Notes: generated from the letters alone by a model not told the origin. DNA of 64,000 nt from a virus (IMGVR_UViG_3300046007_014223:1-64000), one strand, 5' to 3'. Counted from the first letter of the stretch, positions 1 through 64,000 are shown. Numbers and translations are program-made.

Positions 1-133
1 GAATAACTGTAGGATGAGCACCTACAGTAGAGTATGGAAGTTTAATTTGAATTACAACTTCTGGATCTTCACGCATCATACGTTCTTCATTGTGATGAGC
101 ATTCACCAATCGATGCAGTTCACTTAGTTTCAT
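1..133 (-). CDS. hypothetical protein, runs off the left edge (MKLSELHRLVNAHHNEER...)
   Basis: ATG at 133 with GGAG upstream; open to window edge; not in ORF track. Confidence 0.5.
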   Translation of the reverse strand, partial: MKLSELHRLVNAHHNEERMMREDPEVVIQIKLPYSTVGAHPTVI

Positions 134-147
134 TATTTACTCCAATA

Positions 148-813
148 TTAAAGAGCACGACTATAAAAAATATGCCGACCCACTTGTGTTATATGAGCAC
201 TGTTATCGCGCCAGCGAGGACTAACATAATCAGCATGATAAAAAAGTCCGTGTTCGAGACCTTTCACGCGATAGCCATATATGATGACATCTTCTGCAAT
301 ACGCTTAGCCTCTTCCCATGCGCGACCTTTAGGATGAGTCCAGCGGATCTTCTTATCATTCGCCCAACTAAATTGGAAAGGATCCATGATAACATCACAA
401 ATCTTTTTTGGATAGCGAGGATTCATTTTACGATTTAATGTCACCTGTGCTACAGCATATCTACCAATCTCCGGTTCATGTGCAGCCTCGTGGTAGATAT
501 TTTTTGCCATACAAAACAAATCCAGTTTGTCATACTTTACGGTACTATTAGTCTGAACTATTCGTAATGTATTTTTAGGTGGACGTGGATTAACTTGATG
601 TTGTGGTTCGATTTTCAATTCGCGTATGATTTCTGTCTGAGTTGCAGCAAGTTCTCTTTGTTGCTCCACGATACTCAGTTGATTTTCGTATAGCACTTCC
701 ATTCCTGCAAATAGTTTCTGGACATCTTTATATTGCCAATAGAGAATTAGAGGTGCTAACAAGAAAAACATAATTTTAAACCAAATCACGACCGACTCCA
801 AAATGTCGTGCAA
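148..813 (-). CDS. SleB/Hydrolase_2 cell-wall hydrolase with N-terminal membrane anchor
   Basis: CMAKNIYHEA, AVAQVTLNR, QFSW, FYHADYVSPRW, GRHIFY motifs; hydrophobic N-terminus. Confidence 0.9.
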   Translation of the reverse strand: MHDILESVVIWFKIMFFLLAPLILYWQYKDVQKLFAGMEVLYENQLSIVEQQRELAATQTEIIRELKIEPQHQVNPRPPKNTLRIVQTNSTVKYDKLDLFCMAKNIYHEAAHEPEIGRYAVAQVTLNRKMNPRYPKKICDVIMDPFQFSWANDKKIRWTHPKGRAWEEAKRIAEDVIIYGYRVKGLEHGLFYHADYVSPRWRDNSAHITQVGRHIFYSRAL

Positions 814-1000
814 TTAAAACGGCAGAAATATCTGCGCCATATTTCATATCTTCAGTAATACCGCGCAGTTCAGATACCGCATGTGCTTGTGCAATGCATT
901 CTTGCACAATTAACATGGCGAACTTATCAGCATTCAAATGATTGGTTTGATAGTCCCAACATTGTTTTTCAAGTTTTCGAAATTGCTCGTTCATCATCAA
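776..1000 (-). CDS. short paralog, KFAELIVxEC/HFGV family
   Basis: ADKFAMLIVQEC...RHFGV. Confidence 0.75.
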   Translation of the reverse strand: MMMNEQFRKLEKQCWDYQTNHLNADKFAMLIVQECIAQAHAVSELRGITEDMKYGADISAVLIARHFGVGRDLV

Positions 1001-1203
1001 GTCTTCCGTTCAAGCCATTCTTCAGCATCTTCAATGTTATTAAAAATTTCACCATGTTGACGATATTGATCTTCACAAGGACCGCATACAGCCTGATATG
1101 CAATGGCTTTATTACCTTCGCGGTCTGTTGCTTTGGTCATAACATTATGCACATGATAAAAGTCATCAACTTCATGCCCACATGATAACACGATTTTACT
1201 CAT
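997..1203 (-). CDS. hypothetical protein, possible Zn-binding (CGH, CGPC)
   Basis: ORF coupled by ATGA overlaps on both sides. Confidence 0.65.
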   Translation of the reverse strand: MSKIVLSCGHEVDDFYHVHNVMTKATDREGNKAIAYQAVCGPCEDQYRQHGEIFNNIEDAEEWLERKT

Positions 1204-1454
1204 CTGTCAACCTCAAACCAATCACTAATATGTTGTTTAGCACCAACGGCTCCGTATGATTGTTCCTTAAGCCCGTGAGTAAGCAATCCAACTTCAGCCA
1301 CTTCACACATTCGCATACATTCCCGAACAATCAACTCGGCAAACTTTTCATCACGAATGTCGTGCCAATCAGGATGATATTCACCCTTCATTTGAAGTTT
1401 GGAATCAGCAAAGAGGTCTGCTTGTTCCGCAAATTTTTGAATCAGTTCGTTCAT
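1200..1454 (-). CDS. short paralog, KFAELIVxEC family
   Basis: MNELIQKFA...DEKFAELIVREC. Confidence 0.75.
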   Translation of the reverse strand: MNELIQKFAEQADLFADSKLQMKGEYHPDWHDIRDEKFAELIVRECMRMCEVAEVGLLTHGLKEQSYGAVGAKQHISDWFEVDR

Positions 1455-1558
1455 TTAAGGATCTTACTCTCTACAAAGCATTTGGCTATATCATATGCGA
1501 CTACAACTATGGCAATGGGCATGATGATCCATGATATAAGTGAGGTAATAAATTTCAT
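1451..1558 (-). CDS. small membrane peptide (MKFITSLISWIIMPIAIVVVAYDIAKCFVESKILK)
   Basis: read manually; fills the gap exactly with stop/start overlaps; GGAG upstream. Confidence 0.55.
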   Translation of the reverse strand: MKFITSLISWIIMPIAIVVVAYDIAKCFVESKILK

Positions 1559-1680
1559 CATTCTACTCCGAAATCTTTTTTAGCCTGTTCCCACACTTTA
1601 CGGGGATTCATAATACACCAAGCACCGATAATAAACGGTGCTATAAGAATATACAACAGCTTTTTATACCAAGGCATCAT
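1558..1680 (-). CDS. small membrane peptide ending FGVE (MMPWYKKLLYILIAPFIIGAWCIMNPRKVWEQAKKDFGVE)
   Basis: read manually; overlaps neighbours at both ends; shares the FGVE* junction. Confidence 0.6.
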   Translation of the reverse strand: MMPWYKKLLYILIAPFIIGAWCIMNPRKVWEQAKKDFGVE

Positions 1681-2063
1681 TCAATCCCAAACATTTTTTG
1701 TTCTAGAATCCTTAGATAATCTCGTGCTTTCTGAAAATCTCGATCATACATTGCACGTTCAACCATCATCAGGTCTTGTCGAAACTCACCATAGATGGCT
1801 TCAATCACTTGGCGCTTGGTACGGTGAATTGCTTCCTCTAGTGTGTCACCGCCTTCTTGGAGAAGATCAAGATCACTTACATGTACTTGGGAACCAATTG
1901 TGACACTGATTCGATATTGTTTAGCAATACCTTCAGTTCCTCTTAGGTCTTGTGTATGTGACTTGATATTGAATACATCTTGGAACAGAGTAGAGAAACT
2001 TTCTTTAATAAGTTTTCGTTCACCGGTATCATGTGCTTCAATTGCTCTTACTACTTGGCTCAT
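1677..2063 (-). CDS. hypothetical protein ending FGIE
   Basis: 128-aa ORF, coupled. Confidence 0.7.
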   Translation of the reverse strand: MSQVVRAIEAHDTGERKLIKESFSTLFQDVFNIKSHTQDLRGTEGIAKQYRISVTIGSQVHVSDLDLLQEGGDTLEEAIHRTKRQVIEAIYGEFRQDLMMVERAMYDRDFQKARDYLRILEQKMFGIE

Positions 2064-2344
2064 TCTTTAACTCCAAAATGTTCTTTAATCATCACTTCAT
2101 TATCCCAACATTTCTCAGCGCAGATTTCGAAATTACTGGCAAAGAGTTCGTCTTTTTCTTCTGCTGATAGTTTATAGAGTCTTTCGGATTCTTCTCTCAA
2201 TACATTAACACATTCCTGAACAATCAACTCAGCGAATTTTTCTGCATCAAATTTTTGCACAATTGGAAACCGTGTGCCATTTACTTCTTCATTGTAATAG
2301 GTATTCCAACTCTGCATCATAAGTTCTCGAATTCGTTCGTTCAT
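2060..2344 (-). CDS. short paralog, MNERIREL/KFAELIVxEC/HFGV family
   Basis: all three blocks present; start at the ATGA overlap at 2344. Confidence 0.8.
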   Translation of the reverse strand: MNERIRELMMQSWNTYYNEEVNGTRFPIVQKFDAEKFAELIVQECVNVLREESERLYKLSAEEKDELFASNFEICAEKCWDNEVMIKEHFGVKE

Positions 2345-2478
2345 CGCCGACCCCAAAGAAAACGTAGAGTTAGACCATCAACAAAATTCCGCTTAAAGGT
2401 CGTATCGGGTGCCCAGATAATGTAGCCGATGATAATACCTAGTGCATACCCAATAAGAAGGTAAATTGTTTCATCCAT
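2341..2478 (-). CDS. small membrane peptide (MDETIYLLIGYALGIIIGYIIWAP...)
   Basis: read manually; fills the gap with coupled start/stop. Confidence 0.55.
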   Translation of the reverse strand: MDETIYLLIGYALGIIIGYIIWAPDTTFKRNFVDGLTLRFLWGRR

Positions 2479-2699
2479 CATTCAACTCCGAAATGTTGTT
2501 TCAATTCTTCAGCAATCCGTGGTCTTGTGGTGTATTGTACACTACAATCCAATACTGTGTCAATACATTCTTGAATAGCCAACTTTACAAGATTTTCATT
2601 GAAAATAGAAGTATAGTCAGCATCATCTAGGGGACATGGCAAATCTAATGTTTGCTTTTCTGCTCCTTTTTCAAGTGAACGTAGAATTTCTTGGTTCAT
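2478..2699 (-). CDS. short paralog ending HFGVE
   Basis: LAIQEC...KQHFGVE. Confidence 0.75.
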   Translation of the reverse strand: MNQEILRSLEKGAEKQTLDLPCPLDDADYTSIFNENLVKLAIQECIDTVLDCSVQYTTRPRIAEELKQHFGVE

Positions 2700-2932
2700 T
2701 ATTCAACTCCGAAATGTTCGAGTACCGAACGGGCACAGTCATTGATAACTGCCCCTTCAATTTGACTACGGTAATCTTTGTAGTAACAAGGCACTTCAAG
2801 CACAGCACGATTACATTCCCGAACAATCAACTCGGCAAATTCTTCAATGGCAGCACGTTGAACGGGACCTGTTTGAAAGAAATTTAGAATGCGTTCATTG
2901 CATTGTGCTAGTTCTTCAATTCGTTTATTCAT
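2699..2932 (-). CDS. short paralog, MNKRIEEL/EFAELIVREC/HFGVE
   Basis: all three blocks present. Confidence 0.8.
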   Translation of the reverse strand: MNKRIEELAQCNERILNFFQTGPVQRAAIEEFAELIVRECNRAVLEVPCYYKDYRSQIEGAVINDCARSVLEHFGVE

Positions 2933-3209
2933 TTGTATCTCTCAGTTGAATTAGCCCATCAATCAACATAGGAATTGTTCTAACATCGAAATTAAATTCT
3001 ACAGGATCACCGAAGTAATCGTAATCATGAATTTGAATATAGGCAAGCCGACTATCTTTTCTAAGTGTTAGATAAGGTGTTCCGTCGGGCCTTGTTAGTT
3101 CAATTCGTTTGTTAGGTTGTCTTATCTCTACCGGACCACAGATATGTGCATAGTCAAACGCAGGTTCTTCACGCCCACATTTATGACACTTGATGAAGTT
3201 CATAGCCAA
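2925..3209 (-). CDS. hypothetical protein (CxxC)
   Basis: ORF in the coupled array. Confidence 0.6.
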   Translation of the reverse strand: MAMNFIKCHKCGREEPAFDYAHICGPVEIRQPNKRIELTRPDGTPYLTLRKDSRLAYIQIHDYDYFGDPVEFNFDVRTIPMLIDGLIQLRDTNE

Positions 3210-3409
3210 CTTCCTTTTAGAACATACGCTTTACGCTTACCACGAACCCGTACATCAATTTGACGGTGTGGTCGTTTTAGTTTCTTAGCATAATATCGTG
3301 CTTTACCAAGATATGGTGTAGCAATAAAGTTAGTCCAACCACCATCGGGAAAAGTTCTCGGTTTGTACAATAAGACATAGTATAGTATTTTTGGTCTAAC
3401 AAAAAGCAT
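3200..3409 (-). CDS. hypothetical basic protein
   Basis: ORF in the coupled array (TAATG junction). Confidence 0.55.
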   Translation of the reverse strand: MLFVRPKILYYVLLYKPRTFPDGGWTNFIATPYLGKARYYAKKLKRPHRQIDVRVRGKRKAYVLKGSWL

Positions 3410-3609
3410 TACTTGACTCCAAAGTGTTTCTTTAGGTCAGCGACGCACCGACGGACTTCCATGTCCTCGCGGTTTAGGTCGCCCATGTACCTCTTCTGAA
3501 CTACGCCGATAGCCTCACTTACGATGAGGTCGGCGAATTTTTCGGCATCGAACACCGTAGGAAAATTCTTCCAACTCTCCATCATCAATTCTCGAATTCG
3601 TTCGTTCAC
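3409..3609 (-). CDS. short paralog, NERIREL/EKFADLIV/HFGVK
   Basis: GTG start at the GTGA overlap at 3609; all three blocks present. Confidence 0.8.
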   Translation of the reverse strand: MNERIRELMMESWKNFPTVFDAEKFADLIVSEAIGVVQKRYMGDLNREDMEVRRCVADLKKHFGVK

Positions 3610-3806
3610 TTCACAATCTCTTTGCAATGTTTAACAGCATCAGTATACAGCATAGAGCCGTTCTTGTCAAGACAGTTGTTGTAAATACGCGACGTTTCCA
3701 ACTTGCCACCAACAACAATTAGTAAAATAATAGCCGCAAGTGTTAAACCTGCTACGGGAAAGACCCACCAATTATCATTCATCTTCACACCTCGGTCCAT
3801 GTTCAA
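3606..3806 (-). CDS. small membrane protein
   Basis: hydrophobic stretch WWVFPVAGLTLAAIILLIVV; start uncertain. Confidence 0.6.
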   Translation of the reverse strand: MNMDRGVKMNDNWWVFPVAGLTLAAIILLIVVGGKLETSRIYNNCLDKNGSMLYTDAVKHCKEIVK

Positions 3807-4104
3807 GGTAATCTTTCATAAAAACATCACCATGTTCTAGGTAGAACCTATGATATTCCCAGCCTTTGCGAAAAGTCTCGAATCTGATTCCCGCAAGTCT
3901 CATACCTTCTTCTGTCATAGGTACTTGATATGCTTCTGAATCACGCCATGCATTATAGATTAGTTGATCTTCATCACCAAGTTTATTCTCAGCCTGCTCG
4001 ATGGCAGCGCGGAGGTTGTCCATCACCGCTCTGCGGTTACCCCAATGGTTGCGACCAAGTCCAGCAATAAACTCCAGTGCCTGCTTCATGGCCTCGATGC
4101 TCAT
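3775..4104 (-). CDS. hypothetical protein (MSIEAMKQALE...)
   Basis: coupled ORF with GGGAG upstream. Confidence 0.65.
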   Translation of the reverse strand: MSIEAMKQALEFIAGLGRNHWGNRRAVMDNLRAAIEQAENKLGDEDQLIYNAWRDSEAYQVPMTEEGMRLAGIRFETFRKGWEYHRFYLEHGDVFMKDYLEHGPRCEDE

Positions 4105-4490
4105 GAAAACTCCCTGCTACAGAAAGCATACCCATCAGGATCATCCCAATCGTATTCAGGATTGAACCATGTATAACCAAACTTGTCAGGTTTTCGCCCT
4201 TCATCATTATGTTGTAGATTCCTTCGCCCATCATTACGAATAAATCCTGGAGATTTCTCGCTTTCGATATACTGAACGAACCAATCGTAATCGATACGTT
4301 CTCCGTATTCGTCCATGATAACTTTATCTTTGAGAAATTCTTTCCACGCCTGCCAGCTTACAAGCCGTTCAGGTCGATAACCATGAAAAGAAAATGCCCA
4401 ACCGCCAGAAGATTTACCGATATGGTATTCTTCATCATATCGGTTGCAGCATTCACAGAGATTTTTAGCAACGTAATAATTAGTTCCCAT
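4101..4490 (-). CDS. hypothetical phage protein (MGTNYY...HIGKSSGGWAF)
   Basis: 129-aa ORF, AGGA RBS. Confidence 0.7.
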   Translation of the reverse strand: MGTNYYVAKNLCECCNRYDEEYHIGKSSGGWAFSFHGYRPERLVSWQAWKEFLKDKVIMDEYGERIDYDWFVQYIESEKSPGFIRNDGRRNLQHNDEGRKPDKFGYTWFNPEYDWDDPDGYAFCSREFS

Positions 4491-4560
4491 GATGTAGTTT
4501 CCTGAATTTCAGTATGGTCTATTGTAATAGATGCCAGAAGCTTTGTCAAGATACGTGTTG

Positions 4561-4800
4561 TTATGACACGACATCAGTTTTTGTTTGCCATGGATCTTTG
4601 CCAAAGACCGGCTCATGATTTTCATTGATGGGTTCGCAAGCGCGGCCCATATCATATTCATTTGGAAAATGCCTGAGTAGACTCGCGGCTTGCTGCCGAA
4701 TTTGTTTTGGAATTCTTGGTGTTTCTTTTGGGTCTAATAAACTTCGTAAAAATTGACGAGTTCTATTGACCGAATTAACTCTTTCGTAAGGTAGCGTCAT
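4561..4800 (-). CDS. hypothetical phage protein (MTLPYER...LLRHFP)
   Basis: ORF typical of small T4-like phage genes. Confidence 0.65.
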   Translation of the reverse strand: MTLPYERVNSVNRTRQFLRSLLDPKETPRIPKQIRQQAASLLRHFPNEYDMGRACEPINENHEPVFGKDPWQTKTDVVS

Positions 4801-4803
4801 GAT

Positions 4804-5043
4804 TTATTTTGATACGAAAAAATGATTGTGAATTTTTTCTAGGCACTCTAATTTATTGTCAGACTCTTTGACTAGATTCACACACTCTTGAATCAGAAGA
4901 TAAGAATACTTTTCAAAGTCTTCATCATATTCATTCGCCCAATCGATGTGATTTTTTCCTGGACCCCAAGACTCATCCGACCAAAAAACAAATCCTGCTT
5001 TCTTCGCAAGTTTCTGTAAGTTTTTATTCACGATTATCTCCAT
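4804..5043 (-). CDS. divergent member of the LIxEC...HF family
   Basis: FEKYSYLLIQECV...HNHFF. Confidence 0.6.
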   Translation of the reverse strand: MEIIVNKNLQKLAKKAGFVFWSDESWGPGKNHIDWANEYDEDFEKYSYLLIQECVNLVKESDNKLECLEKIHNHFFVSK

Positions 5044-5342
5044 GTCCTATGATTTTCAGCTACCCATTCATTGCCATCGTATTCTTGAATGTGCCATTCG
5101 ATGCCGTCAGGAATTTCGATAATCTTAAGACTTGAGAATTTTGTGTCGGCACGTTCACCTAACGTTTCTACAACTTTCACTAGATTAGGATCAGATCGAA
5201 ACACCGTCAATTCGCGCGAGCCTTGAAGCCTCCACAAGTCTGCGATAAATTGCATTGATTTACCTGACAATTCTGCATACAACTGTTTTGCTTCATCTGA
5301 GAGATCAAAACCACCGAAACACTTATTCAAAACAACTTTCAT
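5034..5342 (-). CDS. hypothetical phage protein (MKVVLNKCFGGF...EYDGNEWVAE)
   Basis: GGAG RBS before ATG at 5342; the longer upstream start overlaps a tRNA. Confidence 0.75.
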   Translation of the reverse strand: MKVVLNKCFGGFDLSDEAKQLYAELSGKSMQFIADLWRLQGSRELTVFRSDPNLVKVVETLGERADTKFSSLKIIEIPDGIEWHIQEYDGNEWVAENHRTWR

Positions 5343-5359
5343 AATTAACTCCAAATATT

Positions 5360-5436
<77 letters not shown>

Positions 5437-5437
5437 G

Positions 5438-5528
5438 TGGCGGAGGAAGGGAGAGTCGAACTCCCAAGGCGCTATTAACACTCAACTGTTTTCAAGACAG
5501 GTACCGTCGCCAATCGGTTTGTTCCTCC
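5438..5528 (-). tRNA. tRNA-Ser(TGA)
   Basis: CTTGAAA loop, long variable arm, GCCA end. Confidence 0.9.
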
Positions 5529-5529
5529 G

Positions 5530-6003
5530 TTATGCTGCTTTTGTGTGACATAAAATATGCTTGAACCTATCTGCTGCACCTGACGCCGCGAAAGCATTAG
5601 GCTTAACCATCGGAATAACATTACACATACCTTTGATGTATCCAACTGCTTCATTTATAACACATGAACTTCCATGATCTTCATTTGGATTGATGTCCAG
5701 ATGAACTTCGACCTCTCGATCATCTAGGACCTCAGCCAACTTAAGATATAATTCGGCAATCTTATAAACTTCATTCATTAGTCGCATTCTAGGTTTGTCT
5801 TTGCGTTGATCATAGTCCTTCTCACGAATGGTTTCTCCAAAGATTTTACATCCGTGCTTTCCTTCGATATGAATCACGACCACTAAAGTATAGTCGGCAT
5901 ACCAAACGCCTTTGATTTTAAATCTTTCTGAATCGCCACCGATATAGATTTTACTTGTGATCGGCTGTCCCTCGATGAAAGTTTTTACTTGATCAATGTT
6001 CAT
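5530..6003 (-). CDS. RNase H-like YkuK/DUF458 family protein
   Basis: IYIGGDSE, EVHLDIN and AAD acidic motifs; start after AGGTGAG. Confidence 0.75.
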   Translation of the reverse strand: MNIDQVKTFIEGQPITSKIYIGGDSERFKIKGVWYADYTLVVVIHIEGKHGCKIFGETIREKDYDQRKDKPRMRLMNEVYKIAELYLKLAEVLDDREVEVHLDINPNEDHGSSCVINEAVGYIKGMCNVIPMVKPNAFAASGAADRFKHILCHTKAA

Positions 6004-6022
6004 CATCTCACCTATGTTAAAC

Positions 6023-6098
6023 TGGTCTCGGACACAGGACTCGAACCTGCACCTTCTACGCCCCAAACGTAGTGGACTACCTATTATCCCAATCCGAG
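6023..6098 (-). tRNA. tRNA-Pro(TGG)
   Basis: CTACG-TTTGGGG-CGTAG, CCA. Confidence 0.9.
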
Positions 6099-6102
6099 AA
6101 AT

Positions 6103-6177
6103 TGGTGCTGGATGAAGGATTCGAACCATCGACCTATCGCTTACAAGGCGATTGCACTACCACTGTGCTAATCCAGC
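6103..6177 (-). tRNA. tRNA-Thr(TGT)
   Basis: ATCGC-CTTGTAA-GCGAT, CCA. Confidence 0.92.
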
Positions 6178-6185
6178 ATTTAAAA

Positions 6186-6214
6186 ATTATACTAAATTTT
6201 ATTTAGCCTGTCAA
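6186..6214 (-). promoter_or_regulatory. consensus sigma70 promoter
   Basis: TTGACA-17nt-TATAAT, perfect consensus. Confidence 0.85.
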
Positions 6215-6218
6215 CTGA

Positions 6219-6293
6219 TGGCCTCGGTGTACGGACTCGAACCGCAACTTTAGATTTTGGAGATCCACGTGCTGCCATTAACACTACACCGAG
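6219..6293 (-). tRNA. tRNA-Trp(CCA)
   Basis: TGGAT-CTCCAAA-ATCTA, GCCA. Confidence 0.9.
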
Positions 6294-6297
6294 ATTT

Positions 6298-6391
6298 TGG
6301 TGGTGAGAGTGGGATTCGAACCCACGGACCGCAAGTTAACACGATCTACGGTTTAGCAAACCGTTGATTTAAGCCTCTCATCCATCTCACC
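6298..6391 (-). tRNA. tRNA-Ser(GCT), copy 1
   Basis: ACGGT-TTGCTAA-ACCGT, long variable arm. Confidence 0.9.
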
Positions 6392-6394
6392 AAT

Positions 6395-6469
6395 TGGTGG
6401 ACCGCTGGAGGATCGAACTCCAACCTCCGCCGTGCAAAGGCGGCGTGCTCCCATTATCACTAGCAGCCC
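6395..6469 (-). tRNA. tRNA-Ala(TGC)
   Basis: CCGCC-TTTGCAC-GGCGG; G3:U70 pair. Confidence 0.92.
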
Positions 6470-6479
6470 AAATTCATTT

Positions 6480-6553
6480 TGGAGCAGGATATCGGAATCG
6501 AACCGATAACATCAGCTTGGAAGGCTGTAGTTTTACCATTAAACTAATCCTGC
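6480..6553 (-). tRNA. tRNA-Gly(TCC)
   Basis: CTTCCAA loop, TCCA end. Confidence 0.92.
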
Positions 6554-6663
6554 AAATCTTTCATAAGGGGCACAATAGGACTGTCATCTCGACGTTCATT
6601 GCTGTCATTTAAAAATAGGCGTGTTGTCTATATAATGCGCCACTTCCCCACTAACTATATATT

Positions 6664-6738
6664 TGGCTCCAGTGGCTGGGATCGAACCAACGACCAATTG
6701 ATTAACAGTCAACTGCTCTACCTCTGAGCTACACTGGA
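6664..6738 (-). tRNA. tRNA-Asn(GTT)
   Basis: CTGTTAA loop, GCCA. Confidence 0.92.
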
Positions 6739-6745
6739 ATAAAAC

Positions 6746-6820
6746 TGGTACCGGATACTGGGATTGAACCAGTGACCAATGCGTTATCAACACACTGCTC
6801 TACCACTGAGCTAATCCGGT
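6746..6820 (-). tRNA. tRNA-Ile(GAT)
   Basis: TTGATAA loop, ACCA. Confidence 0.9.
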
Positions 6821-6821
6821 A

Positions 6822-6897
6822 TGGTACCGCCTCTTGGAATCGAACCAAGTTCCACGGCTCTTCAGACCGTTGCTATGACCACATCAGCTAAAGCGGC
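6822..6897 (-). tRNA. tRNA-Phe(GAA)
   Basis: ACGGT-CTGAAGA-GCCGT (G37). Confidence 0.88.
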
Positions 6898-6901
6898 AAA
6901 C

Positions 6902-6975
6902 TGGTGCTTCGTGACAGAATCGAACTGCCGTGACCGTCTTGTAAGGGCGGTGTTCTACCATTAAACTAACGAAGC
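6902..6975 (-). tRNA. tRNA-Val(TAC)
   Basis: CTTACAA loop. Confidence 0.9.
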
Positions 6976-6976
6976 C

Positions 6977-7051
6977 TGGGGTGTCTAATGAGTTTCGATC
7001 TCATCCTCACTCTTTCACAGAGAGTGGTGCTCCCATTACACTATAGACACC
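6977..7051 (-). tRNA. tRNA-His(GTG)
   Basis: ACTCT-CTGTGAA-AGAGT; G-1:C73. Confidence 0.9.
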
Positions 7052-7056
7052 GTTGT

Positions 7057-7132
7057 TGGTACACCGTAGGGGAATCGAACCCCTCTTCCTACCGTGAAAG
7101 GGTAGTGTCCTAAACCGATAGACGAACGGTGC
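7057..7132 (-). tRNA. tRNA-Glu(TTC)
   Basis: CTACC-CTTTCAC-GGTAG. Confidence 0.92.
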
Positions 7133-7137
7133 GTATT

Positions 7138-7211
7138 TGGCAGGCCTACTAGGATTCGAACCTAGAATGACGGAATCAAAATCCGTAGTGTTACCATTAC
7201 ACCATAGACCA
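7138..7211 (-). tRNA. tRNA-Gln(TTG)
   Basis: ACGGA-TTTTGAT-TCCGT. Confidence 0.92.
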
Positions 7212-7218
7212 ACAAATT

Positions 7219-7293
7219 TGGTAGGGGCAAAAGGACTCGAACCTTCAACCTCGACGTTAAAAGCATCTTGCTCTACCATTGAGCTATACCCCC
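7219..7293 (-). tRNA. tRNA-Lys(TTT)
   Basis: CTTTTAA loop. Confidence 0.9.
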
Positions 7294-7297
7294 AAAC

Positions 7298-7372
7298 TGG
7301 CGGTCCCATCGGGATTCGAACCCGATCCTGCGCCGTGACAGGGCGCTATACTCGCCGATATACTATGGAACC
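7298..7372 (-). tRNA. tRNA-Asp(GTC)
   Basis: GCGCC-CTGTCAC-GGCGC. Confidence 0.92.
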
Positions 7373-7378
7373 ATTTAT

Positions 7379-7452
7379 TGGTTGCGGATGATGGAATCGA
7401 ACCATCAACTTCAGCTTATGAGACTGATGAGATACCTTTTCTCTAATCCGCA
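7379..7452 (-). tRNA. tRNA-Met(CAT)
   Basis: TCAGT-CTCATAA-GCTGA; TGCGGAT/ATCCGCA acceptor stem. Confidence 0.85.
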
Positions 7453-7458
7453 GAATCT

Positions 7459-7548
7459 TGGTGAGTAGAGAGGGATTCGAACCCCCAACGGTTCCTAAGT
7501 AACGGATTTACAGTCCGCCGCGACACTCACCACCTTCGCCGTCTACTC
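7459..7548 (-). tRNA. tRNA-Tyr(GTA)
   Basis: GCGGA-CTGTAAA-TCCGT, long variable arm. Confidence 0.92.
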
Positions 7549-7552
7549 ATTT

Positions 7553-7686
7553 CCATATTGAAACACACTCGACCATCTCTTTTTTAGGCATCAGACCGGA
7601 GCGACCGGGGCTTGAAATGCTTGGCGATATCCTGTTTCGAAGCAGGGATGGACAGAACGCCGCAGTGTAAATGTGTTTCAATATGG
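7553..7686 (-). ncRNA. candidate ncRNA A closed by a 15-bp perfect stem
   Basis: CCATATTGAAACACA (7553-7567) / TGTGTTTCAATATGG (7672-7686); GC-rich interior; inside the tRNA operon. Confidence 0.6.
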
Positions 7687-7804
7687 TCCGAGACTCGAAC
7701 TCGGCATGTAAGCGGCTTCGCAATCGGGTAGCGCAATTTCCCTAGCACTGACTAACACAGGTTAATTAAGCCCGCTCTCATCAGTGAAGCCTACACAGCT
7801 TCCT
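7684..7804 (-). ncRNA. candidate ncRNA with tRNA-like T-arm + ACCA 3' end
   Basis: CCGAG-TTCGAGT-CTCGG-ACCA; further stems CACTGA/TCAGTG and GAAGC/GCTTC. Confidence 0.5.
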
Positions 7805-7935
7805 GCACCATATTGAAACACACTTGAGGTAACCGTGACAAGCGGGGGCTTTTTACACCTCTCTACCTGCGTGCTCACCAGACAGTCACTTCTGTTCTAA
7901 GGACGCTTTCGATTTAGTATGCTTCAATATGGTGC
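7805..7935 (-). ncRNA. candidate ncRNA B closed by a 20-bp stem
   Basis: GCACCATATTGAAGCATACT / AGTGTGTTTCAATATGGTGC; both differences are G-U pairs on the - strand. Confidence 0.6.
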
Positions 7936-8006
7936 CCCAGGAGAGACTCGAACTCTCAAAATTTGGCTTCTAAGACCAACACGTATACCAATTCCGTCAC
8001 CGGGGC
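7930..8006 (-). tRNA. tRNA-Leu(TAG) with short variable loop
   Basis: TTGGT-CTTAGAA-GCCAA; 77 nt. Confidence 0.85.
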
Positions 8007-8159
8007 AATGCAAGCAAATTTTTAAAGTACGATTCAGGACTTTTGTCCTTGCTACAAGCCCCACCGCGCTTTGTAGCGTGACGCCCAACTGTCCAGCGCC
8101 TTTCCCTATTCGCCTCATGCATCAGAATTGACTGACGACTTAGAGAGGTCTTTAGATTC
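8007..8159 (-). ncRNA. candidate structured ncRNA
   Basis: three tandem hairpins: GGCGC/GCGTC, GCTACAA/TTGTAGC, AGGAC/GTCCT. Confidence 0.4.
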
Positions 8160-8254
8160 TGGTAGTAGGTAAGGGATTCGAACCCTTCCGTTTCAGCCCA
8201 TCTGACCGATCTCCAGGGTTTATAAGACCCCGCCGCACACCAATGCTACCTACC
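8160..8254 (-). tRNA. atypical tRNA, anticodon TAT (Ile), long variable arm, reduced D arm
   Basis: GGTAGGT/ACCTACT acceptor, GGGGT-CTTATAA-ACCCT, AAGGG-TTCGAAT-CCCTT, ACCA. Confidence 0.75.
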
Positions 8255-8275
8255 GCTCATTCATTCAACAGGTTA

Positions 8276-8304
8276 ATTATATATGCAAAATCTTGGGTTG
8301 TAAA
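8276..8304 (-). promoter_or_regulatory. sigma70 promoter for the tRNA operon
   Basis: TTTACA-17nt-TATAAT. Confidence 0.8.
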
Positions 8305-8345
8305 GCGGTTTTTGAACTTTTTATTTTTGTTGTTTTCTTGCAACT

Positions 8346-8439
8346 TGGTGGAAAGAGTGGGATTCGAACCCACGGACCGCAAGTTAACACGATCTACGGT
8401 TTAGCAAACCGCTCCTTTAGACCTCTCAGGCATCTTTCC
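8346..8439 (-). tRNA. tRNA-Ser(GCT), copy 2
   Basis: TTGCTAA loop; 58 nt identical to copy 1. Confidence 0.9.
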
Positions 8440-8444
8440 GAAAT

Positions 8445-8536
8445 TGGTGGAAGCGGTGAGATTCGAACTCACGGACCCTTCGCAGGATCGCTAGTTTTCA
8501 AGACTAGTGCAATAAACCGGACTCTGCCACACTTCC
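8445..8536 (-). tRNA. tRNA-Ser(TGA), copy 2
   Basis: CTAGT-CTTGAAA-ACTAG, long variable arm. Confidence 0.9.
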
Positions 8537-8545
8537 AATATATGC

Positions 8546-8574
8546 ATCATATAGATGCACGGGGGGCGTGTCAA
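8546..8574 (-). promoter_or_regulatory. sigma70 promoter whose -35 lies in a G6/C6 hairpin downstream of hsp20
   Basis: TTGACA-17nt-TATGAT; GGGGGG-TTGACACG-CCCCCC. Confidence 0.7.
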
Positions 8575-8589
8575 CCCCCCTTTAAACTT

Positions 8590-9081
8590 TTACAGATTAG
8601 TATCTTCTGTCAAAAGTTGCTTGACTGGCTTTTCGCCCTTCTCTTTGACTTCAATTTTCTTGGGCTTTTTATGCTCAGGAATAATTTGATCAAGGAAGAT
8701 ACGAAGCATACCGTTAATCATCTCTGCACCCTTGACTTCAATTTGGTCATTTACAAGGAAGGTGCGAGTGAAGCTACGGTCGGCGATGCCTTTGTGAATC
8801 CAACTAGTAAGCGTAGGATCACTATCATCAGAAGAGTTACCTTTGACGATAAGTTTACCTTCTGCAAGTTCAACATCAATTTCGGATTTACTGAAACCTG
8901 CAACAGCGATTTCAATCACATAATGATCTTCTTTCACTTTCTTGATATTGAACGGAGGATAGTTGGGAATCCCCTTAGTGAGTTCATCATGAAGTTTTGC
9001 CATTCGATTGTATTGGTCATCGAACCCGACGAACAATTTTTGAAAATCTTTAGGCATTAGATTTGATAGCATATAACTCAT
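8590..9081 (-). CDS. hsp20: small heat-shock protein Hsp20 (IbpA-like)
   Basis: FVGFD, NYPPFNI, IEIAVAGF, HKGIADRSF, NGML; AGGAG RBS. Confidence 0.95.
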   Translation of the reverse strand: MSYMLSNLMPKDFQKLFVGFDDQYNRMAKLHDELTKGIPNYPPFNIKKVKEDHYVIEIAVAGFSKSEIDVELAEGKLIVKGNSSDDSDPTLTSWIHKGIADRSFTRTFLVNDQIEVKGAEMINGMLRIFLDQIIPEHKKPKKIEVKEKGEKPVKQLLTEDTNL

Positions 9082-9087
9082 TGTTTT

Positions 9088-9160
9088 CTCCTTTTCAGCG
9101 AGTTTAAAAGTCCTACCCCGAAGGCATAGGTGGCAGATTTGACTAGGGTGCCAGCCTAGT
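9088..9160 (-). promoter_or_regulatory. structured hsp20 5' leader: pseudoknot + UUCG hairpin + ROSE-like SD hairpin
   Basis: ACTAGG-CTGGCAC-CCTAGT with downstream TGCCA; CCTATGCC-TTCG-GGGTAGG; CTCGCT-GAAA-AGGAG. Confidence 0.6.
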
Positions 9161-9193
9161 TCCCCATCCCGAGGATATATTATATATGCAAGA

Positions 9194-9403
9194 TCACTGC
9201 AAAACTTGTGGTTCTTGTGAACTAATTTCCTCATCCTCTACAGGTGTTTCTTCCGTTGCTGGCATTGCAGCAATTTGTGGTTGTGCTTGTGCCATGATTT
9301 GATTAATCAGTCCGGCAGAAACCTCATAAGGAGTTTTTGCGACACATGTTAAAATAAAGTTTAATTGGTCTGGTGTCAGATAAATATTTACAACATTATT
9401 CAA
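9194..9403 (-). CDS. hypothetical protein
   Basis: GGAG upstream, TTG start, 69 aa. Confidence 0.55.
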   Translation of the reverse strand: MNNVVNIYLTPDQLNFILTCVAKTPYEVSAGLINQIMAQAQPQIAAMPATEETPVEDEEISSQEPQVLQ

Positions 9404-9412
9404 TTTACTCTC

Positions 9413-9844
9413 CTAGTTAGACTTACGAGGTTTTTTGCCCAAATTATACTTTGTTTGAATGTTCCAATCACCCTTTTCTTTAAAGGATAAAACTTTAATT
9501 TGTGATAGAGGTGCTTGGTCATCAAACAATGGAGCGTTAATTATAGAGATTAAGCCCCAATCTTGCAATAGCTTTGCAATAGTATTTCTTCTTTGTAGAT
9601 CATTATCAGTGATATCTGCAAACTTTCCATCAAGAGCAAAAAGTTCCTTAAAATGAACTAGAAAGTATCGTCCTTGTTTGTGCAGAATGTGACATGATTG
9701 ATATAAAGTTTTGTCTTTCTTCGAAGCTACACCGATTCTCGACAGCGTTTCTTTTACTTTGAGGAAGTCATCTGCTTCCTTCAAAGTGATCTCAAGAGGC
9801 ACATATCCTTCAAGATCAATGTTAAATGAAATATTCTCAGCCAT
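9413..9844 (-). CDS. regA: RegA translational repressor
   Basis: DDFLKVKETLSRIGVAS, LYQSCHILHKQGRYFLVHFKELFALDG. Confidence 0.97.
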   Translation of the reverse strand: MAENISFNIDLEGYVPLEITLKEADDFLKVKETLSRIGVASKKDKTLYQSCHILHKQGRYFLVHFKELFALDGKFADITDNDLQRRNTIAKLLQDWGLISIINAPLFDDQAPLSQIKVLSFKEKGDWNIQTKYNLGKKPRKSN

Positions 9845-10247
9845 TTTTCAATCCACCTTTTTTTAATTTTTGTTTTAATGAATCAATTTGCTGACGCGAT
9901 AGTATAGAGACAACGTCTTGTGCCTTTGCAGTATTGTATTCATAATACTCTTTAACTATATCAATCGCTTCTAGCTTTTCTCCCTTTAACCATTTGTTGT
10001 ATCTTTTCTTCGCGGGTATAATATTCCGAAGAAAATCAAACTGCATTCTTTTGTCAAGGTGAGGTCTGGAATTCATTTCATTCGCTTGAATCACGGTATC
10101 CGCGCCAAAACTTAACGATTTATTTATAATAAAAGGATTGTACTGGCGCTCCGACCAATCATCAACAATTAGATCTTTTTTGTTTTCTGTGATTGCATTT
10201 ACAAAATCAAAAGGTGAGATAGAAGGAATTTTGTATTCTTCTGTCAT
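9837..10247 (-). CDS. 62: clamp loader small subunit gp62
   Basis: YNPFIINKSLS, ANEMN, QFDFL; synteny 45-44-62-regA. Confidence 0.92.
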   Translation of the reverse strand: MTEEYKIPSISPFDFVNAITENKKDLIVDDWSERQYNPFIINKSLSFGADTVIQANEMNSRPHLDKRMQFDFLRNIIPAKKRYNKWLKGEKLEAIDIVKEYYEYNTAKAQDVVSILSRQQIDSLKQKLKKGGLKNG

Positions 10248-11185
10248 TTGAATTTCACCGTAGCCATAATCTCAGTCAAACAAGCTACAAGATTAATTTC
10301 ATGGTCGGCAACAAAAGCTGATTTGTATTGGTAATCTGCAAGAATCAAAACCAACTCAGGAACTTGATTGACAAGCGGAACTAGATCATCATACAACTTA
10401 CGAAACATACCTTGCGGGTCGTTATCGATGTTATTGACTACCCATTGGCGCATCAGTTTCCAATCTTTTGCTTTCAATGATGCAATCAATTCTTGTGTGT
10501 TAGCTTCTCCAACCTTTGCAAGAATACCTTCATCAATCGTACCTGATGCTGCATATCTTTGTAGTTCATTGATGATTCGACGATAATCCGGGAAATACTT
10601 CATCAGAAGTGCAGCGATTACCTTCTCATCAAATCCAATCCCCTCATTCTCCAGAATGAATTGAATTCGTTTCATAAACTTAGCAGCAATCTTTGGCTTT
10701 TCTGCTTTCGTATATTTGAATTCAATCACCGCACACCGAGAATGCAGGGGTTGAATGATTCGATTTTTATAGTTACACGTGAAGATAAAACGACAATTCT
10801 TTGAGAATTCTTCGATGAATCCTCGCAATGCTGGCTGAGTCGAATTAGGATTCAGATAATCTGCTTCGTCAAGAATAATGACTTTTGTCTTGCCGGTGAA
10901 GGAAACTGTTGATGCAAACTGTTTGATCTTTGTGCGAAGAACATCGATACCCGATTCTTCTGAACCGTTGATAATTAGATAATCAGTCCCAAGTTCCTCA
11001 CACAAAGCTCGAGCAACAGTTGTCTTACCCATGCCTGCCCCCCCACACAAAAGCATGTTTTGAATTTCACCTTTATCAATGAATTCTTGAAATGTTGCTT
11101 TTTGTTCTGTGGGTAGGATACAATCCTCAAGATTATGAGGACGATACTTCTCTACCCACAGAAACTGGTCATCACGTACATCCAT
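10244..11185 (-). CDS. 44: clamp loader large subunit gp44
   Basis: WVEKYRP, GMGKTT, DEAD, SRC motif. Confidence 0.97.
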   Translation of the reverse strand: MDVRDDQFLWVEKYRPHNLEDCILPTEQKATFQEFIDKGEIQNMLLCGGAGMGKTTVARALCEELGTDYLIINGSEESGIDVLRTKIKQFASTVSFTGKTKVIILDEADYLNPNSTQPALRGFIEEFSKNCRFIFTCNYKNRIIQPLHSRCAVIEFKYTKAEKPKIAAKFMKRIQFILENEGIGFDEKVIAALLMKYFPDYRRIINELQRYAASGTIDEGILAKVGEANTQELIASLKAKDWKLMRQWVVNNIDNDPQGMFRKLYDDLVPLVNQVPELVLILADYQYKSAFVADHEINLVACLTEIMATVKFK

Positions 11186-11200
11186 AATATAAAGCTCCAA

Positions 11201-11857
11201 TTAAATGGTCGACCCGGGTTCCATAGCAATCAAATACGACAACTCAGAAGTCACAGCTTTGAATTGACAAAACTGCTTTTTCGAAAGAACACAATCATAA
11301 TCCAATGGCATCAACTTAAAGTTTTCAGATGAGATGTTACACTCAAAGTCAACATCAGAGGTGCCAATAGATTTGTTAAAGTTGTTTGCCGATGCATTCT
11401 TCTTGTCACCAATCTTCATTACAACATTTTCATTCTTGGAGATGATAGAAATAGTTGGTGCGGCAAGAACACCTGCCGTTTTAGTGATTGATTGAATATC
11501 CTTTGCAGTCAATCGAAAACTGAAAACGGATTCAACTTCAACGCTTTTGTTAGGTGCTGCAACAATCAATGAAGGTTCACAATAGAAGTATTCGAAGGTG
11601 CCTACATCGTTTGTGATTTTCATTGACTTTTCGCCGAAGTCAATCTCTTGATCTTCTGCGAATGTAAGAAGCTGAAGAAGCGAATTCAAATCATAAATCG
11701 CAACTTCGCGAGGAAAAGTTTCTGCAACAGTCGTTTTTGCAAAAATCGACTTGGGTGCATTGATTGTTGCGAGAGTGTTACCTGTTCGAAGGAGTATGTT
11801 CGTGTTGATCGTTGAGAAATTCTTCAGAATATTTATAGTCTCTTGGCTGATTTTCAT
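11201..11857 (-). CDS. 45: sliding clamp gp45
   Basis: ILKNFSTIN, IYDLNSLL; synteny. Confidence 0.95.
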   Translation of the reverse strand: MKISQETINILKNFSTINTNILLRTGNTLATINAPKSIFAKTTVAETFPREVAIYDLNSLLQLLTFAEDQEIDFGEKSMKITNDVGTFEYFYCEPSLIVAAPNKSVEVESVFSFRLTAKDIQSITKTAGVLAAPTISIISKNENVVMKIGDKKNASANNFNKSIGTSDVDFECNISSENFKLMPLDYDCVLSKKQFCQFKAVTSELSYLIAMEPGSTI

Positions 11858-12149
11858 TATCTAGGTTCTCCTGTTCGGTTTCAATGTCATGTGTGTGAAG
11901 CATTATAATCGCATAATGAAGGACTTTCAATATGTCCTTTCGGTTTCGTCCATCCTTTTTACCATACCTTTGAGCGTACTTGATGATGTTTCCTCTTGTA
12001 AACTCAATACCGCCACCATTACTTTGGATGAACTCAGTGGTTTGAATTCTTCCTTGAGCGTAATGTTCTACATAAGTCCCATCAATGTATGCCTTCAGTT
12101 CCTGAACAAGGTCAGGTTCATTAAACTTATATTTTATTTCTTGCGCCAT
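11778..12149 (-). CDS. DUF3310-like phage protein
   Basis: HYAQG, FTRGNIIKYAQRYGKKDG, DILKVLHY. Confidence 0.75.
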   Translation of the reverse strand: MAQEIKYKFNEPDLVQELKAYIDGTYVEHYAQGRIQTTEFIQSNGGGIEFTRGNIIKYAQRYGKKDGRNRKDILKVLHYAIIMLHTHDIETEQENLDNENQPRDYKYSEEFLNDQHEHTPSNR

Positions 12150-12877
12150 GGGAAATCTCCATTATATTTTTGATTCATAATCTCATTACCTCTCATAAAA
12201 AATTGTGCTTGAACTGAATCAGCACGGTTGCCTGCCCTATAATTAACTGTGTACTCACCAGATACTAAGCATTGTATTTTATTTGAACGTAACACATTTG
12301 TCAATGCTCGATCTACTTCTGGTTGATCTTCCGGATGTCTTGCTCGCCTATACCATATAGGAGATAGTTGCAAAGCCAATCGCTTCGGAAGAAAAAAGCA
12401 ATTAACATCAACAAAGTAATCATCGATAATTGACTTCCAGTTACCTAGGCTCTCGCAATCATCATTACAAATAAAGTTCCCGTCCATATCAGTAATTTTA
12501 CGAAGTGAACAAGCAAATGCATTCGGATTATCTTGTAAAAGATTTACTAAACTTTCTACATGATTGGGTTCCAGCCAATTATCCTCATCCAGGTACATGA
12601 TGTAGTCGCCCTTTGCCAGATATGTTGCAGCGCCGTAAATTCGATGACCATTATATTGTTCAGTACCTGTAGCGTAAGGCAAAACAATCAAATCTGCAGC
12701 AAGATCATAATAAAGTTCTTCTGAAAGGTCATTACTCATCTTATTCATATGATGTTGTCCGTCTACGACAACAAGGTGTTGAATGTTTGTATAAGTTTGT
12801 CTGATTACAGAATCACGATTCTTTCTTAGATAATCTGTACAAGTCGTTGCAGTAACAATTGTCACACAAGAGTTCAT
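12134..12877 (-). CDS. GT-A (family 2-like) glycosyltransferase
   Basis: QTYTNIQHLVVVDG, YLDEDNW. Confidence 0.85.
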   Translation of the reverse strand: MNSCVTIVTATTCTDYLRKNRDSVIRQTYTNIQHLVVVDGQHHMNKMSNDLSEELYYDLAADLIVLPYATGTEQYNGHRIYGAATYLAKGDYIMYLDEDNWLEPNHVESLVNLLQDNPNAFACSLRKITDMDGNFICNDDCESLGNWKSIIDDYFVDVNCFFLPKRLALQLSPIWYRRARHPEDQPEVDRALTNVLRSNKIQCLVSGEYTVNYRAGNRADSVQAQFFMRGNEIMNQKYNGDFPWRKK

Positions 12878-13590
12878 TTGTTTCTCAATACATTGTTGTG
12901 TCCAACGGACAATATTAAATCAAATTCATGTATTGCTATTTTATCAACTATCTCAGAAGGTGCGACATGACCCTTAAATGAACCTGTACGATTGAAATTT
13001 CTATTCAAACTTGAATCGTCAATTACTAAAAGTCCATTTTCATTTAAAGCATCTGCACAGTTCATATAGTCAGAAATTACATATGGCATATCATGATTTC
13101 CATCAATATAAATTAAATCCCATTTTCTTGATTTAATAAATTGTCTTGCTCTTTTCTCTATTGATGATGCTTTCAAGAGATTTGGTTCACCTAAATTAAA
13201 GAAAGCATAATTTAACTTAATATCACTTTCATATTCTATATTTGTTGGGAATTGTGATACAGAATCATTAACCGCACCCAAAGGTGAAATCCCCCAAACC
13301 TCTGCTTTATAGTCAAAATGACGGGAAAGTAATTCAAATAAAGAAATCGTTTGTCCTCGAAAGACTCCTATTTCAAGAATATTTTTGGGTTTGTATTGTT
13401 CGAATAAGTAGTACCACATTGCATGAAATGCATCTTCTCCAAACCCTCTTCCCTGTGATGAAAAGTATTCTCGATGTTTTATTAACTCACCTGGCATTTC
13501 ACTAAAAGAATTTAAAAATATTTCATAAACATCGTTCATCGGAAGTGATTTCAACTCTTCCGCTGTATGATCCCGATACGTAGTGGACAT
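12874..13590 (-). CDS. class I SAM-dependent methyltransferase (Methyltransf_24-like)
   Basis: ILEIGVFRGQT, DLIYIDGNH, LVIDD; start uncertain. Confidence 0.8.
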   Translation of the reverse strand: MSTTYRDHTAEELKSLPMNDVYEIFLNSFSEMPGELIKHREYFSSQGRGFGEDAFHAMWYYLFEQYKPKNILEIGVFRGQTISLFELLSRHFDYKAEVWGISPLGAVNDSVSQFPTNIEYESDIKLNYAFFNLGEPNLLKASSIEKRARQFIKSRKWDLIYIDGNHDMPYVISDYMNCADALNENGLLVIDDSSLNRNFNRTGSFKGHVAPSEIVDKIAIHEFDLILSVGHNNVLRNK

Positions 13591-13591
13591 T

Positions 13592-14401
13592 TTACTTTGA
13601 GTGAGTAAGTAAGAAAGATCGGTGCTTGAGTCCAAGATATCTGCGATTTTTTTCATAAATTTCTCCATGTTTTTTATTAATTTCAGAAGGGACTTGAGTT
13701 CGCATTCCTCCCCAAGCAACATCGCTCCTGTATTTTAAAGCATATATACCATTTTGATACCCATGTTTTATCATCCGAATACTAAAATCATGGCAATCAT
13801 AACCACACGGTGCAAGGGCTGCATCATAAAAACCAACCTCTAAATACCTCTTCCATTGAACACACGTTGGACTACGAATTGCAATTTGTGTTTTAATGAA
13901 TTGGTTGTGGGTGGCAACAGTAAAATGTGAAAGGTTTAATTGTTTCCAATGACCGAATTCCGATTCAATGTAATTTTTTTCATTTATGTGCCCATCCGCA
14001 GAGTATACAAGTTCACTGCCAATACGCATTGAAACATAACCCAAATTAGTATGAAAATCAAAAAGCTCTTTAAATTTAATATCTATGTTTTTTTCCTGAA
14101 GAATAACATCGTCCTGAACAGTAAAAACTAAGTCATCGGGATCTGCGTTCATCATTTTTACTTGAGTTAATCCATGATTCAAACAAGTAATTTCATGCAC
14201 ATTATCCATTTTAAGAATGGTAAAATTTTTTAGTTGTCTTTCTGTAATGAAATTTGTTAATTGTTCTTCGCTGTCATCTGTACAACCGTCTATCAAAGCT
14301 ATTACATGATAATTGCCAGAACAAGATTCAACAATTCCGCTCAGAACATTTTTTATAAGATAACCTTTATTATGAATAGGTAAAATAAAGTAAGATTTCA
14401 A
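13592..14401 (-). CDS. GT2 glycosyltransferase
   Basis: LPIHN, IDGCTDDS, VQDD, GFYD...D. Confidence 0.8.
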   Translation of the reverse strand: MKSYFILPIHNKGYLIKNVLSGIVESCSGNYHVIALIDGCTDDSEEQLTNFITERQLKNFTILKMDNVHEITCLNHGLTQVKMMNADPDDLVFTVQDDVILQEKNIDIKFKELFDFHTNLGYVSMRIGSELVYSADGHINEKNYIESEFGHWKQLNLSHFTVATHNQFIKTQIAIRSPTCVQWKRYLEVGFYDAALAPCGYDCHDFSIRMIKHGYQNGIYALKYRSDVAWGGMRTQVPSEINKKHGEIYEKNRRYLGLKHRSFLLTHSK

Positions 14402-15087
14402 ATCAAAACCCCTTTATCAAATTTAAATTTTTTGTCTAGATTTTTTTGTTCAAATCCTTGCATCTCTTGTAATGAAGAAGGATATAAAGGCATATCAAAT
14501 TCATCATAACCATTGCCACAAAATGAAAAGGGATTAACTAACCGCCGTCTTGTTTCTCCAAACCACCCCTCATGCATACTGTGTATCATCACACTATTTT
14601 GTACTTCCTTAAACACAAATTCACGCAAGTATACTTGATCATTCGTATAATAGTTTGTCTTAGTTGCAAATTCTTTCATGATCAGATGAAGGTTTTCAGA
14701 TAATTTACCCTTCAATCCAAAAGCACATGCAATGACAGGAAATTCAAAATGCGCTTCATGGTCGCGATAAACATGAAATTTTTTATCTGAAGATTGCCAT
14801 TCTTGTACAGCCATTTGTTCACGATGTGTTATTCTTCCGTCAGAATCTCTAACGATTACAATGTTATCATCACTTTCAAATAGGGGCTCAAATCTCCAAA
14901 AGACTCCGTGTGATCCATCCTTTACTTCAATAACTTTTGCTTCTGGCATGTTGTAATTAGATGCATCATCAACATATGCTCTAAATTCCCAATCAGGATA
15001 AAATAGTTTACACAGGTCGTACTGCTTGTGGGCCCCGATAATGTATCGAGGGTTAGTTCCATAAGAACTGATTGAAACAATTTTCAT
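14398..15087 (-). CDS. putative glycosyltransferase-like protein
   Basis: SYGTNPRY, FWRF, VRDSDGR, RDHxxH, DQVYL. Confidence 0.6.
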   Translation of the reverse strand: MKIVSISSYGTNPRYIIGAHKQYDLCKLFYPDWEFRAYVDDASNYNMPEAKVIEVKDGSHGVFWRFEPLFESDDNIVIVRDSDGRITHREQMAVQEWQSSDKKFHVYRDHEAHFEFPVIACAFGLKGKLSENLHLIMKEFATKTNYYTNDQVYLREFVFKEVQNSVMIHSMHEGWFGETRRRLVNPFSFCGNGYDEFDMPLYPSSLQEMQGFEQKNLDKKFKFDKGVLI

Positions 15088-15090
15088 AAG

Positions 15091-16041
15091 TCACCATATA
15101 TAATTTTCTTTGTACCATTGTACAATAGAAGGGAGCTCATTGTCAAATGATGCCTGAGGCGTCCATCCTAGAGATTTAAGTTTTGCATCATCGATTGCAT
15201 ATCGAACATCTTGACCGGGCCTTTTTTCTGAAAAATCAAAGTATGGACTGTAATCGGTTATAGATTCATTAAAGAAAATATTTACAAGTTTTTTTGCAAT
15301 TACAATGTTCTTTTCTTCATAATTTCCAGAAATATTAAATATGTCATTTTTAACTTTCTTTTCAATAATAGTTAAAACTGCATTTGCAGTATCAGATACA
15401 TGTAACCATGTTCTTTTAGGCTCTCCCATATCATGCATAATTATGGGCCTTCCCAATGATAAATGCTTGCATGATTTAGGTATGAACTTTTCGACGTATT
15501 GTCCAATACCATAATTGTTTGTTGGTCGTATTATAACATATGGCACTTGGTATGTTCTTGCCCATGCAATAATTAACATATCTGCCGCCGCCTTAGTTGC
15601 AGAATAAGGATTGCTGGGAATCAACAAATCAGTTTCTTTATGAAAGCCATCAATAATATCTCCATAAACTTCATCGGTGCTGAAATGCATCAACGTGGGT
15701 CTTTTGTTTACAGGTTTCAGTTTGATGAGTTCAAGCAAATGATGCACACCTTTGATATTGCTATCAACAAACTCATGCGAACTAACTATACTGTTATCAA
15801 CATGCGTTTCGGCCGCCGTGTTTATTACGTAGTCGCACTCATAGAGTCTTTCAAGGTCGTTAATGTCTTTCTTCTCAAAAGTAAAGCGATCATACTCTTG
15901 TAATTTTTGCAGAAAAGGAATGTTTGCCGCATAAGTACAAGAATCGATACCTCGAACCCACCAACCCCGATCAAGGCATTGCTTGGTCACATGGTATCCG
16001 ATAAACCCCAAACAACCTGTCACATAAACAATTTTTTTCAT
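15091..16041 (-). CDS. rfbB: NDP-glucose 4,6-dehydratase (RfbB-like)
   Basis: TGCLGFIG, AAETHVDNS, STDEVYG, PYSATKA. Confidence 0.9.
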   Translation of the reverse strand: MKKIVYVTGCLGFIGYHVTKQCLDRGWWVRGIDSCTYAANIPFLQKLQEYDRFTFEKKDINDLERLYECDYVINTAAETHVDNSIVSSHEFVDSNIKGVHHLLELIKLKPVNKRPTLMHFSTDEVYGDIIDGFHKETDLLIPSNPYSATKAAADMLIIAWARTYQVPYVIIRPTNNYGIGQYVEKFIPKSCKHLSLGRPIIMHDMGEPKRTWLHVSDTANAVLTIIEKKVKNDIFNISGNYEEKNIVIAKKLVNIFFNESITDYSPYFDFSEKRPGQDVRYAIDDAKLKSLGWTPQASFDNELPSIVQWYKENYIW

Positions 16042-16826
16042 AGATATTTTCTAAACCCCTCTTCTAACCCTATTAATTTTAATCCTAATGACTTGAGCAA
16101 TACTCCGCTACCTGTATAATTAAGATTGCTTTCGCTAGCAATAGTAAAATTTTGTTCTATGTTGTTAACTTCACAAAACAGTTGCAACGCTTCACTAATT
16201 TTAAATTTGTTTTCATATACAGCATTTATATCTTTGATTTGCCAATCGTTTAAGACACAATGCTCAACAACGCTTAAAAGATCTTGAATACTGAAGTAAT
16301 CAAAATATCTATCTCCAGTTATACTTACCTGTTTATCTCTTAAAAATTTGGGGAAAATTCTATTAAAAGGTTCTCCTTTCCCAAAACAGTTAAATATTCT
16401 AATATTGTAAAACCCTTCTGTCTGAGCACACAATCTGGCTTTCATGTTTTGCCCCCACCCATAACTATCTTTGGGAGCACGATGAAAAATTTCTGATTCC
16501 GAAACATTTTTTATATCAGTGTCTCTATCAAATTCTGCACCAGAAGCTGTGTTTATGAACTTCTTAAAAAGGTTGGAATTATTAAAGAAGTTCATAAAAA
16601 TTGTAAAATTATTTCTAGCATCATGCAAAGATTCGTTATGAGTCATCACTGCTGCACAGTTAATAATGATATCAAATTGCCCACCTTCAAGAAACTCCTT
16701 AACTGCTTGATAATTTAACAAATCTATATCATCTCTGGTAACAGGAAAAACATGATGGTCATTTGACAAATGGCTTAATATGTTTCTTCCAATAAACCCT
16801 CGTGAACCTAACACAGCTATCTTCAT
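16038..16826 (-). CDS. NAD-dependent epimerase/reductase (YerF-like position)
   Basis: GSRGFIG, YGWGQN; follows the ThDP enzyme. Confidence 0.8.
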   Translation of the reverse strand: MKIAVLGSRGFIGRNILSHLSNDHHVFPVTRDDIDLLNYQAVKEFLEGGQFDIIINCAAVMTHNESLHDARNNFTIFMNFFNNSNLFKKFINTASGAEFDRDTDIKNVSESEIFHRAPKDSYGWGQNMKARLCAQTEGFYNIRIFNCFGKGEPFNRIFPKFLRDKQVSITGDRYFDYFSIQDLLSVVEHCVLNDWQIKDINAVYENKFKISEALQLFCEVNNIEQNFTIASESNLNYTGSGVLLKSLGLKLIGLEEGFRKYL

Positions 16827-18598
16827 ATCTGTACAAGCATTTCTTGGTTGAGTTCATCGGATGATAAGAAGGGGGCCATATCATGTAACCCGCCTTGGGT
16901 TCCATCAGGCTTGATTGCTTGTGCAGGCAACACATCAAGTATATTTTGGCTAATAAATTCTACAATTACAGGATTGTTCTCTTTCATCAAGCTTTGTATA
17001 CTTGCATCTAACTCTTTGTTGTTATTTATTTTTACATAAGGTATCTCAAACGCGGCTGCTACTTTAGCAATGTCAGCAAAGTAAACACCTGTTGATCCGC
17101 TAACACCCCACCTACGCCCACCAAAGAATTTATCTTGCGTTTGTTTAATACTCATATACCCATCGTTGTTCACAACAAAAATCTTTACAGGAATGTTATG
17201 TTGTCTAATTACAGCTAACTCTTGCATATTAGTATAAAAACTGCCTTCACCTATCACCAAAATAATATTGAGATCAGGATTACTGAAATGAACACCCACT
17301 GATGCAGGAATGGCGTATCCCATATCACCTTGTGCTGCTTGTGCCATATAACGACATCCTTTTTTATATTTTCCGTTACTTGAAAGGATATAACAAGGTT
17401 GTCCTGCATCAACGATAAAGCAATCATTGGGCATCATCGATCTATTAATGCCTTCTACTATTTCATATAAATTAAGACCCCCCTCATCGTATCGATGAAC
17501 ATCAGGTCGATAGATGGGCCACTTATCTTTCCAATATTTGCATTTGGAAATCCACTCGAGAGGTGGGGTTGCTTTAAATGTTTGTGATACATTAAAGAAG
17601 TCTTTGATATCGCAGTTGATAGCCAAATCTATTTTAAAAATATCTTTACCTAGCTCATTAGCATCAATGTCGATCATAATTTTTTTGCTTTTGGGGCTGA
17701 ATGTCTTTGAATCATAACCTATATGTGTAACATTCATAGAACATCCCAAGATTATCAAACAGTCTGCGTTCTGCATAGCGAAGTTTGCTGCACGAGCACC
17801 CTTGATGCCAATCATTCCTAAATTCTGACCATGGTCATATTCAATTAAGTCTCGCGATAAGAAAGTGGTAACGAATGGGATATTGAACCTATCGATAAAG
17901 TCTCTAAATTGACTTCTAGCATTTCCCAAGTTGATTCCGTTGCCTGCAACAATTATCGGGCGATTTGAGTTACTTATAATTTTTAACGCAGATAACAAAT
18001 CTTGTCTACATTCTATTGACAATTCTTTTAATTCAGGATGAAATGTTTTGAATGTTTCGGGTATTTGTGCGGTTTGTAAGTTGCCCGGTATATCGATCCA
18101 CACAGGTCCAGGTCTTCCTTCTAAGGCAATATAAATTGCCTTTTCTAATTCGTAAGGAACATCTTCTGCGCGTTCAATGGCGACTGAGTATTTTGATATA
18201 TGTTCTACTGTTCTATGTGCATCCAAGTCTTGAATGCCATATTTGCGTATATGTATGCCCTTAGCGCGGTTGATATATTTGGCTTGATTGGACATAGCAG
18301 TATTGCCGCTAAGGAATAGCACCGGTGCACTTTCTTCGTAGGCATTTAATAAACTGGTCATGACATTAGTAACACCGCAACCTGCGGTAACATTGCATAC
18401 ACTTAGCTTATTATTAGTTCGCGCAGAGCCCACTGCCGCGTGACCTGCACCCTGCTCATGATGAAAGGAAATGAAGTCGATATTAGGATGACTAATAAAT
18501 CCATCATTAATACCCGCTGTGCTCCCACCAACTAACCCATATACTTTGGTAATGCCAAGCGTGCTCAAACGATTTGCAATGTAATCACATACTCTCAC
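16823..18598 (-). CDS. ThDP-dependent acetolactate-synthase-like enzyme (YerE-like)
   Basis: HHEQGAGHAA, GRPGPVWIDIP, GEGSF...NND ThDP motif. Confidence 0.9.
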   Translation of the reverse strand: MRVCDYIANRLSTLGITKVYGLVGGSTAGINDGFISHPNIDFISFHHEQGAGHAAVGSARTNNKLSVCNVTAGCGVTNVMTSLLNAYEESAPVLFLSGNTAMSNQAKYINRAKGIHIRKYGIQDLDAHRTVEHISKYSVAIERAEDVPYELEKAIYIALEGRPGPVWIDIPGNLQTAQIPETFKTFHPELKELSIECRQDLLSALKIISNSNRPIIVAGNGINLGNARSQFRDFIDRFNIPFVTTFLSRDLIEYDHGQNLGMIGIKGARAANFAMQNADCLIILGCSMNVTHIGYDSKTFSPKSKKIMIDIDANELGKDIFKIDLAINCDIKDFFNVSQTFKATPPLEWISKCKYWKDKWPIYRPDVHRYDEGGLNLYEIVEGINRSMMPNDCFIVDAGQPCYILSSNGKYKKGCRYMAQAAQGDMGYAIPASVGVHFSNPDLNIILVIGEGSFYTNMQELAVIRQHNIPVKIFVVNNDGYMSIKQTQDKFFGGRRWGVSGSTGVYFADIAKVAAAFEIPYVKINNNKELDASIQSLMKENNPVIVEFISQNILDVLPAQAIKPDGTQGGLHDMAPFLSSDELNQEMLVQI

Positions 18599-18642
18599 GG
18601 GATGACCCCCTTATATAATTATAAGTTTACTTGCGTTTTATA

Positions 18643-18650
18643 TATTTATA
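18643..18650 (-). promoter_or_regulatory. T4-type late promoter
   Basis: TATAAATA upstream of the ThDP enzyme gene. Confidence 0.55.
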
Positions 18651-18688
18651 TGATAACATGATCCTTTATAAATTTCAAGGAAATTTTT

Positions 18689-19393
18689 ATGATTAAGAAA
18701 GTTTTAATTACAGGTGCAACTAGAGGTATAGGAGAAGCTGTAGCGCGTAAATTTAAAAAAGAGGGCTATTATGTAATAGGTACGGGCACACAAAATAAAT
18801 CAAACATAGATTACATTGATGAATATATTGTTTCGAACTTCAATAAGTTAGAAGATATAGAGAAGATATGTGATTACACTTTTTCATCTAAAATCGATGT
18901 ATTAGTAAATAACGCAGGCATTAACATCATAAACGATTTTGTAGATATACCTCCATCGGAGTTTATTCAAATACAGCAAGTTAACGTCTACGCCCCTTTT
19001 CGCATTAGTCAACAAGCCATTAAAAACATGATTGAAAATAATTGGGGACGCATTGTCAATGTGAGTTCAGTATGGGGGATCATTAGTAAGAGCGGTCGTG
19101 CAAGTTATAGCACAAGCAAGTTTGGAATAGATGGGCTTACATTAGCAATTGCTAATGAGCATGCACATAATGGAATTTTATGTAATAGCGTCGCCCCTGG
19201 GTTTATTGATACTGACATGACTTGGAAGAATCTTGGTAATGAGGGGGTCTTAAAAATTTTAGAAGGTGTTCCAATCAAAAGATTGGCTAAAGTTAACGAG
19301 GTGGCTAATTTAATTTATATGTTGGGTAGTGAGCAAAATACATATATCTCAGGGCAAAATATAGCGATTGATGGAGGGTTTACACGTGCTTAA
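18689..19393 (+). CDS. short-chain dehydrogenase/reductase (FabG-like)
   Basis: TGATRGIG, NNAG, YSTSK, PGFIDT. Confidence 0.92.
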   Translation: MIKKVLITGATRGIGEAVARKFKKEGYYVIGTGTQNKSNIDYIDEYIVSNFNKLEDIEKICDYTFSSKIDVLVNNAGINIINDFVDIPPSEFIQIQQVNVYAPFRISQQAIKNMIENNWGRIVNVSSVWGIISKSGRASYSTSKFGIDGLTLAIANEHAHNGILCNSVAPGFIDTDMTWKNLGNEGVLKILEGVPIKRLAKVNEVANLIYMLGSEQNTYISGQNIAIDGGFTRA

Positions 19394-20420
19394 TATTAAA
19401 AGTCATTCTTGTGATTATTGTGTTGAAATAGACAACCAAATAAAAACTAATGGGAAAATTCCCTCATTGGGCACACACTTTGTCATAGACAAAAAGGTAT
19501 ATGAAACCTTACCTGATGAGTTAAAACTTTCGTTGTTTAATGTTGTTCTTATAGAGGCGAATGAACAAACTAAAAGTTACCAAGGAATCGAACCTATTAT
19601 AGTAGAGCTTTTACAACAAAATTTGAGGCGTGATAGCACATTAGTAGCAATCGGGGGAGGGATAACACAAGATATCACATGCTTTATTGCTACAACATTC
19701 ATGCGCGGAATAAAATGGGCTTTCGTTCCCACTACTCTATTAGCTCAGGCTGATAGTTGTATAGGTAGTAAAAGTAGTATAAATTTTAACAGTTACAAGA
19801 ATCTTCTTGGTAGTTTCACCCCCCCAAATAGAATCATCATATCTCAACAATTTTTAGAAACATTGCCTGATAATGACTTTACTAGCGGAGTGGGTGAAAT
19901 AGCTAAACTTCTTATCATAGCAGGGAAGAATTTTGAATTTGGTCGTGTGAATCACACTACCATTTTTAATTTCACACTCGAAGCGTTGATGATAAAACGT
20001 GAATTTATTGAAAAGGATGAATTCGATAAAGGCATTCGACAAATTTTAAATTATGGACATTGTATTGGTCATGGAATCGAAAGCGCCACTAACTTTGTTA
20101 TACCTCATGGTATAGCTATCTCTATGGGTATGGATGTAGTAAATCGTTTCGCACTAAACAAAAACCTGATTACGCAAGAACGATTTCAACATTTACATAA
20201 CTCTATCGCACCACTATACCAAAATTTTAATAAGATTGCAATACAAGTAGAAAAAGTATTCTATTCACAAACCAAAGACAAAAAAAATACAGGCAATAAA
20301 ATAAATCTTGTGCTCCCAGTGGGGAATAAAATTGAAAAACATGGGTTTGAAAACGAAAAAGCTCTATGGGATGAATTGCATAGAGCTTTTTCGCAAACAC
20401 CTATTGCTATTCAATCATAG
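19386..20420 (+). CDS. 3-dehydroquinate-synthase-family sugar-phosphate cyclase
   Basis: AIGGG, PTTLLAQADS, KNLLG, LNYGHCIGH, PHG; GTG start after GGAGG. Confidence 0.88.
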   Translation: MLNIKSHSCDYCVEIDNQIKTNGKIPSLGTHFVIDKKVYETLPDELKLSLFNVVLIEANEQTKSYQGIEPIIVELLQQNLRRDSTLVAIGGGITQDITCFIATTFMRGIKWAFVPTTLLAQADSCIGSKSSINFNSYKNLLGSFTPPNRIIISQQFLETLPDNDFTSGVGEIAKLLIIAGKNFEFGRVNHTTIFNFTLEALMIKREFIEKDEFDKGIRQILNYGHCIGHGIESATNFVIPHGIAISMGMDVVNRFALNKNLITQERFQHLHNSIAPLYQNFNKIAIQVEKVFYSQTKDKKNTGNKINLVLPVGNKIEKHGFENEKALWDELHRAFSQTPIAIQS

Positions 20421-21207
20421 CTTTCCATCTCGACTCAAGCATTTCAATGCGTGTATCATCTTCTCTAAAGATGCTACCATAATAGTCACGCTTGTTTTTC
20501 AACCATAGCAATTCAAACTTAACCGCTGCAATTAGAGCTTTATCGGCGGCAGGCAATTGAATTGCTTCACCCTTAAAAATAATCTTACGTGTCTCATAAC
20601 GATCTAAATGCACACTTTGAACTTCTCGTATTGATGGAATAGCGTCACGACTGATGCCCCCACCCATAACAAGTTCAATACCTGCCTTTTTACATGAGTG
20701 CGCTGTTGCAACAACTTTCTCAGTTACAAAATCTTTGTTGACATCTTCGCGACCGTTGGCTCCCATACTCATAACAAAATCGACTCGACCAAATACCAGG
20801 CCATCTAATCCATCTTGAACTTTTGCTGCTTCAATCATTCCATCAAGATTTTCGAAACCTGTGATTGTTTCAAGATTTGTTAAAAACTTGACTTCCTTGC
20901 GGTCATCAGAATCAAAAATTTTATTTTTTGAACTGATAAACTTCGATAAAGCATATGGAGTTTCAACCATTGGGGCAATGATATAATCTACTCCAAACTG
21001 CTTAACTTCCATCAAGTCACGCATCGCTTCACATCCGCCAATTTTAAGGCCGATGCCCAAATCTGCCTTTCGGGCGATTTCAATCAATCGTAGCAATTCA
21101 TCTGTTCGAGTTCCCTCTGCTTCAAATTCTGCCTTGACTGCTGTATATCCAAATTCTTGTTTACCCTGTTTAAGAATATCAAGCATTTGCCGTTCTTTTA
21201 AGTTCAT
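20407..21207 (-). CDS. HpcH/HpaI aldolase-citrate lyase family protein
   Basis: KAEFEAEG, KIGGCEA, APMVET, NLET, GRVD. Confidence 0.8.
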   Translation of the reverse strand: MNLKERQMLDILKQGKQEFGYTAVKAEFEAEGTRTDELLRLIEIARKADLGIGLKIGGCEAMRDLMEVKQFGVDYIIAPMVETPYALSKFISSKNKIFDSDDRKEVKFLTNLETITGFENLDGMIEAAKVQDGLDGLVFGRVDFVMSMGANGREDVNKDFVTEKVVATAHSCKKAGIELVMGGGISRDAIPSIREVQSVHLDRYETRKIIFKGEAIQLPAADKALIAAVKFELLWLKNKRDYYGSIFREDDTRIEMLESRWKAMIE

Positions 21208-21221
21208 TTTTTATCTCCTAT

Positions 21222-22541
21222 TTACTCAATTAGACTCATAAAGCTATCAACCTGTTCACCAATATAAGCAATTTGCTCTGGTGTAATCACAGGGCTAGTC
21301 CCGTGAAAATATGTATCTCCCATGACCTTGGTTGCATTAGGATAGTTTACTTTTGCATCGTCCGCCCTCATAATGCTCGAATAAGCGGGTTGTAGCATCA
21401 GATTTCCTGCAAAGTAGGGTCGTGTTTGAATTAACCTGTCTTCAAGATGATTTACAATATCGATACGTTTAAATGGCGCACCATCTTTAATAGTAAGAGG
21501 GAATGCAAACCATGAAGGATCAGCACCTTTTTGTGGGCGAGGGAGGTGGAAAAATTCTTCATATTTTTCGTAAATTTTAAAAAGCAAGTTATAATTTCGC
21601 TTTCTTAGGGCATGTATTTCTTCTAGTTTGGTTAGTTGTACAAGCCCCATTGCGCCTTGTATTTCAATAGGTTTAAGATTGTAACCTATTTCATCGTAAA
21701 CGTATTTGTGATCAAAAATCTCACCACACATGTTAGGAATCCATTCAGAAAATCTTTTACCACATGTACCACATTGCAACTTATTCGCCTCAGGTCCCAC
21801 GCAATAGCACCCACGACCCCATTCACGAAAGCTGCGCAAAATTACTTCTTGCTCGTATGTATTACATGCGACGAACCCACCTTCACCCATTGTCATATGA
21901 TGTGCAGGATAAAAGGAACAAGAAGCCATATCACCAAATGACCCCAAAGGTTTCCCATCATGTGTGCTTCCCAAGGCATCACAGCAATCTTCTAAAAATA
22001 TCAAATTATATTTTTTAACCAAATCCATAATTGCAGGCATATCCGGACAATTACCTAAAACATGTGCAAATGTAATTACCTTAACATTGTTTTTTCTGAT
22101 AATATCTTCTAGACCTTCAAGATTTATGTTCAAAGTATCGAGTTCGATGTCTGCGAACACAGGAACAAACCCGTTCTGAACTATGGGATTAAAGGTGGTT
22201 GGGAATCCTGCGATTGGAACTAGAACCTTAGTACCTTCAGGGAGATTGTACCCCCTCTTTGACTTTAAAGAAGTCATCATTAGCAAGTTTGCACTTGAGC
22301 CTGAGTTAGTTAGAATGCCATGATTCTTCCCAAATTGTGGAGGAAATTTTTTTTCGAAATCAAGACACTTATTACCCATAACAAGCCATCCATCAAGAAG
22401 GGTGTCCATTACTGAAGCGTACTCTCTTTCATCAAAGTAAGGCCCAGCGTAATTAACGAAGTCTTTACCTGCAACCCATTTCTTATTTTTTCCTTTATCT
22501 TTAAAGTATTCAGAAACTTTAGAAATAATTTCTTGCTTCAT
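21222..22541 (-). CDS. rfbH: NDP-4-keto-6-deoxyglucose 3-dehydratase (RfbH/DdhC)
   Basis: NSGSSANL, EDCCDALG, SFYPAHHMTMGEGG (His in place of Lys), Cys cluster, FDHKYVY. Confidence 0.92.
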   Translation of the reverse strand: MKQEIISKVSEYFKDKGKNKKWVAGKDFVNYAGPYFDEREYASVMDTLLDGWLVMGNKCLDFEKKFPPQFGKNHGILTNSGSSANLLMMTSLKSKRGYNLPEGTKVLVPIAGFPTTFNPIVQNGFVPVFADIELDTLNINLEGLEDIIRKNNVKVITFAHVLGNCPDMPAIMDLVKKYNLIFLEDCCDALGSTHDGKPLGSFGDMASCSFYPAHHMTMGEGGFVACNTYEQEVILRSFREWGRGCYCVGPEANKLQCGTCGKRFSEWIPNMCGEIFDHKYVYDEIGYNLKPIEIQGAMGLVQLTKLEEIHALRKRNYNLLFKIYEKYEEFFHLPRPQKGADPSWFAFPLTIKDGAPFKRIDIVNHLEDRLIQTRPYFAGNLMLQPAYSSIMRADDAKVNYPNATKVMGDTYFHGTSPVITPEQIAYIGEQVDSFMSLIE

Positions 22542-22542
22542 A

Positions 22543-23475
22543 TTATCCCCAATATGCAAATGTGCTTTCTAATCCAGGAACCCTGTCGCGATTTTGTGGT
22601 TGATCTATTTGTAATGGATAAATCCAATGATCATTGAACATTTGATTCCATTCATTATAACCTGAGACCTTTGCCCACCGACCACCCTTAACACCGAAGT
22701 ATAATTGTATCACACCTCCAGTTTGTATGCCAATTTTACCTAAACTTTTTGCATGATCAACGAATATTGGAGACGAGGTGCTTGCACCAGATAATAACAC
22801 ATCAAAGTCATATGACTCAATCAAAGTTTTAATATGATTAACCATATCCCCCCACGTATTGCAATTAGGATATTGTCTGTCATCGATTGCGGGATGATAG
22901 GGAGCACGAATAACATCAACCAAATCAAAAGGAACAATTTTTTGCAAATTTTCTCCCCAAATTAGTTTACGCTTGTTCCATTGACTTTTAATACTATTTG
23001 CATGAGTAGAAATTACTAAAACTTTTTTTCCCTTTAAATACTGTGTCCATGGATCAAAGGAGATTGGATGTTGAAGGTTTTCAATATAAAGTTTTGAGTA
23101 ACCCAAAAGCGATCCGGGATCAAATACCATATACCCTTCACTAAAAAAAAGAACTTTATCTTTTAGAGGTTCTGTTAAAGGCGACCCATTTCGTATGACA
23201 TTTGAAATATCAACAAATCCTATTGCATTCGCTCTAAACATACATTCATAGGTTTTCTCATATGCAACTGATATTGCATACTCAGGGGTGTTGGGATATA
23301 CACCACCTTCAAGAATAGTTAAGGGATTAAAAAATTGTTGTGAGATGGGTGTATTTTTTGCTACACAATCCATCACATATCCTGCAGTGTTGTCAAGGCG
23401 AATAACTGAAGCAGGCTCTCCTCTTATTAGAAGATCGCTTAAGTATTCATTCATTTCATAAAAATTTTTATTCAT
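22543..23475 (-). CDS. hypothetical glycan-related protein
   Basis: GKKVLVIS, GIQTGGVIQLYFGVKGGRW; cluster context. Confidence 0.55.
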   Translation of the reverse strand: MNKNFYEMNEYLSDLLIRGEPASVIRLDNTAGYVMDCVAKNTPISQQFFNPLTILEGGVYPNTPEYAISVAYEKTYECMFRANAIGFVDISNVIRNGSPLTEPLKDKVLFFSEGYMVFDPGSLLGYSKLYIENLQHPISFDPWTQYLKGKKVLVISTHANSIKSQWNKRKLIWGENLQKIVPFDLVDVIRAPYHPAIDDRQYPNCNTWGDMVNHIKTLIESYDFDVLLSGASTSSPIFVDHAKSLGKIGIQTGGVIQLYFGVKGGRWAKVSGYNEWNQMFNDHWIYPLQIDQPQNRDRVPGLESTFAYWG

Positions 23476-24178
23476 GCTTTAGTAGTTGTACAATTTGTTG
23501 TCGGTCATTTTTAATCCAATGAAATAAAACTTTTAGATTATGAGGTAGAACATTAAATAGTTGTGCCATTTCTGTTTCAGCTTGTACCTTATTATAGTTT
23601 GTTCCTGGTGGATGATCAATGGTGTGAAAGTAATCCCGAATCACAAGTCGACCCATGAGATAACTTATCGCAGGGAAAATAATATCCCACCCCCATCCCA
23701 TTTTGTAGGGGGACATATCTATTTTTTCTTGTTTGAAAACATCAATAACATCTTTATGAATAAACCAACATGTACAATCAGGACAGGCAACAAGTTTCAT
23801 TGTTTTATCTCTCAGTTCAACACCTGCAATATCTGTTCGGGTAGAATCGTACCATGTATAATCAACGTTGGGTGCATAGATTCCCCAGTTATAGGTTTCA
23901 TATGAATCATTTGCGTCCTGTAAAAGATTTTGCCAATCCCTATAAGAAGCATCACCTTGAATATGAAAAAGAACATCACCATCAAAAAGTTCTAATGCTT
24001 TCAGGAATTGATCTGTAAAGTATGCACTTTCACCAACGTTTACCCACCCCTCATCGTTGTGTGTTTCATCTGAATTTATGATGAGAGGTGTGTGTCCAAT
24101 AGAATTTAGTTGTTCTATTTTTTCTTTGGTCTTATCATACTGCCCACGCCAATTAAAAATAAATGACTGTATCTTCAC
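23468..24178 (-). CDS. putative GT-A glycosyltransferase
   Basis: FIFNW, IQGDA, GWGWD; context. Confidence 0.55.
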   Translation of the reverse strand: MKIQSFIFNWRGQYDKTKEKIEQLNSIGHTPLIINSDETHNDEGWVNVGESAYFTDQFLKALELFDGDVLFHIQGDASYRDWQNLLQDANDSYETYNWGIYAPNVDYTWYDSTRTDIAGVELRDKTMKLVACPDCTCWFIHKDVIDVFKQEKIDMSPYKMGWGWDIIFPAISYLMGRLVIRDYFHTIDHPPGTNYNKVQAETEMAQLFNVLPHNLKVLFHWIKNDRQQIVQLLKHE

Positions 24179-25049
24179 GTTTTTTTATTCTCCGATAAAC
24201 AATAGCATCAAACCAATTTAAAAAGTTATCAAGGTTAACATAATAAGGGGGAATGTTATGTACGAATTTTGGTTGTGATATGTGGCTTTTATATAAGTCC
24301 TCATTTTCATCTAACCTTTGAATGTGCTCAATAGCTTTATTAAAGTTTGCGAACCTGTGCATATTAACAAATGCATGACCATTAAAGTCTGCTGCAATTG
24401 TAGGGCTTCCCCAATAGATCGGAACCGTTTGTGCATAAAAAGCGTGTAAAATCTTTTCTGTTACATATCCCGGATGTGAATAGCTTTCAAAACAAATATT
24501 GAATTTTCTTGTTGACAGAAAATCGATTTTAGCTTTCTCTCCTTCAAGATTTGCCTCAATATTGTTGAAGTGTTTACCCCCACTATCAATCTTTTTATAT
24601 TCAGATAAAGCATTATAGAAGTCATTACGTGTTTTGCAATTGGGGTTGCTTACAACAAAACTTGCAAATCCTGTCTTTTCTTTAACATCAGTAGGATTAA
24701 AAATATACTCATACTTGTAGTTTGTCTTATGAATATGTTCAAGCGCCCACATATAGATTACGAAAAGAGGCAAACGATAATGCCAAGCATGTAAATTGTG
24801 GTCAAATGAAATTGCATAATCGCAATCATATTTTTCGGGTCTTTTATTCTCACCTGTGTAGAAAATTTTAACTACATCTTTTCGCGAAAATTTTTTATTT
24901 GATTGACCAAAATTGTCATCACCGAAAATCAAAAAATCGGGATTGTCGTGATCTAGTTCTATGTCAAATCTTCTCGCTAGAATATTGTAAAAGAAAGTAG
25001 CTATATGTTCATGCGTATCTGTAAAGCCTAATTTAATTTTTGGTTTCAT
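24153..25049 (-). CDS. GT10 alpha-1,3-fucosyltransferase-like
   Basis: FYTGEN, FVVSN, KFNICFES, GYVTEKI, PIYWG. Confidence 0.9.
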   Translation of the reverse strand: MKPKIKLGFTDTHEHIATFFYNILARRFDIELDHDNPDFLIFGDDNFGQSNKKFSRKDVVKIFYTGENKRPEKYDCDYAISFDHNLHAWHYRLPLFVIYMWALEHIHKTNYKYEYIFNPTDVKEKTGFASFVVSNPNCKTRNDFYNALSEYKKIDSGGKHFNNIEANLEGEKAKIDFLSTRKFNICFESYSHPGYVTEKILHAFYAQTVPIYWGSPTIAADFNGHAFVNMHRFANFNKAIEHIQRLDENEDLYKSHISQPKFVHNIPPYYVNLDNFLNWFDAIVYRRIKKREDTVIYF

Positions 25050-25941
25050 TAATCACCCATTCGAATGTTTTAAAAATTGAGTCATCTGAATGATCAGTCA
25101 CATGCTTATAATTACATTTGACCTTCACTTTGTTTGACATTGATTCATTGGGACCCTTACAAAAAGAAACAATCGTTTTACTTTCATCTTTTAAATTTTT
25201 CCCCGTCTCACAAAAAACAAAAGGTCCTGAATTTTTTCCTATAATTGCGTTACACTTTGTACTCAAATACGAGATTTCATTTAAGTCACATGTATTATGT
25301 GGACGATCAAACCAGTAAGGGTTGACACCAGTAAAGAATTGTTCAGTGTCTTGAATTATATCATCAGTGCATAAAATGTTAAATACATTTGCTTTTATTT
25401 TTTTAGTGCAAATAAAGTCAATGTCTTCGTTTTGTTTTGCAAACAGTTCAATCACTTCATTCATATCAGATTCAAATGATTGATTTGACATAGGTTTACC
25501 ATTGCAGATAAGAATTTTCTTTCTATCATTATTCGCAACAAATTTATCAACATTTGTTACATTAAAATAAGAGTAATCGACTTCAGGTAAATATCTTTCC
25601 GGATCATCATATAACTTAGCCCCCAATTTATCAAAAATTTGTTCCCAGCTTTCATATAATGATTGTAGATTTACACCCCCATGCCTTGTAAAAATATCAT
25701 TCCACACACCAATCCATGTATTGATTGCAATCACTTCCCCTTGGTCATAAAATTTGATATTGTTATCTATTGTATTAGGCAAATTAGTAAGAGGTATATT
25801 TAAATCAAGATTTACCTTTGGGTGATTGTAATGCCAATACTCAAAGTTATACGAAGGAAAAATACTTTTCAAATGCCGGGCGAATTCCTTGTGAGTGAAT
25901 AAATCACCCCGATGGAAATGATTGAAAAGGATGATTCTCAT
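25033..25941 (-). CDS. putative GT-B glycosyltransferase-like protein
   Basis: HFHRGD, IGKNSGP; context. Confidence 0.55.
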   Translation of the reverse strand: MRIILFNHFHRGDLFTHKEFARHLKSIFPSYNFEYWHYNHPKVNLDLNIPLTNLPNTIDNNIKFYDQGEVIAINTWIGVWNDIFTRHGGVNLQSLYESWEQIFDKLGAKLYDDPERYLPEVDYSYFNVTNVDKFVANNDRKKILICNGKPMSNQSFESDMNEVIELFAKQNEDIDFICTKKIKANVFNILCTDDIIQDTEQFFTGVNPYWFDRPHNTCDLNEISYLSTKCNAIIGKNSGPFVFCETGKNLKDESKTIVSFCKGPNESMSNKVKVKCNYKHVTDHSDDSIFKTFEWVINETKN

Positions 25942-26285
25942 TCGACTCCCTTGTACAATTTTACTGAATCTTCTGCCAAAGATTTCCCGCGAATGATAGC
26001 ATCATCAACCATACGATTAATAGCTTGCACAAATTTAGGACGCTTTTGTTTAAAGCAAATATCAACCTTACGCTTAATATCAGCTAGTTCCTCATCTGAT
26101 TTGGCAGCTTGTGCTGCATCCTCAAGCATCCATGTGCGAATATGAAGGATGACTAGCTTTTCAATAACTTCACCCAAGTTATCTGTTGGGATGTATTCTT
26201 CAATGTCAGGCATTTGTCTTTTCGTTAATACATCTTCAACGGTTCGAATAATAATACCTTCTAGTTCTTCAGCAAATATCGTCAT
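25938..26285 (-). CDS. small helical protein (DUF4254-like)
   Basis: LGEVIEKLVILHIRTWMLED. Confidence 0.55.
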   Translation of the reverse strand: MTIFAEELEGIIIRTVEDVLTKRQMPDIEEYIPTDNLGEVIEKLVILHIRTWMLEDAAQAAKSDEELADIKRKVDICFKQKRPKFVQAINRMVDDAIIRGKSLAEDSVKLYKGVE

Positions 26286-27447
26286 ATACATCCTCCATAG
26301 CGTGTTCAAGTAATTTCATATGTTTGTTTCCTACAAAGTGATTGTTTCCAATATACACACCTTGTGAATGTAAAATTTCTGCGTTTGTTTTATGTTTGTT
26401 TGTTTCAATCTTATATCCTCTGTTAACCAAAAAAGGTTGTGTAAGAAGATTGCCGCTTACAATTGGGCGATACTCAATATTATAATGTTTAAATGCTTCT
26501 TTCATGATTCTAGCGATTTTTTCACTTTTGCATACGAAAGGAAAGCAAAAACTGCTATTGCCATCTTCATACGTATGAGGATAAAAAAGTGTAGGATATT
26601 GATTAATGATTTTAACATATTGTTCGTAGTTATGTCTACGCTGTTCAATCATCGAATCTAATCTTTTAAGTTGTGAGGATCCGAGGACCGCACAAATTTC
26701 ATGGTTCCTAAAATTGTAACCATCTGTCATAAACAAAAAAGATGGTTCAATGTGTGAATATTTCTCAGCGTATTCTTTTTGTTTTGTCGATTCGCGAGCC
26801 ATCCCATGACTTCGCTTCATACGCATCAAATCGTATAGGTCAGCATTATTAGTTGATACCATACCCCCTTCAATAGTAGACATATGGTGTCCAAAGTAAA
26901 AACTAAAAGTCGAACCTAAACTCTTTGATCCATACTTTTCACCTTCAACATCTTTACATCCATGCGACTCACAAATGTCATCGATAATAAGAGCATTGGG
27001 AAATAGTTTTTGTAGCTTATGATTATCCGCAGGGAACCCCAATAAGTGTGTTACAAAAATTGCTTTAATGTCTTTGTACTTTTTAGCGATTTGTTTTGCA
27101 TCATCAAGATCAAAACTATAATTTTGTAAGTTAATATCACAAAATATTGGCTGTAGACCCAATTGAAAAACAGGAGAGATGTTTGTAACCCATGTACATG
27201 CAGGAACAAGGACTTTATCTCCGTCCCTTAGATTATACAATTCTTTTACAGCGGAAAGTAAAAGCGTGTTTGCTGTACTTCCACTACTTACAAAAAGTGA
27301 ATGCTTTACACCTAGCCAGTTACTCCATTCTTGTTCAAATTTCTTGACCTTCTCCCCATACGTAAATCTTTTTGCAGTCATTACGAATGACGCCATTTTT
27401 ATCCTATCACCCCATGTAATAGTTTCACCCATCAAAGGCCATTTCAT
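26269..27447 (-). CDS. PLP-dependent GDP-4-keto-6-deoxymannose 3-dehydratase (ColD-like, DegT family)
   Basis: SSGSTAN, SFYFGHHMSTIEGG (His in place of Lys); adjacent to gmd/fcl. Confidence 0.85.
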   Translation of the reverse strand: MKWPLMGETITWGDRIKMASFVMTAKRFTYGEKVKKFEQEWSNWLGVKHSLFVSSGSTANTLLLSAVKELYNLRDGDKVLVPACTWVTNISPVFQLGLQPIFCDINLQNYSFDLDDAKQIAKKYKDIKAIFVTHLLGFPADNHKLQKLFPNALIIDDICESHGCKDVEGEKYGSKSLGSTFSFYFGHHMSTIEGGMVSTNNADLYDLMRMKRSHGMARESTKQKEYAEKYSHIEPSFLFMTDGYNFRNHEICAVLGSSQLKRLDSMIEQRRHNYEQYVKIINQYPTLFYPHTYEDGNSSFCFPFVCKSEKIARIMKEAFKHYNIEYRPIVSGNLLTQPFLVNRGYKIETNKHKTNAEILHSQGVYIGNNHFVGNKHMKLLEHAMEDVYDDIC

Positions 27448-28379
27448 AGGAATCTCCCTCGATTTTCTTTAAACCATGCAATCGTTCTTGCAAGTCCCTC
27501 ATCAAACGATACCTTAGGCTTCCATCCAAGATCGAATAGTTTTGTGTTGTCTAGTTTTCTTCTAGGTGTGCCGTTTGGTTTGTCTGTGTTCCAAAAAATT
27601 TCACCGCTGTATCCCACCTCACGTTTAATAATTTCAGAAAGCTCTTTGATTGTAATTTCTACATCACTTCCCACATTAATATGTTCTGATGAGTTGTATT
27701 CATTCATTAAAAATAAACAGGCGTCTGCTAGATCATCAACATAAAGAAACTCACGTGTCGGAGAACCATCACCCCATGCCTCAACAGTGTCTTGTCCTTC
27801 AAGTTTGGCATTGTAAAATTTATTAATGAGACCTGGAATTACATGACACTTATCAGGAAAGAAATTATCATTAGGTCCATACAAATTTGCAGGCATCAAA
27901 CTAATAGTGTTCAACCCATACTGCTTTGTGTAATACTTAGCCATCGTTAATCCTGCAATCTTTGCGAGCGCGTATGCATCATTCGTTGGTTCCAGCTTTG
28001 CTGATAGCAGGTATTCTTCTTTGATCGGTTGAGGTGTGACTTTAGGATAAATGCACGCCGAACCCAAAAACAATAATTTCTTTACACCTGTTTTATAAGC
28101 TGCATCAATCACATTTGATTGAATCATCAGATTATCATAAATGAAATCTGCAGGGTGTGTTGCATTGAAATTGATACCGCCGACCTTTGCTGCAGCGAGA
28201 AAAACATGCTCAGGTCGATACGTTCGAAAAAAATATTTGACAGATTCCTGATCACGTAAATCTAATGAATCTTTTGGTCGTACAATAATATCCTTGTAAC
28301 CATTTTCAGTTAGTTTTTTTACAAGAGCAGTCCCCACCAACCCGTTTCCTGCTACGTATATTCTGCTATTCTTATCCAT
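27444..28379 (-). CDS. fcl: GDP-L-fucose/colitose synthase
   Basis: [35 protein letters not shown]. Confidence 0.95.
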
Positions 28380-29376
28380 GAATGCACATCTCCTCTACCA
28401 AATCATTAAAACTATATTCAGGTTTCCAACCTAACACAGTTCTTGCCTTAGTAGAATCCCCCAACAATGTTTCTACCTCAGCAGGCCTAAAATACTTCAG
28501 ATCAACGTCTACAATAGTTTTTCCTGTATTCGTATCGACACCAACTTCATCAACACCTTCACCATACCATTCAATATTCATATCAAAATATGGTGCACAC
28601 CGTTCAACAAATTGCTTTACTGAATATTGTTCACCTGTCGCAATCACAAAATCTTCTGCAGTATGATGTTGTAGGATCATCCACATTGCTCGACTATAGT
28701 CCTTAGCATGCCCCCAATCTCGCAAGGCATTTAGATTGCCTAAGGTTACTTTTTGTTGTTTTCCTCTACGAACATTTCGCAATCCATCAACAATCTTCTT
28801 CGTTACAAAGTTGTGACCGCGTCGAGGACTCTCATGGTTAAACAGAATACCTGAACAAGCAAACATGTTGTATGCCTCGCGATAATTCTTTACAATCCAG
28901 AACCCATACAATTTTGCAACGCCATAGGGACTCCTCGGATAGAACGGCGTGCGCTCAGTTTGCGGAGTCTCTTGTACAAGGCCATAGAGCTCTGACGTAG
29001 ATGCCTGGTAAATCCTTACATCCTTTTCCATGCCCAATAGGCGAACTGCCTCAAGAACTTTCAACGTGCCCAAGCCATCAACCATTGCTGTGTACTCAGG
29101 TGTCTCAAAGGAAACCTTTACGTGACTCTGTGCAGCCAGATTATAAATTTCTTGTGGTTGTACTTTTTTGATGACTCCCATTATTGTCAGAGAATCAGTA
29201 ACATCACCATAGTGCAGCTTTAGTTTTGGATTGCTATATAGATGATCAATCCTACCAGTATTGATAGATGAACTTCTGCGAATAATGCCGTGAACATTAT
29301 AACCTTTTTCAAGCAATATTTCGGCTAGGTAGGAACCATCTTGACCCGTGATTCCTGTGATTAGAGCGGTTTTCAT
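28372..29376 (-). CDS. gmd: GDP-mannose 4,6-dehydratase
   Basis: [38 protein letters not shown]. Confidence 0.98.
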
Positions 29377-29403
29377 AACAAGTCACCTGTAATATCGATA
29401 CTG

Positions 29404-29411
29404 TATTTATA
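29404..29411 (-). promoter_or_regulatory. T4-type late promoter for the glycan operon
   Basis: TATAAATA 28 nt upstream of gmd. Confidence 0.75.
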
Positions 29412-29415
29412 ATAC

Positions 29416-29443
29416 AAAAAAGGCGCCAGTTCAATGGCGCCTT
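29416..29443 (-). terminator. intrinsic terminator after the AAA ATPase
   Basis: AAGGCGCCA-TTGAAC-TGGCGCCTT then a T run. Confidence 0.85.
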
Positions 29444-29461
29444 GAAGAAAAGAAAACTTAT

Positions 29462-30655
29462 TTAGACTGCAGGTACTTCTTCTGCAGGAGCGACTTCATC
29501 TGCTGCAGGTTGCTCAGTAGCTTTTACATCCACTTTGCTGTACAGATCAAGGAACGCTGCTTTAGTTTCTGCATCAAAGCGGTTGGTGCAAAGCTGGATT
29601 GCCTTGAGACGATTCTTGAACATGCCGTAGGCGCGAACGATATGCACCAGGCGGCGAGTCGAGACAAGTTCATCAATGCCACCCTCAAGGTAAGTTTTAC
29701 GAATAATCTCACCCCAGGACACCAGCTTGTCAGCAAAATCTTCATCAACCTCGCCGACAACTGCCATGTTATTCAGAATAATCTTACGCTCAACAGACGC
29801 AGTAGGATATTCTTGCTCATGAGTAATCGGGAAGCGCTCGAGGAAGGCCTCATCAAGAATCTGGGCAGCGATAAACTTGCCATCATCTGTACCACGACCT
29901 TTAGTGTTGGCAGTGGCGATGATGTTGAACCCCGGTTGTCCGTGAATCAGCTCACCGGTTTTCTTGTTGAAGTACGGCTTGCCTTCAAGAATCGCTTGCA
30001 AGCACATAAGTTTGTTTGAGCCACGGTCAATCTCATCAAGAATGACAATTGCACCGCGCTTCATCGCTAGAAGGATAGGACCCTCGCGATAAACCACGTT
30101 ACCATCAATCAGTGTATTCGACCCAATGAGATCGTCCTCATCAGTTTCAATACTGATATTGACTCGAATGCACTCACGTTTCAGTTTAGCACAAACCTGC
30201 TCAACCATGAACGTCTTACCGTTACCAGACAGGCCTGTGATAAACACTGGGTAAAATTGATTGCTTGAGACAATCGCCTCGAGGTCCTTGAAGAACCCAA
30301 AGGGGACATAAGTGCGATCTTTCTCAGGCACCAAGTTATCGGAAATGTCAGTGACTAGGCGCTTCATTTTAACCGTGGTAATTGGCGTCACGGTAGCAGC
30401 AAGCGCAGGTTCAGCAACAGGTTCCTGCTTGGTAACAACAGGTTTCGGAGCAGAAACTGCAGAAGGAGACAAGCTGTACAACCCACGACCTGCTTTGTAT
30501 TGAGCCCCATCAAGAAGAAACCAGGGGGTCGGGAGCTGATTGTCAGCACAATACTGAGTGATCTCACCGCGAGTCACCGAAGTGCCATAAGCAGCGATAA
30601 GAGACTCGATAAGTTGAGCGCGAAGCTCAGTGGTGTAAGAAGTAGAACGGGCCAT
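29462..30655 (-). CDS. MoxR/CbbQ-type AAA+ ATPase (phage CobS-like)
   Basis: GLSGNGKT, LDEID, ATANTKG, LDEAFLERF, STRRL. Confidence 0.9.
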   Translation of the reverse strand: MARSTSYTTELRAQLIESLIAAYGTSVTRGEITQYCADNQLPTPWFLLDGAQYKAGRGLYSLSPSAVSAPKPVVTKQEPVAEPALAATVTPITTVKMKRLVTDISDNLVPEKDRTYVPFGFFKDLEAIVSSNQFYPVFITGLSGNGKTFMVEQVCAKLKRECIRVNISIETDEDDLIGSNTLIDGNVVYREGPILLAMKRGAIVILDEIDRGSNKLMCLQAILEGKPYFNKKTGELIHGQPGFNIIATANTKGRGTDDGKFIAAQILDEAFLERFPITHEQEYPTASVERKIILNNMAVVGEVDEDFADKLVSWGEIIRKTYLEGGIDELVSTRRLVHIVRAYGMFKNRLKAIQLCTNRFDAETKAAFLDLYSKVDVKATEQPAADEVAPAEEVPAV

Positions 30656-30687
30656 GCAAGTCACTCCTGAAAAATCATCATGTTTAA

Positions 30688-30716
30688 ATTATATAAAAAA
30701 CCCAGATTCTTGTCAA
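30688..30716 (-). promoter_or_regulatory. consensus sigma70 (early) promoter
   Basis: TTGACA-17nt-TATAAT, perfect consensus. Confidence 0.88.
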
Positions 30717-30723
30717 GAAGTTT

Positions 30724-32844
30724 TTACAACTGAGCACAGATAGTGTTGCAAAAACGCGACAAAAATACCCTGTTAGTTGCCCGGGAATTTACACTTTTCA
30801 TAAAGGCCCGGCGAATATCACTCTTACTCGCTGATGTATCTACATCAATACCGAGGTCGTTAACTTCCAGGTCGCGACCGCCAGGAACCACAAAGTAGAC
30901 ATCAAACCCCGTATTCATAACCGGGAAGAATTTTTCCTTTCGTCCTTTGTTCGCCAACACTTCAATATTATCTGGTGTCGCGACACCATACAACCGATGG
31001 ACCTTCTTTACATTGCTCAAAAAAGGACTCCCGTCGGTGATAAAGAAGCCAACATAATTAGCTCCCGTGATTTTTTTTGCCAACATGAGAAGACCTTTTG
31101 TAATCTCCTCATCACCAACTGTAACTGAATGCTTCGTAACCGGATCGGTAATGTTGATCCTATAATCCCAAGAACCTACTTGTGCGCGAAAAGAAGGCGA
31201 ACCGCTTGTTGAAGATGAACATACATAGTTGGTAACCGTTTGTTGACCTTCACCGTCGGTCAAGAACATGCAAGTTACAATTTCCAACCGATTGGAATCG
31301 CGAAAATTATTTACCACGCTGATTGAAGCCGCTACAGCCTCATTCAACGGAGTTCCGTTAAGATGTTCTGTCGCAGGAACCATTCCCGTTGAGCGTTGAA
31401 ACATCTCACCCAACAGCAACAGATTAAGCATTGCTTGATTATATTTCGTCCGAGACATTTTAGATGAAAGGTAACGCTTCAACCTAAAAGTGTTCTCGGC
31501 GTAAAAAATAATATTTCCTTCAGCACGCTCACCTAGTGGAACACCTTGGAAGGGAAAATGCTCTCGATGTTGTTGGTCTACCACTCCTGAATCAGTAAAC
31601 CCATAAACCTCGAAAGGAATGTTTACTTTACGGCAGAAGGTGGTTACAATAAGCAGCTGCTCAACAGTGCCTTTAAAGTTCGCCCTCATTGATCCAGACA
31701 GATCAAGAAACATAACCAGACCGTGACTTTTGCCTTGCGGAACAATCGTCACTCGGCGGAAAAGATCCTCGGTCAATTTGTATTGACCAATTTTCTTCAT
31801 ATCAAGTTCGCCTGATTTATTGACGCTTGCCCGAGCGAATTGTTTCGCGTTCTTGCGAAGTTCGAACTCCTTCACCATGTAATTTACATAACGCTCATTC
31901 TTTTGCAAGAACGCCTTGGTTGAAACACCGAAAGTTGAAAACAGATCGTATGGTTGTTTCGCTACGTGGTTTTTGATGTTGTCATGAACCAGATCCTCAT
32001 GAACAATCCGATCTTTCATATTGATCTTCGGAAAATTGACATAAGCAATCGGTTTGCACTGATCATCTACAAGATCAGATTCCTTACGACGGAAAACCTC
32101 ATCGGTAACAGACTTGGGAGTATTGTCGTAATTATTTGACAACATTTTTTCAACTTTTGCGACCTTGGCGTCTTTACCGTCGCCGACTTCCATCTCATCA
32201 TCCGATTCTTCATCGCCAAGATCGGACAAATCAAGATCGTCTAAAAGGTCTTCGATATCCGGATTGATATCCGTTTCTGGTTCATCATTCTTTGCATAAT
32301 CATAAAGGGCTTGAGCAACCCGGACAACATCTTCCCAGGTTGTTACACCATCAACCATATCAACGAACTTTTGCTCATGGGCAGCAAATTTTACATTGAT
32401 GAGCGTGCCAAGTTTGAAGTGGAGGTTGATGCGGTCAATAAGTTTCAGATCACTAATATCAGTGTATTCAGAAACGCCGAAGAATCCTCGCTCGAAAAGA
32501 TTCTTGTAACCCTTGAAGAAGGAACTACGAATACCGGGAAACTTATCTTTGATACGCTTCTCGATCCGAGCATCTTCTACAATGTTCAGAAACGATTTAA
32601 AGTTTTTCTGATTACTTTTTGCGACGGCATTGTGCCAGCCCTCAGGCGGTGTATACAATGCATGTCCGACCTCATGACCCATCAAAAGGTCATAAAGTTC
32701 AGCAGGCATGTCTTTGAGAATAGGACACACCAGCACGCGGTTCTTAACGTCAAAGTACGCAGTGTTCGCTTTCTTATGCTGGACAGAAATATTCTCCTCA
32801 GCCAAGAGCTTGGCGAGAAGTGACTTAGATTCTACAACTGACAT
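30724..32844 (-). CDS. metallopeptidase-like + VWA domain protein (CobT-like partner)
   Basis: HEVGH zincin motif, EDARIE, acidic linker, DLSGSM MIDAS, GTPL, LTDGE. Confidence 0.85.
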   Translation of the reverse strand: MSVVESKSLLAKLLAEENISVQHKKANTAYFDVKNRVLVCPILKDMPAELYDLLMGHEVGHALYTPPEGWHNAVAKSNQKNFKSFLNIVEDARIEKRIKDKFPGIRSSFFKGYKNLFERGFFGVSEYTDISDLKLIDRINLHFKLGTLINVKFAAHEQKFVDMVDGVTTWEDVVRVAQALYDYAKNDEPETDINPDIEDLLDDLDLSDLGDEESDDEMEVGDGKDAKVAKVEKMLSNNYDNTPKSVTDEVFRRKESDLVDDQCKPIAYVNFPKINMKDRIVHEDLVHDNIKNHVAKQPYDLFSTFGVSTKAFLQKNERYVNYMVKEFELRKNAKQFARASVNKSGELDMKKIGQYKLTEDLFRRVTIVPQGKSHGLVMFLDLSGSMRANFKGTVEQLLIVTTFCRKVNIPFEVYGFTDSGVVDQQHREHFPFQGVPLGERAEGNIIFYAENTFRLKRYLSSKMSRTKYNQAMLNLLLLGEMFQRSTGMVPATEHLNGTPLNEAVAASISVVNNFRDSNRLEIVTCMFLTDGEGQQTVTNYVCSSSTSGSPSFRAQVGSWDYRINITDPVTKHSVTVGDEEITKGLLMLAKKITGANYVGFFITDGSPFLSNVKKVHRLYGVATPDNIEVLANKGRKEKFFPVMNTGFDVYFVVPGGRDLEVNDLGIDVDTSASKSDIRRAFMKSVNSRATNRVFLSRFCNTICAQL

Positions 32845-32869
32845 ATGATCTCCTCAATCAACACTGTCA

Positions 32870-32897
32870 ATTATACGCAGATTCTAGAACTGTACAA
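32870..32897 (-). promoter_or_regulatory. sigma70-like early promoter
   Basis: TTGTAC-16nt-TATAAT; spacer shares AGAATCTG with the promoter at 30688. Confidence 0.65.
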
Positions 32898-32913
32898 CCG
32901 GTATTTTTAACTC

Positions 32914-32950
32914 GTTGTTTTTACACAACATTTTGTTGTTTTTATGCAAC
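32914..32950. repeat. two tandem GTTG-N8-CAAC palindromes
   Basis: GTTGTTTTTACACAAC and GTTGTTTTTATGCAAC; also at 8329-8344. Confidence 0.65.
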
Positions 32951-33451
32951 ACCGTAGGATTTCTTGCGTTTTTTAAGGGCAACTGCCCATTTTAGAGGAG
33001 TAACATGGTCCTTTATAGTGACTCCTTGCATATGATCATACTCATGTAAAAAGATTCTTGCAGTGAGCCCCCCTAATGTCCTCTCCTGCTTCTCACCCTT
33101 TGCATTGTAAAATTCTACCGTGATTTCCTCAGGCCTTTTGATTTTTATTTGCACGCCAATGTAGGACAAGCATCCTTCATTGTAGTCACACTCACCTGTT
33201 GAAGAAATAATTTTAGGATTGAAAACATCAAGACGAAAGTCATCGACACCAATGACAAAGACAGACGCATCGATACCAACTTGATTCGCTGACAATCCGA
33301 CACCTTTGAATTCTTTCATCTTTTGGTGAAGAACATTAGCAAACAATTCAGCTGTCTCCCCATGTTGTTCAAAGTCATATGGTTTCGGTGCCTTATGTAG
33401 AAAAGGATCACTGTCAGGAATTAGTTTTAATTCAGATCGTTTTACAATCAT
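32942..33451 (-). CDS. def: peptide deformylase
   Basis: GVGLSANQVG, EGCLS, HEYDHMQG. Confidence 0.95.
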   Translation of the reverse strand: MIVKRSELKLIPDSDPFLHKAPKPYDFEQHGETAELFANVLHQKMKEFKGVGLSANQVGIDASVFVIGVDDFRLDVFNPKIISSTGECDYNEGCLSYIGVQIKIKRPEEITVEFYNAKGEKQERTLGGLTARIFLHEYDHMQGVTIKDHVTPLKWAVALKKRKKSYGVA

Positions 33452-33452
33452 A

Positions 33453-35168
33453 TCACAATATCCTACTAAAATTTTGATGTTTCTCAACACGGATAACGTT
33501 TTTAAACTTATCAAGCATCTGGTCACCCTTATGACTAATCACAAAAACATGAGTATCAGTGTCAAGGGTATCAAGAAGGTTCATCACATAATCCGTTCCG
33601 TTCGCATCTAAACTACTATCAAAAACTTCATCAAGAAGTAACAGGTTTGTACTTACGCTATTTTTCATCTTTGCGATTGCTCGCCACGTAAACAACAATG
33701 CAAGATCGATTCTTTGCTTTTCACCTTCTGAAAACGATGCATAACTAAAATCATCTCGATGCCGCGACTTGATACTTTCATTGAATGCATCATCCAGTTC
33801 AAAGGATACAAAGAAATCCATTGCAGAGAGATATTTATTCACCAGCTTATTGATTACAGGAATATACTGTCGGATGATTTTCGTCTTAATACCTGTGTCC
33901 TTCAATAATGTGCCTGCTGCCTCAAGATAAAAATATGTCTCAGTAATCTTTGTCTTGTTTTCTGACACATCAAGAATCTTCTTCGCAATAGATTTTAGTT
34001 CCTCTTTTGCGCCATCAAGTTCGGTTGTATCAATCTTATCCTTGTCGTTGTCATCAGACATCTTTTTAATCAGTGCTTGCTTCGTTATAATATCTGAGTT
34101 CAGTTCAATTAGTTGCATCTGATAGGTAGAGATGTTTTCTTTCACCTTAGTAATCTGATCTATTTTTTCTTCAATGCTAGTTATCTTTGATGACAAAGTG
34201 TCGATTGCTGTTTGCACTTCTTCTATCTTATGTGCATGTTTTTCTATTGCCTGATGTTTTAAATCATCTGAAATGTTTTGCATACAGGTAGGACACTCAT
34301 CATGATTCTCATAGAAGTCAATGTTTGTCCTAGAATTTTTTATACGCTCAGAAAGACTTTTAAGTAATGTTGACCATTCAGCACGCTTCGTGACCAATGA
34401 CTTTTCATCCATCAAAGAGGATTGCAATTCGGATATGTTTGATTGAATCGTTGAAACTGTCAAGGTTGCATTCGCAATGTCTCTTTGTGTTCTTTCAATT
34501 TCCTGTTGGTTGTCTTGCGCTCGCTTTTCAATATCCTTTTCTAACTTTGCAATAAAATCTTTTTGCAATTTTACTGCTTGCTTACCTACCACGATTTCGT
34601 TTTCCAATTGAGACAATTCTGTTTTGGTCGTGGTCAATCGATTCTTCAGAATCGTATTCATTGTAGTGAATATTTGAATATCAAGAATATCCTCAATAAC
34701 TTCCCGACGATGACCTTGAGGAAGTTGCATGAAGGGGGTAAACGATGCTGATCCCAAAATAACTATCTGTGTGAATGACTTATAATTTAACTTAAGAATC
34801 TTTTCTTCAAGATGTGTTTGATAGTCTCTTGAAGCTGCATCCTGTGATAACAATTCATTGTCAACATAAATTTCCAATACCGTAGGTTTGATACCTCGCA
34901 CCACACGATACTCACGTTTGCCAATGTTAAAGAAAACCTCAACCACACAATTCTTTTGATTGATTGAATTCACTAGCTGAGGTTTATTGATATTACGAAA
35001 GGCCTTTCCAAACAAACCAAAACAAAGAGCATCAAGAATCGTACTTTTACCTGCGCCGTTTTCACCTATGATAAGAGTGGTTTGATGTTCTACAAAGTTT
35101 ATTTCTGTAAATTGATTACCTGTCGATAAAAAGTTACGCCAACGAATACTATTAAATTTAATTGCCAT
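33453..35168 (-). CDS. 46: recombination endonuclease subunit gp46 (Rad50/SbcC-like)
   Basis: GENGAGKS, CPTC hook, FSEGE, LLDE. Confidence 0.97.
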   Translation of the reverse strand: MAIKFNSIRWRNFLSTGNQFTEINFVEHQTTLIIGENGAGKSTILDALCFGLFGKAFRNINKPQLVNSINQKNCVVEVFFNIGKREYRVVRGIKPTVLEIYVDNELLSQDAASRDYQTHLEEKILKLNYKSFTQIVILGSASFTPFMQLPQGHRREVIEDILDIQIFTTMNTILKNRLTTTKTELSQLENEIVVGKQAVKLQKDFIAKLEKDIEKRAQDNQQEIERTQRDIANATLTVSTIQSNISELQSSLMDEKSLVTKRAEWSTLLKSLSERIKNSRTNIDFYENHDECPTCMQNISDDLKHQAIEKHAHKIEEVQTAIDTLSSKITSIEEKIDQITKVKENISTYQMQLIELNSDIITKQALIKKMSDDNDKDKIDTTELDGAKEELKSIAKKILDVSENKTKITETYFYLEAAGTLLKDTGIKTKIIRQYIPVINKLVNKYLSAMDFFVSFELDDAFNESIKSRHRDDFSYASFSEGEKQRIDLALLFTWRAIAKMKNSVSTNLLLLDEVFDSSLDANGTDYVMNLLDTLDTDTHVFVISHKGDQMLDKFKNVIRVEKHQNFSRIL

Positions 35169-36209
35169 TCATTTTTCCTCTGCATAGTCATGTGCCTCTA
35201 TATACAGTTCCTTGAGAATATTCTTAAGGCGACTTTTATCTGCATCTGTTTCTATTGCATCAACATATTCTGATAGCAATGACATTGTATCCTCAATGTT
35301 TATACTGTCATCGTCTACCTGATTTTCAAAATCAGACATATCCTCGATGATTTTCACTTCCGCAGGATTCTTATTATACAATGAGTCAACAACAGAATCA
35401 AATTGAGAAAAATTCTTTTTTGTAACAACAACTAGTTTGACATACTTGTCTGTCACGTTTGAATCAAACTCAACCTTTCCTGATGAATCATCATAGTACA
35501 ATTTGACAAACATCGGATCATTGTTCTGTATGAATTCAAGATCGTTTGTTACGGTGTCCCAAATGTAAAAACCTTTTGGATCTTTGTAATCATTCCAAAA
35601 TAACTCATAAGGGGTTCCCAAATACATGATGTTGCCTTTGTTTGACTTTGTATGGAAATGCCCACTAAACACTTGTTTGTATTTCGCAAGCACAGAAGGA
35701 TCCATACCTTCATGGTTTTCGATACCCTTTGACATTTCAAAACCTTTTAGCTCAAAATGTCCAAAACAATAAGGTCGAGTTGACTTGTCAATGAACTCAT
35801 GAATCTGTTTTTCATTATCCTTACATAACCAAGGAATCACGTCTGCATTATCTAAAACGACGGGTTCTTGAATGATATGAATATTTTTATACGCTTCAAG
35901 AAGCAACGTCGGGGAGTTTACATCTAACTTCTCACGCCAAAAAATATCATGATTGCCAAGAAGGGAATACATTACGTATCCCTCTCGTTCAATAACATCA
36001 AAAAAATATCTTTTGCTTTGTTCAAGTGTGTAGAAATTAATGTACTTTCTTCTATCGAACAAATCACCTAACTGAATGATTTGATCTACACCTCTCTCTT
36101 TTAGTGCAGGGAAAAACACTTCGGTGTAGAAATTTTCCATGTACTTATGAAAAATTTTACTATCATTTCTAACACCGAAGTGTGTATCACCTAAAAGGCA
36201 AATTTTCAT
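35169..36209 (-). CDS. 47: recombination endonuclease subunit gp47 (Mre11/SbcD-like)
   Basis: GDTHFG, GDLFD, GNHD, SGHFH. Confidence 0.97.
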   Translation of the reverse strand: MKICLLGDTHFGVRNDSKIFHKYMENFYTEVFFPALKERGVDQIIQLGDLFDRRKYINFYTLEQSKRYFFDVIEREGYVMYSLLGNHDIFWREKLDVNSPTLLLEAYKNIHIIQEPVVLDNADVIPWLCKDNEKQIHEFIDKSTRPYCFGHFELKGFEMSKGIENHEGMDPSVLAKYKQVFSGHFHTKSNKGNIMYLGTPYELFWNDYKDPKGFYIWDTVTNDLEFIQNNDPMFVKLYYDDSSGKVEFDSNVTDKYVKLVVVTKKNFSQFDSVVDSLYNKNPAEVKIIEDMSDFENQVDDDSINIEDTMSLLSEYVDAIETDADKSRLKNILKELYIEAHDYAEEK

Positions 36210-36874
36210 ACTGCGTGCTTTGCTTCTTTATCAGTCGGAGCCAAAGACACCAGCGGAGTAAGTGCAAGAATGAACAAAAGTTTAAACAGTGTAGAACCTG
36301 AAACGATTCTTGCAATTGCTGAGTTGATATCCATCGCATTGCCTCCAAGAATTACAGGCATCGCAACGAAGGCAATCATTACAAAGAAGATAGCATCAAC
36401 AGGCAAACTTACAAAATTCGAAACAAATGTCCTTGCCCATGAGCTCCAATCTCGATCCCACAATGCTTGATAAACATATGTGTTTACCCATTGCGAAATT
36501 ACAGTAGCAATCTCAGATCCAATCACAATACCTAATGACATTTTAAATACTGCGTCAAAGTTAACGCTAGGTCTAAATCCTGGAGCAGGAATAAAGGTCA
36601 TTGCATACATGAATGCAGCAACAAGCAAATTTAAAATTACCCCAATAAAGATAATTCTTGTCACATAAGCAGCACCTGCTAGTTTATGCAACATATCACG
36701 CAACACAAATACAACACCAAAAAGCATTGCACCTGCAGGTGTTACAACAAACCCAAAATCAAGAAATTTAACCGCAGCAAAATCAGCAACAGTCATTGCA
36801 AGAATAAGTGCAGACGACAATCCTGCAATCCACAAAAGATTGCCATTGTCACGGGGAGGAAGAATCAAGTTCAT
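36206..36874 (-). CDS. yhhQ: preQ0/preQ1 transporter, YhhQ (Vut_1) family
   Basis: multi-TM protein; FVLRDMLH, SQWVNTYVY, RTFVSN; in que cluster. Confidence 0.8.
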   Translation of the reverse strand: MNLILPPRDNGNLLWIAGLSSALILAMTVADFAAVKFLDFGFVVTPAGAMLFGVVFVLRDMLHKLAGAAYVTRIIFIGVILNLLVAAFMYAMTFIPAPGFRPSVNFDAVFKMSLGIVIGSEIATVISQWVNTYVYQALWDRDWSSWARTFVSNFVSLPVDAIFFVMIAFVAMPVILGGNAMDINSAIARIVSGSTLFKLLFILALTPLVSLAPTDKEAKHAV

Positions 36875-36883
36875 AGTGTCTCC

Positions 36884-37351
36884 TTAGTTTTCGTTTACCC
36901 ACATAGCCGAGTTGGCAGGGGTTTCCATAACTTTGACAAGTCGCAATTTAACACGACCGTCAGAGTATCCGTTTTCAGGCATCCAAATTTCTTGAATGTA
37001 ATCTGCCAGAAATTTAGAAAGGCCTTCACAACCTGTGCGTTCTACAACAACCATCTTACATAGTTTCTTTTCGTGCAACATTTTGAATGTTTCAAATTCA
37101 GGATCATCTTCTGCAACCAACAAAGTATGATCAAACCATTCGTCAAGTTTTTCTTTGAGAGATTTATATCCTCCAAAGTCAACACACCAATTGCGACGGT
37201 CAAGTTTGTCCTCATCACATTCAAATTCGAAATGAAATGCCAATGCATACCCATGAATAAGATTGCAATGTGAATCAGCACGCCATTGACGATATGCTAC
37301 AGCGTATCCTCTCTCATGTCCATATGTTTTAGTTGAAATAAATTTTCCCAT
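36884..37351 (-). CDS. queD: 6-carboxytetrahydropterin synthase QueD
   Basis: SHCNLIHGY, VDFG, FDH, VMET. Confidence 0.92.
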   Translation of the reverse strand: MGKFISTKTYGHERGYAVAYRQWRADSHCNLIHGYALAFHFEFECDEDKLDRRNWCVDFGGYKSLKEKLDEWFDHTLLVAEDDPEFETFKMLHEKKLCKMVVVERTGCEGLSKFLADYIQEIWMPENGYSDGRVKLRLVKVMETPANSAMWVNEN

Positions 37352-37969
37352 TCAATCACCTATGTAGTAAGGGTTCTCAAGAGTAATAAATTTGCTAACT
37401 GCAAACAAAGATGAAAAATTAAAATCCATATGATGTAAAGTATTCGGGGGTGTACTATGAGAACCCTTGAAGGGTGTCGATGATAGATTTAGTGCAGCAT
37501 CATAAAACATGGGTGAAATTTCATTTCGAAAAAGATACAAGTGTTCGTAGTCATAAAGTAAACAAGAAAATGTTCCATCAAGGTTATTTAGGTTATCCCT
37601 GTTTTGTGTAATTGTTTTTAACATTAAAAAAGTATCCCACTCACAAACTTCATCTAATTCTTTTTTTAGCTTTTGAATATATGTTTGTTTTAAGATACCA
37701 TTATGCCACAAATACCGACCATCATAGTGTGCAGGGTGTATTGATGAAGTCTCTTGTGTCGTAGGTGCTTGTGAGTGGATGATAATATAAACAAGAGGTG
37801 ATTGTTCAACATTATCAAAATTGATAGCACCCTCATATCTGTTGACGGTTAGTTTACCTGTTACAACATCATAATAACTAATTGAGTGAGCGTAATCACC
37901 TCTTTGAACATTATGTTTATATAAGTCGATCAATTTCTCTTTTTTAAACGACCCAATAATGCTACACAT
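37352..37969 (-). CDS. class II (Ntn) glutamine amidotransferase, stand-alone Gat
   Basis: N-terminal MC, RG, HSQAPT, HP, WHNG, DT. Confidence 0.8.
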   Translation of the reverse strand: MCSIIGSFKKEKLIDLYKHNVQRGDYAHSISYYDVVTGKLTVNRYEGAINFDNVEQSPLVYIIIHSQAPTTQETSSIHPAHYDGRYLWHNGILKQTYIQKLKKELDEVCEWDTFLMLKTITQNRDNLNNLDGTFSCLLYDYEHLYLFRNEISPMFYDAALNLSSTPFKGSHSTPPNTLHHMDFNFSSLFAVSKFITLENPYYIGD

Positions 37970-38714
37970 TTAGAAGTTTACTCCACGGAATGTTTGCTGA
38001 GTAAGGAATGGGGTCAACAAGACCTGCCTTTGCAAAGTTTGCAATCCTTTCAGAACATGATGGACACTTGCCACATGAATGTCCTTTATCATCAGGATTA
38101 TAACATGTAAGCGTATTAGCCAACAAGTCAACATTACCATCAAGATGTTGCAAAACTTTAATTTCATCAAATTTACTTAATCCTGCAAAGGGTGCAATAA
38201 CTTTGATCTTGATGATTCTGTTTTCAGAAAGAACATCGTTTACTTTACTTACGAACCTTGCAGTCGTATCATGATAACCATACTCATCGTGAATTTGTAA
38301 ACCCATAACGATGGTATCAAAACCTTCAACTTCAGCAAAAGCTGCTGCTACTGACATGAGAATCATATTACGATTCGGGACATAAGTTTTCGGGCGCGGA
38401 TCACCTAACACATCCTTAATCGTAGGCATACTAATATCAGTGTCTACATTTGCAGAGAAACCTTTACTAATTTCCCCTAATACAGACAAGTCAAATACTT
38501 TGTGCTTGACACCAAGATGTTTGGTTGTAAACTTTGCCTTTTCAATTTCAATAGATTGTCTTTGCCCATAAAAGTAAGTAAGAGCCCTTACATTATCTTT
38601 GCCATACTTTTCTATACACAACCTCAATGAAATTGTGCTGTCCATACCGCCCGATAAAATAACTATTGCACCTTTAGTATCGGGTAACTTAGCTAGAATA
38701 TCTTCAATCATCAT
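37962..38714 (-). CDS. queC: 7-cyano-7-deazaguanine synthase QueC
   Basis: LSGGMDS, YGQR, TYVPNRN, TCY...CGKCPSC. Confidence 0.96.
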   Translation of the reverse strand: MMIEDILAKLPDTKGAIVILSGGMDSTISLRLCIEKYGKDNVRALTYFYGQRQSIEIEKAKFTTKHLGVKHKVFDLSVLGEISKGFSANVDTDISMPTIKDVLGDPRPKTYVPNRNMILMSVAAAFAEVEGFDTIVMGLQIHDEYGYHDTTARFVSKVNDVLSENRIIKIKVIAPFAGLSKFDEIKVLQHLDGNVDLLANTLTCYNPDDKGHSCGKCPSCSERIANFAKAGLVDPIPYSANIPWSKLLNV

Positions 38715-39643
38715 TGCCTCATGGTTTTGTTCACTAGACATTTAGTTTCCATCAGAATCATTGACTCTGCATTTAGAATAAGTTCACTTGATGCACGAAT
38801 CGGGTTTATATCAATACCCCCTCGCCGTGTATAAAGGCAAGCAACAAATAACTCATCAGGTTGCAGTATATCATAAAGTCGTTTGTAAATACATTCACAA
38901 ATTTCTTCGTGAAAGTGATTTTCTTTTCGCATGGAAACGATATATTGCAAAAATGATTGTGGGGTTATCGTTTTTTCCCCTCTGATGTAGACGAAAACAT
39001 CACCCCAATCAGGTTGATTAGTAACCCGACAATTCGAACGAAGAGCAGAGGTATGATAGCGAGTATCGCTAAGAGCGTGTGCACTAACAACTTCCAGCAA
39101 AGAAGGATCTTCATTGTATGCATTAAAATCAGTTTTAGTTACATCAATAGTCTCATCAACAAACCAAAAATAGTTTGATAGAGGTTGTGAATTATACATG
39201 AAAACTTGTTTTTGACGATGGAAGGTAGCACTCACCTTACATTGCAAAAGTTTTGATAGATCAGACTCAACTTTTTCTCTAATAATGAGTCCTGCCATGT
39301 CAACAGAATCACAAAGTTTTACCATATTAAAAGAATTTAAATATAGCTTTAATGATTTGGATTCAACGATATATTTTGAATTTGCAGGATAGAAAATCTT
39401 TAGCGTCCCTGAAAGAGGGAACCCACTTGTAAGCAACGTTGAAAACTCATAGCAGTTCCAAACATCACCCCCAACAAAAGGCAGATGAGCGTCGTCGATG
39501 TTGTATTGTGTTCTATTTAGTTGGCGAGGAACAGCAACAAGAAGCGATGGATCAATTTCGTCAGGTGTTACATAAGGTTTTACAACTGACCCATCACCCG
39601 CTTTTCCTAAGTGTACGGATGCGATTTGTTCGATTGTATTCAT
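38711..39643 (-). CDS. queF: preQ0 reductase QueF (bimodular)
   Basis: VESKSLKLYLNSF, SNCRVTNQPDWG, FHE, YTRRGGIDINP. Confidence 0.95.
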   Translation of the reverse strand: MNTIEQIASVHLGKAGDGSVVKPYVTPDEIDPSLLVAVPRQLNRTQYNIDDAHLPFVGGDVWNCYEFSTLLTSGFPLSGTLKIFYPANSKYIVESKSLKLYLNSFNMVKLCDSVDMAGLIIREKVESDLSKLLQCKVSATFHRQKQVFMYNSQPLSNYFWFVDETIDVTKTDFNAYNEDPSLLEVVSAHALSDTRYHTSALRSNCRVTNQPDWGDVFVYIRGEKTITPQSFLQYIVSMRKENHFHEEICECIYKRLYDILQPDELFVACLYTRRGGIDINPIRASSELILNAESMILMETKCLVNKTMRQ

Positions 39644-40959
39644 TGAAAAAGGTCCTCAAGTGATCCATGATTTTCTTCACGGACAATTCGTTTACTTTTT
39701 ATGTTTGACTTTGCAGCGTTCAGCCAAGACATCATAGTTGTATCATCACGTATATTTAGCAGTTTGTCGATATGTTGATTGCCTGAAGTTGACTCGACTA
39801 AAACTTTATCGATACAAGATACAAAATTATCGATTTGAAAATATGTATGCATAGCTTTTGACAAGTATGCAATAATTAGTTTTTCATCTGATAAGTTAGC
39901 TGCACTTTCTTTAACTGTTGAATATTTCCAATCACGAATACCATCACCCAAAATAATATCAATGTACTCATCCTCGCTGACCTTAGGTGAAAGGTAATTG
40001 TAAAAGAGATTGTAGACATTCCTAAAGTGTGCTTCACCTTTAGGTGTTCGAACACTGCCCAACGGTCGGCATGTTCCGTTGACTTTCAATAATCCATAAT
40101 CAAAGGTAGACGTATGGGATGAACTATCATAAGATACTTTCTCAAATGTGTCCAAGTAACCCGACTTATTCAAATAAAGAATTGGGCGCATTCTTGAAAT
40201 ACTACCAACACCTAAGATGTGCAAATGCTTTTTGATGTTATCATGGCAAATCATAGAAATGTGTTTAGCACCTCGCAACATTTCAATCGATTCAAGTTCA
40301 CCATTACCCATGCAAGTATCAGCTATCGCCATACCACTAATAAATTCATAATCTTCGGGTTCAAGTTCATTGACGATCATGTTAAAAAAGGTAATCATAT
40401 CCTGATAGGTATTACCTTGAATAATAGGAATGACTTTTGTTTTCGCACCCAATGATTTGAATGCTTCGATTTGTTCCTTAATATTCTTACCTGTCAAGGT
40501 GCCTTTCTCAGCATGTTCAGACGATTTGAAAATTTTATTTCCAACATTCGATCTTTCGTTACGTGTGCGCGTGACACTGAAAGAACCCAGCGCAATCTCA
40601 TCGAAGCACATAGCGTAATCAGCCGCAGTTTGTGTCTTGTAAATTTGTTGCTTAATTTCAGGTGTAATCTTTTTACCTGCAGTAACAATTTGTAATCCAC
40701 CCGAATCTGCATACAGTTTTTTTGCCCCGAGATTGTTTAGAACGGCAAATCGTTCTGTAAATCCTGATTCGGTGTAACCATTAAACAAAGTAGCAATAGT
40801 TGGGTTTGTATTCTTTGCCTTTCTTTGTACACTTTCGTTCAAGCATTTCATCAATTCAAGCAAACTTGATTTCCATGCTTCTCGGTGGTTATCATAAACT
40901 TGATTGGTAAAAACACCCATCATACCACAGGCGCTTATTACATACTCGAGGTTAATCAT
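39640..40959 (-). CDS. dpdA: TGT-fold transglycosylase, probably DNA-targeting DpdA-like
   Basis: ADSGGLQ, FD, IIQG, HLHILGVG, SYDSSS; embedded in que cluster. Confidence 0.7.
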   Translation of the reverse strand: MINLEYVISACGMMGVFTNQVYDNHREAWKSSLLELMKCLNESVQRKAKNTNPTIATLFNGYTESGFTERFAVLNNLGAKKLYADSGGLQIVTAGKKITPEIKQQIYKTQTAADYAMCFDEIALGSFSVTRTRNERSNVGNKIFKSSEHAEKGTLTGKNIKEQIEAFKSLGAKTKVIPIIQGNTYQDMITFFNMIVNELEPEDYEFISGMAIADTCMGNGELESIEMLRGAKHISMICHDNIKKHLHILGVGSISRMRPILYLNKSGYLDTFEKVSYDSSSHTSTFDYGLLKVNGTCRPLGSVRTPKGEAHFRNVYNLFYNYLSPKVSEDEYIDIILGDGIRDWKYSTVKESAANLSDEKLIIAYLSKAMHTYFQIDNFVSCIDKVLVESTSGNQHIDKLLNIRDDTTMMSWLNAAKSNIKSKRIVREENHGSLEDLFQ

Positions 40960-41630
40960 CGCTTGTTTACCAAGTTCATGAACTCAGCACGCACTGCTTG
41001 ATCTGATTTGAATTCGCCACCCAGCTTACTAGTAATTGTTGATGAACCAACATCTTCTACGCCGCGTGATTTGACACAATAATGTTGAGCATCAATAAGA
41101 ACAGCAATGTCATCAGTGCCTAGAATATATTGCAAGGCATGATAAATTTGTTCAGTCAATCGTTCTTGAATTTGTGGGCGTTTACTAAAGTATTCAACCA
41201 CACGATTGATTTTACTCAATCCCAATACTTTCTCTTTTGGAATATATGCAACGGTTGCCTTTCCGTCGATAACTACAAAGTGATGTTCACAGTTTGATTG
41301 CACATTGATATTACGCTCGATAACCATCTCATCATACTTCATCTTATTATCGACCGTTGTACATTTAGGAAATGCTTCAGGATCCAGACCCCAAAAGATT
41401 TCGTTGACAAACATCTTTGCTACACGATTTGGAGTCTCTTTCAAACTATCATCCTTCAGATCAAGACCCAATACCAGCATGATATATTCAAAGTGTTTTT
41501 GAATTTCTGTAATCTTTTCCTTATGTGTCAAAGGATTCGACCACATGGGAGTCTGAACTCCACATTTGATTAGATGTTCGTGAATTTGTTGACCCAACTC
41601 AGGATCGGTTTTTGTTTTATTGAATGACAT
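40956..41630 (-). CDS. folE: GTP cyclohydrolase I
   Basis: ETPNRVAKM, CEHH, GLSKINR, QIQERLT, HYCVKSRG. Confidence 0.97.
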   Translation of the reverse strand: MSFNKTKTDPELGQQIHEHLIKCGVQTPMWSNPLTHKEKITEIQKHFEYIMLVLGLDLKDDSLKETPNRVAKMFVNEIFWGLDPEAFPKCTTVDNKMKYDEMVIERNINVQSNCEHHFVVIDGKATVAYIPKEKVLGLSKINRVVEYFSKRPQIQERLTEQIYHALQYILGTDDIAVLIDAQHYCVKSRGVEDVGSSTITSKLGGEFKSDQAVRAEFMNLVNKR

Positions 41631-41654
41631 ATTATCCTTCCTTACGCGGATAGT

Positions 41655-42494
41655 TTAAGTACCCCATGCATTTTTAAACAAGGGGACCTGTAAGCGATCT
41701 GAATAACGATAGCCTCTTGCCATCGCCAATTCAGCCACCCTCTTATTATTTAGCGAATACACACTCTCTACACCACCAACAGGCATTAGATAAACAGGAC
41801 CTTTAAATCCTGCTTTACGATAAGCAGATACAGCGTCTTCGATTTCCTCACTATCTTCTTCGCCAGTTACAACAAATTTTAAATATGTAAACCCAAGTAG
41901 TTCATAATCACACACCACGTCTGGCTTAATCGCATCTTCCCACTTCTCACCACTTACACTCAATTTAGGACTTACACTAAATGTAACTTCGTAAATGTTG
42001 CTATCATTTAATAGGTAATCAAAAAATTCACTTGTTAGACTCTGTGTACCATTCGTTTCAAATGTGAGTTCCTTTAAATTACGAATCAAATCATGTTCAA
42101 GAAGTTCAGGATACGCTCGTTGCCAACCCAACAAAGGTTCGCCGCCTGTAATGACTAGGTGTTCTTCTTTCCATTGGTTATGTGGGAGTAGATCGATGAT
42201 AGCTTTGGCGATAGCATCTGTATCAAGAAGTGGAGACATATGCTTAAAGCGAGGATCCCAACTAGCGTAAGAATCACAACCGGTATTAACCAAAGGAAGA
42301 TCTCTGTATTGGTTATAGAATGTAATATTTGCAGCCACATCGTCTCGTTCACGACTTATCTCTCCTCGTGGCATACCGAAACCACCACAGGTAAAATTAC
42401 ATCCAAATGTTCGAAGAAAGACACTAGGTACACCCATGTATCTACCTTCACCTTGTATCGAATAAAAAAGTTCACTCACCTTAATCTTTTGCAT
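41655..42494 (-). CDS. queE: 7-carboxy-7-deazaguanine synthase QueE (radical SAM)
   Basis: FYSIQGEG, RTFGCNFTC...CD, TGGEP, ETNG, SPK. Confidence 0.95.
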   Translation of the reverse strand: MQKIKVSELFYSIQGEGRYMGVPSVFLRTFGCNFTCGGFGMPRGEISRERDDVAANITFYNQYRDLPLVNTGCDSYASWDPRFKHMSPLLDTDAIAKAIIDLLPHNQWKEEHLVITGGEPLLGWQRAYPELLEHDLIRNLKELTFETNGTQSLTSEFFDYLLNDSNIYEVTFSVSPKLSVSGEKWEDAIKPDVVCDYELLGFTYLKFVVTGEEDSEEIEDAVSAYRKAGFKGPVYLMPVGGVESVYSLNNKRVAELAMARGYRYSDRLQVPLFKNAWGT

Positions 42495-42540
42495 ACATCC
42501 CCCAATAAAAAGCACATGATATAAGAATATTTAGCAGAAA

Positions 42541-43086
42541 TCAATCATCAAATTCAAGTTTTAGTGCTGTTTCCTCAGCCATCTTTGTACTTTTCTTTTG
42601 AGGTGTCGCTGCTCTGCGATCCGGATCAATCGTATCCAATTGCTTTTTGACGTAATCTAAAAACTGATTACTAAAGTCACTTGAGTCAGTCTCTTGGGTA
42701 ATGATCTCATCAATATCAATGTTTTCAAGAAGTTTATACTTTGTGGCTTGTTGTTTCTTTTCTTTTTGGATTCGTCGAATGAACGCATAATAAACGATTT
42801 GAGTATAATATGCAAAAGGATTCTTTGACTTTTCGGGATCAAATTTTTCAGCAGCAACAAGGCAATTTTCAATTGCATCAGATACCATATCGTCGCGGAA
42901 TGAATAATTTATAAAGTTACCTTTGTAAGCTAAATGGTTAGATATCTTAATAAAACATTCGCCGATGTACTTAGGCAAAATAGGTTTGTCAACCCCTTGT
43001 GCAACAGCCTCATTACAAGCGGCTTTATACTGTGTCAATGCCTCAAGGAATTTATCATTGTCAACATAATGTGTTGCTTTTCTCAT
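42541..43086 (-). CDS. 55: late-transcription sigma factor gp55
   Basis: HYVDN, YIGECF, NFINYSFRDDM, NPFAYYTQ. Confidence 0.95.
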   Translation of the reverse strand: MRKATHYVDNDKFLEALTQYKAACNEAVAQGVDKPILPKYIGECFIKISNHLAYKGNFINYSFRDDMVSDAIENCLVAAEKFDPEKSKNPFAYYTQIVYYAFIRRIQKEKKQQATKYKLLENIDIDEIITQETDSSDFSNQFLDYVKKQLDTIDPDRRAATPQKKSTKMAEETALKLEFDD

Positions 43087-43087
43087 A

Positions 43088-43528
43088 TTAGTGATACCAT
43101 TTCTTTCTATTTTCTTGTGATTTGGATACTTCTTCAAGCATTTCTTCTATTTCTTCATCTTCATCGTACTCATCATCTTCAGTACCTGCGATCTCAGCTC
43201 CACCTTCTTCAATGGGTTGTTGAGAATTAGGATCGGTTATAAATTCAATGTACTTGTCGATAAAAATTTCCTTTAACTTACCCACAAACACTACATTACT
43301 CATAGGTATTTTTGTTGTGTTGTCGCTTGAAAACGGTGTCCAAGATTGCATAATGTATTTTTCAATGATGACACCATTGTGAGGAATCTTAAATGAAAAG
43401 ATTTGAATGGGATCTATTATAGGAAGAAACTTTAATTTTTCAATTGTTGATACATCATGAAGGGTTGTGCAAATCAAGTTATCTCCGTTAGATAGCTTAA
43501 TAAAAATAAACTTTGCTTCTTCAGTCAT
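43088..43528 (-). CDS. hypothetical T4-like protein between uvsW and gp55
   Basis: IKLSNGD, acidic tail; coupled to neighbours. Confidence 0.7.
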   Translation of the reverse strand: MTEEAKFIFIKLSNGDNLICTTLHDVSTIEKLKFLPIIDPIQIFSFKIPHNGVIIEKYIMQSWTPFSSDNTTKIPMSNVVFVGKLKEIFIDKYIEFITDPNSQQPIEEGGAEIAGTEDDEYDEDEEIEEMLEEVSKSQENRKKWYH

Positions 43529-45014
43529 TTAAAGGTACCTTTACTAAAGTGTAACTAAACGACTCCTCATTATAAATTTTTATTCTTTCAACCATATGTT
43601 GTAATGTAAAATTTTTCTTACTTTTCCAACTTAGATCATCACCAATATCATACAAATTACATTTATCTTTGGTTTCAGAAATACGCAAACCCCTACCTAT
43701 CGATTGCAAGTTGCGAACCCTTGACTTAGAAGGCGAAGCAAAAATAATATTATGAAGGTTACGAATATTTACACCTGTTGAGAATGTCCCATACGATGCT
43801 ACAATTATGGCATCATTCTCCTTCTCTGTCAATGCCCTTATATTTTCACGTTGCTGGGTATCGGTGCCTCCATATACAAAGAACACCTTTCTATCCTCGC
43901 ACTTCGCCCAAATCATATCATGAAGCATCTTGCCATGCTTTTCTACATATTGAAACAATACAAGAGTGTTACCTTTGCAATTGACAGCCAAGTTACGAAT
44001 GAATTTATTTCTTGCATTGTTTGAAACAAGAAAATCCATCTCCTGTTGATAATCAAAACCTTTAGCTGCCTTTTTTAATTCATCTGAGTAATTTAGCACA
44101 AGGCAAAATATTTTTAAGTCAGCTAATTTTTTGTTTTCGATCAACTTTCGCGTCGTTGTCACTTTATATATAGGACCAAACAAACCCTCGAGGACTAATT
44201 TATGTGTTTGTGTTCCATCAAGTGAACCTGTTGCACCGATACGATAAGGCGTTTTCGTGCAACGAGACATGATAGCAGTCAATGACTTGGCTTTAAACAG
44301 ATGTGCCTCATCACCATATATGCAATCAAAGTCTTCGAAAAAATCTTTGGGTAGTTTTTGTAATGATTGCCATGTTGAAATAATTACAGGAAAGTCATTT
44401 GTCTTTTCCTTTCCTGAATAAATTCGATGACAATTCTTTTCTACATTCCAATTATTGACACTTGAATAATCAATGAAGTCGGTGTACAATTGTTCTACAA
44501 GTGATGTTGTGGGGACAACAATCAACTGTTTTCGTCCTTTGTTATGGTGCCATCTAATAAGCGAATAGATGATTAAAGACTTACCCGAACCTGTTGGCGA
44601 TATAAGCATCTTTCTACCACAGGACAACGCTTGATAAATTGCATCGATTTGATACTCACGCACATCAATGGGTTTGCCTTGTGATGAAAGTTGTAGGTCA
44701 TTACAAAATGTTTCTACATCAGTAGAAGTGCATTGGTCACCCACACGTTCATACTTAGAAAAATCAATAGTATAGCCGCTATTGACAGCAAAGTCATTAA
44801 TATGATCCACCAATCCACAATATACCTCACCAGTCATGTATGAAAAAAGACGAATCTTTCCATCCCACATTCTGTTTCGATACAAAGGTGTAAATTTGGC
44901 GCCAGGAACATCGAATGTGAAATGTTCACTTAGCTCTTGTCTTAAGCTGGGTTCACAATCAACGATTACATGAACCTCATCTTTCTTTTTAATTCGAATA
45001 TCAGATTGATCCAT
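43521..45014 (-). CDS. uvsW: UvsW helicase
   Basis: WDGKIRLF, PTGSGKS, DEAH, QSIGRGLR. Confidence 0.97.
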   Translation of the reverse strand: MDQSDIRIKKKDEVHVIVDCEPSLRQELSEHFTFDVPGAKFTPLYRNRMWDGKIRLFSYMTGEVYCGLVDHINDFAVNSGYTIDFSKYERVGDQCTSTDVETFCNDLQLSSQGKPIDVREYQIDAIYQALSCGRKMLISPTGSGKSLIIYSLIRWHHNKGRKQLIVVPTTSLVEQLYTDFIDYSSVNNWNVEKNCHRIYSGKEKTNDFPVIISTWQSLQKLPKDFFEDFDCIYGDEAHLFKAKSLTAIMSRCTKTPYRIGATGSLDGTQTHKLVLEGLFGPIYKVTTTRKLIENKKLADLKIFCLVLNYSDELKKAAKGFDYQQEMDFLVSNNARNKFIRNLAVNCKGNTLVLFQYVEKHGKMLHDMIWAKCEDRKVFFVYGGTDTQQRENIRALTEKENDAIIVASYGTFSTGVNIRNLHNIIFASPSKSRVRNLQSIGRGLRISETKDKCNLYDIGDDLSWKSKKNFTLQHMVERIKIYNEESFSYTLVKVPLND

Positions 45015-45441
45015 TTGACCACTTTAGCCACTCGATAGCATTTTTTATATCCCACGTTCTTGAATTCAATGAGCGAATGATTTGTTCTAATTGATATAGA
45101 ACAGTTTTGAAGTATTCAATTTTATCTTGCAATGCAATCAAATCAGAATCAAATGAAAGGAACTCATCCATTTCGTTTTTAAGTGGTTTCGTTCCTTGCC
45201 ATTGTTCCCATTCTTCATTTAAAAGTTCTTGCTGAGTCATCTCACCTCGATAATAACGAAACTTCTTTCTACGCATGTTTGCGTAGTCAGACTCTGCCTT
45301 TCGCAAATTTAGTTTTGTTGAGGTAAGCAGATTCAAATACTTTGCATGAAGAATCGGTATCTTCGTTGCTTCACCACCCAAGTTCATTTCATCAATGGGA
45401 GAGTCTTTCTCCCATTGTGTTTGCAGATCACTTAATTTCAT
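45001..45441 (-). CDS. uvsY: UvsY recombination mediator
   Basis: LHAKYL, YYRG, DIKNAIEW; synteny. Confidence 0.9.
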   Translation of the reverse strand: MKLSDLQTQWEKDSPIDEMNLGGEATKIPILHAKYLNLLTSTKLNLRKAESDYANMRRKKFRYYRGEMTQQELLNEEWEQWQGTKPLKNEMDEFLSFDSDLIALQDKIEYFKTVLYQLEQIIRSLNSRTWDIKNAIEWLKWSNGSI

Positions 45442-46265
45442 CGAGACTTTTCAAAGATAATCGTCGGATTTCCTGGGAAAGCATATGTACCATAGTGATT
45501 CAAGCTGATGTTTGGATCAAGCCAAACTTGCCCGCCCAATTCTTGCCAACGGCGACAAAATGTATAATCTTCTGAAAGATAACGTTTTGAGCTTTTTTCA
45601 ATAATAGTATCAAATAATGCATATGTAAATTGATCAAGATCTTTATCAACATTAATATCATTATTATATTGTAGCTCAGGATATGCCTTGGTCATTTTAT
45701 CAAAAACAGCGCGTTTGATGAGCATGAATCCTGTACCAGCATCTTTCAATGATACCAATCCATCTTGAACTTCAATAGAACGCTCTTCAAGATTTTTGAA
45801 GTTAAAGTTAATTGCATATTCACTACCTGACGCACTTACATCAGAGGTAACTGAATCTTTATTATCTAGAACATGACGGCGTACAAGGTCCCAATTAATA
45901 CCTTTCTTAGGATATGCACCAACTGTCACATCTTTATCCGCTGCGATTAGACGAACAACATCCTCAACCTTGAATTCAATATCTGCATCGATGAACAACA
46001 GGTGTGTACAATCAGAGCGCAAGAAAAAGGCAGCAAGTGTGTTACGTGCTCGAGGAACTAAGGATTCATTCGCAATAGTTCCGAATTGCAAAGGAATATT
46101 GTGCTTGTCAAAGAAAAACACAAGTCGCAAAATACTTTTAAAATATGGTTCAGTCAATGCACCCCCATAACAAGGAGTTGCAATAAACAATTTTGTTTTT
46201 TGAAGATCAGAAACAGCAATACTTTTTTTCGTCACTTCAGGTTGTGCTTCGATTAATTCAGACAT
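45438..46265 (-). CDS. GT-A fold glycosyltransferase-like protein
   Basis: ATPCYGG, RARN, FIDAD, GTGFMLI, LSEDYTFC. Confidence 0.7.
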   Translation of the reverse strand: MSELIEAQPEVTKKSIAVSDLQKTKLFIATPCYGGALTEPYFKSILRLVFFFDKHNIPLQFGTIANESLVPRARNTLAAFFLRSDCTHLLFIDADIEFKVEDVVRLIAADKDVTVGAYPKKGINWDLVRRHVLDNKDSVTSDVSASGSEYAINFNFKNLEERSIEVQDGLVSLKDAGTGFMLIKRAVFDKMTKAYPELQYNNDINVDKDLDQFTYALFDTIIEKSSKRYLSEDYTFCRRWQELGGQVWLDPNISLNHYGTYAFPGNPTIIFEKSR

Positions 46266-46280
46266 AATTTACTCCAAGTT

Positions 46281-46862
46281 TTATAATGATTTTATTTCAA
46301 ATGATCTATATTTGAAAGTTGCTCCGCAGACAAGATACTGAATGTTATCAATTGTTGTATCAAATGACAATGGTTGTAACTCTAAAGGAAAAAGTTCAGT
46401 AAACTTTATTTCTAATTTTGGTGTATTTGATGAATTTAAAATAAACAATGATGCATCAGAATATTTTAAAGACTCAGAATATTTATTATCCTTTGTCGCA
46501 CCGGGAAAACGATTTAATCTTTTATTAACAAAATCTGTCCAAATACTATCATCATATGCACTAATAGCTATAATCCAATTATATAGCTCTGAATAATTTT
46601 GCATTCCCTCTGATACAATAAATTTCAAACTAAAGTCGCCGAATTCAGGTTTTTGATCTGCAAGTTTTAAATTTATAGATGGTGTGGGAATATTAACATA
46701 TCCAATTGCAACAGAAGGCAACGACACTTCTTGACAAGTATATGAAACATTAGGTAAATCTTTTACAACAAATCTAAACCCATTGGGTTTCAAATAGTCA
46801 TAAGTTGCAGGTTGACTATTTGCATAATTGTTTGCTAAATCTGAATTACCTTCAATATACAA
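46281..46862 (-). CDS. 3: tail completion/terminator protein gp3
   Basis: YLKPNGFRF, NYSELYNW, FPLEL..L.FD; TTG start with AGGAG. Confidence 0.8.
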   Translation of the reverse strand: MYIEGNSDLANNYANSQPATYDYLKPNGFRFVVKDLPNVSYTCQEVSLPSVAIGYVNIPTPSINLKLADQKPEFGDFSLKFIVSEGMQNYSELYNWIIAISAYDDSIWTDFVNKRLNRFPGATKDNKYSESLKYSDASLFILNSSNTPKLEIKFTELFPLELQPLSFDTTIDNIQYLVCGATFKYRSFEIKSL

Positions 46863-46893
46863 GATTTTCTCCTATGATGCAATATTTATGCAT

Positions 46894-46918
46894 AAAAAAA
46901 GGGGGACCGAAGTCCCCC
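46894..46918 (-). terminator. intrinsic terminator after gp23
   Basis: GGGGGAC-TTCG-GTCCCCC-T7. Confidence 0.92.
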
Positions 46919-46940
46919 AAACCCGATCTGCGCCGGTTTC

Positions 46941-48233
46941 TTACATGAGATTTAGAACGCCAGACTTACGATAGTACTGATTACGTCCTGACGTAAATGC
47001 ATCACCATCAGCAGCTGTTGAAGATGCATTTGGTGTAACGTATGGGTTAGCAATCATACCATAACGTGTCTTGAAGCCAATCTTTGGCTGGAAGGTGTTA
47101 GGATCAACTGCACGAACCATTTGGAGAGGAACGTATGGGCAGTAGAAAAGACCAGCGTCATAAGGTGAAGCACCTTTATAACCAACTACATAGAACTGAT
47201 ACTGTGCGCCAAGGTTGGCTGAGTATGGATCGATGTAGACACGGAAACGACCATTGAGAACACCAGCGAATGTATTGCCTGTGTCATCAACGTTTAGGCC
47301 TGTTGAAAGAGCAGGTGCATAGTCAAGAACTCCAGCCATTGCAAGAGCAGAAGCTACGTCTGCTGAGCAAATGACGAAGTTACCTTTGCCTCTACGAGTA
47401 TCTTGTGCAATATGGTTTGCATCGCGTTCCATATTGAATAGAAGACCCTTGAAGCGCTCGACTGACCAACGACCGTTTGAATCAATATCAAGGTCAAACG
47501 TACCTGGGGTTGCTGTTGTAGGTGAACCTGTCTTGGCAACTTTGTAAACAGTACGAATAACTTCACGGTTGATTTCAAACATGATTTCTTGTGAAAGAAT
47601 GTTTGTAAGCTCTGACTCAGCGTCAAGACCATGAACTGCCTTAAGGTCTTGTGCAAGTTCAACTGTGTACTCTGCCTTAAGAGCACGTGACTTAGCAGTA
47701 ACAGTTGTCTTATCGATTGAGAAAGACATCTGACCGAAGTCATAGTTTGTTGTACCTAGCTGTTCTGCCCAAGCTGTAACGTTAGCAGTACCTGTTGTGT
47801 AAGAACCATTTACTGGATTTGTGCCAAGGTGTGTGCCTGTACCAGAGAAGTCGGTATCAGCTTCGTTGTAGAGAGCTTCAACACGACCACCAGCATTTGT
47901 ACGCTCTGTACCATAAAGCGAACGCATTGCGAAGATAAGTCCTGTAGGACCAGTCATTGGCTGAACGCCAGCAACGTCATAAGCCATTAGGTTAGGCATA
48001 GCACGACGAACTAGACCGATAAGGATCGGATCATACTTGTCAATACCAGAACCTGAAATGTTGTTTGCAGGAATATCTTCAAAAAGGGCTTGACGCTCTT
48101 CGCGAAGGGCTTTTTCTTGATTCTCTAGAAGAACAGCAGTAACGGCTCTCTTGTAGGTATCTTTGATCTCGGGAAGATCAGAATGCTCAATAATGGCACC
48201 CCATTTCTTCTGTAGTTGTTCGGTCATATACAT
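46941..48233 (-). CDS. 23: major capsid protein gp23
   Basis: GVQPMTGPTGLIFAMR, SRALKAEY, ELAQDLKAVHG, FQPKIGFKTRYG. Confidence 0.99.
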   Translation of the reverse strand: MYMTEQLQKKWGAIIEHSDLPEIKDTYKRAVTAVLLENQEKALREERQALFEDIPANNISGSGIDKYDPILIGLVRRAMPNLMAYDVAGVQPMTGPTGLIFAMRSLYGTERTNAGGRVEALYNEADTDFSGTGTHLGTNPVNGSYTTGTANVTAWAEQLGTTNYDFGQMSFSIDKTTVTAKSRALKAEYTVELAQDLKAVHGLDAESELTNILSQEIMFEINREVIRTVYKVAKTGSPTTATPGTFDLDIDSNGRWSVERFKGLLFNMERDANHIAQDTRRGKGNFVICSADVASALAMAGVLDYAPALSTGLNVDDTGNTFAGVLNGRFRVYIDPYSANLGAQYQFYVVGYKGASPYDAGLFYCPYVPLQMVRAVDPNTFQPKIGFKTRYGMIANPYVTPNASSTAADGDAFTSGRNQYYRKSGVLNLM

Positions 48234-48264
48234 CTTTGAAATCTCCTTGATTGGATATTATTTT

Positions 48265-48272
48265 TATTTATA
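48265..48272 (-). promoter_or_regulatory. T4-type late promoter
   Basis: TATAAATA upstream of gp23. Confidence 0.8.
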
Positions 48273-48275
48273 AAA

Positions 48276-49361
48276 TTAACGTGCTTTTACAGCTCTTGAA
48301 AGAGCTTGTACATACTTCGACATTACATCGCTTGTCTGTTGTACAGGAGCTTCTTCATTTAAAAGCTGTTCTTCAGGTGAACTCTTTGCAGCTTTTGGAA
48401 AATAATTTTCCTTAATAACTTTTACTTTCTCACGGAAAAGCTCTTCCGAATCATAAGATACACCTTCAACTAGCTTACCTAGCTTTTCTGCTTCGGTATC
48501 AGCTAGATCACCACTCATTTCACTTAACACAATAGCTTTTCTTAAAGATGAAAGCTGTTCTGTAAGCTCAATGTTCTTATTCTCAGATTCATTAAGTTTT
48601 TCCTCAAGCTCATCTGATTTGGTTGAAAGAGTTTCAATAACATCGACTTTATCTTCAGGAATATCAATGTAATTCTCTTGGAACAGAGTTTTTAGACCTG
48701 TGATAAAATCTTCAGCGATTTCAGTGCGTAATCCGCCTTCAATCTCAAGTTTATTCTCTTCCATCCATTGCTCAACAACATAATTCATAAATGAATCTAC
48801 TTTTTCGATTAAACCTTCAGTAATATCTTCAAGTTGCTTTTGCTTTTCTTCTTCAAGCTGAGCAACTACAGCGTCCATTTCTTCGTTTACACGTGCAATG
48901 ACAGCTGCTTCGAAAATTGCAGTAGCTTTATCACGGAAATCTTCTGAAAGGTCGTCACCAAAAATGGCTGACAGTTGTTCTTTCAATGAAGGTTTTGAAT
49001 CTTCTTTTTCTTCACCCATCGGCTTGTTGCCCGAGGATGCTTGCATGTTGACCATAGAAGTTGGGTCACCTGCATTCATGAAATTGGGTGCTGCACCTGG
49101 GCCCGAATTTGCTGGGCGAGGTGAATTTGGTGTTGACTTTGATACAACTGCGCCTTGGTTTTCTTCTTTTTCATCTCTTTCTTCATAATCAGCATCTTGT
49201 GAAGAACCCTGACGAGGTGGTGTTGTATCACCTTGATTGGCGGCTTTAATGGATGTGTCTTTGGAAACGTTACCCGCACCCATCGGAGCCATACCTTCCT
49301 CATTAAGCTGCTCTTCACTCTTACGTGATAGCAACTCTTTGATTTTGCTCTCAATTGACAT
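48276..49361 (-). CDS. 22: prohead core scaffold gp22
   Basis: KATAIFEAAV, VDSFMNYVVEQW, LFQENYI. Confidence 0.93.
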   Translation of the reverse strand: MSIESKIKELLSRKSEEQLNEEGMAPMGAGNVSKDTSIKAANQGDTTPPRQGSSQDADYEERDEKEENQGAVVSKSTPNSPRPANSGPGAAPNFMNAGDPTSMVNMQASSGNKPMGEEKEDSKPSLKEQLSAIFGDDLSEDFRDKATAIFEAAVIARVNEEMDAVVAQLEEEKQKQLEDITEGLIEKVDSFMNYVVEQWMEENKLEIEGGLRTEIAEDFITGLKTLFQENYIDIPEDKVDVIETLSTKSDELEEKLNESENKNIELTEQLSSLRKAIVLSEMSGDLADTEAEKLGKLVEGVSYDSEELFREKVKVIKENYFPKAAKSSPEEQLLNEEAPVQQTSDVMSKYVQALSRAVKAR

Positions 49362-49387
49362 AGATCTCTCCTAATGAAATTTACTTT

Positions 49388-49395
49388 TATTTATA
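49388..49395 (-). promoter_or_regulatory. T4-type late promoter
   Basis: TATAAATA upstream of gp22. Confidence 0.8.
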
Positions 49396-49399
49396 AGTT

Positions 49400-50041
49400 T
49401 TATTTTTTAGAAATTAGAGTAATGAATTGATTGAACAAATCAAGCTTTTTAGACTCAGAAAGTTTTGTTTTCTTTACCTCTTTCTTAATTTGTTCCATTA
49501 CCCATCCCTTACCTTCAACGTATAACCAAGATGCATCTTCCATAATGCCTTGAACAAAAGCATCGGGTGCAGAAGGATCAGCAACAATGTCTACGGTTGC
49601 CAAATGAAAGTCATCTTGCACTTCATTGACACCATCTTTGAGTTGTTTGACTGATCCTAATCCGCGCGAAGATACACCTAAGCGAACACCTTCCTCAATA
49701 AAATTCTGTGCAATTTTCCCCATTGGGGTGTCTAGAATTTTAGCTTTCCCATAAACATCATTTCCTTCAAATCTTAAATTCGTGATAAGATGTGATACTT
49801 GGTTTAGATTGATTGAAGGATTTGGTGGGTGTCCTAATTCGCCTAAAGCGCGCTTTTCACTAATGAGAGATTGATACCTATCAAGTTCTTTCTCAACGAT
49901 AGGTTTTCTATAGACACGACCATTACGATTTGTTTTCTCTGTCTGCATGAAGATACCTTCAATATAGACATTCTTACCGCCCGTTTCTTTTTTCTCGGTG
50001 ATATATTTAACTTCTTGTGTGACTTCGGTAATAAGTTTCAT
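49400..50041 (-). CDS. 21: prohead protease gp21
   Basis: NRNGRVY, ALGELGHP, GVSSRGLGS, DIVADPSAPDA. Confidence 0.97.
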   Translation of the reverse strand: MKLITEVTQEVKYITEKKETGGKNVYIEGIFMQTEKTNRNGRVYRKPIVEKELDRYQSLISEKRALGELGHPPNPSINLNQVSHLITNLRFEGNDVYGKAKILDTPMGKIAQNFIEEGVRLGVSSRGLGSVKQLKDGVNEVQDDFHLATVDIVADPSAPDAFVQGIMEDASWLYVEGKGWVMEQIKKEVKKTKLSESKKLDLFNQFITLISKK

Positions 50042-50042
50042 G

Positions 50043-50438
50043 TTAGTTTCCCGATACAAAACCTTGCTGATCTGGCTCAGCAAATCCGGCTTCTTTTGTT
50101 AGACCTAGAATTACCGTTCCTCCAGAAGCAGGAATCGTCACTACAACGTTTGCAGAGTTATTCGACGTATCTGTAAATCCTGATACTTGTGAAAAGCTCC
50201 AATTATCACTACCGAAAAGAACTAAAACGTTTGAATTATTTCTTTTAAATAAGATTGGGCCGTTTTCTGAATTATAGTAAACACTGTTGATATTTACCTT
50301 AATGGCAGCGACATTACTAACTGTTTCGTCAGATAATTTTAAGTCTGCGACAAGATCAACGTTAGCCGTGCCATCACCGACAAGTTTGACTACAGCTTGC
50401 TGCCTTACCTTCTTTAATATTGTTTTAGTGATTGGCAT
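50043..50438 (-). CDS. hypothetical virion protein in the head module
   Basis: beta-rich 131-aa ORF between core genes. Confidence 0.7.
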   Translation of the reverse strand: MPITKTILKKVRQQAVVKLVGDGTANVDLVADLKLSDETVSNVAAIKVNINSVYYNSENGPILFKRNNSNVLVLFGSDNWSFSQVSGFTDTSNNSANVVVTIPASGGTVILGLTKEAGFAEPDQQGFVSGN

Positions 50439-50447
50439 TTTTTGACC

Positions 50448-50579
50448 TTATCGAATGACTCTTCTTGGAGGTGGTGATCTTTTTGTTGCCCTTGCATTGA
50501 CACCAATTGAAATCTTTCCACCAGGAATTTTAATTGATTTTGTTGCTCTTAGAATAGAAGTGATGATTGAGCTAAACAT
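50448..50579 (-). CDS. 43-aa basic peptide (MFSSIITSILRATKSIKIPGGKISIGVNARATKRSPPPRRVIR)
   Basis: read manually; fills the gap; AAGGA upstream. Confidence 0.5.
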   Translation of the reverse strand: MFSSIITSILRATKSIKIPGGKISIGVNARATKRSPPPRRVIR

Positions 50580-50582
50580 TTT

Positions 50583-51608
50583 TTATTCCTTTGCTTTTTT
50601 GGCTTTTTTCTTCATGGGAGAATGGTTGTTATGATACTCAGCCATCATAACTTCAACATCTTCAGTAAAGATAACTTCTTCACCGTGATCAAATTGAACT
50701 GTATACCATTCAATGTCGCCATTCTCATCAGGATCAGCGTGTTGACCTTCAACAACAACACCTTCACCGTACACATCAGAGAAAACATGTTTAGCGCAAT
50801 AGTGTTGATCTTGCTGAACACTTTCATTCATATCATCCATAAAATGTGATTTAGGTCTAGCTGTATGCACATGAACAGTTCCTCCACCAGTACCATAATC
50901 CATATGATCATTTACGTCCGTGCCACCTATTTTGGATCCAACCTTAAGATTGTTCTTTGCAGCAAGTGGACTTTTGGGACCAACTGCAACAACCTTATAC
51001 TGTGCTTTTTCGCTTGTTGGATTGCCTGTGCCAATATGATGGAGATGAATATCTCTGGGACCAATTTTTTTAGGTACATTAGGTTTACCATCAACCAATT
51101 TATGATGTGTCATTTCCGGAGAAACACCAGCATAAAAGTCTTTTCGTTCATCAATCTGTTCTGTTTCTTCAGTCCTCATTGCTTGCTTTGTTGCAGTGGC
51201 ATACATTACTTCTTTAGCGCGCTCACCATAACGTTTTTTAAAGTCGCCAAATTTCTTTTTCATTGACTTGACAGTTTTTTCACGTTTTTTCATTTGTGTC
51301 TCGGTCATTTTTTCTTGAATATCCATTTGTGTACTCTCTTTAACTGTTGAAGGTGAGTAGATAGATTTAATCTTATTGGCTTCTTCTGCACTAATTTCAT
51401 CATCTTTTAGAAGCCTATTTGCATGAGCAGAAATATTCTTGTGCAGTGCTGAATGTTGTTCGGGGGTTAGTGACTTTTTAACATAAGCAGCATGCCTTTG
51501 CATTTGAGACATCATCGATGCAGGAACACCCTTTCCTTGGCTTGAACCAACAAGATCTGCATACTGATCCATATGATCAGCAGGTGATTTTGCCCATGCA
51601 AAGTCCAT
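50583..51608 (-). CDS. putative internal head/core protein
   Basis: located between gp67 and gp21; Lys-rich blocks; several x-x-E junctions. Confidence 0.6.
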   Translation of the reverse strand: MDFAWAKSPADHMDQYADLVGSSQGKGVPASMMSQMQRHAAYVKKSLTPEQHSALHKNISAHANRLLKDDEISAEEANKIKSIYSPSTVKESTQMDIQEKMTETQMKKREKTVKSMKKKFGDFKKRYGERAKEVMYATATKQAMRTEETEQIDERKDFYAGVSPEMTHHKLVDGKPNVPKKIGPRDIHLHHIGTGNPTSEKAQYKVVAVGPKSPLAAKNNLKVGSKIGGTDVNDHMDYGTGGGTVHVHTARPKSHFMDDMNESVQQDQHYCAKHVFSDVYGEGVVVEGQHADPDENGDIEWYTVQFDHGEEVIFTEDVEVMMAEYHNNHSPMKKKAKKAKE

Positions 51609-51775
51609 TATTCTTCCTCTTGAGCGTAAAGATTAGAAGCAACGGTTTGTTTTTGCGCTTCTAATGCATCTGTAACTTTAATAGAAATAATATCTTCAAA
51701 GCGCTCTTGCGCTTCTGCAGACTGCCCGTCAAGCACATTAGCCATCATTTGTTTAATTAAATCTTTTGTTTCCAT
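51608..51775 (-). CDS. prohead core protein gp67-like (55 aa)
   Basis: read manually; acidic helix directly after the portal gene. Confidence 0.65.
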   Translation of the reverse strand: METKDLIKQMMANVLDGQSAEAQERFEDIISIKVTDALEAQKQTVASNLYAQEEE

Positions 51776-51792
51776 TTCACATCCTTTATTTA

Positions 51793-53367
51793 TTATTTAT
51801 TAGTTTCAGGTTGTTCTTTTTCTTGTTGTTGCATTGCGGCTATACCCTGCATTGCCTGCATTTGTTGCAATTCTAACATCGGATTGGGTGGTTCTTCACC
51901 GATCTCCTTTTCAATATTTTCGATCTCATCATCAGTGAGGCGTAAAATATTACGCTTGACAAACCCCTGACTGTAGTACAACCCAACATAAGGCTGTATA
52001 GTTTGTAAAAGATCCATACGATTTCTTAAACTTTCCGCATCTTTTGCTTCTTGGAAATATTGATCTTGAGCAAATTTAAAACGAATTTGTTCTTTAATAT
52101 CATCCCAATCAGCTTCAACAATAATACCCTTTAGTATTAATTGTGTTTTTAAAAGATCTCGGAAAAGATCAGCAAATTTGTTGCGAAGACGACCAATAAA
52201 TTTTGCAAACTTCAACTCATCACGTGTAACTTCTGCAACACGACCGAAGGTAATACCTTGTTGAGGTTCTAGTCTTGATAGAGGAACGTTTAATGCTTGA
52301 TACATTTTCTTCTGAAAATAAACAATATCATCTATCTGACCGAGGTTTTCACCTCCCGGGAGAGTGCTAATTTCTGTACCCTTTCCGCCTTCACGACGAG
52401 GTAACCAGAAATCTTCAAGCATCGACATAAACTTTCTATCGTCTCTCACCTCACCTGTGCTGGAATCATAAACAATCTTATTACGATACCTTGCCATCAC
52501 GTCTTTAAGGTATTGTTCAGCTTTTAATTTGGGAAGATTGCCCACATCGATATAAAAGATTCGACGTTCGGGGGCACGTGCAAGACGATAGATTACCAAT
52601 GCATCTTCCATCATCTTTAATTGGTTTACAGGTTTAATCGCCTTATGCAAGTATCCGATAACAATGTTCTTATCAAGATCAACTAACCCCGAATGACAAT
52701 AAGCGATTGAATCAAGAGTGATTCTGATGCCCGTGCCTTGTGATACTGTTTGACTGGTGCTTAAAGCAACTGTATATTGAATACCTTTATCATTGTATAA
52801 GTAATATTCATCAATTGTCTTTATAATATCAATACCGTTGGGTAATTTTTCTTTCTTTACATCACGAATCTTTTTTATCTTTCGTGGGTCAATGTAACGA
52901 AGTTCTAATATACCCCTTTTTGCTGATCCGGTATCTACAATTTTTTGATAATAAATCCTTCCATCAACATACCAACGACGAAAAATTTCATGTGCCTTTG
53001 CATTAAAATCAAGCAATGAAAGAATTTCTTTAAATTCGGCTTCTATTGTTTTTCGTATATTATCAGAAAGTTGCAGTTCTTCCAAATCTATAGACACGGG
53101 AGGCTCATCTTCAACATTAGCGATAGCTTCTGAAACAATATCTTCAATGGCCATATCACAATCAGCGTACATCGCCATTTGACGATAACGAGTGATTAGC
53201 TCTGATTCTGTTTTAGAAGTAGCGTCAAGGTCAACATATGTGCCATAATAACCACCAGCTGAAATAGTGGTGGCCCCGTCCTCGGCAATTGGAGTAACAA
53301 AGTTTTGATTCTTTGCTTCTTGCTTGCGAGGACGGGTTATTTTAAACCCAAATAAATTCAAATCCAT
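51793..53367 (-). CDS. 20: portal protein gp20
   Basis: RRWYVDGR, YRLARAPERRIFYIDVGNLP, EDFWLPRREGG. Confidence 0.99.
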   Translation of the reverse strand: MDLNLFGFKITRPRKQEAKNQNFVTPIAEDGATTISAGGYYGTYVDLDATSKTESELITRYRQMAMYADCDMAIEDIVSEAIANVEDEPPVSIDLEELQLSDNIRKTIEAEFKEILSLLDFNAKAHEIFRRWYVDGRIYYQKIVDTGSAKRGILELRYIDPRKIKKIRDVKKEKLPNGIDIIKTIDEYYLYNDKGIQYTVALSTSQTVSQGTGIRITLDSIAYCHSGLVDLDKNIVIGYLHKAIKPVNQLKMMEDALVIYRLARAPERRIFYIDVGNLPKLKAEQYLKDVMARYRNKIVYDSSTGEVRDDRKFMSMLEDFWLPRREGGKGTEISTLPGGENLGQIDDIVYFQKKMYQALNVPLSRLEPQQGITFGRVAEVTRDELKFAKFIGRLRNKFADLFRDLLKTQLILKGIIVEADWDDIKEQIRFKFAQDQYFQEAKDAESLRNRMDLLQTIQPYVGLYYSQGFVKRNILRLTDDEIENIEKEIGEEPPNPMLELQQMQAMQGIAAMQQQEKEQPETNK

Positions 53368-53382
53368 ATTTTAACTTTTTAA

Positions 53383-53907
53383 TTAAACTGCGCCAGAACC
53401 TATAACTTCAAATCTCTGATATTGCCAAGTACACGTGAATGAGCTAATTTGGTCGTTAGCATCAAAACTTAATGGTACCTCAGAAATATCAGAAGGCCAT
53501 GCACCAATTAACCTATACTCGCGAGTTGGATTACCTGCTTTATCAAGTTGGCGAACAGTAATGTCACCAAAGTAACCTGCAGGTGATCCATCCTCATTTG
53601 CATTGGGTGTTTTTACTTCAAGATCTTCAATGTAATCATTCATCCAAGATTCAATGTATTCACGTAATTGAAAGCTGGTGTCATTGATGATTGTTGTTGT
53701 CCAAGGTGCAAATACCATATCACCTGCTAATTTAAGCTCACGACCACGATAAAATGCACTTGCGGTACCAAATGTTCTTCCAGGTAAAGACGCAGCTGTT
53801 ACAAGAAAATTTGAAATTTGTTCAGCACCTGCAATTTCAACCTCAAAAAGATTAGGCCTTGCACCAGCTTGAAGTGTTTCTCTGAATTGTTCTATTTCGA
53901 ACGCCAT
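53383..53907 (-). CDS. 19: tail tube protein gp19
   Basis: GARPNLFEV, GRELKLAGD, VRQLD, WP. Confidence 0.93.
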   Translation of the reverse strand: MAFEIEQFRETLQAGARPNLFEVEIAGAEQISNFLVTAASLPGRTFGTASAFYRGRELKLAGDMVFAPWTTTIINDTSFQLREYIESWMNDYIEDLEVKTPNANEDGSPAGYFGDITVRQLDKAGNPTREYRLIGAWPSDISEVPLSFDANDQISSFTCTWQYQRFEVIGSGAV

Positions 53908-53918
53908 TTAAGCTCTCC

Positions 53919-55691
53919 TTAAGCTGTTACTTCTGCAAAGTCAATGCCAGTCTTTGTAGCAATGAAGTTCAGAGTAATGTAGTTGATTGAACGAGCGGGT
54001 TTAACATATATATCCGCAATAAACTCATTCCTATCAATTACTTCGCCTGTGTTATTAGTTTCATCGCATACAACCTTGAAGTCAGTGATACCACGACGAC
54101 CTTTAACATCACGTAGATAAGGTTCTACGATATTTCTGAACTGAGCACGTGTGAATGCATCATTGAATTCAAACAACTGTGCTCTTGCCGCTGCTGTAAT
54201 TGCTTTTTTGAGAACAATAAACAAGCGACGAACATTGATACGGTCAAAGGCGCTTGGCTTAATCTGTAGTGTCTTGTCGCCAAACAGAATCGTACCGTAG
54301 CCAGGTGATGAAATAACAGGGTTTACACCAGCTGAATAGAGAGTGTCACGCTGACCTTTGTTAGGATTGAATGCAAGTTTTACAACATTACGAATCTGAC
54401 CTCTGTTTACACCAGCAGGTGAGAACCAAGGATCGGCTGTAAAGTCAGTACGAGCACACAACCCAGCAATGTCACCATTTAGAGGCAACCAACGATAAAC
54501 GTCATTGTAACGGTCGTATTGATACTTCCATCCGCTATCCATCACCACATATGAAGATGAAAGATTCGTTAGATCTGTATTTCTATAACCAGTTACATTC
54601 GTAGCTTTTGTTGAATCAGCAACACTTGGCTGAACATCAGCGTACTCAGGGGAAACAAAAATAACCACATCATTACGCTTACCATCACCTGTTAGCGCAT
54701 TAATAACAGTAAGAGCGTTTGCACCAGGTAAATCACCCACAGGAACTAAGGAAATATCATAAACTTCATCATTCTCGAGAAGTGAAAATCCTGTTGCTTT
54801 TTGACCTGGTGTGGGTGTTGCATCAGCAGCATTTGAAAATGACATAAAACCTGCGTTAACATTTGCGTTAGGGTTATTGTTTCCTAATGTATCAAATACA
54901 ACATTATTATTTCCGCCGATGCCTGTGAAAGAAGTTCCCCAATTTAGCGCTGAATTGGTAACATTTGCAGGGTGTGATCTCCATCTGACATACCTTGATT
55001 GCTCATTGATTACTGTAGGATAATAAATGCTTCTTCCGTCTGCCCCCAAAGCATCGCGTGCCTTTGAAAGATATTGAAACTTTTCAAGGACAGTATTTTT
55101 AGTTCCGGTAATTAACCCATCTTGATCAATTACAGCTATGTGCAATTCATCTTTTGCACCTGATGTTCCGTAAGTTGATGCATATGTTGAAACATTAGGT
55201 CTAACATCAAACAATGAAGTGATTGTTGATGTTGCATTGGCCCAAGACGCATTGTCAACAACAGCAACTGCAAGAGAATTTCCAATGTTACCTGGATATC
55301 TAGCAGTCATGAAAATATTTGCGTTACCGGTTAATCCTAAGTATGCATCATCGTTTAAAATTTTCTCTCCTGCAACAACAACGGTTGAATTACCTGAAAT
55401 GTTAGATCCGAGAGTTGCATTAAGAGTTGTTGTATCTGCAGTACGAACAATATACATGCGGTTCGCATAACCTAAAAAGTTAGCGGCTGTAAAAAATGAA
55501 AGATAGGTGTTTGCGTCAGGTCTTCCAAATTGGTTTACCAGATCAACTTCGCTTGTTACAAGCGTTGGTTGATCAACAGGTCCCCATTGAAACTCTCCCG
55601 CAAAACCTCCCACAGAAGTAGCAACAGCCGGGACAACGGTAGTTAAGTCCTTCTCTGTTGCGATAATTCCTGGTGAAAGTTGATAAGGCAT
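53919..55691 (-). CDS. 18: tail sheath protein gp18
   Basis: LSPG, FQWGP, WFSPAG, FDRINVRRLF, KPARSINYI. Confidence 0.97.
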   Translation of the reverse strand: MPYQLSPGIIATEKDLTTVVPAVATSVGGFAGEFQWGPVDQPTLVTSEVDLVNQFGRPDANTYLSFFTAANFLGYANRMYIVRTADTTTLNATLGSNISGNSTVVVAGEKILNDDAYLGLTGNANIFMTARYPGNIGNSLAVAVVDNASWANATSTITSLFDVRPNVSTYASTYGTSGAKDELHIAVIDQDGLITGTKNTVLEKFQYLSKARDALGADGRSIYYPTVINEQSRYVRWRSHPANVTNSALNWGTSFTGIGGNNNVVFDTLGNNNPNANVNAGFMSFSNAADATPTPGQKATGFSLLENDEVYDISLVPVGDLPGANALTVINALTGDGKRNDVVIFVSPEYADVQPSVADSTKATNVTGYRNTDLTNLSSSYVVMDSGWKYQYDRYNDVYRWLPLNGDIAGLCARTDFTADPWFSPAGVNRGQIRNVVKLAFNPNKGQRDTLYSAGVNPVISSPGYGTILFGDKTLQIKPSAFDRINVRRLFIVLKKAITAAARAQLFEFNDAFTRAQFRNIVEPYLRDVKGRRGITDFKVVCDETNNTGEVIDRNEFIADIYVKPARSINYITLNFIATKTGIDFAEVTA

Positions 55692-55740
55692 TTGTATCTC
55701 CTTGAACGTTATTTATTATAAAGTATCTTGATGGTATAAG

Positions 55741-57447
55741 TTATTTATAAAATCGCTCTTTTTCAAAGGGGTTAGTATCATACCAAGATTGTTTCAACTT
55801 ATTCATATATTCGTTCATATCGCCTGTTATCCATAAATCACCTGCCATTACTTCAGCAGAAACTTTTTCCGGTACCCCAGTATTTAACATACCAAAAGGT
55901 GTCAGTTCGTCTTCAATTTGTTTCATTTGATTTTCAAACAATGCATTTCGAAGATTGACGTTAGTCAATTCTTTAAAATAAGGATCTTTACTTGCCCATG
56001 CTAATAGAACAAGTGTCATAACTAAATCATCATGATAACCTTCATCCGCACCGTAAACGCCGCCGCGCACTTCGATGAAAGTTGACAATTCAGATATTAT
56101 ATCCTTATCGAAGATCAGTAACTTTTTTGTTTCGATGAGTGTTTTTAAATTTGAACAACCAATTCTTTTGACCTGTTTGGTTGTTCTAACGCCCATCAAT
56201 GCAGATCCTTTAAATCCGCTTGTAAGAAACTGACCGCTTTTTGTGCTTGATCCTACTCTGAAAATGTTTTCGTATTCTAAATCTGAATGTAAAATATCAG
56301 CTATCTGTTGTCCAATATCATTAATCTCAACTAAAACATAAGCATTGTTAAAGTCCTTTGCAACCTTATGTATTATGTCAGGGTACAATAAGGGACTAAT
56401 TTTATTGTTTCTATATTTACCCACGACCTTGTACGGAACAGACGTAACATCAGTTAATGTAAATGCTGAATAATCTCCGCCTACACCTCGCGAAGTATCT
56501 ACAACTACAACATATTGACGATCTTTTTGTGGTTCTTCAAGAATATCCAACCCATCTTCAGTTGTAAATACGTAAGGTGTTGCAGAAAGAGATGCAATAA
56601 CATCTCCTGAAATAAGAGAAGCAGAAGATCCGATAAATGAGCAAAGCACCTCTTGATTGAACTTCAGATCGCCAAGAAGTTTACGCTGCTCTTCTGCCCA
56701 CTTTTCATCTCGATTTGGATGTTCGTTGTATTTTACACGATAAGAAACAAAACCATTTGTTCCTTGTTCAGCATCATTCCAAAACTTCCAAAAGTGGTTA
56801 TAACCCAAAGGTGTAGACGTTAATATAATCTTGGTTGTTGAACCTGCCGAAACCACGGGATAAACAGCAGTGAAAAATTCTTCAGCGATGTTATTTGGAA
56901 TAATAGCTGTTTCGTCAACGTAAAGCAAGTTAACAGAACGACCACGAACACCCGACTTACTTGTCGCCGCAGTAAAAACAATCGATCCGTTTTCCAATTC
57001 AATATCCCCTTTATTCCAGGTGCGAATACCTTGCTGAAGGAATAAAGGAAGGTGCTCATACATCAACTGATAACGAAACATTATCTCTCGCGCTGCGTTA
57101 GCTTTATTAGCTAAAATAGCAACTGTTTTATTTGCTTGAAAAAGAGTATACCACAAACAATAAGCAGCGACAACTTGTGACTTGCCCATCTGTCGCGGCT
57201 GCATACTTATAACTTTTCTATTATTTTCAATAATATCGATAAATTTTTTCTGATAATCATAAAGATCAAAGTCAACAAGGCCCAAGTCAAGCGAAACTAT
57301 TTTACAATACTTTTGAATAAAATAAATGGGATCGCGCGCGCACGCGACAAGTTCTTTTACTTGATCTTGAGAAAACTGAATAGGATACCCGACTTGCTTA
57401 AGGCGAGTATTTCCATTATAACTATTCTTTAATTTATTCTGAATCAA
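55741..57447 (-). CDS. 17: terminase large subunit gp17
   Basis: PRQMGKS, YVDE, TSTPLG, DTSRGVGGDYS, HDDLVM. Confidence 0.98.
   Translation of the reverse strand: MIQNKLKNSYNGNTRLKQVGYPIQFSQDQVKELVACARDPIYFIQKYCKIVSLDLGLVDFDLYDYQKKFIDIIENNRKVISMQPRQMGKSQVVAAYCLWYTLFQANKTVAILANKANAAREIMFRYQLMYEHLPLFLQQGIRTWNKGDIELENGSIVFTAATSKSGVRGRSVNLLYVDETAIIPNNIAEEFFTAVYPVVSAGSTTKIILTSTPLGYNHFWKFWNDAEQGTNGFVSYRVKYNEHPNRDEKWAEEQRKLLGDLKFNQEVLCSFIGSSASLISGDVIASLSATPYVFTTEDGLDILEEPQKDRQYVVVVDTSRGVGGDYSAFTLTDVTSVPYKVVGKYRNNKISPLLYPDIIHKVAKDFNNAYVLVEINDIGQQIADILHSDLEYENIFRVGSSTKSGQFLTSGFKGSALMGVRTTKQVKRIGCSNLKTLIETKKLLIFDKDIISELSTFIEVRGGVYGADEGYHDDLVMTLVLLAWASKDPYFKELTNVNLRNALFENQMKQIEDELTPFGMLNTGVPEKVSAEVMAGDLWITGDMNEYMNKLKQSWYDTNPFEKERFYK
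55742..55749 (-). promoter_or_regulatory. T4-type late promoter
   Basis: TATAAATA at the end of gp17, upstream of gp18. Confidence 0.7.
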
Positions 57448-57835
57448 TTGTCTTAGTGTCTTGTTGCTTTATCATTCGCAACAAGTCCTCCGTTGATCCT
57501 GCAAAGACAATGTTGTTTTGTTGTGCTATTTGAGCTGCAGCAACAGGAGATTCTTTTGGGTTATCTAATTCAAATTTTTGCTTTTTCAATGTCAAAAGAT
57601 CTTTAGCGACATCTGACATTGTTTTCATAATCTGTCCTGCAACCTCATAACTACGAGGATGCTCTGAACTTCTAGCCAAAGAAATAACATCATCCAAAGC
57701 ATTCCTACCTTGTGTTATAACCTCTCGCAAGGTATCACGAGCAAGTTCATAATCGTCATCATGTTGAACTTCTCGCAAAACTCTTTGTGATTCACGAGGT
57801 TCTATATTAAATACCTCATTTAGTTTATCAGTCAT
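57434..57835 (-). CDS. 16: terminase small subunit gp16
   Basis: DDYELAR, HPRSYEV, GSTEDL. Confidence 0.92.
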   Translation of the reverse strand: MTDKLNEVFNIEPRESQRVLREVQHDDDYELARDTLREVITQGRNALDDVISLARSSEHPRSYEVAGQIMKTMSDVAKDLLTLKKQKFELDNPKESPVAAAQIAQQNNIVFAGSTEDLLRMIKQQDTKTIDSE

Positions 57836-58586
57836 CTAATCCCTCAAATGTCTCTACAAAAACAATCGTATTGCCGGGGTAAACATTTGCTGTAGTTGTT
57901 ACAGAATAGTTAAACATTAGATTGCTTAATTCAGGATCAGAATACGTATTAACTTTAGCTGTTCTAATAACACCCTGCTTGGAAGAGGGCCCATAGAAGT
58001 TAACTTTCATTGTAAATGATAAGGTCCAAATAATCGCTCTACGTTCTGTAAACTCTCCATCATAACTATCAGAAAATTCTATATTATCAAGGATTATTGG
58101 AATATCATGCTTAATGTTTAATTCGGGCACTGCTTTAATGGTTAAATTAAAGTCTGGATTAAAATAAGGAAGAATTTGTTCTATTACTTGTAATGCATCA
58201 TCAGAATTTTTTGCGTAGATATAAAGATTTATTAAAATATTATAAGGAACAGGAGCGTATTGTGTTGTAAGTGTGTTGTTTGTTGAATTCACATACCTAT
58301 TTTGTTGAACCGCAGATATCTTTCTTGTTGAATCATATGTTATTTTTACTAATTCAAAAGACATACGAGGCAGAACAATTTGAACATTTCTCTCTTCTGC
58401 GTTAGGTAATTGATCTATTCTTGCAAGAAATTTTTGTCTCGGGGCGTATGCAAGTGGAACACGAATCGATTTGTTAATTGATCCATTAGCATTTAGACGT
58501 TCTATTTCAACGTTATTGAAAAGATTTCCAAATGCAATGATGCATTTACGAATTGTACCCCAATAAAAGCGTCCGGTGCTTAACAT
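57828..58586 (-). CDS. 15: tail sheath stabilizer gp15
   Basis: FGNLFN, VPLAYAP, LPRMSFE, EQILPYFNP. Confidence 0.95.
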   Translation of the reverse strand: MLSTGRFYWGTIRKCIIAFGNLFNNVEIERLNANGSINKSIRVPLAYAPRQKFLARIDQLPNAEERNVQIVLPRMSFELVKITYDSTRKISAVQQNRYVNSTNNTLTTQYAPVPYNILINLYIYAKNSDDALQVIEQILPYFNPDFNLTIKAVPELNIKHDIPIILDNIEFSDSYDGEFTERRAIIWTLSFTMKVNFYGPSSKQGVIRTAKVNTYSDPELSNLMFNYSVTTTANVYPGNTIVFVETFEGLDD

Positions 58587-59332
58587 TATCGTGTATATAC
58601 CTCACCAAAAGGGTTGCGCTCTGTAAAATCAAGAATATCAGATATGTTAGTATCAAAATCATCATTTTGAGCATTTTTGTCGGTAGTGTTTATGTCAAAT
58701 GTTTCAATGAGAAGCTCAGATGGTCTGTCTGTTTCCAAAAGAAAAGGTGTGCTATCTTCTAATTCTAATGCAAAAACATCGACCCCCTGATTAATCTTAT
58801 CTTCGATTTCATCAATCTCTCGAATTTCAGTGTTAATATTTTCATGACTATATTGAAATAGTTCACACTCAAGTTTATAAACATAAAGTTTACCCACCTG
58901 AAAGAATGGATCTTTTACTTCAACATATTTAATTTCGAAAAATGATTTCGTCACAGGAAAATATAATAAATCCCCCTCTGCAGGTCGATTCACTAAAACA
59001 CTAGCTTTCTTCCTACCGACTGATTGTTCCCATCTTCTACGAGCTATAATAAAAGTAGCGGTATCTTGTATTTCTACACCGAACTTACTTAAAAGATCTG
59101 TACCTCCAAACCCTGTAGTATTCTCCAAATAAGCTTCTAATGGAAACGCATCTTCATACTTATTTGTGGGGTCTTCATTTAAAATTAAATCACGGTTAAC
59201 AGCAACACGCGGAATATAATAACAATCAAATCCATAAATTTTTAAACATTCAATAATAAGATCTTCATGAAGAAGCGACTCTGATCGCTTCCCCATCGGT
59301 ATTCCACTTTGAAAATAGAAATTTGTTGGCAT
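58586..59332 (-). CDS. 14: neck protein gp14
   Basis: YYIPR, SKFG, RPAEGDL, PFFQVGK, NPFGE. Confidence 0.95.
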   Translation of the reverse strand: MPTNFYFQSGIPMGKRSESLLHEDLIIECLKIYGFDCYYIPRVAVNRDLILNEDPTNKYEDAFPLEAYLENTTGFGGTDLLSKFGVEIQDTATFIIARRRWEQSVGRKKASVLVNRPAEGDLLYFPVTKSFFEIKYVEVKDPFFQVGKLYVYKLECELFQYSHENINTEIREIDEIEDKINQGVDVFALELEDSTPFLLETDRPSELLIETFDINTTDKNAQNDDFDTNISDILDFTERNPFGEVYTR

Positions 59333-59396
59333 TACTTATCTTGTGTATTGTTATTTAATTGACATGGGTGTACAATTGCTTTGTCAGGAATGATGA

Positions 59397-60356
59397 TTAA
59401 CCAACAAAAAAGTCAGTAGGCAATTCAAATCTTGACTGAACTTCATCTTCAATTTTTTGTATCTCTTCTAAAGCCTCTTCGAAGATTTTTTGTCCATTCA
59501 AAGTGACACCGCCGGGTAACTGAACACCTTCAAATTTCTTTAGGTTCTCTCCCCACTGTCGTTTCAAAAGAGCTGTTGCATATCTTTTAAGGAACATATC
59601 ATTATAAACATCAGTATACGTGCTTGGATCTAGAATTCTAAAGGCATTAACAATTAAGTAATCACCCAATCCTGCGTCTTTTTCCCAATCCATATCAACA
59701 AACAATTTATTCATATGTCGATTATAGCGGAAAGGTTTTTCTCCAACAAGAAGCATATTAATCATTTGAAGGTGATTCTGAATCATTGTATAATGAATCA
59801 TGTCTACTGACATAAGATTATACAAATCTTGAACCAACATTTGATACCGAATATCAAATAAGTTTATGCCTGATGTTCGGTTATAGAAAGGTAAAACTTT
59901 CTTGATTCCATACACTGCATCAGAAATAGGGAAGTAACGATTATCGTATGTACCCTTTGAAAAGGAAGTGACAACACCTGTTGCACCAGAATCAGCAATT
60001 ACTGTTTCTCCTGCTGTGAAATCTACGTCTTGAGTTGTCTTGTAAACTTGAATTAAGTTTCCTGAGAGAGGTGTAGAGACAACTGTTGTTAAAACACCAG
60101 AAGTTTGACCCGTAATTTTTTCACCACCGACAAATGCATTTGCAGTATTGGTAGTTAAAATTAAGTTTGAGGAAGTAATCTGTGCCTTCAGATAAACTTC
60201 TTCCACAGCATCGAAGTGATATTCTCGATAGAATTGTAAAGCATCATCTATTCTATCTTCTATCTGGTCATCATCAACGTTAATTTCAATAACGGGGTGA
60301 CCTAGTCGACGCAAGCAATAATCTATTAATTCTTGTCTAGATGATACAGAAGCCAT
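59397..60356 (-). CDS. 13: neck protein gp13
   Basis: YCLRRLGHPVIEINV, QWGENLKKF, LPGGVTLNG. Confidence 0.96.
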   Translation of the reverse strand: MASVSSRQELIDYCLRRLGHPVIEINVDDDQIEDRIDDALQFYREYHFDAVEEVYLKAQITSSNLILTTNTANAFVGGEKITGQTSGVLTTVVSTPLSGNLIQVYKTTQDVDFTAGETVIADSGATGVVTSFSKGTYDNRYFPISDAVYGIKKVLPFYNRTSGINLFDIRYQMLVQDLYNLMSVDMIHYTMIQNHLQMINMLLVGEKPFRYNRHMNKLFVDMDWEKDAGLGDYLIVNAFRILDPSTYTDVYNDMFLKRYATALLKRQWGENLKKFEGVQLPGGVTLNGQKIFEEALEEIQKIEDEVQSRFELPTDFFVG

Positions 60357-60357
60357 A

Positions 60358-60395
60358 ACAGTCCCTATAAGTTTCTGAATATTTATAAGGACTGT
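60358..60395 (-). promoter_or_regulatory. late promoter inside an SD-sequestering hairpin upstream of gp13
   Basis: ACAGTCCTTATAA...TTATAGGGACTGT 13-bp stem; TATAAATA at 60380-60387. Confidence 0.7.
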
Positions 60396-60401
60396 AAGTT
60401 A

Positions 60402-61238
60402 CTACTTCAGGCCCATTGTTTTACGTATTTTTGTGGCACTAATTGAGTGTATATTATCATCAAAAACTTCTTGCTCTATCTTATATCCCACATCTCGACC
60501 ATACGTTATATTTACAATGTTGGGGACTGCAATAATCTCATACTGACCTTGATAATGAGGGTCTAGATCTCTGCGAATAAAGTTTTTAACTTGCTGAATT
60601 GCAAAGGGATTACTATCATTCCACCCCTGACAATCACGAATCATAATACAAACTTGACCCGTTTTAGCAAGAGCTCTTTCGAATAGTGCACGATGACCTG
60701 CATGCCAAGGTTGCCATCGGCCCAACATTTGAACGCTTTCTTTTTGCCAATCAAATCTTGGACGACGAAGATTTTGCACAATTCTTTCACCCACATAAGG
60801 AACCCATGCTTCAGCATTTTGTTCTGTTATACGAAAATCATACTGTTCTGGTGGTATAAATGCCTTATTTGTGTCATCAAATCTACCTTCTGCAATGGTA
60901 TCCATCCAGATTGTCCAATCTGCTTTAAAGTTGTTTCGCATCTCTACAAGAGGCGCTACAAAATCGCAAATTACATATTCTTCATTACAAGAAAGAGCGA
61001 ATTCAAGCATTCGAATAGATTGACGAATTCTTCCTTCAGTGGTGAAATCCCAATCATTATACTTTCTTCGTACTTCGTCAGCATTAAACCACTTTACTCG
61101 AGCGTTTAGGTTTTGAAAGGGTGTATCAGGTGCAGATGATAGATCCCTTTTTCCGTGCTTCTCAAGGTAAATTTTTAATCTTTCTGCAAAGTATGTCTTT
61201 CCTGCCCCAGGAAGACCCATAATAAGAATTTTTTGCAT
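60402..61238 (-). CDS. adenylylsulfate-kinase-like P-loop domain fused to an HxGH nucleotidyltransferase
   Basis: GLPGAGKT, NADEVR, DF...GR..Q; C-terminal GRWQPWHAGH. Confidence 0.75.
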   Translation of the reverse strand: MQKILIMGLPGAGKTYFAERLKIYLEKHGKRDLSSAPDTPFQNLNARVKWFNADEVRRKYNDWDFTTEGRIRQSIRMLEFALSCNEEYVICDFVAPLVEMRNNFKADWTIWMDTIAEGRFDDTNKAFIPPEQYDFRITEQNAEAWVPYVGERIVQNLRRPRFDWQKESVQMLGRWQPWHAGHRALFERALAKTGQVCIMIRDCQGWNDSNPFAIQQVKNFIRRDLDPHYQGQYEIIAVPNIVNITYGRDVGYKIEQEVFDDNIHSISATKIRKTMGLK

Positions 61239-61239
61239 A

Positions 61240-61497
61240 TTAAGCCAACGCTGCCTTTCCATTAGTAATTGCTGCTGTAAGATCGGATAGATCGCCCCCA
61301 AGTTCAACAACTTGTGGATCTGACATAACGATTTCTAAATGAGCAACGTTGCGTTCAATATTTCCGCGACCTTCTTCTGAAAGCACTCCTGTGTCAGCTT
61401 TCTTTTGAAGTTCATTTGTAACAACCCAAACGCTGTCACGTGCTGCTCGTACTGTTCCATCTACTCTTTGCTGTGCTGTTAGTTGTTGTTCAAGCAT
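61240..61497 (-). CDS. hypothetical protein
   Basis: 85 aa, GGAG RBS. Confidence 0.65.
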   Translation of the reverse strand: MLEQQLTAQQRVDGTVRAARDSVWVVTNELQKKADTGVLSEEGRGNIERNVAHLEIVMSDPQVVELGGDLSDLTAAITNGKAALA

Positions 61498-61498
61498 T

Positions 61499-62431
61499 TT
61501 AAGCTCCTATTATAAATGAAGGATTTTCTTGTGTTATGGGGAGTTCATTATCTGGAAGAAATTCTTCTTGAGGAATTTCTTCATTCATTGTACGCCAAAA
61601 TTCAGCGTTCTTACATTTATTTATAATTGTTTCAGATAAAATTTCAGCAGGATTTATACCACGACGACCCAAAGTTGTACGAACATCATGCATGTCTGCC
61701 ATTCCATATACTTGACCATCGTTTTCTTGGTGAATATTTACCAGGTTTGCAAAGTCATGTTTGAAGTAGTCCTCTTCAAGAAAGTCGTAAATTTTTTCCA
61801 TGGTATCTTGTGGATTATCAAGTAAATCATCATATTCGACAAAGTGTAAAGCCCTTTGTTGTCCTTGCATGATGCATTGCTTTAACCCCTCATAACTTTG
61901 ACCTAAAATGCCCATGGGGCTTGCTAATAGCTCACATCGATTATCATCTGTTAGTGGGAGATTTGATTTAACAAGCATTTCATCAAGAAAATTAAGTTTT
62001 ACGCTATCAACTTTTTGAAGATTTCTTCTTTGCATTGCGATGAACGATGCAAGGATTTCATCAATACTTCTAACAGGGCAAATAACTTTTGGCTGAATGC
62101 CAAAGTATCCTGAAATATAATGTAACCGATTAACCCATGATCTGTTTTTATCAATGATTACGGGTTTGTCAACATCCATATAAAATTGTGGCAAAATGTT
62201 TGCAATCATTTGTGCAGCAATTTGTGGTTTTGGATACGCTAAAAACAATTCATCTTGTGCCAAAGATGTTTCAAGAGCAAGCATCGTAGGCACTACAGGC
62301 GAGCTAGGTCCGGAATAGATTCGTGGATTTTGATTTAAAATAGCAGATAATAGAGTGCTACCCGCTCGAGGCAGTCCTGCCATAAAGTAATAAGATTTTG
62401 GTTCAATTTGTTTTGGGGGTTCATTAGCCAT
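61499..62431 (-). CDS. sulfotransferase
   Basis: GLPRAGSTLL 5'-PSB motif, DK, VRSIDEILAS 3'-PB motif, VEYDDL. Confidence 0.85.
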   Translation of the reverse strand: MANEPPKQIEPKSYYFMAGLPRAGSTLLSAILNQNPRIYSGPSSPVVPTMLALETSLAQDELFLAYPKPQIAAQMIANILPQFYMDVDKPVIIDKNRSWVNRLHYISGYFGIQPKVICPVRSIDEILASFIAMQRRNLQKVDSVKLNFLDEMLVKSNLPLTDDNRCELLASPMGILGQSYEGLKQCIMQGQQRALHFVEYDDLLDNPQDTMEKIYDFLEEDYFKHDFANLVNIHQENDGQVYGMADMHDVRTTLGRRGINPAEILSETIINKCKNAEFWRTMNEEIPQEEFLPDNELPITQENPSFIIGA

Positions 62432-62440
62432 AATAATCTC

Positions 62441-63340
62441 CTATTGCTTGTCCACAGATTCAATAATCTTATTTACATCAAACAATTTTACATCTTCTGT
62501 GAAAGGATATTCATGTTCATTCCCGTTAAAATCAAAGTCAAATAGATAGCTTCCGGGAAGTTTAAAGTCGTATGGAATTTCTGTGCAAATATTATCATGC
62601 ATATCATAACCAAATACCTTGGGGCTTGTTCCATTCCATAAAACGGTTGATTTTTTATTCATTGCAGCCGCGGCGTGTTGCAAACTTGAATCGATTAAAA
62701 TTCTTTTTTTTGCATGGAGTAAAATGGTAAAAAATTCAATCAAACTTAAAGATTGTTGAGGTGTAGCAAAAATGTGTTCTGCTCCATCAAGTTTTGGTGA
62801 GTTAAATTTTGTTACCTGATAGATGTGATAATCATTTTTGTAATGATTAATAAGATCCTGAGCAATATCGGGAGGCATGTCACGTGTCCATGCATATGGT
62901 TTTGCGTCAGTTGCCATCAATCCCCCGTTTGTATGAATCAACATTAGAGGTTTGTTTCTTTGCCAGAAAGTTTTTGATAAGTCAAATTGCAACTTGTTAA
63001 ACTTTAAAATTGGCATTTCATTATTATACTTCAATCCATACATCTCACACCAGTTAGGGATAAGTCTTTTTCTTTTGTGAATGTGATTTGTAGTAAAGTA
63101 GGGTTCGTGATGGAACAAAATAGAATCTTTATCTTGAACATACCTTTGATAAAAATAACTTGTATTACCCAAAGTATATACACGTTCGACAAAGTTTAGA
63201 TTTATAAACAAATCTGGGTAAGCACAAACCACAATTAGTTTTCTATCTGGGTAGTTGTTTTTAATGCACCTTGCTACAGCGGTCGCTGCTACATGTTTAC
63301 CAATCCCCCCTTGAAGGTGGAAAATACTATATTTACTCAT
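62441..63340 (-). CDS. GT-B (GT9-like) glycosyltransferase
   Basis: GGIGK, IDSSLQHAAAA, LW.GTSP..FGY. Confidence 0.7.
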   Translation of the reverse strand: MSKYSIFHLQGGIGKHVAATAVARCIKNNYPDRKLIVVCAYPDLFINLNFVERVYTLGNTSYFYQRYVQDKDSILFHHEPYFTTNHIHKRKRLIPNWCEMYGLKYNNEMPILKFNKLQFDLSKTFWQRNKPLMLIHTNGGLMATDAKPYAWTRDMPPDIAQDLINHYKNDYHIYQVTKFNSPKLDGAEHIFATPQQSLSLIEFFTILLHAKKRILIDSSLQHAAAAMNKKSTVLWNGTSPKVFGYDMHDNICTEIPYDFKLPGSYLFDFDFNGNEHEYPFTEDVKLFDVNKIIESVDKQ

Positions 63341-64000
63341 AATTTCCTCATTGTGTTTTGTACAATTTCCCAATTTCTTCCATTAAAGAAATGATTATAT
63401 CGGTACACGTTTACAGTATCAAGATCAATTCTTCTTTGAACACTTTGTTTTATATCTTCACTGACAATAGTTTTTGAAACTACACCATGAATCTTGCTTG
63501 TTTTTAAAGTATAAATATTTTTGCATCGTTGAATCAAATAATCATCCCCATACCACACTTGATATAAACTTGGTATTACACGATAAGATGATCTTTTCAC
63601 AAACATACACACACCATAAGCAAAACTCTGCCCACCAATAGGTTGTGACTTATTTACGTTTAAGCGAATAAGTTCTTCTTTTCTATCGGGATGGTTGGTG
63701 ATGTGATAGTTGGTGATACCATCCTTTAAATGCACTCCGATTATGTCTATTTCGGAAAAATCTAAATTTTGCATAAACTCAAAAACACCATCTTCAACAT
63801 ATATATCATCGTTTAAAAGATTGATTATATCTGCGTTTGAACGATAGTATCCTTCATTCCATGCAGGGTTCACATAAATATTTTTGCCATAATTAACTAA
63901 GGTCAACTTATCGTGTTTGATTAAATCTTTTGGGCGTTTAACATAATCATTGTCGATTACAATGATCTTATTGATAGACTTACACTCACAATATTTTTTT
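63337..64000 (-). CDS. GT2 glycosyltransferase, 5' end beyond the window
   Basis: VIDN, NIYVNPAWNEG, LLNDD, WYGDD. Confidence 0.75.
   Translation of the reverse strand, partial: KKYCECKSINKIIVIDNDYVKRPKDLIKHDKLTLVNYGKNIYVNPAWNEGYYRSNADIINLLNDDIYVEDGVFEFMQNLDFSEIDIIGVHLKDGITNYHITNHPDRKEELIRLNVNKSQPIGGQSFAYGVCMFVKRSSYRVIPSLYQVWYGDDYLIQRCKNIYTLKTSKIHGVVSKTIVSEDIKQSVQRRIDLDTVNVYRYNHFFNGRNWEIVQNTMRKL

What the first reader, a model, noticed from the sequence alone, without database searches (positions are those of the whole stretch)
7553..7935. Two different ~100-nt RNA payloads enclosed by the same long stem that begins at a CCA end
Seen: CCATATTGAAACACA and its complement occur four times, forming two stems (7553-7567/7672-7686 and 7805-7824/7916-7935) around unrelated GC-rich interiors. 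Arm differences are G-U wobbles only on the - (tRNA) strand, indicating selection on RNA structure. In both cases the 5' arm starts at the CCA of the upstream RNA (tRNA-Leu, or the T-arm+ACCA element), so the distal arm can pair with that CCA end. Inference: a modular ncRNA cassette system in a phage tRNA operon, with a conserved processing or protein-binding stem carrying variable RNA cargo. It is loosely analogous to the stable non-tRNA species in the T4 tRNA cluster, but I do not recognise the family. Best candidate here for an undescribed system.
Basis: partly seen in the sequence, partly recalled or inferred. Interest (0 to 1): 0.85.

Follow-up and report, generated by a model that had tools for sequence, protein, structure and literature searches.

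The report
RNA cassettes in phage tRNA arrays
Two hairpin RNAs between the tRNA genes of an uncultured T4-like phage share one almost constant 19-base-pair stem but enclose different folded interiors. They belong to a large, phage-only, apparently undescribed family of such cassettes, and the stem looks like a shared cutting-and-protection signal.

Summary
CCATATTGAAACACA or its complement occurs 4 times (0.02 expected), forming an 18-bp and a 20-bp stem around two unrelated interiors on the tRNA (-) strand.

It is one locus of a big family. A relaxed scan found 236 distinct elements in 119 loci, with at least 47 cargo classes.

Evidence that it is a transcribed RNA:
- G-U orientation matches the tRNA strand 107:2.
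- Compensatory changes run along the whole helix, which ends sharply at about 19 bp.
- Both window cargos show covariation.
- Elements occur only inside tRNA arrays of gp23-type (T4-like) aquatic phages.
- Only chance hits turned up in 185,579 prokaryote genomes; Rfam has no match.
- One cultured carrier was found, Synechococcus phage BUCT-ZZ01.

Best reading: co-transcribed cassettes whose helix is a common processing and stability handle, most likely cut by host RNase III. Its inner U-A/U-G step equals the E. coli distal box. The predicted cut lies 3 nt past CCA. The cassette reading is about 0.9 likely, the RNase III step about 0.45. Cargo functions are unknown.

This scan noted the same family earlier on other DNA. 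I found no paper that describes it.

The parts
7930..8006 (-). tRNA-Leu(UAG). Its 3' GCA-CCA (7935-7930) forms the first 6 nt of the 5' arm of element B.
   Evidence: ARAGORN; Rfam tRNA 60.4 bits; sequence.
7916..7935 (-). Element B, 5' arm (GCACCAUAUUGAAGCAUACU).
   Evidence: Inverted repeat I1, 20 nt, 90%; MFE stem.
7825..7915 (-). Element B cargo, 91 nt, three internal helices.
   Evidence: Found in 12 other viral loci at 81-100% identity. On 12 distinct sequences, 12 pairs carry compensatory changes and 98.4% of cells are paired, with 0/500 shuffles reaching this.
7805..7824 (-). Element B, 3' arm (AGUGUGUUUCAAUAUGGUGC).
7687..7804 (-). 118-nt non-tRNA RNA ending in a T-arm (CCGAG-UUCGAGU-CUCGG) followed directly by A-CCA. 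It lies between the two cassettes, and the 5' arm of element A starts on its CCA.
   Evidence: Sequence. No tRNA call by ARAGORN or Rfam even at E<=10. The fold is not better than shuffles, z -0.56. Found only in near relatives L034 and L045, and partly in L083.
7669..7686 (-). Element A, 5' arm (CCAUAUUGAAACACAUUU): 15 perfect pairs plus 3 more, two of them wobbles.
   Evidence: Inverted repeat I5; 18-bp MFE stem.
7571..7668 (-). Element A cargo, about 98 nt, containing a CCGG-UCGCU-CCGG hairpin.
   Evidence: Found in 13 other viral loci at 79-100% identity. The consensus fold has 4 compensatory pairs.
7553..7570 (-). Element A, 3' arm (GAGUGUGUUUCAAUAUGG), followed by AAAU and then tRNA-Tyr.
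7459..7548 (-). tRNA-Tyr(GUA), the next RNA downstream. By acceptor pairing GAGUAGA/UCUACUC its 5' end is at 7548, whereas ARAGORN gives 7539.
   Evidence: ARAGORN and Rfam hits are weak and oddly placed (anticodon at position 29; 31.2 bits). The pairing was read.

Best explanation
Elements A and B are two members of a large family of RNA cassettes that live only in the tRNA operons of uncultivated aquatic T4-like phages.

Each cassette is a nearly invariant helix of about 19 bp. It comprises one flanking pair (A/G with U), then CCAUAUUGAARYRYAYU paired with ARURYRYUUCAAUAUGG, then one more pair. The helix closes a variable, separately conserved, folded RNA of about 25-150 nt.

The cassettes are transcribed with the tRNAs. 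The helix is a cargo-independent processing and stability handle. It draws the 3' end (NCCA) of the upstream RNA and the 5' end of the downstream RNA into one duplex.

I think this duplex is cut by a double-strand-specific endonuclease, most likely the host's RNase III. By E. coli rules the cut would fall 11 bp below the conserved inner U-A/U-G step, that is CCAUAU|UGAA on the 5' arm and UUCAAU|AUGG on the 3' arm. That would leave the upstream tRNA with a 3-nt trailer for exonuclease trimming. It would leave the downstream tRNA with a 2-nt leader for RNase P. The cargo would be released as a small RNA capped by an 11-bp stem.

Shown here: the family, its RNA-level selection, its restriction to tRNA arrays, and its modularity.
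Inferred: co-transcription, the cutting enzyme and cut site, and the stability of the product.
Unknown: what the cargos do.
For: Family and selection at the RNA level:
- At least 118 viral contigs match CCATATTGAA-N90-120-TTCAATATGG, and 114 of them have the extended stem.
- The same pattern in 596 Gb of prokaryote genomes gave 26 hits where about 17 are expected by chance. None carries the family stem.
- Arm mismatches are strand-consistent, and the G-U strand is the tRNA strand in 107 elements against 2.
- The relaxed scan gave 236 distinct elements. Compensatory changes run along the whole helix (position 7: UA 199, AU 29, GC 4; position 8: GC 180, AU 17, CG 8; position 12: CG 141, UA 63). 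Pairing stops at position 18-19.
- Cargos A and B covary.

Array restriction:
- 1457 tRNAs lie in 112 of 119 loci.
- In 5 large carrier genomes, 3 of them at least 96% complete, the 2-8 elements per genome all lie in the tRNA-array region. All five have gp23.

Boundaries:
- 62 of 133 elements share their CCA with an ARAGORN tRNA.
- In 18, the next tRNA starts on the GG of the 3' arm.
- In phage BUCT-ZZ01 the 3' arm abuts a tmRNA 5' end.

RNase III:
- The helix is perfect and of fixed length, about 19 bp.
- The inner step U17-A (95%) / U16-G (70%, the wobble being the commonest state) equals the canonical E. coli distal box UA/UG, where U-G is stringently required (PMC1540722).
- Eleven bp below it, the two antideterminant positions pb2 and pb4 (family positions 9 and 7) are A/U pairs in 99% and 97% of elements.
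- No phage-encoded RNase III in 5 carriers, so a host enzyme would be used.
- Phage KVP40 encloses tRNA-Asp and tRNA-His in 14-15-bp leader-trailer helices that also pair UGG with CCA. Duplexes at tRNA ends are therefore not unique to this clade.
Against: - No expression or end-mapping data exist, so co-transcription and cleavage are inferred.
- The hosts are unknown and are not E. coli. The cited paper itself says distal-box sequences may differ between species.
- At the predicted register pb1 is A-U (consensus G-C) and pb3 is G-C (consensus A-U). My reading of which distal-box position is loop-proximal rests on the paper's numbering, not on its figure.
- RNase III alone needs little sequence. 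It does not explain why the outer 10 bp are so constant across more than 40 cargo types.
- More than half of the elements are neither preceded by a recognisable tRNA nor followed by one within 25 nt. Freeing tRNA ends therefore cannot be the whole purpose.
Confidence: 0.5

Rival explanations
1. Clamp only. The ends of the cassette are made by the ordinary tRNA enzymes: RNase P at the next tRNA, and RNase Z/BN, RNase E or exonucleases at the CCA. The helix is never cut. It only shields the cargo from exonucleases and keeps its fold independent of its neighbours.
For: - In 18 elements the next tRNA begins on the GG of the 3' arm, and in 62 the CCA is a tRNA's own. Mature tRNA ends would then leave a blunt UAUUGAA...UUCAAUAU hairpin.
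- The last four leader bases AUAU put U at -1 and A at -4, which I recall as RNase P preferences (from memory, not tested).
- The region after the stem is A/U-rich, as at RNase E sites.
Against: - A leader paired up to -1 is a poor RNase P substrate (established knowledge).
- 168 of 232 elements have no tRNA within 25 nt downstream, so RNase P cannot set most 3' ends.
- This reading does not explain the fixed 19-bp length or the selected U-G wobble.
Confidence: 0.2
2. Dedicated reader. The constant helix is the binding or cleavage site of a phage-encoded protein, and the cargos are delivered to it or released by it. The obvious candidate is the DUF458/YkuK RNase H-like nuclease encoded inside the same tRNA operons.
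For: - Sequence constancy across more than 40 cargo types, including fixed wobble positions, exceeds what a generic dsRNA nuclease needs.
- A PF04308 gene lies inside the window's tRNA operon at 5530-6021 and in 31 of 119 stem-selected loci.
- It is present in 5 of 5 large carrier genomes.
- In 80 loci fetched through this protein, all 1476 tRNAs share its strand and 50 loci carry cassettes.
- Its acidic residues are invariant.
Against: - PF04308 also sits in or beside the tRNA arrays of KVP40, RcXuper and BUDD, which lack this stem.
- 30 of 80 PF04308 loci, some with 20-28 tRNAs, show no cassette within 8 kb.
- The link is therefore to tRNA arrays rather than to the stem. No activity is known for the family (PMC3985635).
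Confidence: 0.15
3. CCA sequestration switch. By pairing ACCA with UGGU, the 3' arm hides the upstream tRNA's acceptor end. This delays that tRNA's maturation or charging, or its recognition by RNase P, until the cassette is removed.
For: - The 3'-arm end UGGU pairs with A73-C74-C75-A76.
- The flanking A/G-U pair is kept in 76% of elements.
- KVP40 shows the same CCA-UGG pairing around two tRNAs.
Against: - Only about 46% of elements follow a tRNA or T-arm end.
- Where CCA is replaced (CUA, UCA, CAA) the partner changes with it. Pairing is selected, not the CCA as such.
- This reading gives no role to the conserved, covarying cargos.
Confidence: 0.07
4. DNA-level element. The arms are terminal inverted repeats of a MITE-like transposon, or recombination sites for cassette exchange, with no function as RNA.
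For: - The arms are inverted repeats flanking variable DNA.
- The same cargo sits behind Thr, Val, Gln, Tyr, Leu, Arg and Phe tRNAs in different phages, so cassettes have moved.
- Homing endonuclease genes are common in the arrays.
Against: - Orientation is fixed relative to the tRNAs, 107:2.
- Mismatches are G-U on the transcribed strand only, and the commonest state at position 16 is a wobble, not a perfect repeat.
- Cargos covary as RNA.
- No copies lie outside the tRNA-array region in 5 large genomes.
Confidence: 0.03

Closest known systems
Phage T4 stable RNAs species 1 and 2 (rnaC, rnaD)
   Same: Both are small non-tRNA RNAs of about 120-140 nt, encoded inside and co-oriented with the tRNA cluster of a T4-type phage, with tRNA-like 3' features. 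T4 rnaC has a T-arm and rnaD ends in ACCA. Their roles are still unknown (PMC3014915).
   Different: T4 rnaC and rnaD have no CCAUAUUGAA/UUCAAUAUGG closing helix. The only resemblance is a short CCGG-UCGCU-CCGG-like hairpin shared by rnaD and cargo A, which may be chance. T4 has two such RNAs; this family has one handle and dozens of cargos.
RNase III processing stems of rRNA operons and the intervening sequences (IVS) of 23S rRNA
   Same: A long helix formed by the flanks encloses the RNA to be released. From memory, IVS have conserved stems, variable interiors and a sporadic distribution. The U-A/U-G step and the helix length fit E. coli RNase III rules.
   Different: These cassettes lie in phage tRNA arrays, not in rRNA. 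Cleavage is untested. The interiors here are conserved, covarying RNAs rather than discarded spacers.
Theta (HDV-like) ribozymes downstream of phage tRNAs (PMC10879173, listed)
   Same: Both are structured RNA elements placed directly behind phage tRNA genes, where they could define the tRNA 3' end.
   Different: Theta elements are self-cleaving, with a nested double-pseudoknot fold. No ribozyme family of Rfam matched here even at E<=10, and a 19-bp helix joining the 5' and 3' ends is not that fold.
Bacterial Y RNAs (YrlA) bound by Ro/Rsr
   Same: The 5' and 3' ends pair in a long stem, and some cargos carry tRNA-like T- and D-arms next to the stem (clusters 4, 32, 36).
   Different: There is no Rfam YrlA match. 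No TROVE/Ro gene was found in 5 carrier genomes. The helix is perfect, without the bulged Ro-binding site (that feature is from memory).

Membership tests
T4 rnaC/rnaD stable RNAs | Encoded within, and co-oriented with, the tRNA cluster of a T4-type phage | tested here: met
   23 tRNAs lie on the - strand at 5360-8536. gp23 matches at E 3e-141.
T4 rnaC/rnaD stable RNAs | Sequence or structure homology to T4 rnaC or rnaD | tested here: not met
   The T4 sequences were read. They have no family stem, and blastn against GenBank phages returns only tRNA-Leu.
T4 rnaC/rnaD stable RNAs | Accumulates as a discrete stable RNA in infected cells | not testable with these tools
   No expression data are available.
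RNase III-excised stems (rRNA flanks, IVS) | A continuous helix of about 20 bp formed by the flanks of the enclosed RNA | tested here: met
   18 and 20 bp in the window. The family helix spans positions 0-18 and then ends.
RNase III-excised stems (rRNA flanks, IVS) | E. coli-type determinants: distal box UA/UG, and no G-C at pb2 or pb4 | tested here: inconclusive
   The distal box and pb2/pb4 fit, but pb1 and pb3 do not. The host enzyme is unknown.
RNase III-excised stems (rRNA flanks, IVS) | Cleavage by RNase III | not testable with these tools
   This needs an enzyme assay or a mutant host.
MITE / transposon with terminal inverted repeats | Copies dispersed through the genome in either orientation | tested here: not met
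   Copies lie only in the tRNA-array region of 5 large genomes. Orientation follows the tRNAs 107:2.
MITE / transposon with terminal inverted repeats | Similar interior among copies of one family | tested here: not met
   47 unrelated cargo clusters among 111 sequences.
Any Rfam 15 family | Covariance-model match | tested here: not met
   Nothing in 7553-7935 at gathering score or at E<=10. In 20 further loci only tRNAs, one GOLLD and one group I intron appear among the 150 best of 190 matches.
Y RNA / Ro system | Ro (TROVE) protein encoded by the same genome | tested here: not met
   PF05731 is absent from 5 carrier genomes, while the control genomes match it.

The most novel reading that the evidence does not exclude
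The 19-bp helix is the address label of a phage-specific RNA cassette system. A dedicated reader, possibly the DUF458 RNase H-like nuclease and the phosphoesterases encoded inside the same tRNA operons, would recognise the label and excise or load any cargo placed within it. The interchangeable cargos would be a toolbox of decoys or regulators used against host tRNA-directed or RNA-sensing defences. In logic this would resemble CRISPR repeats or pri-miRNA stems, not a by-product of tRNA processing.
Probability: 0.15. Interest if true: 0.92.

Novelty: new variant of a known kind. Interest (0 to 1): 0.76.

Why it matters
Small RNAs in the T4 tRNA cluster have been known for about 50 years without a function. 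Here the same kind of RNA appears as a system: one constant handle, dozens of interchangeable and separately conserved cargos, and hundreds of loci in abundant aquatic T4-like phages.

This gives three testable things:
- a precise processing prediction (a cut 3 nt after CCA and 2 nt before the next RNA);
- a cultured carrier on a genetically tractable host (BUCT-ZZ01 on S. elongatus PCC 7942);
- a catalogue of new structured RNAs whose targets may reveal what phage tRNA arrays do beyond codon supply.

If the handle works regardless of cargo, it is also a natural scaffold for expressing stable RNAs.

Tried and rejected
- Rfam at gathering score and at E<=10 found nothing in the elements. Twenty other loci gave only tRNAs, one GOLLD and one group I intron among the 150 best of 190 matches.
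- blastn against 50,697 GenBank phages returned only tRNA-Leu. At E<=10 no arm matched.
- Full-text search for the arm sequences returned only unrelated primers. Topic searches found no description. A catalogue of 8,495 unnamed IMG/VR motifs (PMC10690425) could contain single cargos, but its supplements are not held.
- Hammerhead reading of the CUGAUGAG in the 118-nt element: there is no GAAA after a stem II and no Rfam hit, so I rejected it.
- Canonical tRNA reading of cargos with T-arms: the 3' side would read U-UCA rather than N-CCA, so I rejected it.
- RNase P-substrate mimicry of the hairpin: there is no NCCA after the 3' arm.
- Antisense targets of cargos A and B and of the two neighbouring RNAs in the phage's own 82.8 kb: only chance-level matches, best E 0.08.
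- Phage-encoded RNase III: absent from 5 carriers. Ro/TROVE: absent. The Rnl2-type RNA ligase is in only 2 of 5, so a ligation or circularisation idea has no consistent support.
- DUF458 as a stem-specific partner: not supported, because it also occurs in arrays without the stem.
- A generic scan for long hairpins in KVP40, BUDD, RcXuper and T4 was too noisy to show other CCA-anchored cargo stems.

Full report
**Observation.**
The window carries a tRNA operon on the - strand: 23 ARAGORN tRNAs at 5360-8536, 22 of them confirmed by Rfam. The 15-mer CCATATTGAARCAYA occurs four times, at 7553, 7672, 7808 and 7918, against 0.02 expected. It occurs nowhere else in the 82.8-kb virus record.

Read on the - strand, the order is:
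- tRNA-Leu(UAG);
- element B (7935-7805; 20-bp stem);
- a 118-nt RNA ending in a T-arm plus ACCA (7804-7687);
- element A (7686-7553; 18-bp stem);
- AAAU;
- tRNA-Tyr.

Both elements fold better than shuffles, with z -4.6 and -3.1. The imperfect positions are G-U on this strand.

**A large family.**
In 114 of them the pairing continues inward as RYRYAYU/ARURYRY.

The same pattern in 596 Gb of prokaryote genomes gave 26 hits. About 17 are expected by chance (my arithmetic: 4^-20 x 31 spacings x 5.96e11). None had the family extension, and one odd contig (L147) had a different long stem. This serves as an empirical control and shows the family is phage-only.

A relaxed scan of the fetched loci found 287 elements, 236 of them distinct. 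They are 60-190 nt long, about 2.4 per locus. Interiors fall into at least 47 unrelated clusters, and the shorter elements add many more.

**It is an RNA.**
- Within an element, transition mismatches are nearly always all G-U or all A-C on a given strand.
- The G-U strand is the strand of the neighbouring tRNAs in 107 elements against 2.
- Compensatory double changes occur along the whole helix, including the outer 10 bp that my first pattern had fixed. Examples are position 7 (UA 199, AU 29, GC 4), position 8 (GC 180, AU 17, CG 8) and positions 1-2 (CG to UA or AU).
- Pairing ends abruptly after position 18.
- At position 16 the wobble U-G is the commonest state (70%).
- The window's two cargos are conserved in 13 and 12 other loci.
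- Both cargos covary. Cargo B has 12 pairs with compensatory changes, 98.4% of cells paired, 0 of 500 shuffles as good, and 31-54% paired when the partners are slid. Cargo A has 4 such pairs.

**Context.**
- 112 of 119 loci hold tRNAs, 1457 in all.
- In five large carrier genomes, three of them 96-100% complete, the 2-8 elements per genome all lie in the tRNA-array region.
- All five genomes, and the window, encode a gp23-type capsid. The nearest cultured capsids (69-66% identity) belong to Methylophilales phage Melnitz and pelagiphages, then to cyanomyoviruses.
- The same cargo class follows Thr, Val, Gln, Tyr, Leu, Arg or Phe tRNAs in different phages, so cassettes have been shuffled.
- No GenBank phage has the exact arm.
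- The lake cyanophage BUCT-ZZ01 carries a variant (CCAUAUUAAAGCAUGCUUG, 21 bp perfect, 85-nt interior). Its 3' arm abuts the 5' end of a permuted tmRNA.

**Boundaries.**
- In 62 of 133 elements the CCA is that of an ARAGORN tRNA. In 18 the next tRNA begins on the GG of the 3' arm.
- Over all distinct elements, 39% follow a tRNA, 7% follow a T-loop-plus-acceptor-like end, and the rest follow other structured RNAs. Only 27% are followed by a tRNA within 25 nt.
- Where CCA is replaced, the partner UGG changes too.
- The helix as a whole, not the tRNA end, is therefore the selected unit.

**Mechanism.**
The helix is perfect and of fixed length, about 19 bp, and it joins the 3' end of one RNA to the 5' end of the next. 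This is the geometry of RNase III processing stems.

[quoted passage not shown] There the U-G is stringently required: changing it to G-U lowers reactivity 50-fold and to A-U more than 30-fold (PMC1540722).

Counting the 11 bp that the paper gives between the distal box and the cut, the proximal box falls on family positions 10-7. The two antideterminant positions, pb2 and pb4, are A/U pairs in 99% and 97% of elements. pb1 and pb3 do not fit the consensus.

The predicted cuts are CCAUAU|UGAA and UUCAAU|AUGG. They would leave:
- a 3-nt trailer on the upstream tRNA;
- a 2-nt leader on a tRNA that starts at GG;
- an 11-bp cap on the cargo.

This is inference from E. coli rules applied to unknown hosts. 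I put the RNase III step at about 0.45 and the general reading of a co-transcribed, excised cassette with a common handle at about 0.9.

The carriers encode no RNase III of their own.

**Rivals.**
- A pure exonuclease clamp whose ends are set by tRNA enzymes fits the 18 + 62 exact junctions. It does not fit the majority without adjacent tRNAs.
- A dedicated reader is suggested by the sequence constancy and by a PF04308 (DUF458/YkuK, RNase H-like) gene embedded in the operons. That gene lies at window 5530-6021 and in 31 stem-selected loci. It is also in 5 of 5 large carriers, and in the 80 loci fetched through the protein all 1476 tRNAs share its strand. But the gene also occurs in arrays without this stem, and 30 of 80 of its loci lack cassettes.
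- A DNA-only mobile element is contradicted by orientation, wobble asymmetry, cargo covariation and confinement to the arrays.
- CCA sequestration as a switch cannot explain the elements that have no tRNA upstream.

**Comparison with known systems.**
- The closest known objects are the T4 stable RNAs rnaC and rnaD, whose roles remain unknown (PMC3014915). They share the setting but not the handle.
- RNase III-flanked rRNAs and IVS share the logic but not the location.
- Theta ribozymes are a different solution placed behind phage tRNAs.
- Y RNAs share the terminal stem and the tRNA-like modules, but no Ro gene is present.
- No Rfam family matches and no paper found by my searches describes the handle.
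- A catalogue of 8,495 unnamed IMG/VR motifs may include single cargos.

**Earlier notes of this scan.**
Earlier notes and follow-ups describe the same family on other DNA. My tests agree with them. What I add:
- the prokaryote-genome control;
- the confinement to the arrays in complete genomes;
- the exact tRNA junctions;
- the cultured carrier;
- the distal-box match with a predicted cut site;
- the operon-embedded nuclease as a lead.

**Verdict.**
This is a real, widespread, apparently undescribed RNA cassette family. The handle's role is inferred and the cargo functions are unknown.

Noticed in passing
window 5530-6021 (-): A 163-aa PF04308 (DUF458/YkuK, RNase H-like) gene sits inside the tRNA operon between tRNA-Ser and tRNA-Pro. 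In 80 viral loci fetched through this protein, all 1476 tRNAs lie on its strand. Homologues lie in or beside the tRNA arrays of KVP40, RcXuper, BUDD and BUCT-ZZ01. It looks like an uncharacterised nuclease of phage tRNA operons.
   Followed up: partly
loci L015 1810-2409, L085 1153-1653 and others: Metallophos_2 phosphoesterase genes (29 loci) are embedded in the same tRNA arrays on the tRNA strand, often within 5-30 nt of flanking tRNAs. Dual-specificity-phosphatase-like genes (12 loci) lie on the tRNA strand in or near the arrays. They could be RNA end-healing enzymes.
   Followed up: no
L155 (Vibrio phage KVP40) 950-1054 and 3032-3136: tRNA-Asp and tRNA-His are each enclosed by a 14-15-bp leader-trailer helix that pairs UGG with the tRNA's own CCA (z -5.4 and -4.1). 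This is a related architecture in a cultured T4-like phage.
   Followed up: partly
L151 (Synechococcus phage BUCT-ZZ01, ON615601) 5976-6102: A variant cassette with a perfect 21-bp stem lies directly before a phage-encoded permuted tmRNA (Rfam 6099-6395). The record annotates no tRNAs, although ARAGORN finds 15 plus the tmRNA.
   Followed up: partly
window 7459-7548 (-): The ARAGORN and Rfam calls for tRNA-Tyr look misplaced (81 nt, anticodon at position 29, 31 bits). The acceptor pairing GAGUAGA/UCUACUC puts the 5' end at 7548 and gives a 90-nt class II tRNA.
   Followed up: partly
window 8007-8159 (-) and 8160-8254 (-): A 153-nt structured spacer (z -2.0) is conserved in L034, L045 and L092. 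Next to it is a 95-nt tRNA-like gene with a UAU anticodon that scores only 32.6 bits against tRNA-Sec and is missed by the tRNA model.
   Followed up: no
L072 341-805; L019 2406-2605; L056 just downstream of the cassette at 6131-6255 (- strand): Other RNAs share these arrays. A GOLLD RNA (218 bits) lies just upstream of two cassettes, and there is a group I intron. A CUGAUGAG...CGAAAC hammerhead-like core lies right after a cassette but did not reach the Rfam gathering score.
   Followed up: partly
L147 18-132 (Burkholderiaceae MAG contig): This is the only prokaryote-collection hit with a long stem: the same outer 10 bp, but a different inner extension (at least 24 bp in all). It may be a binned phage contig or a distant variant.
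   Followed up: no
window 7571-7668 versus T4 rnaD (L123 1554-1672): Cargo A contains a CCGG-UCGCU-CCGG hairpin that resembles ACCGG-GUCGCUA-CCGGU near the 5' end of T4 species 2 RNA. It is too short to call homology.
   Followed up: no
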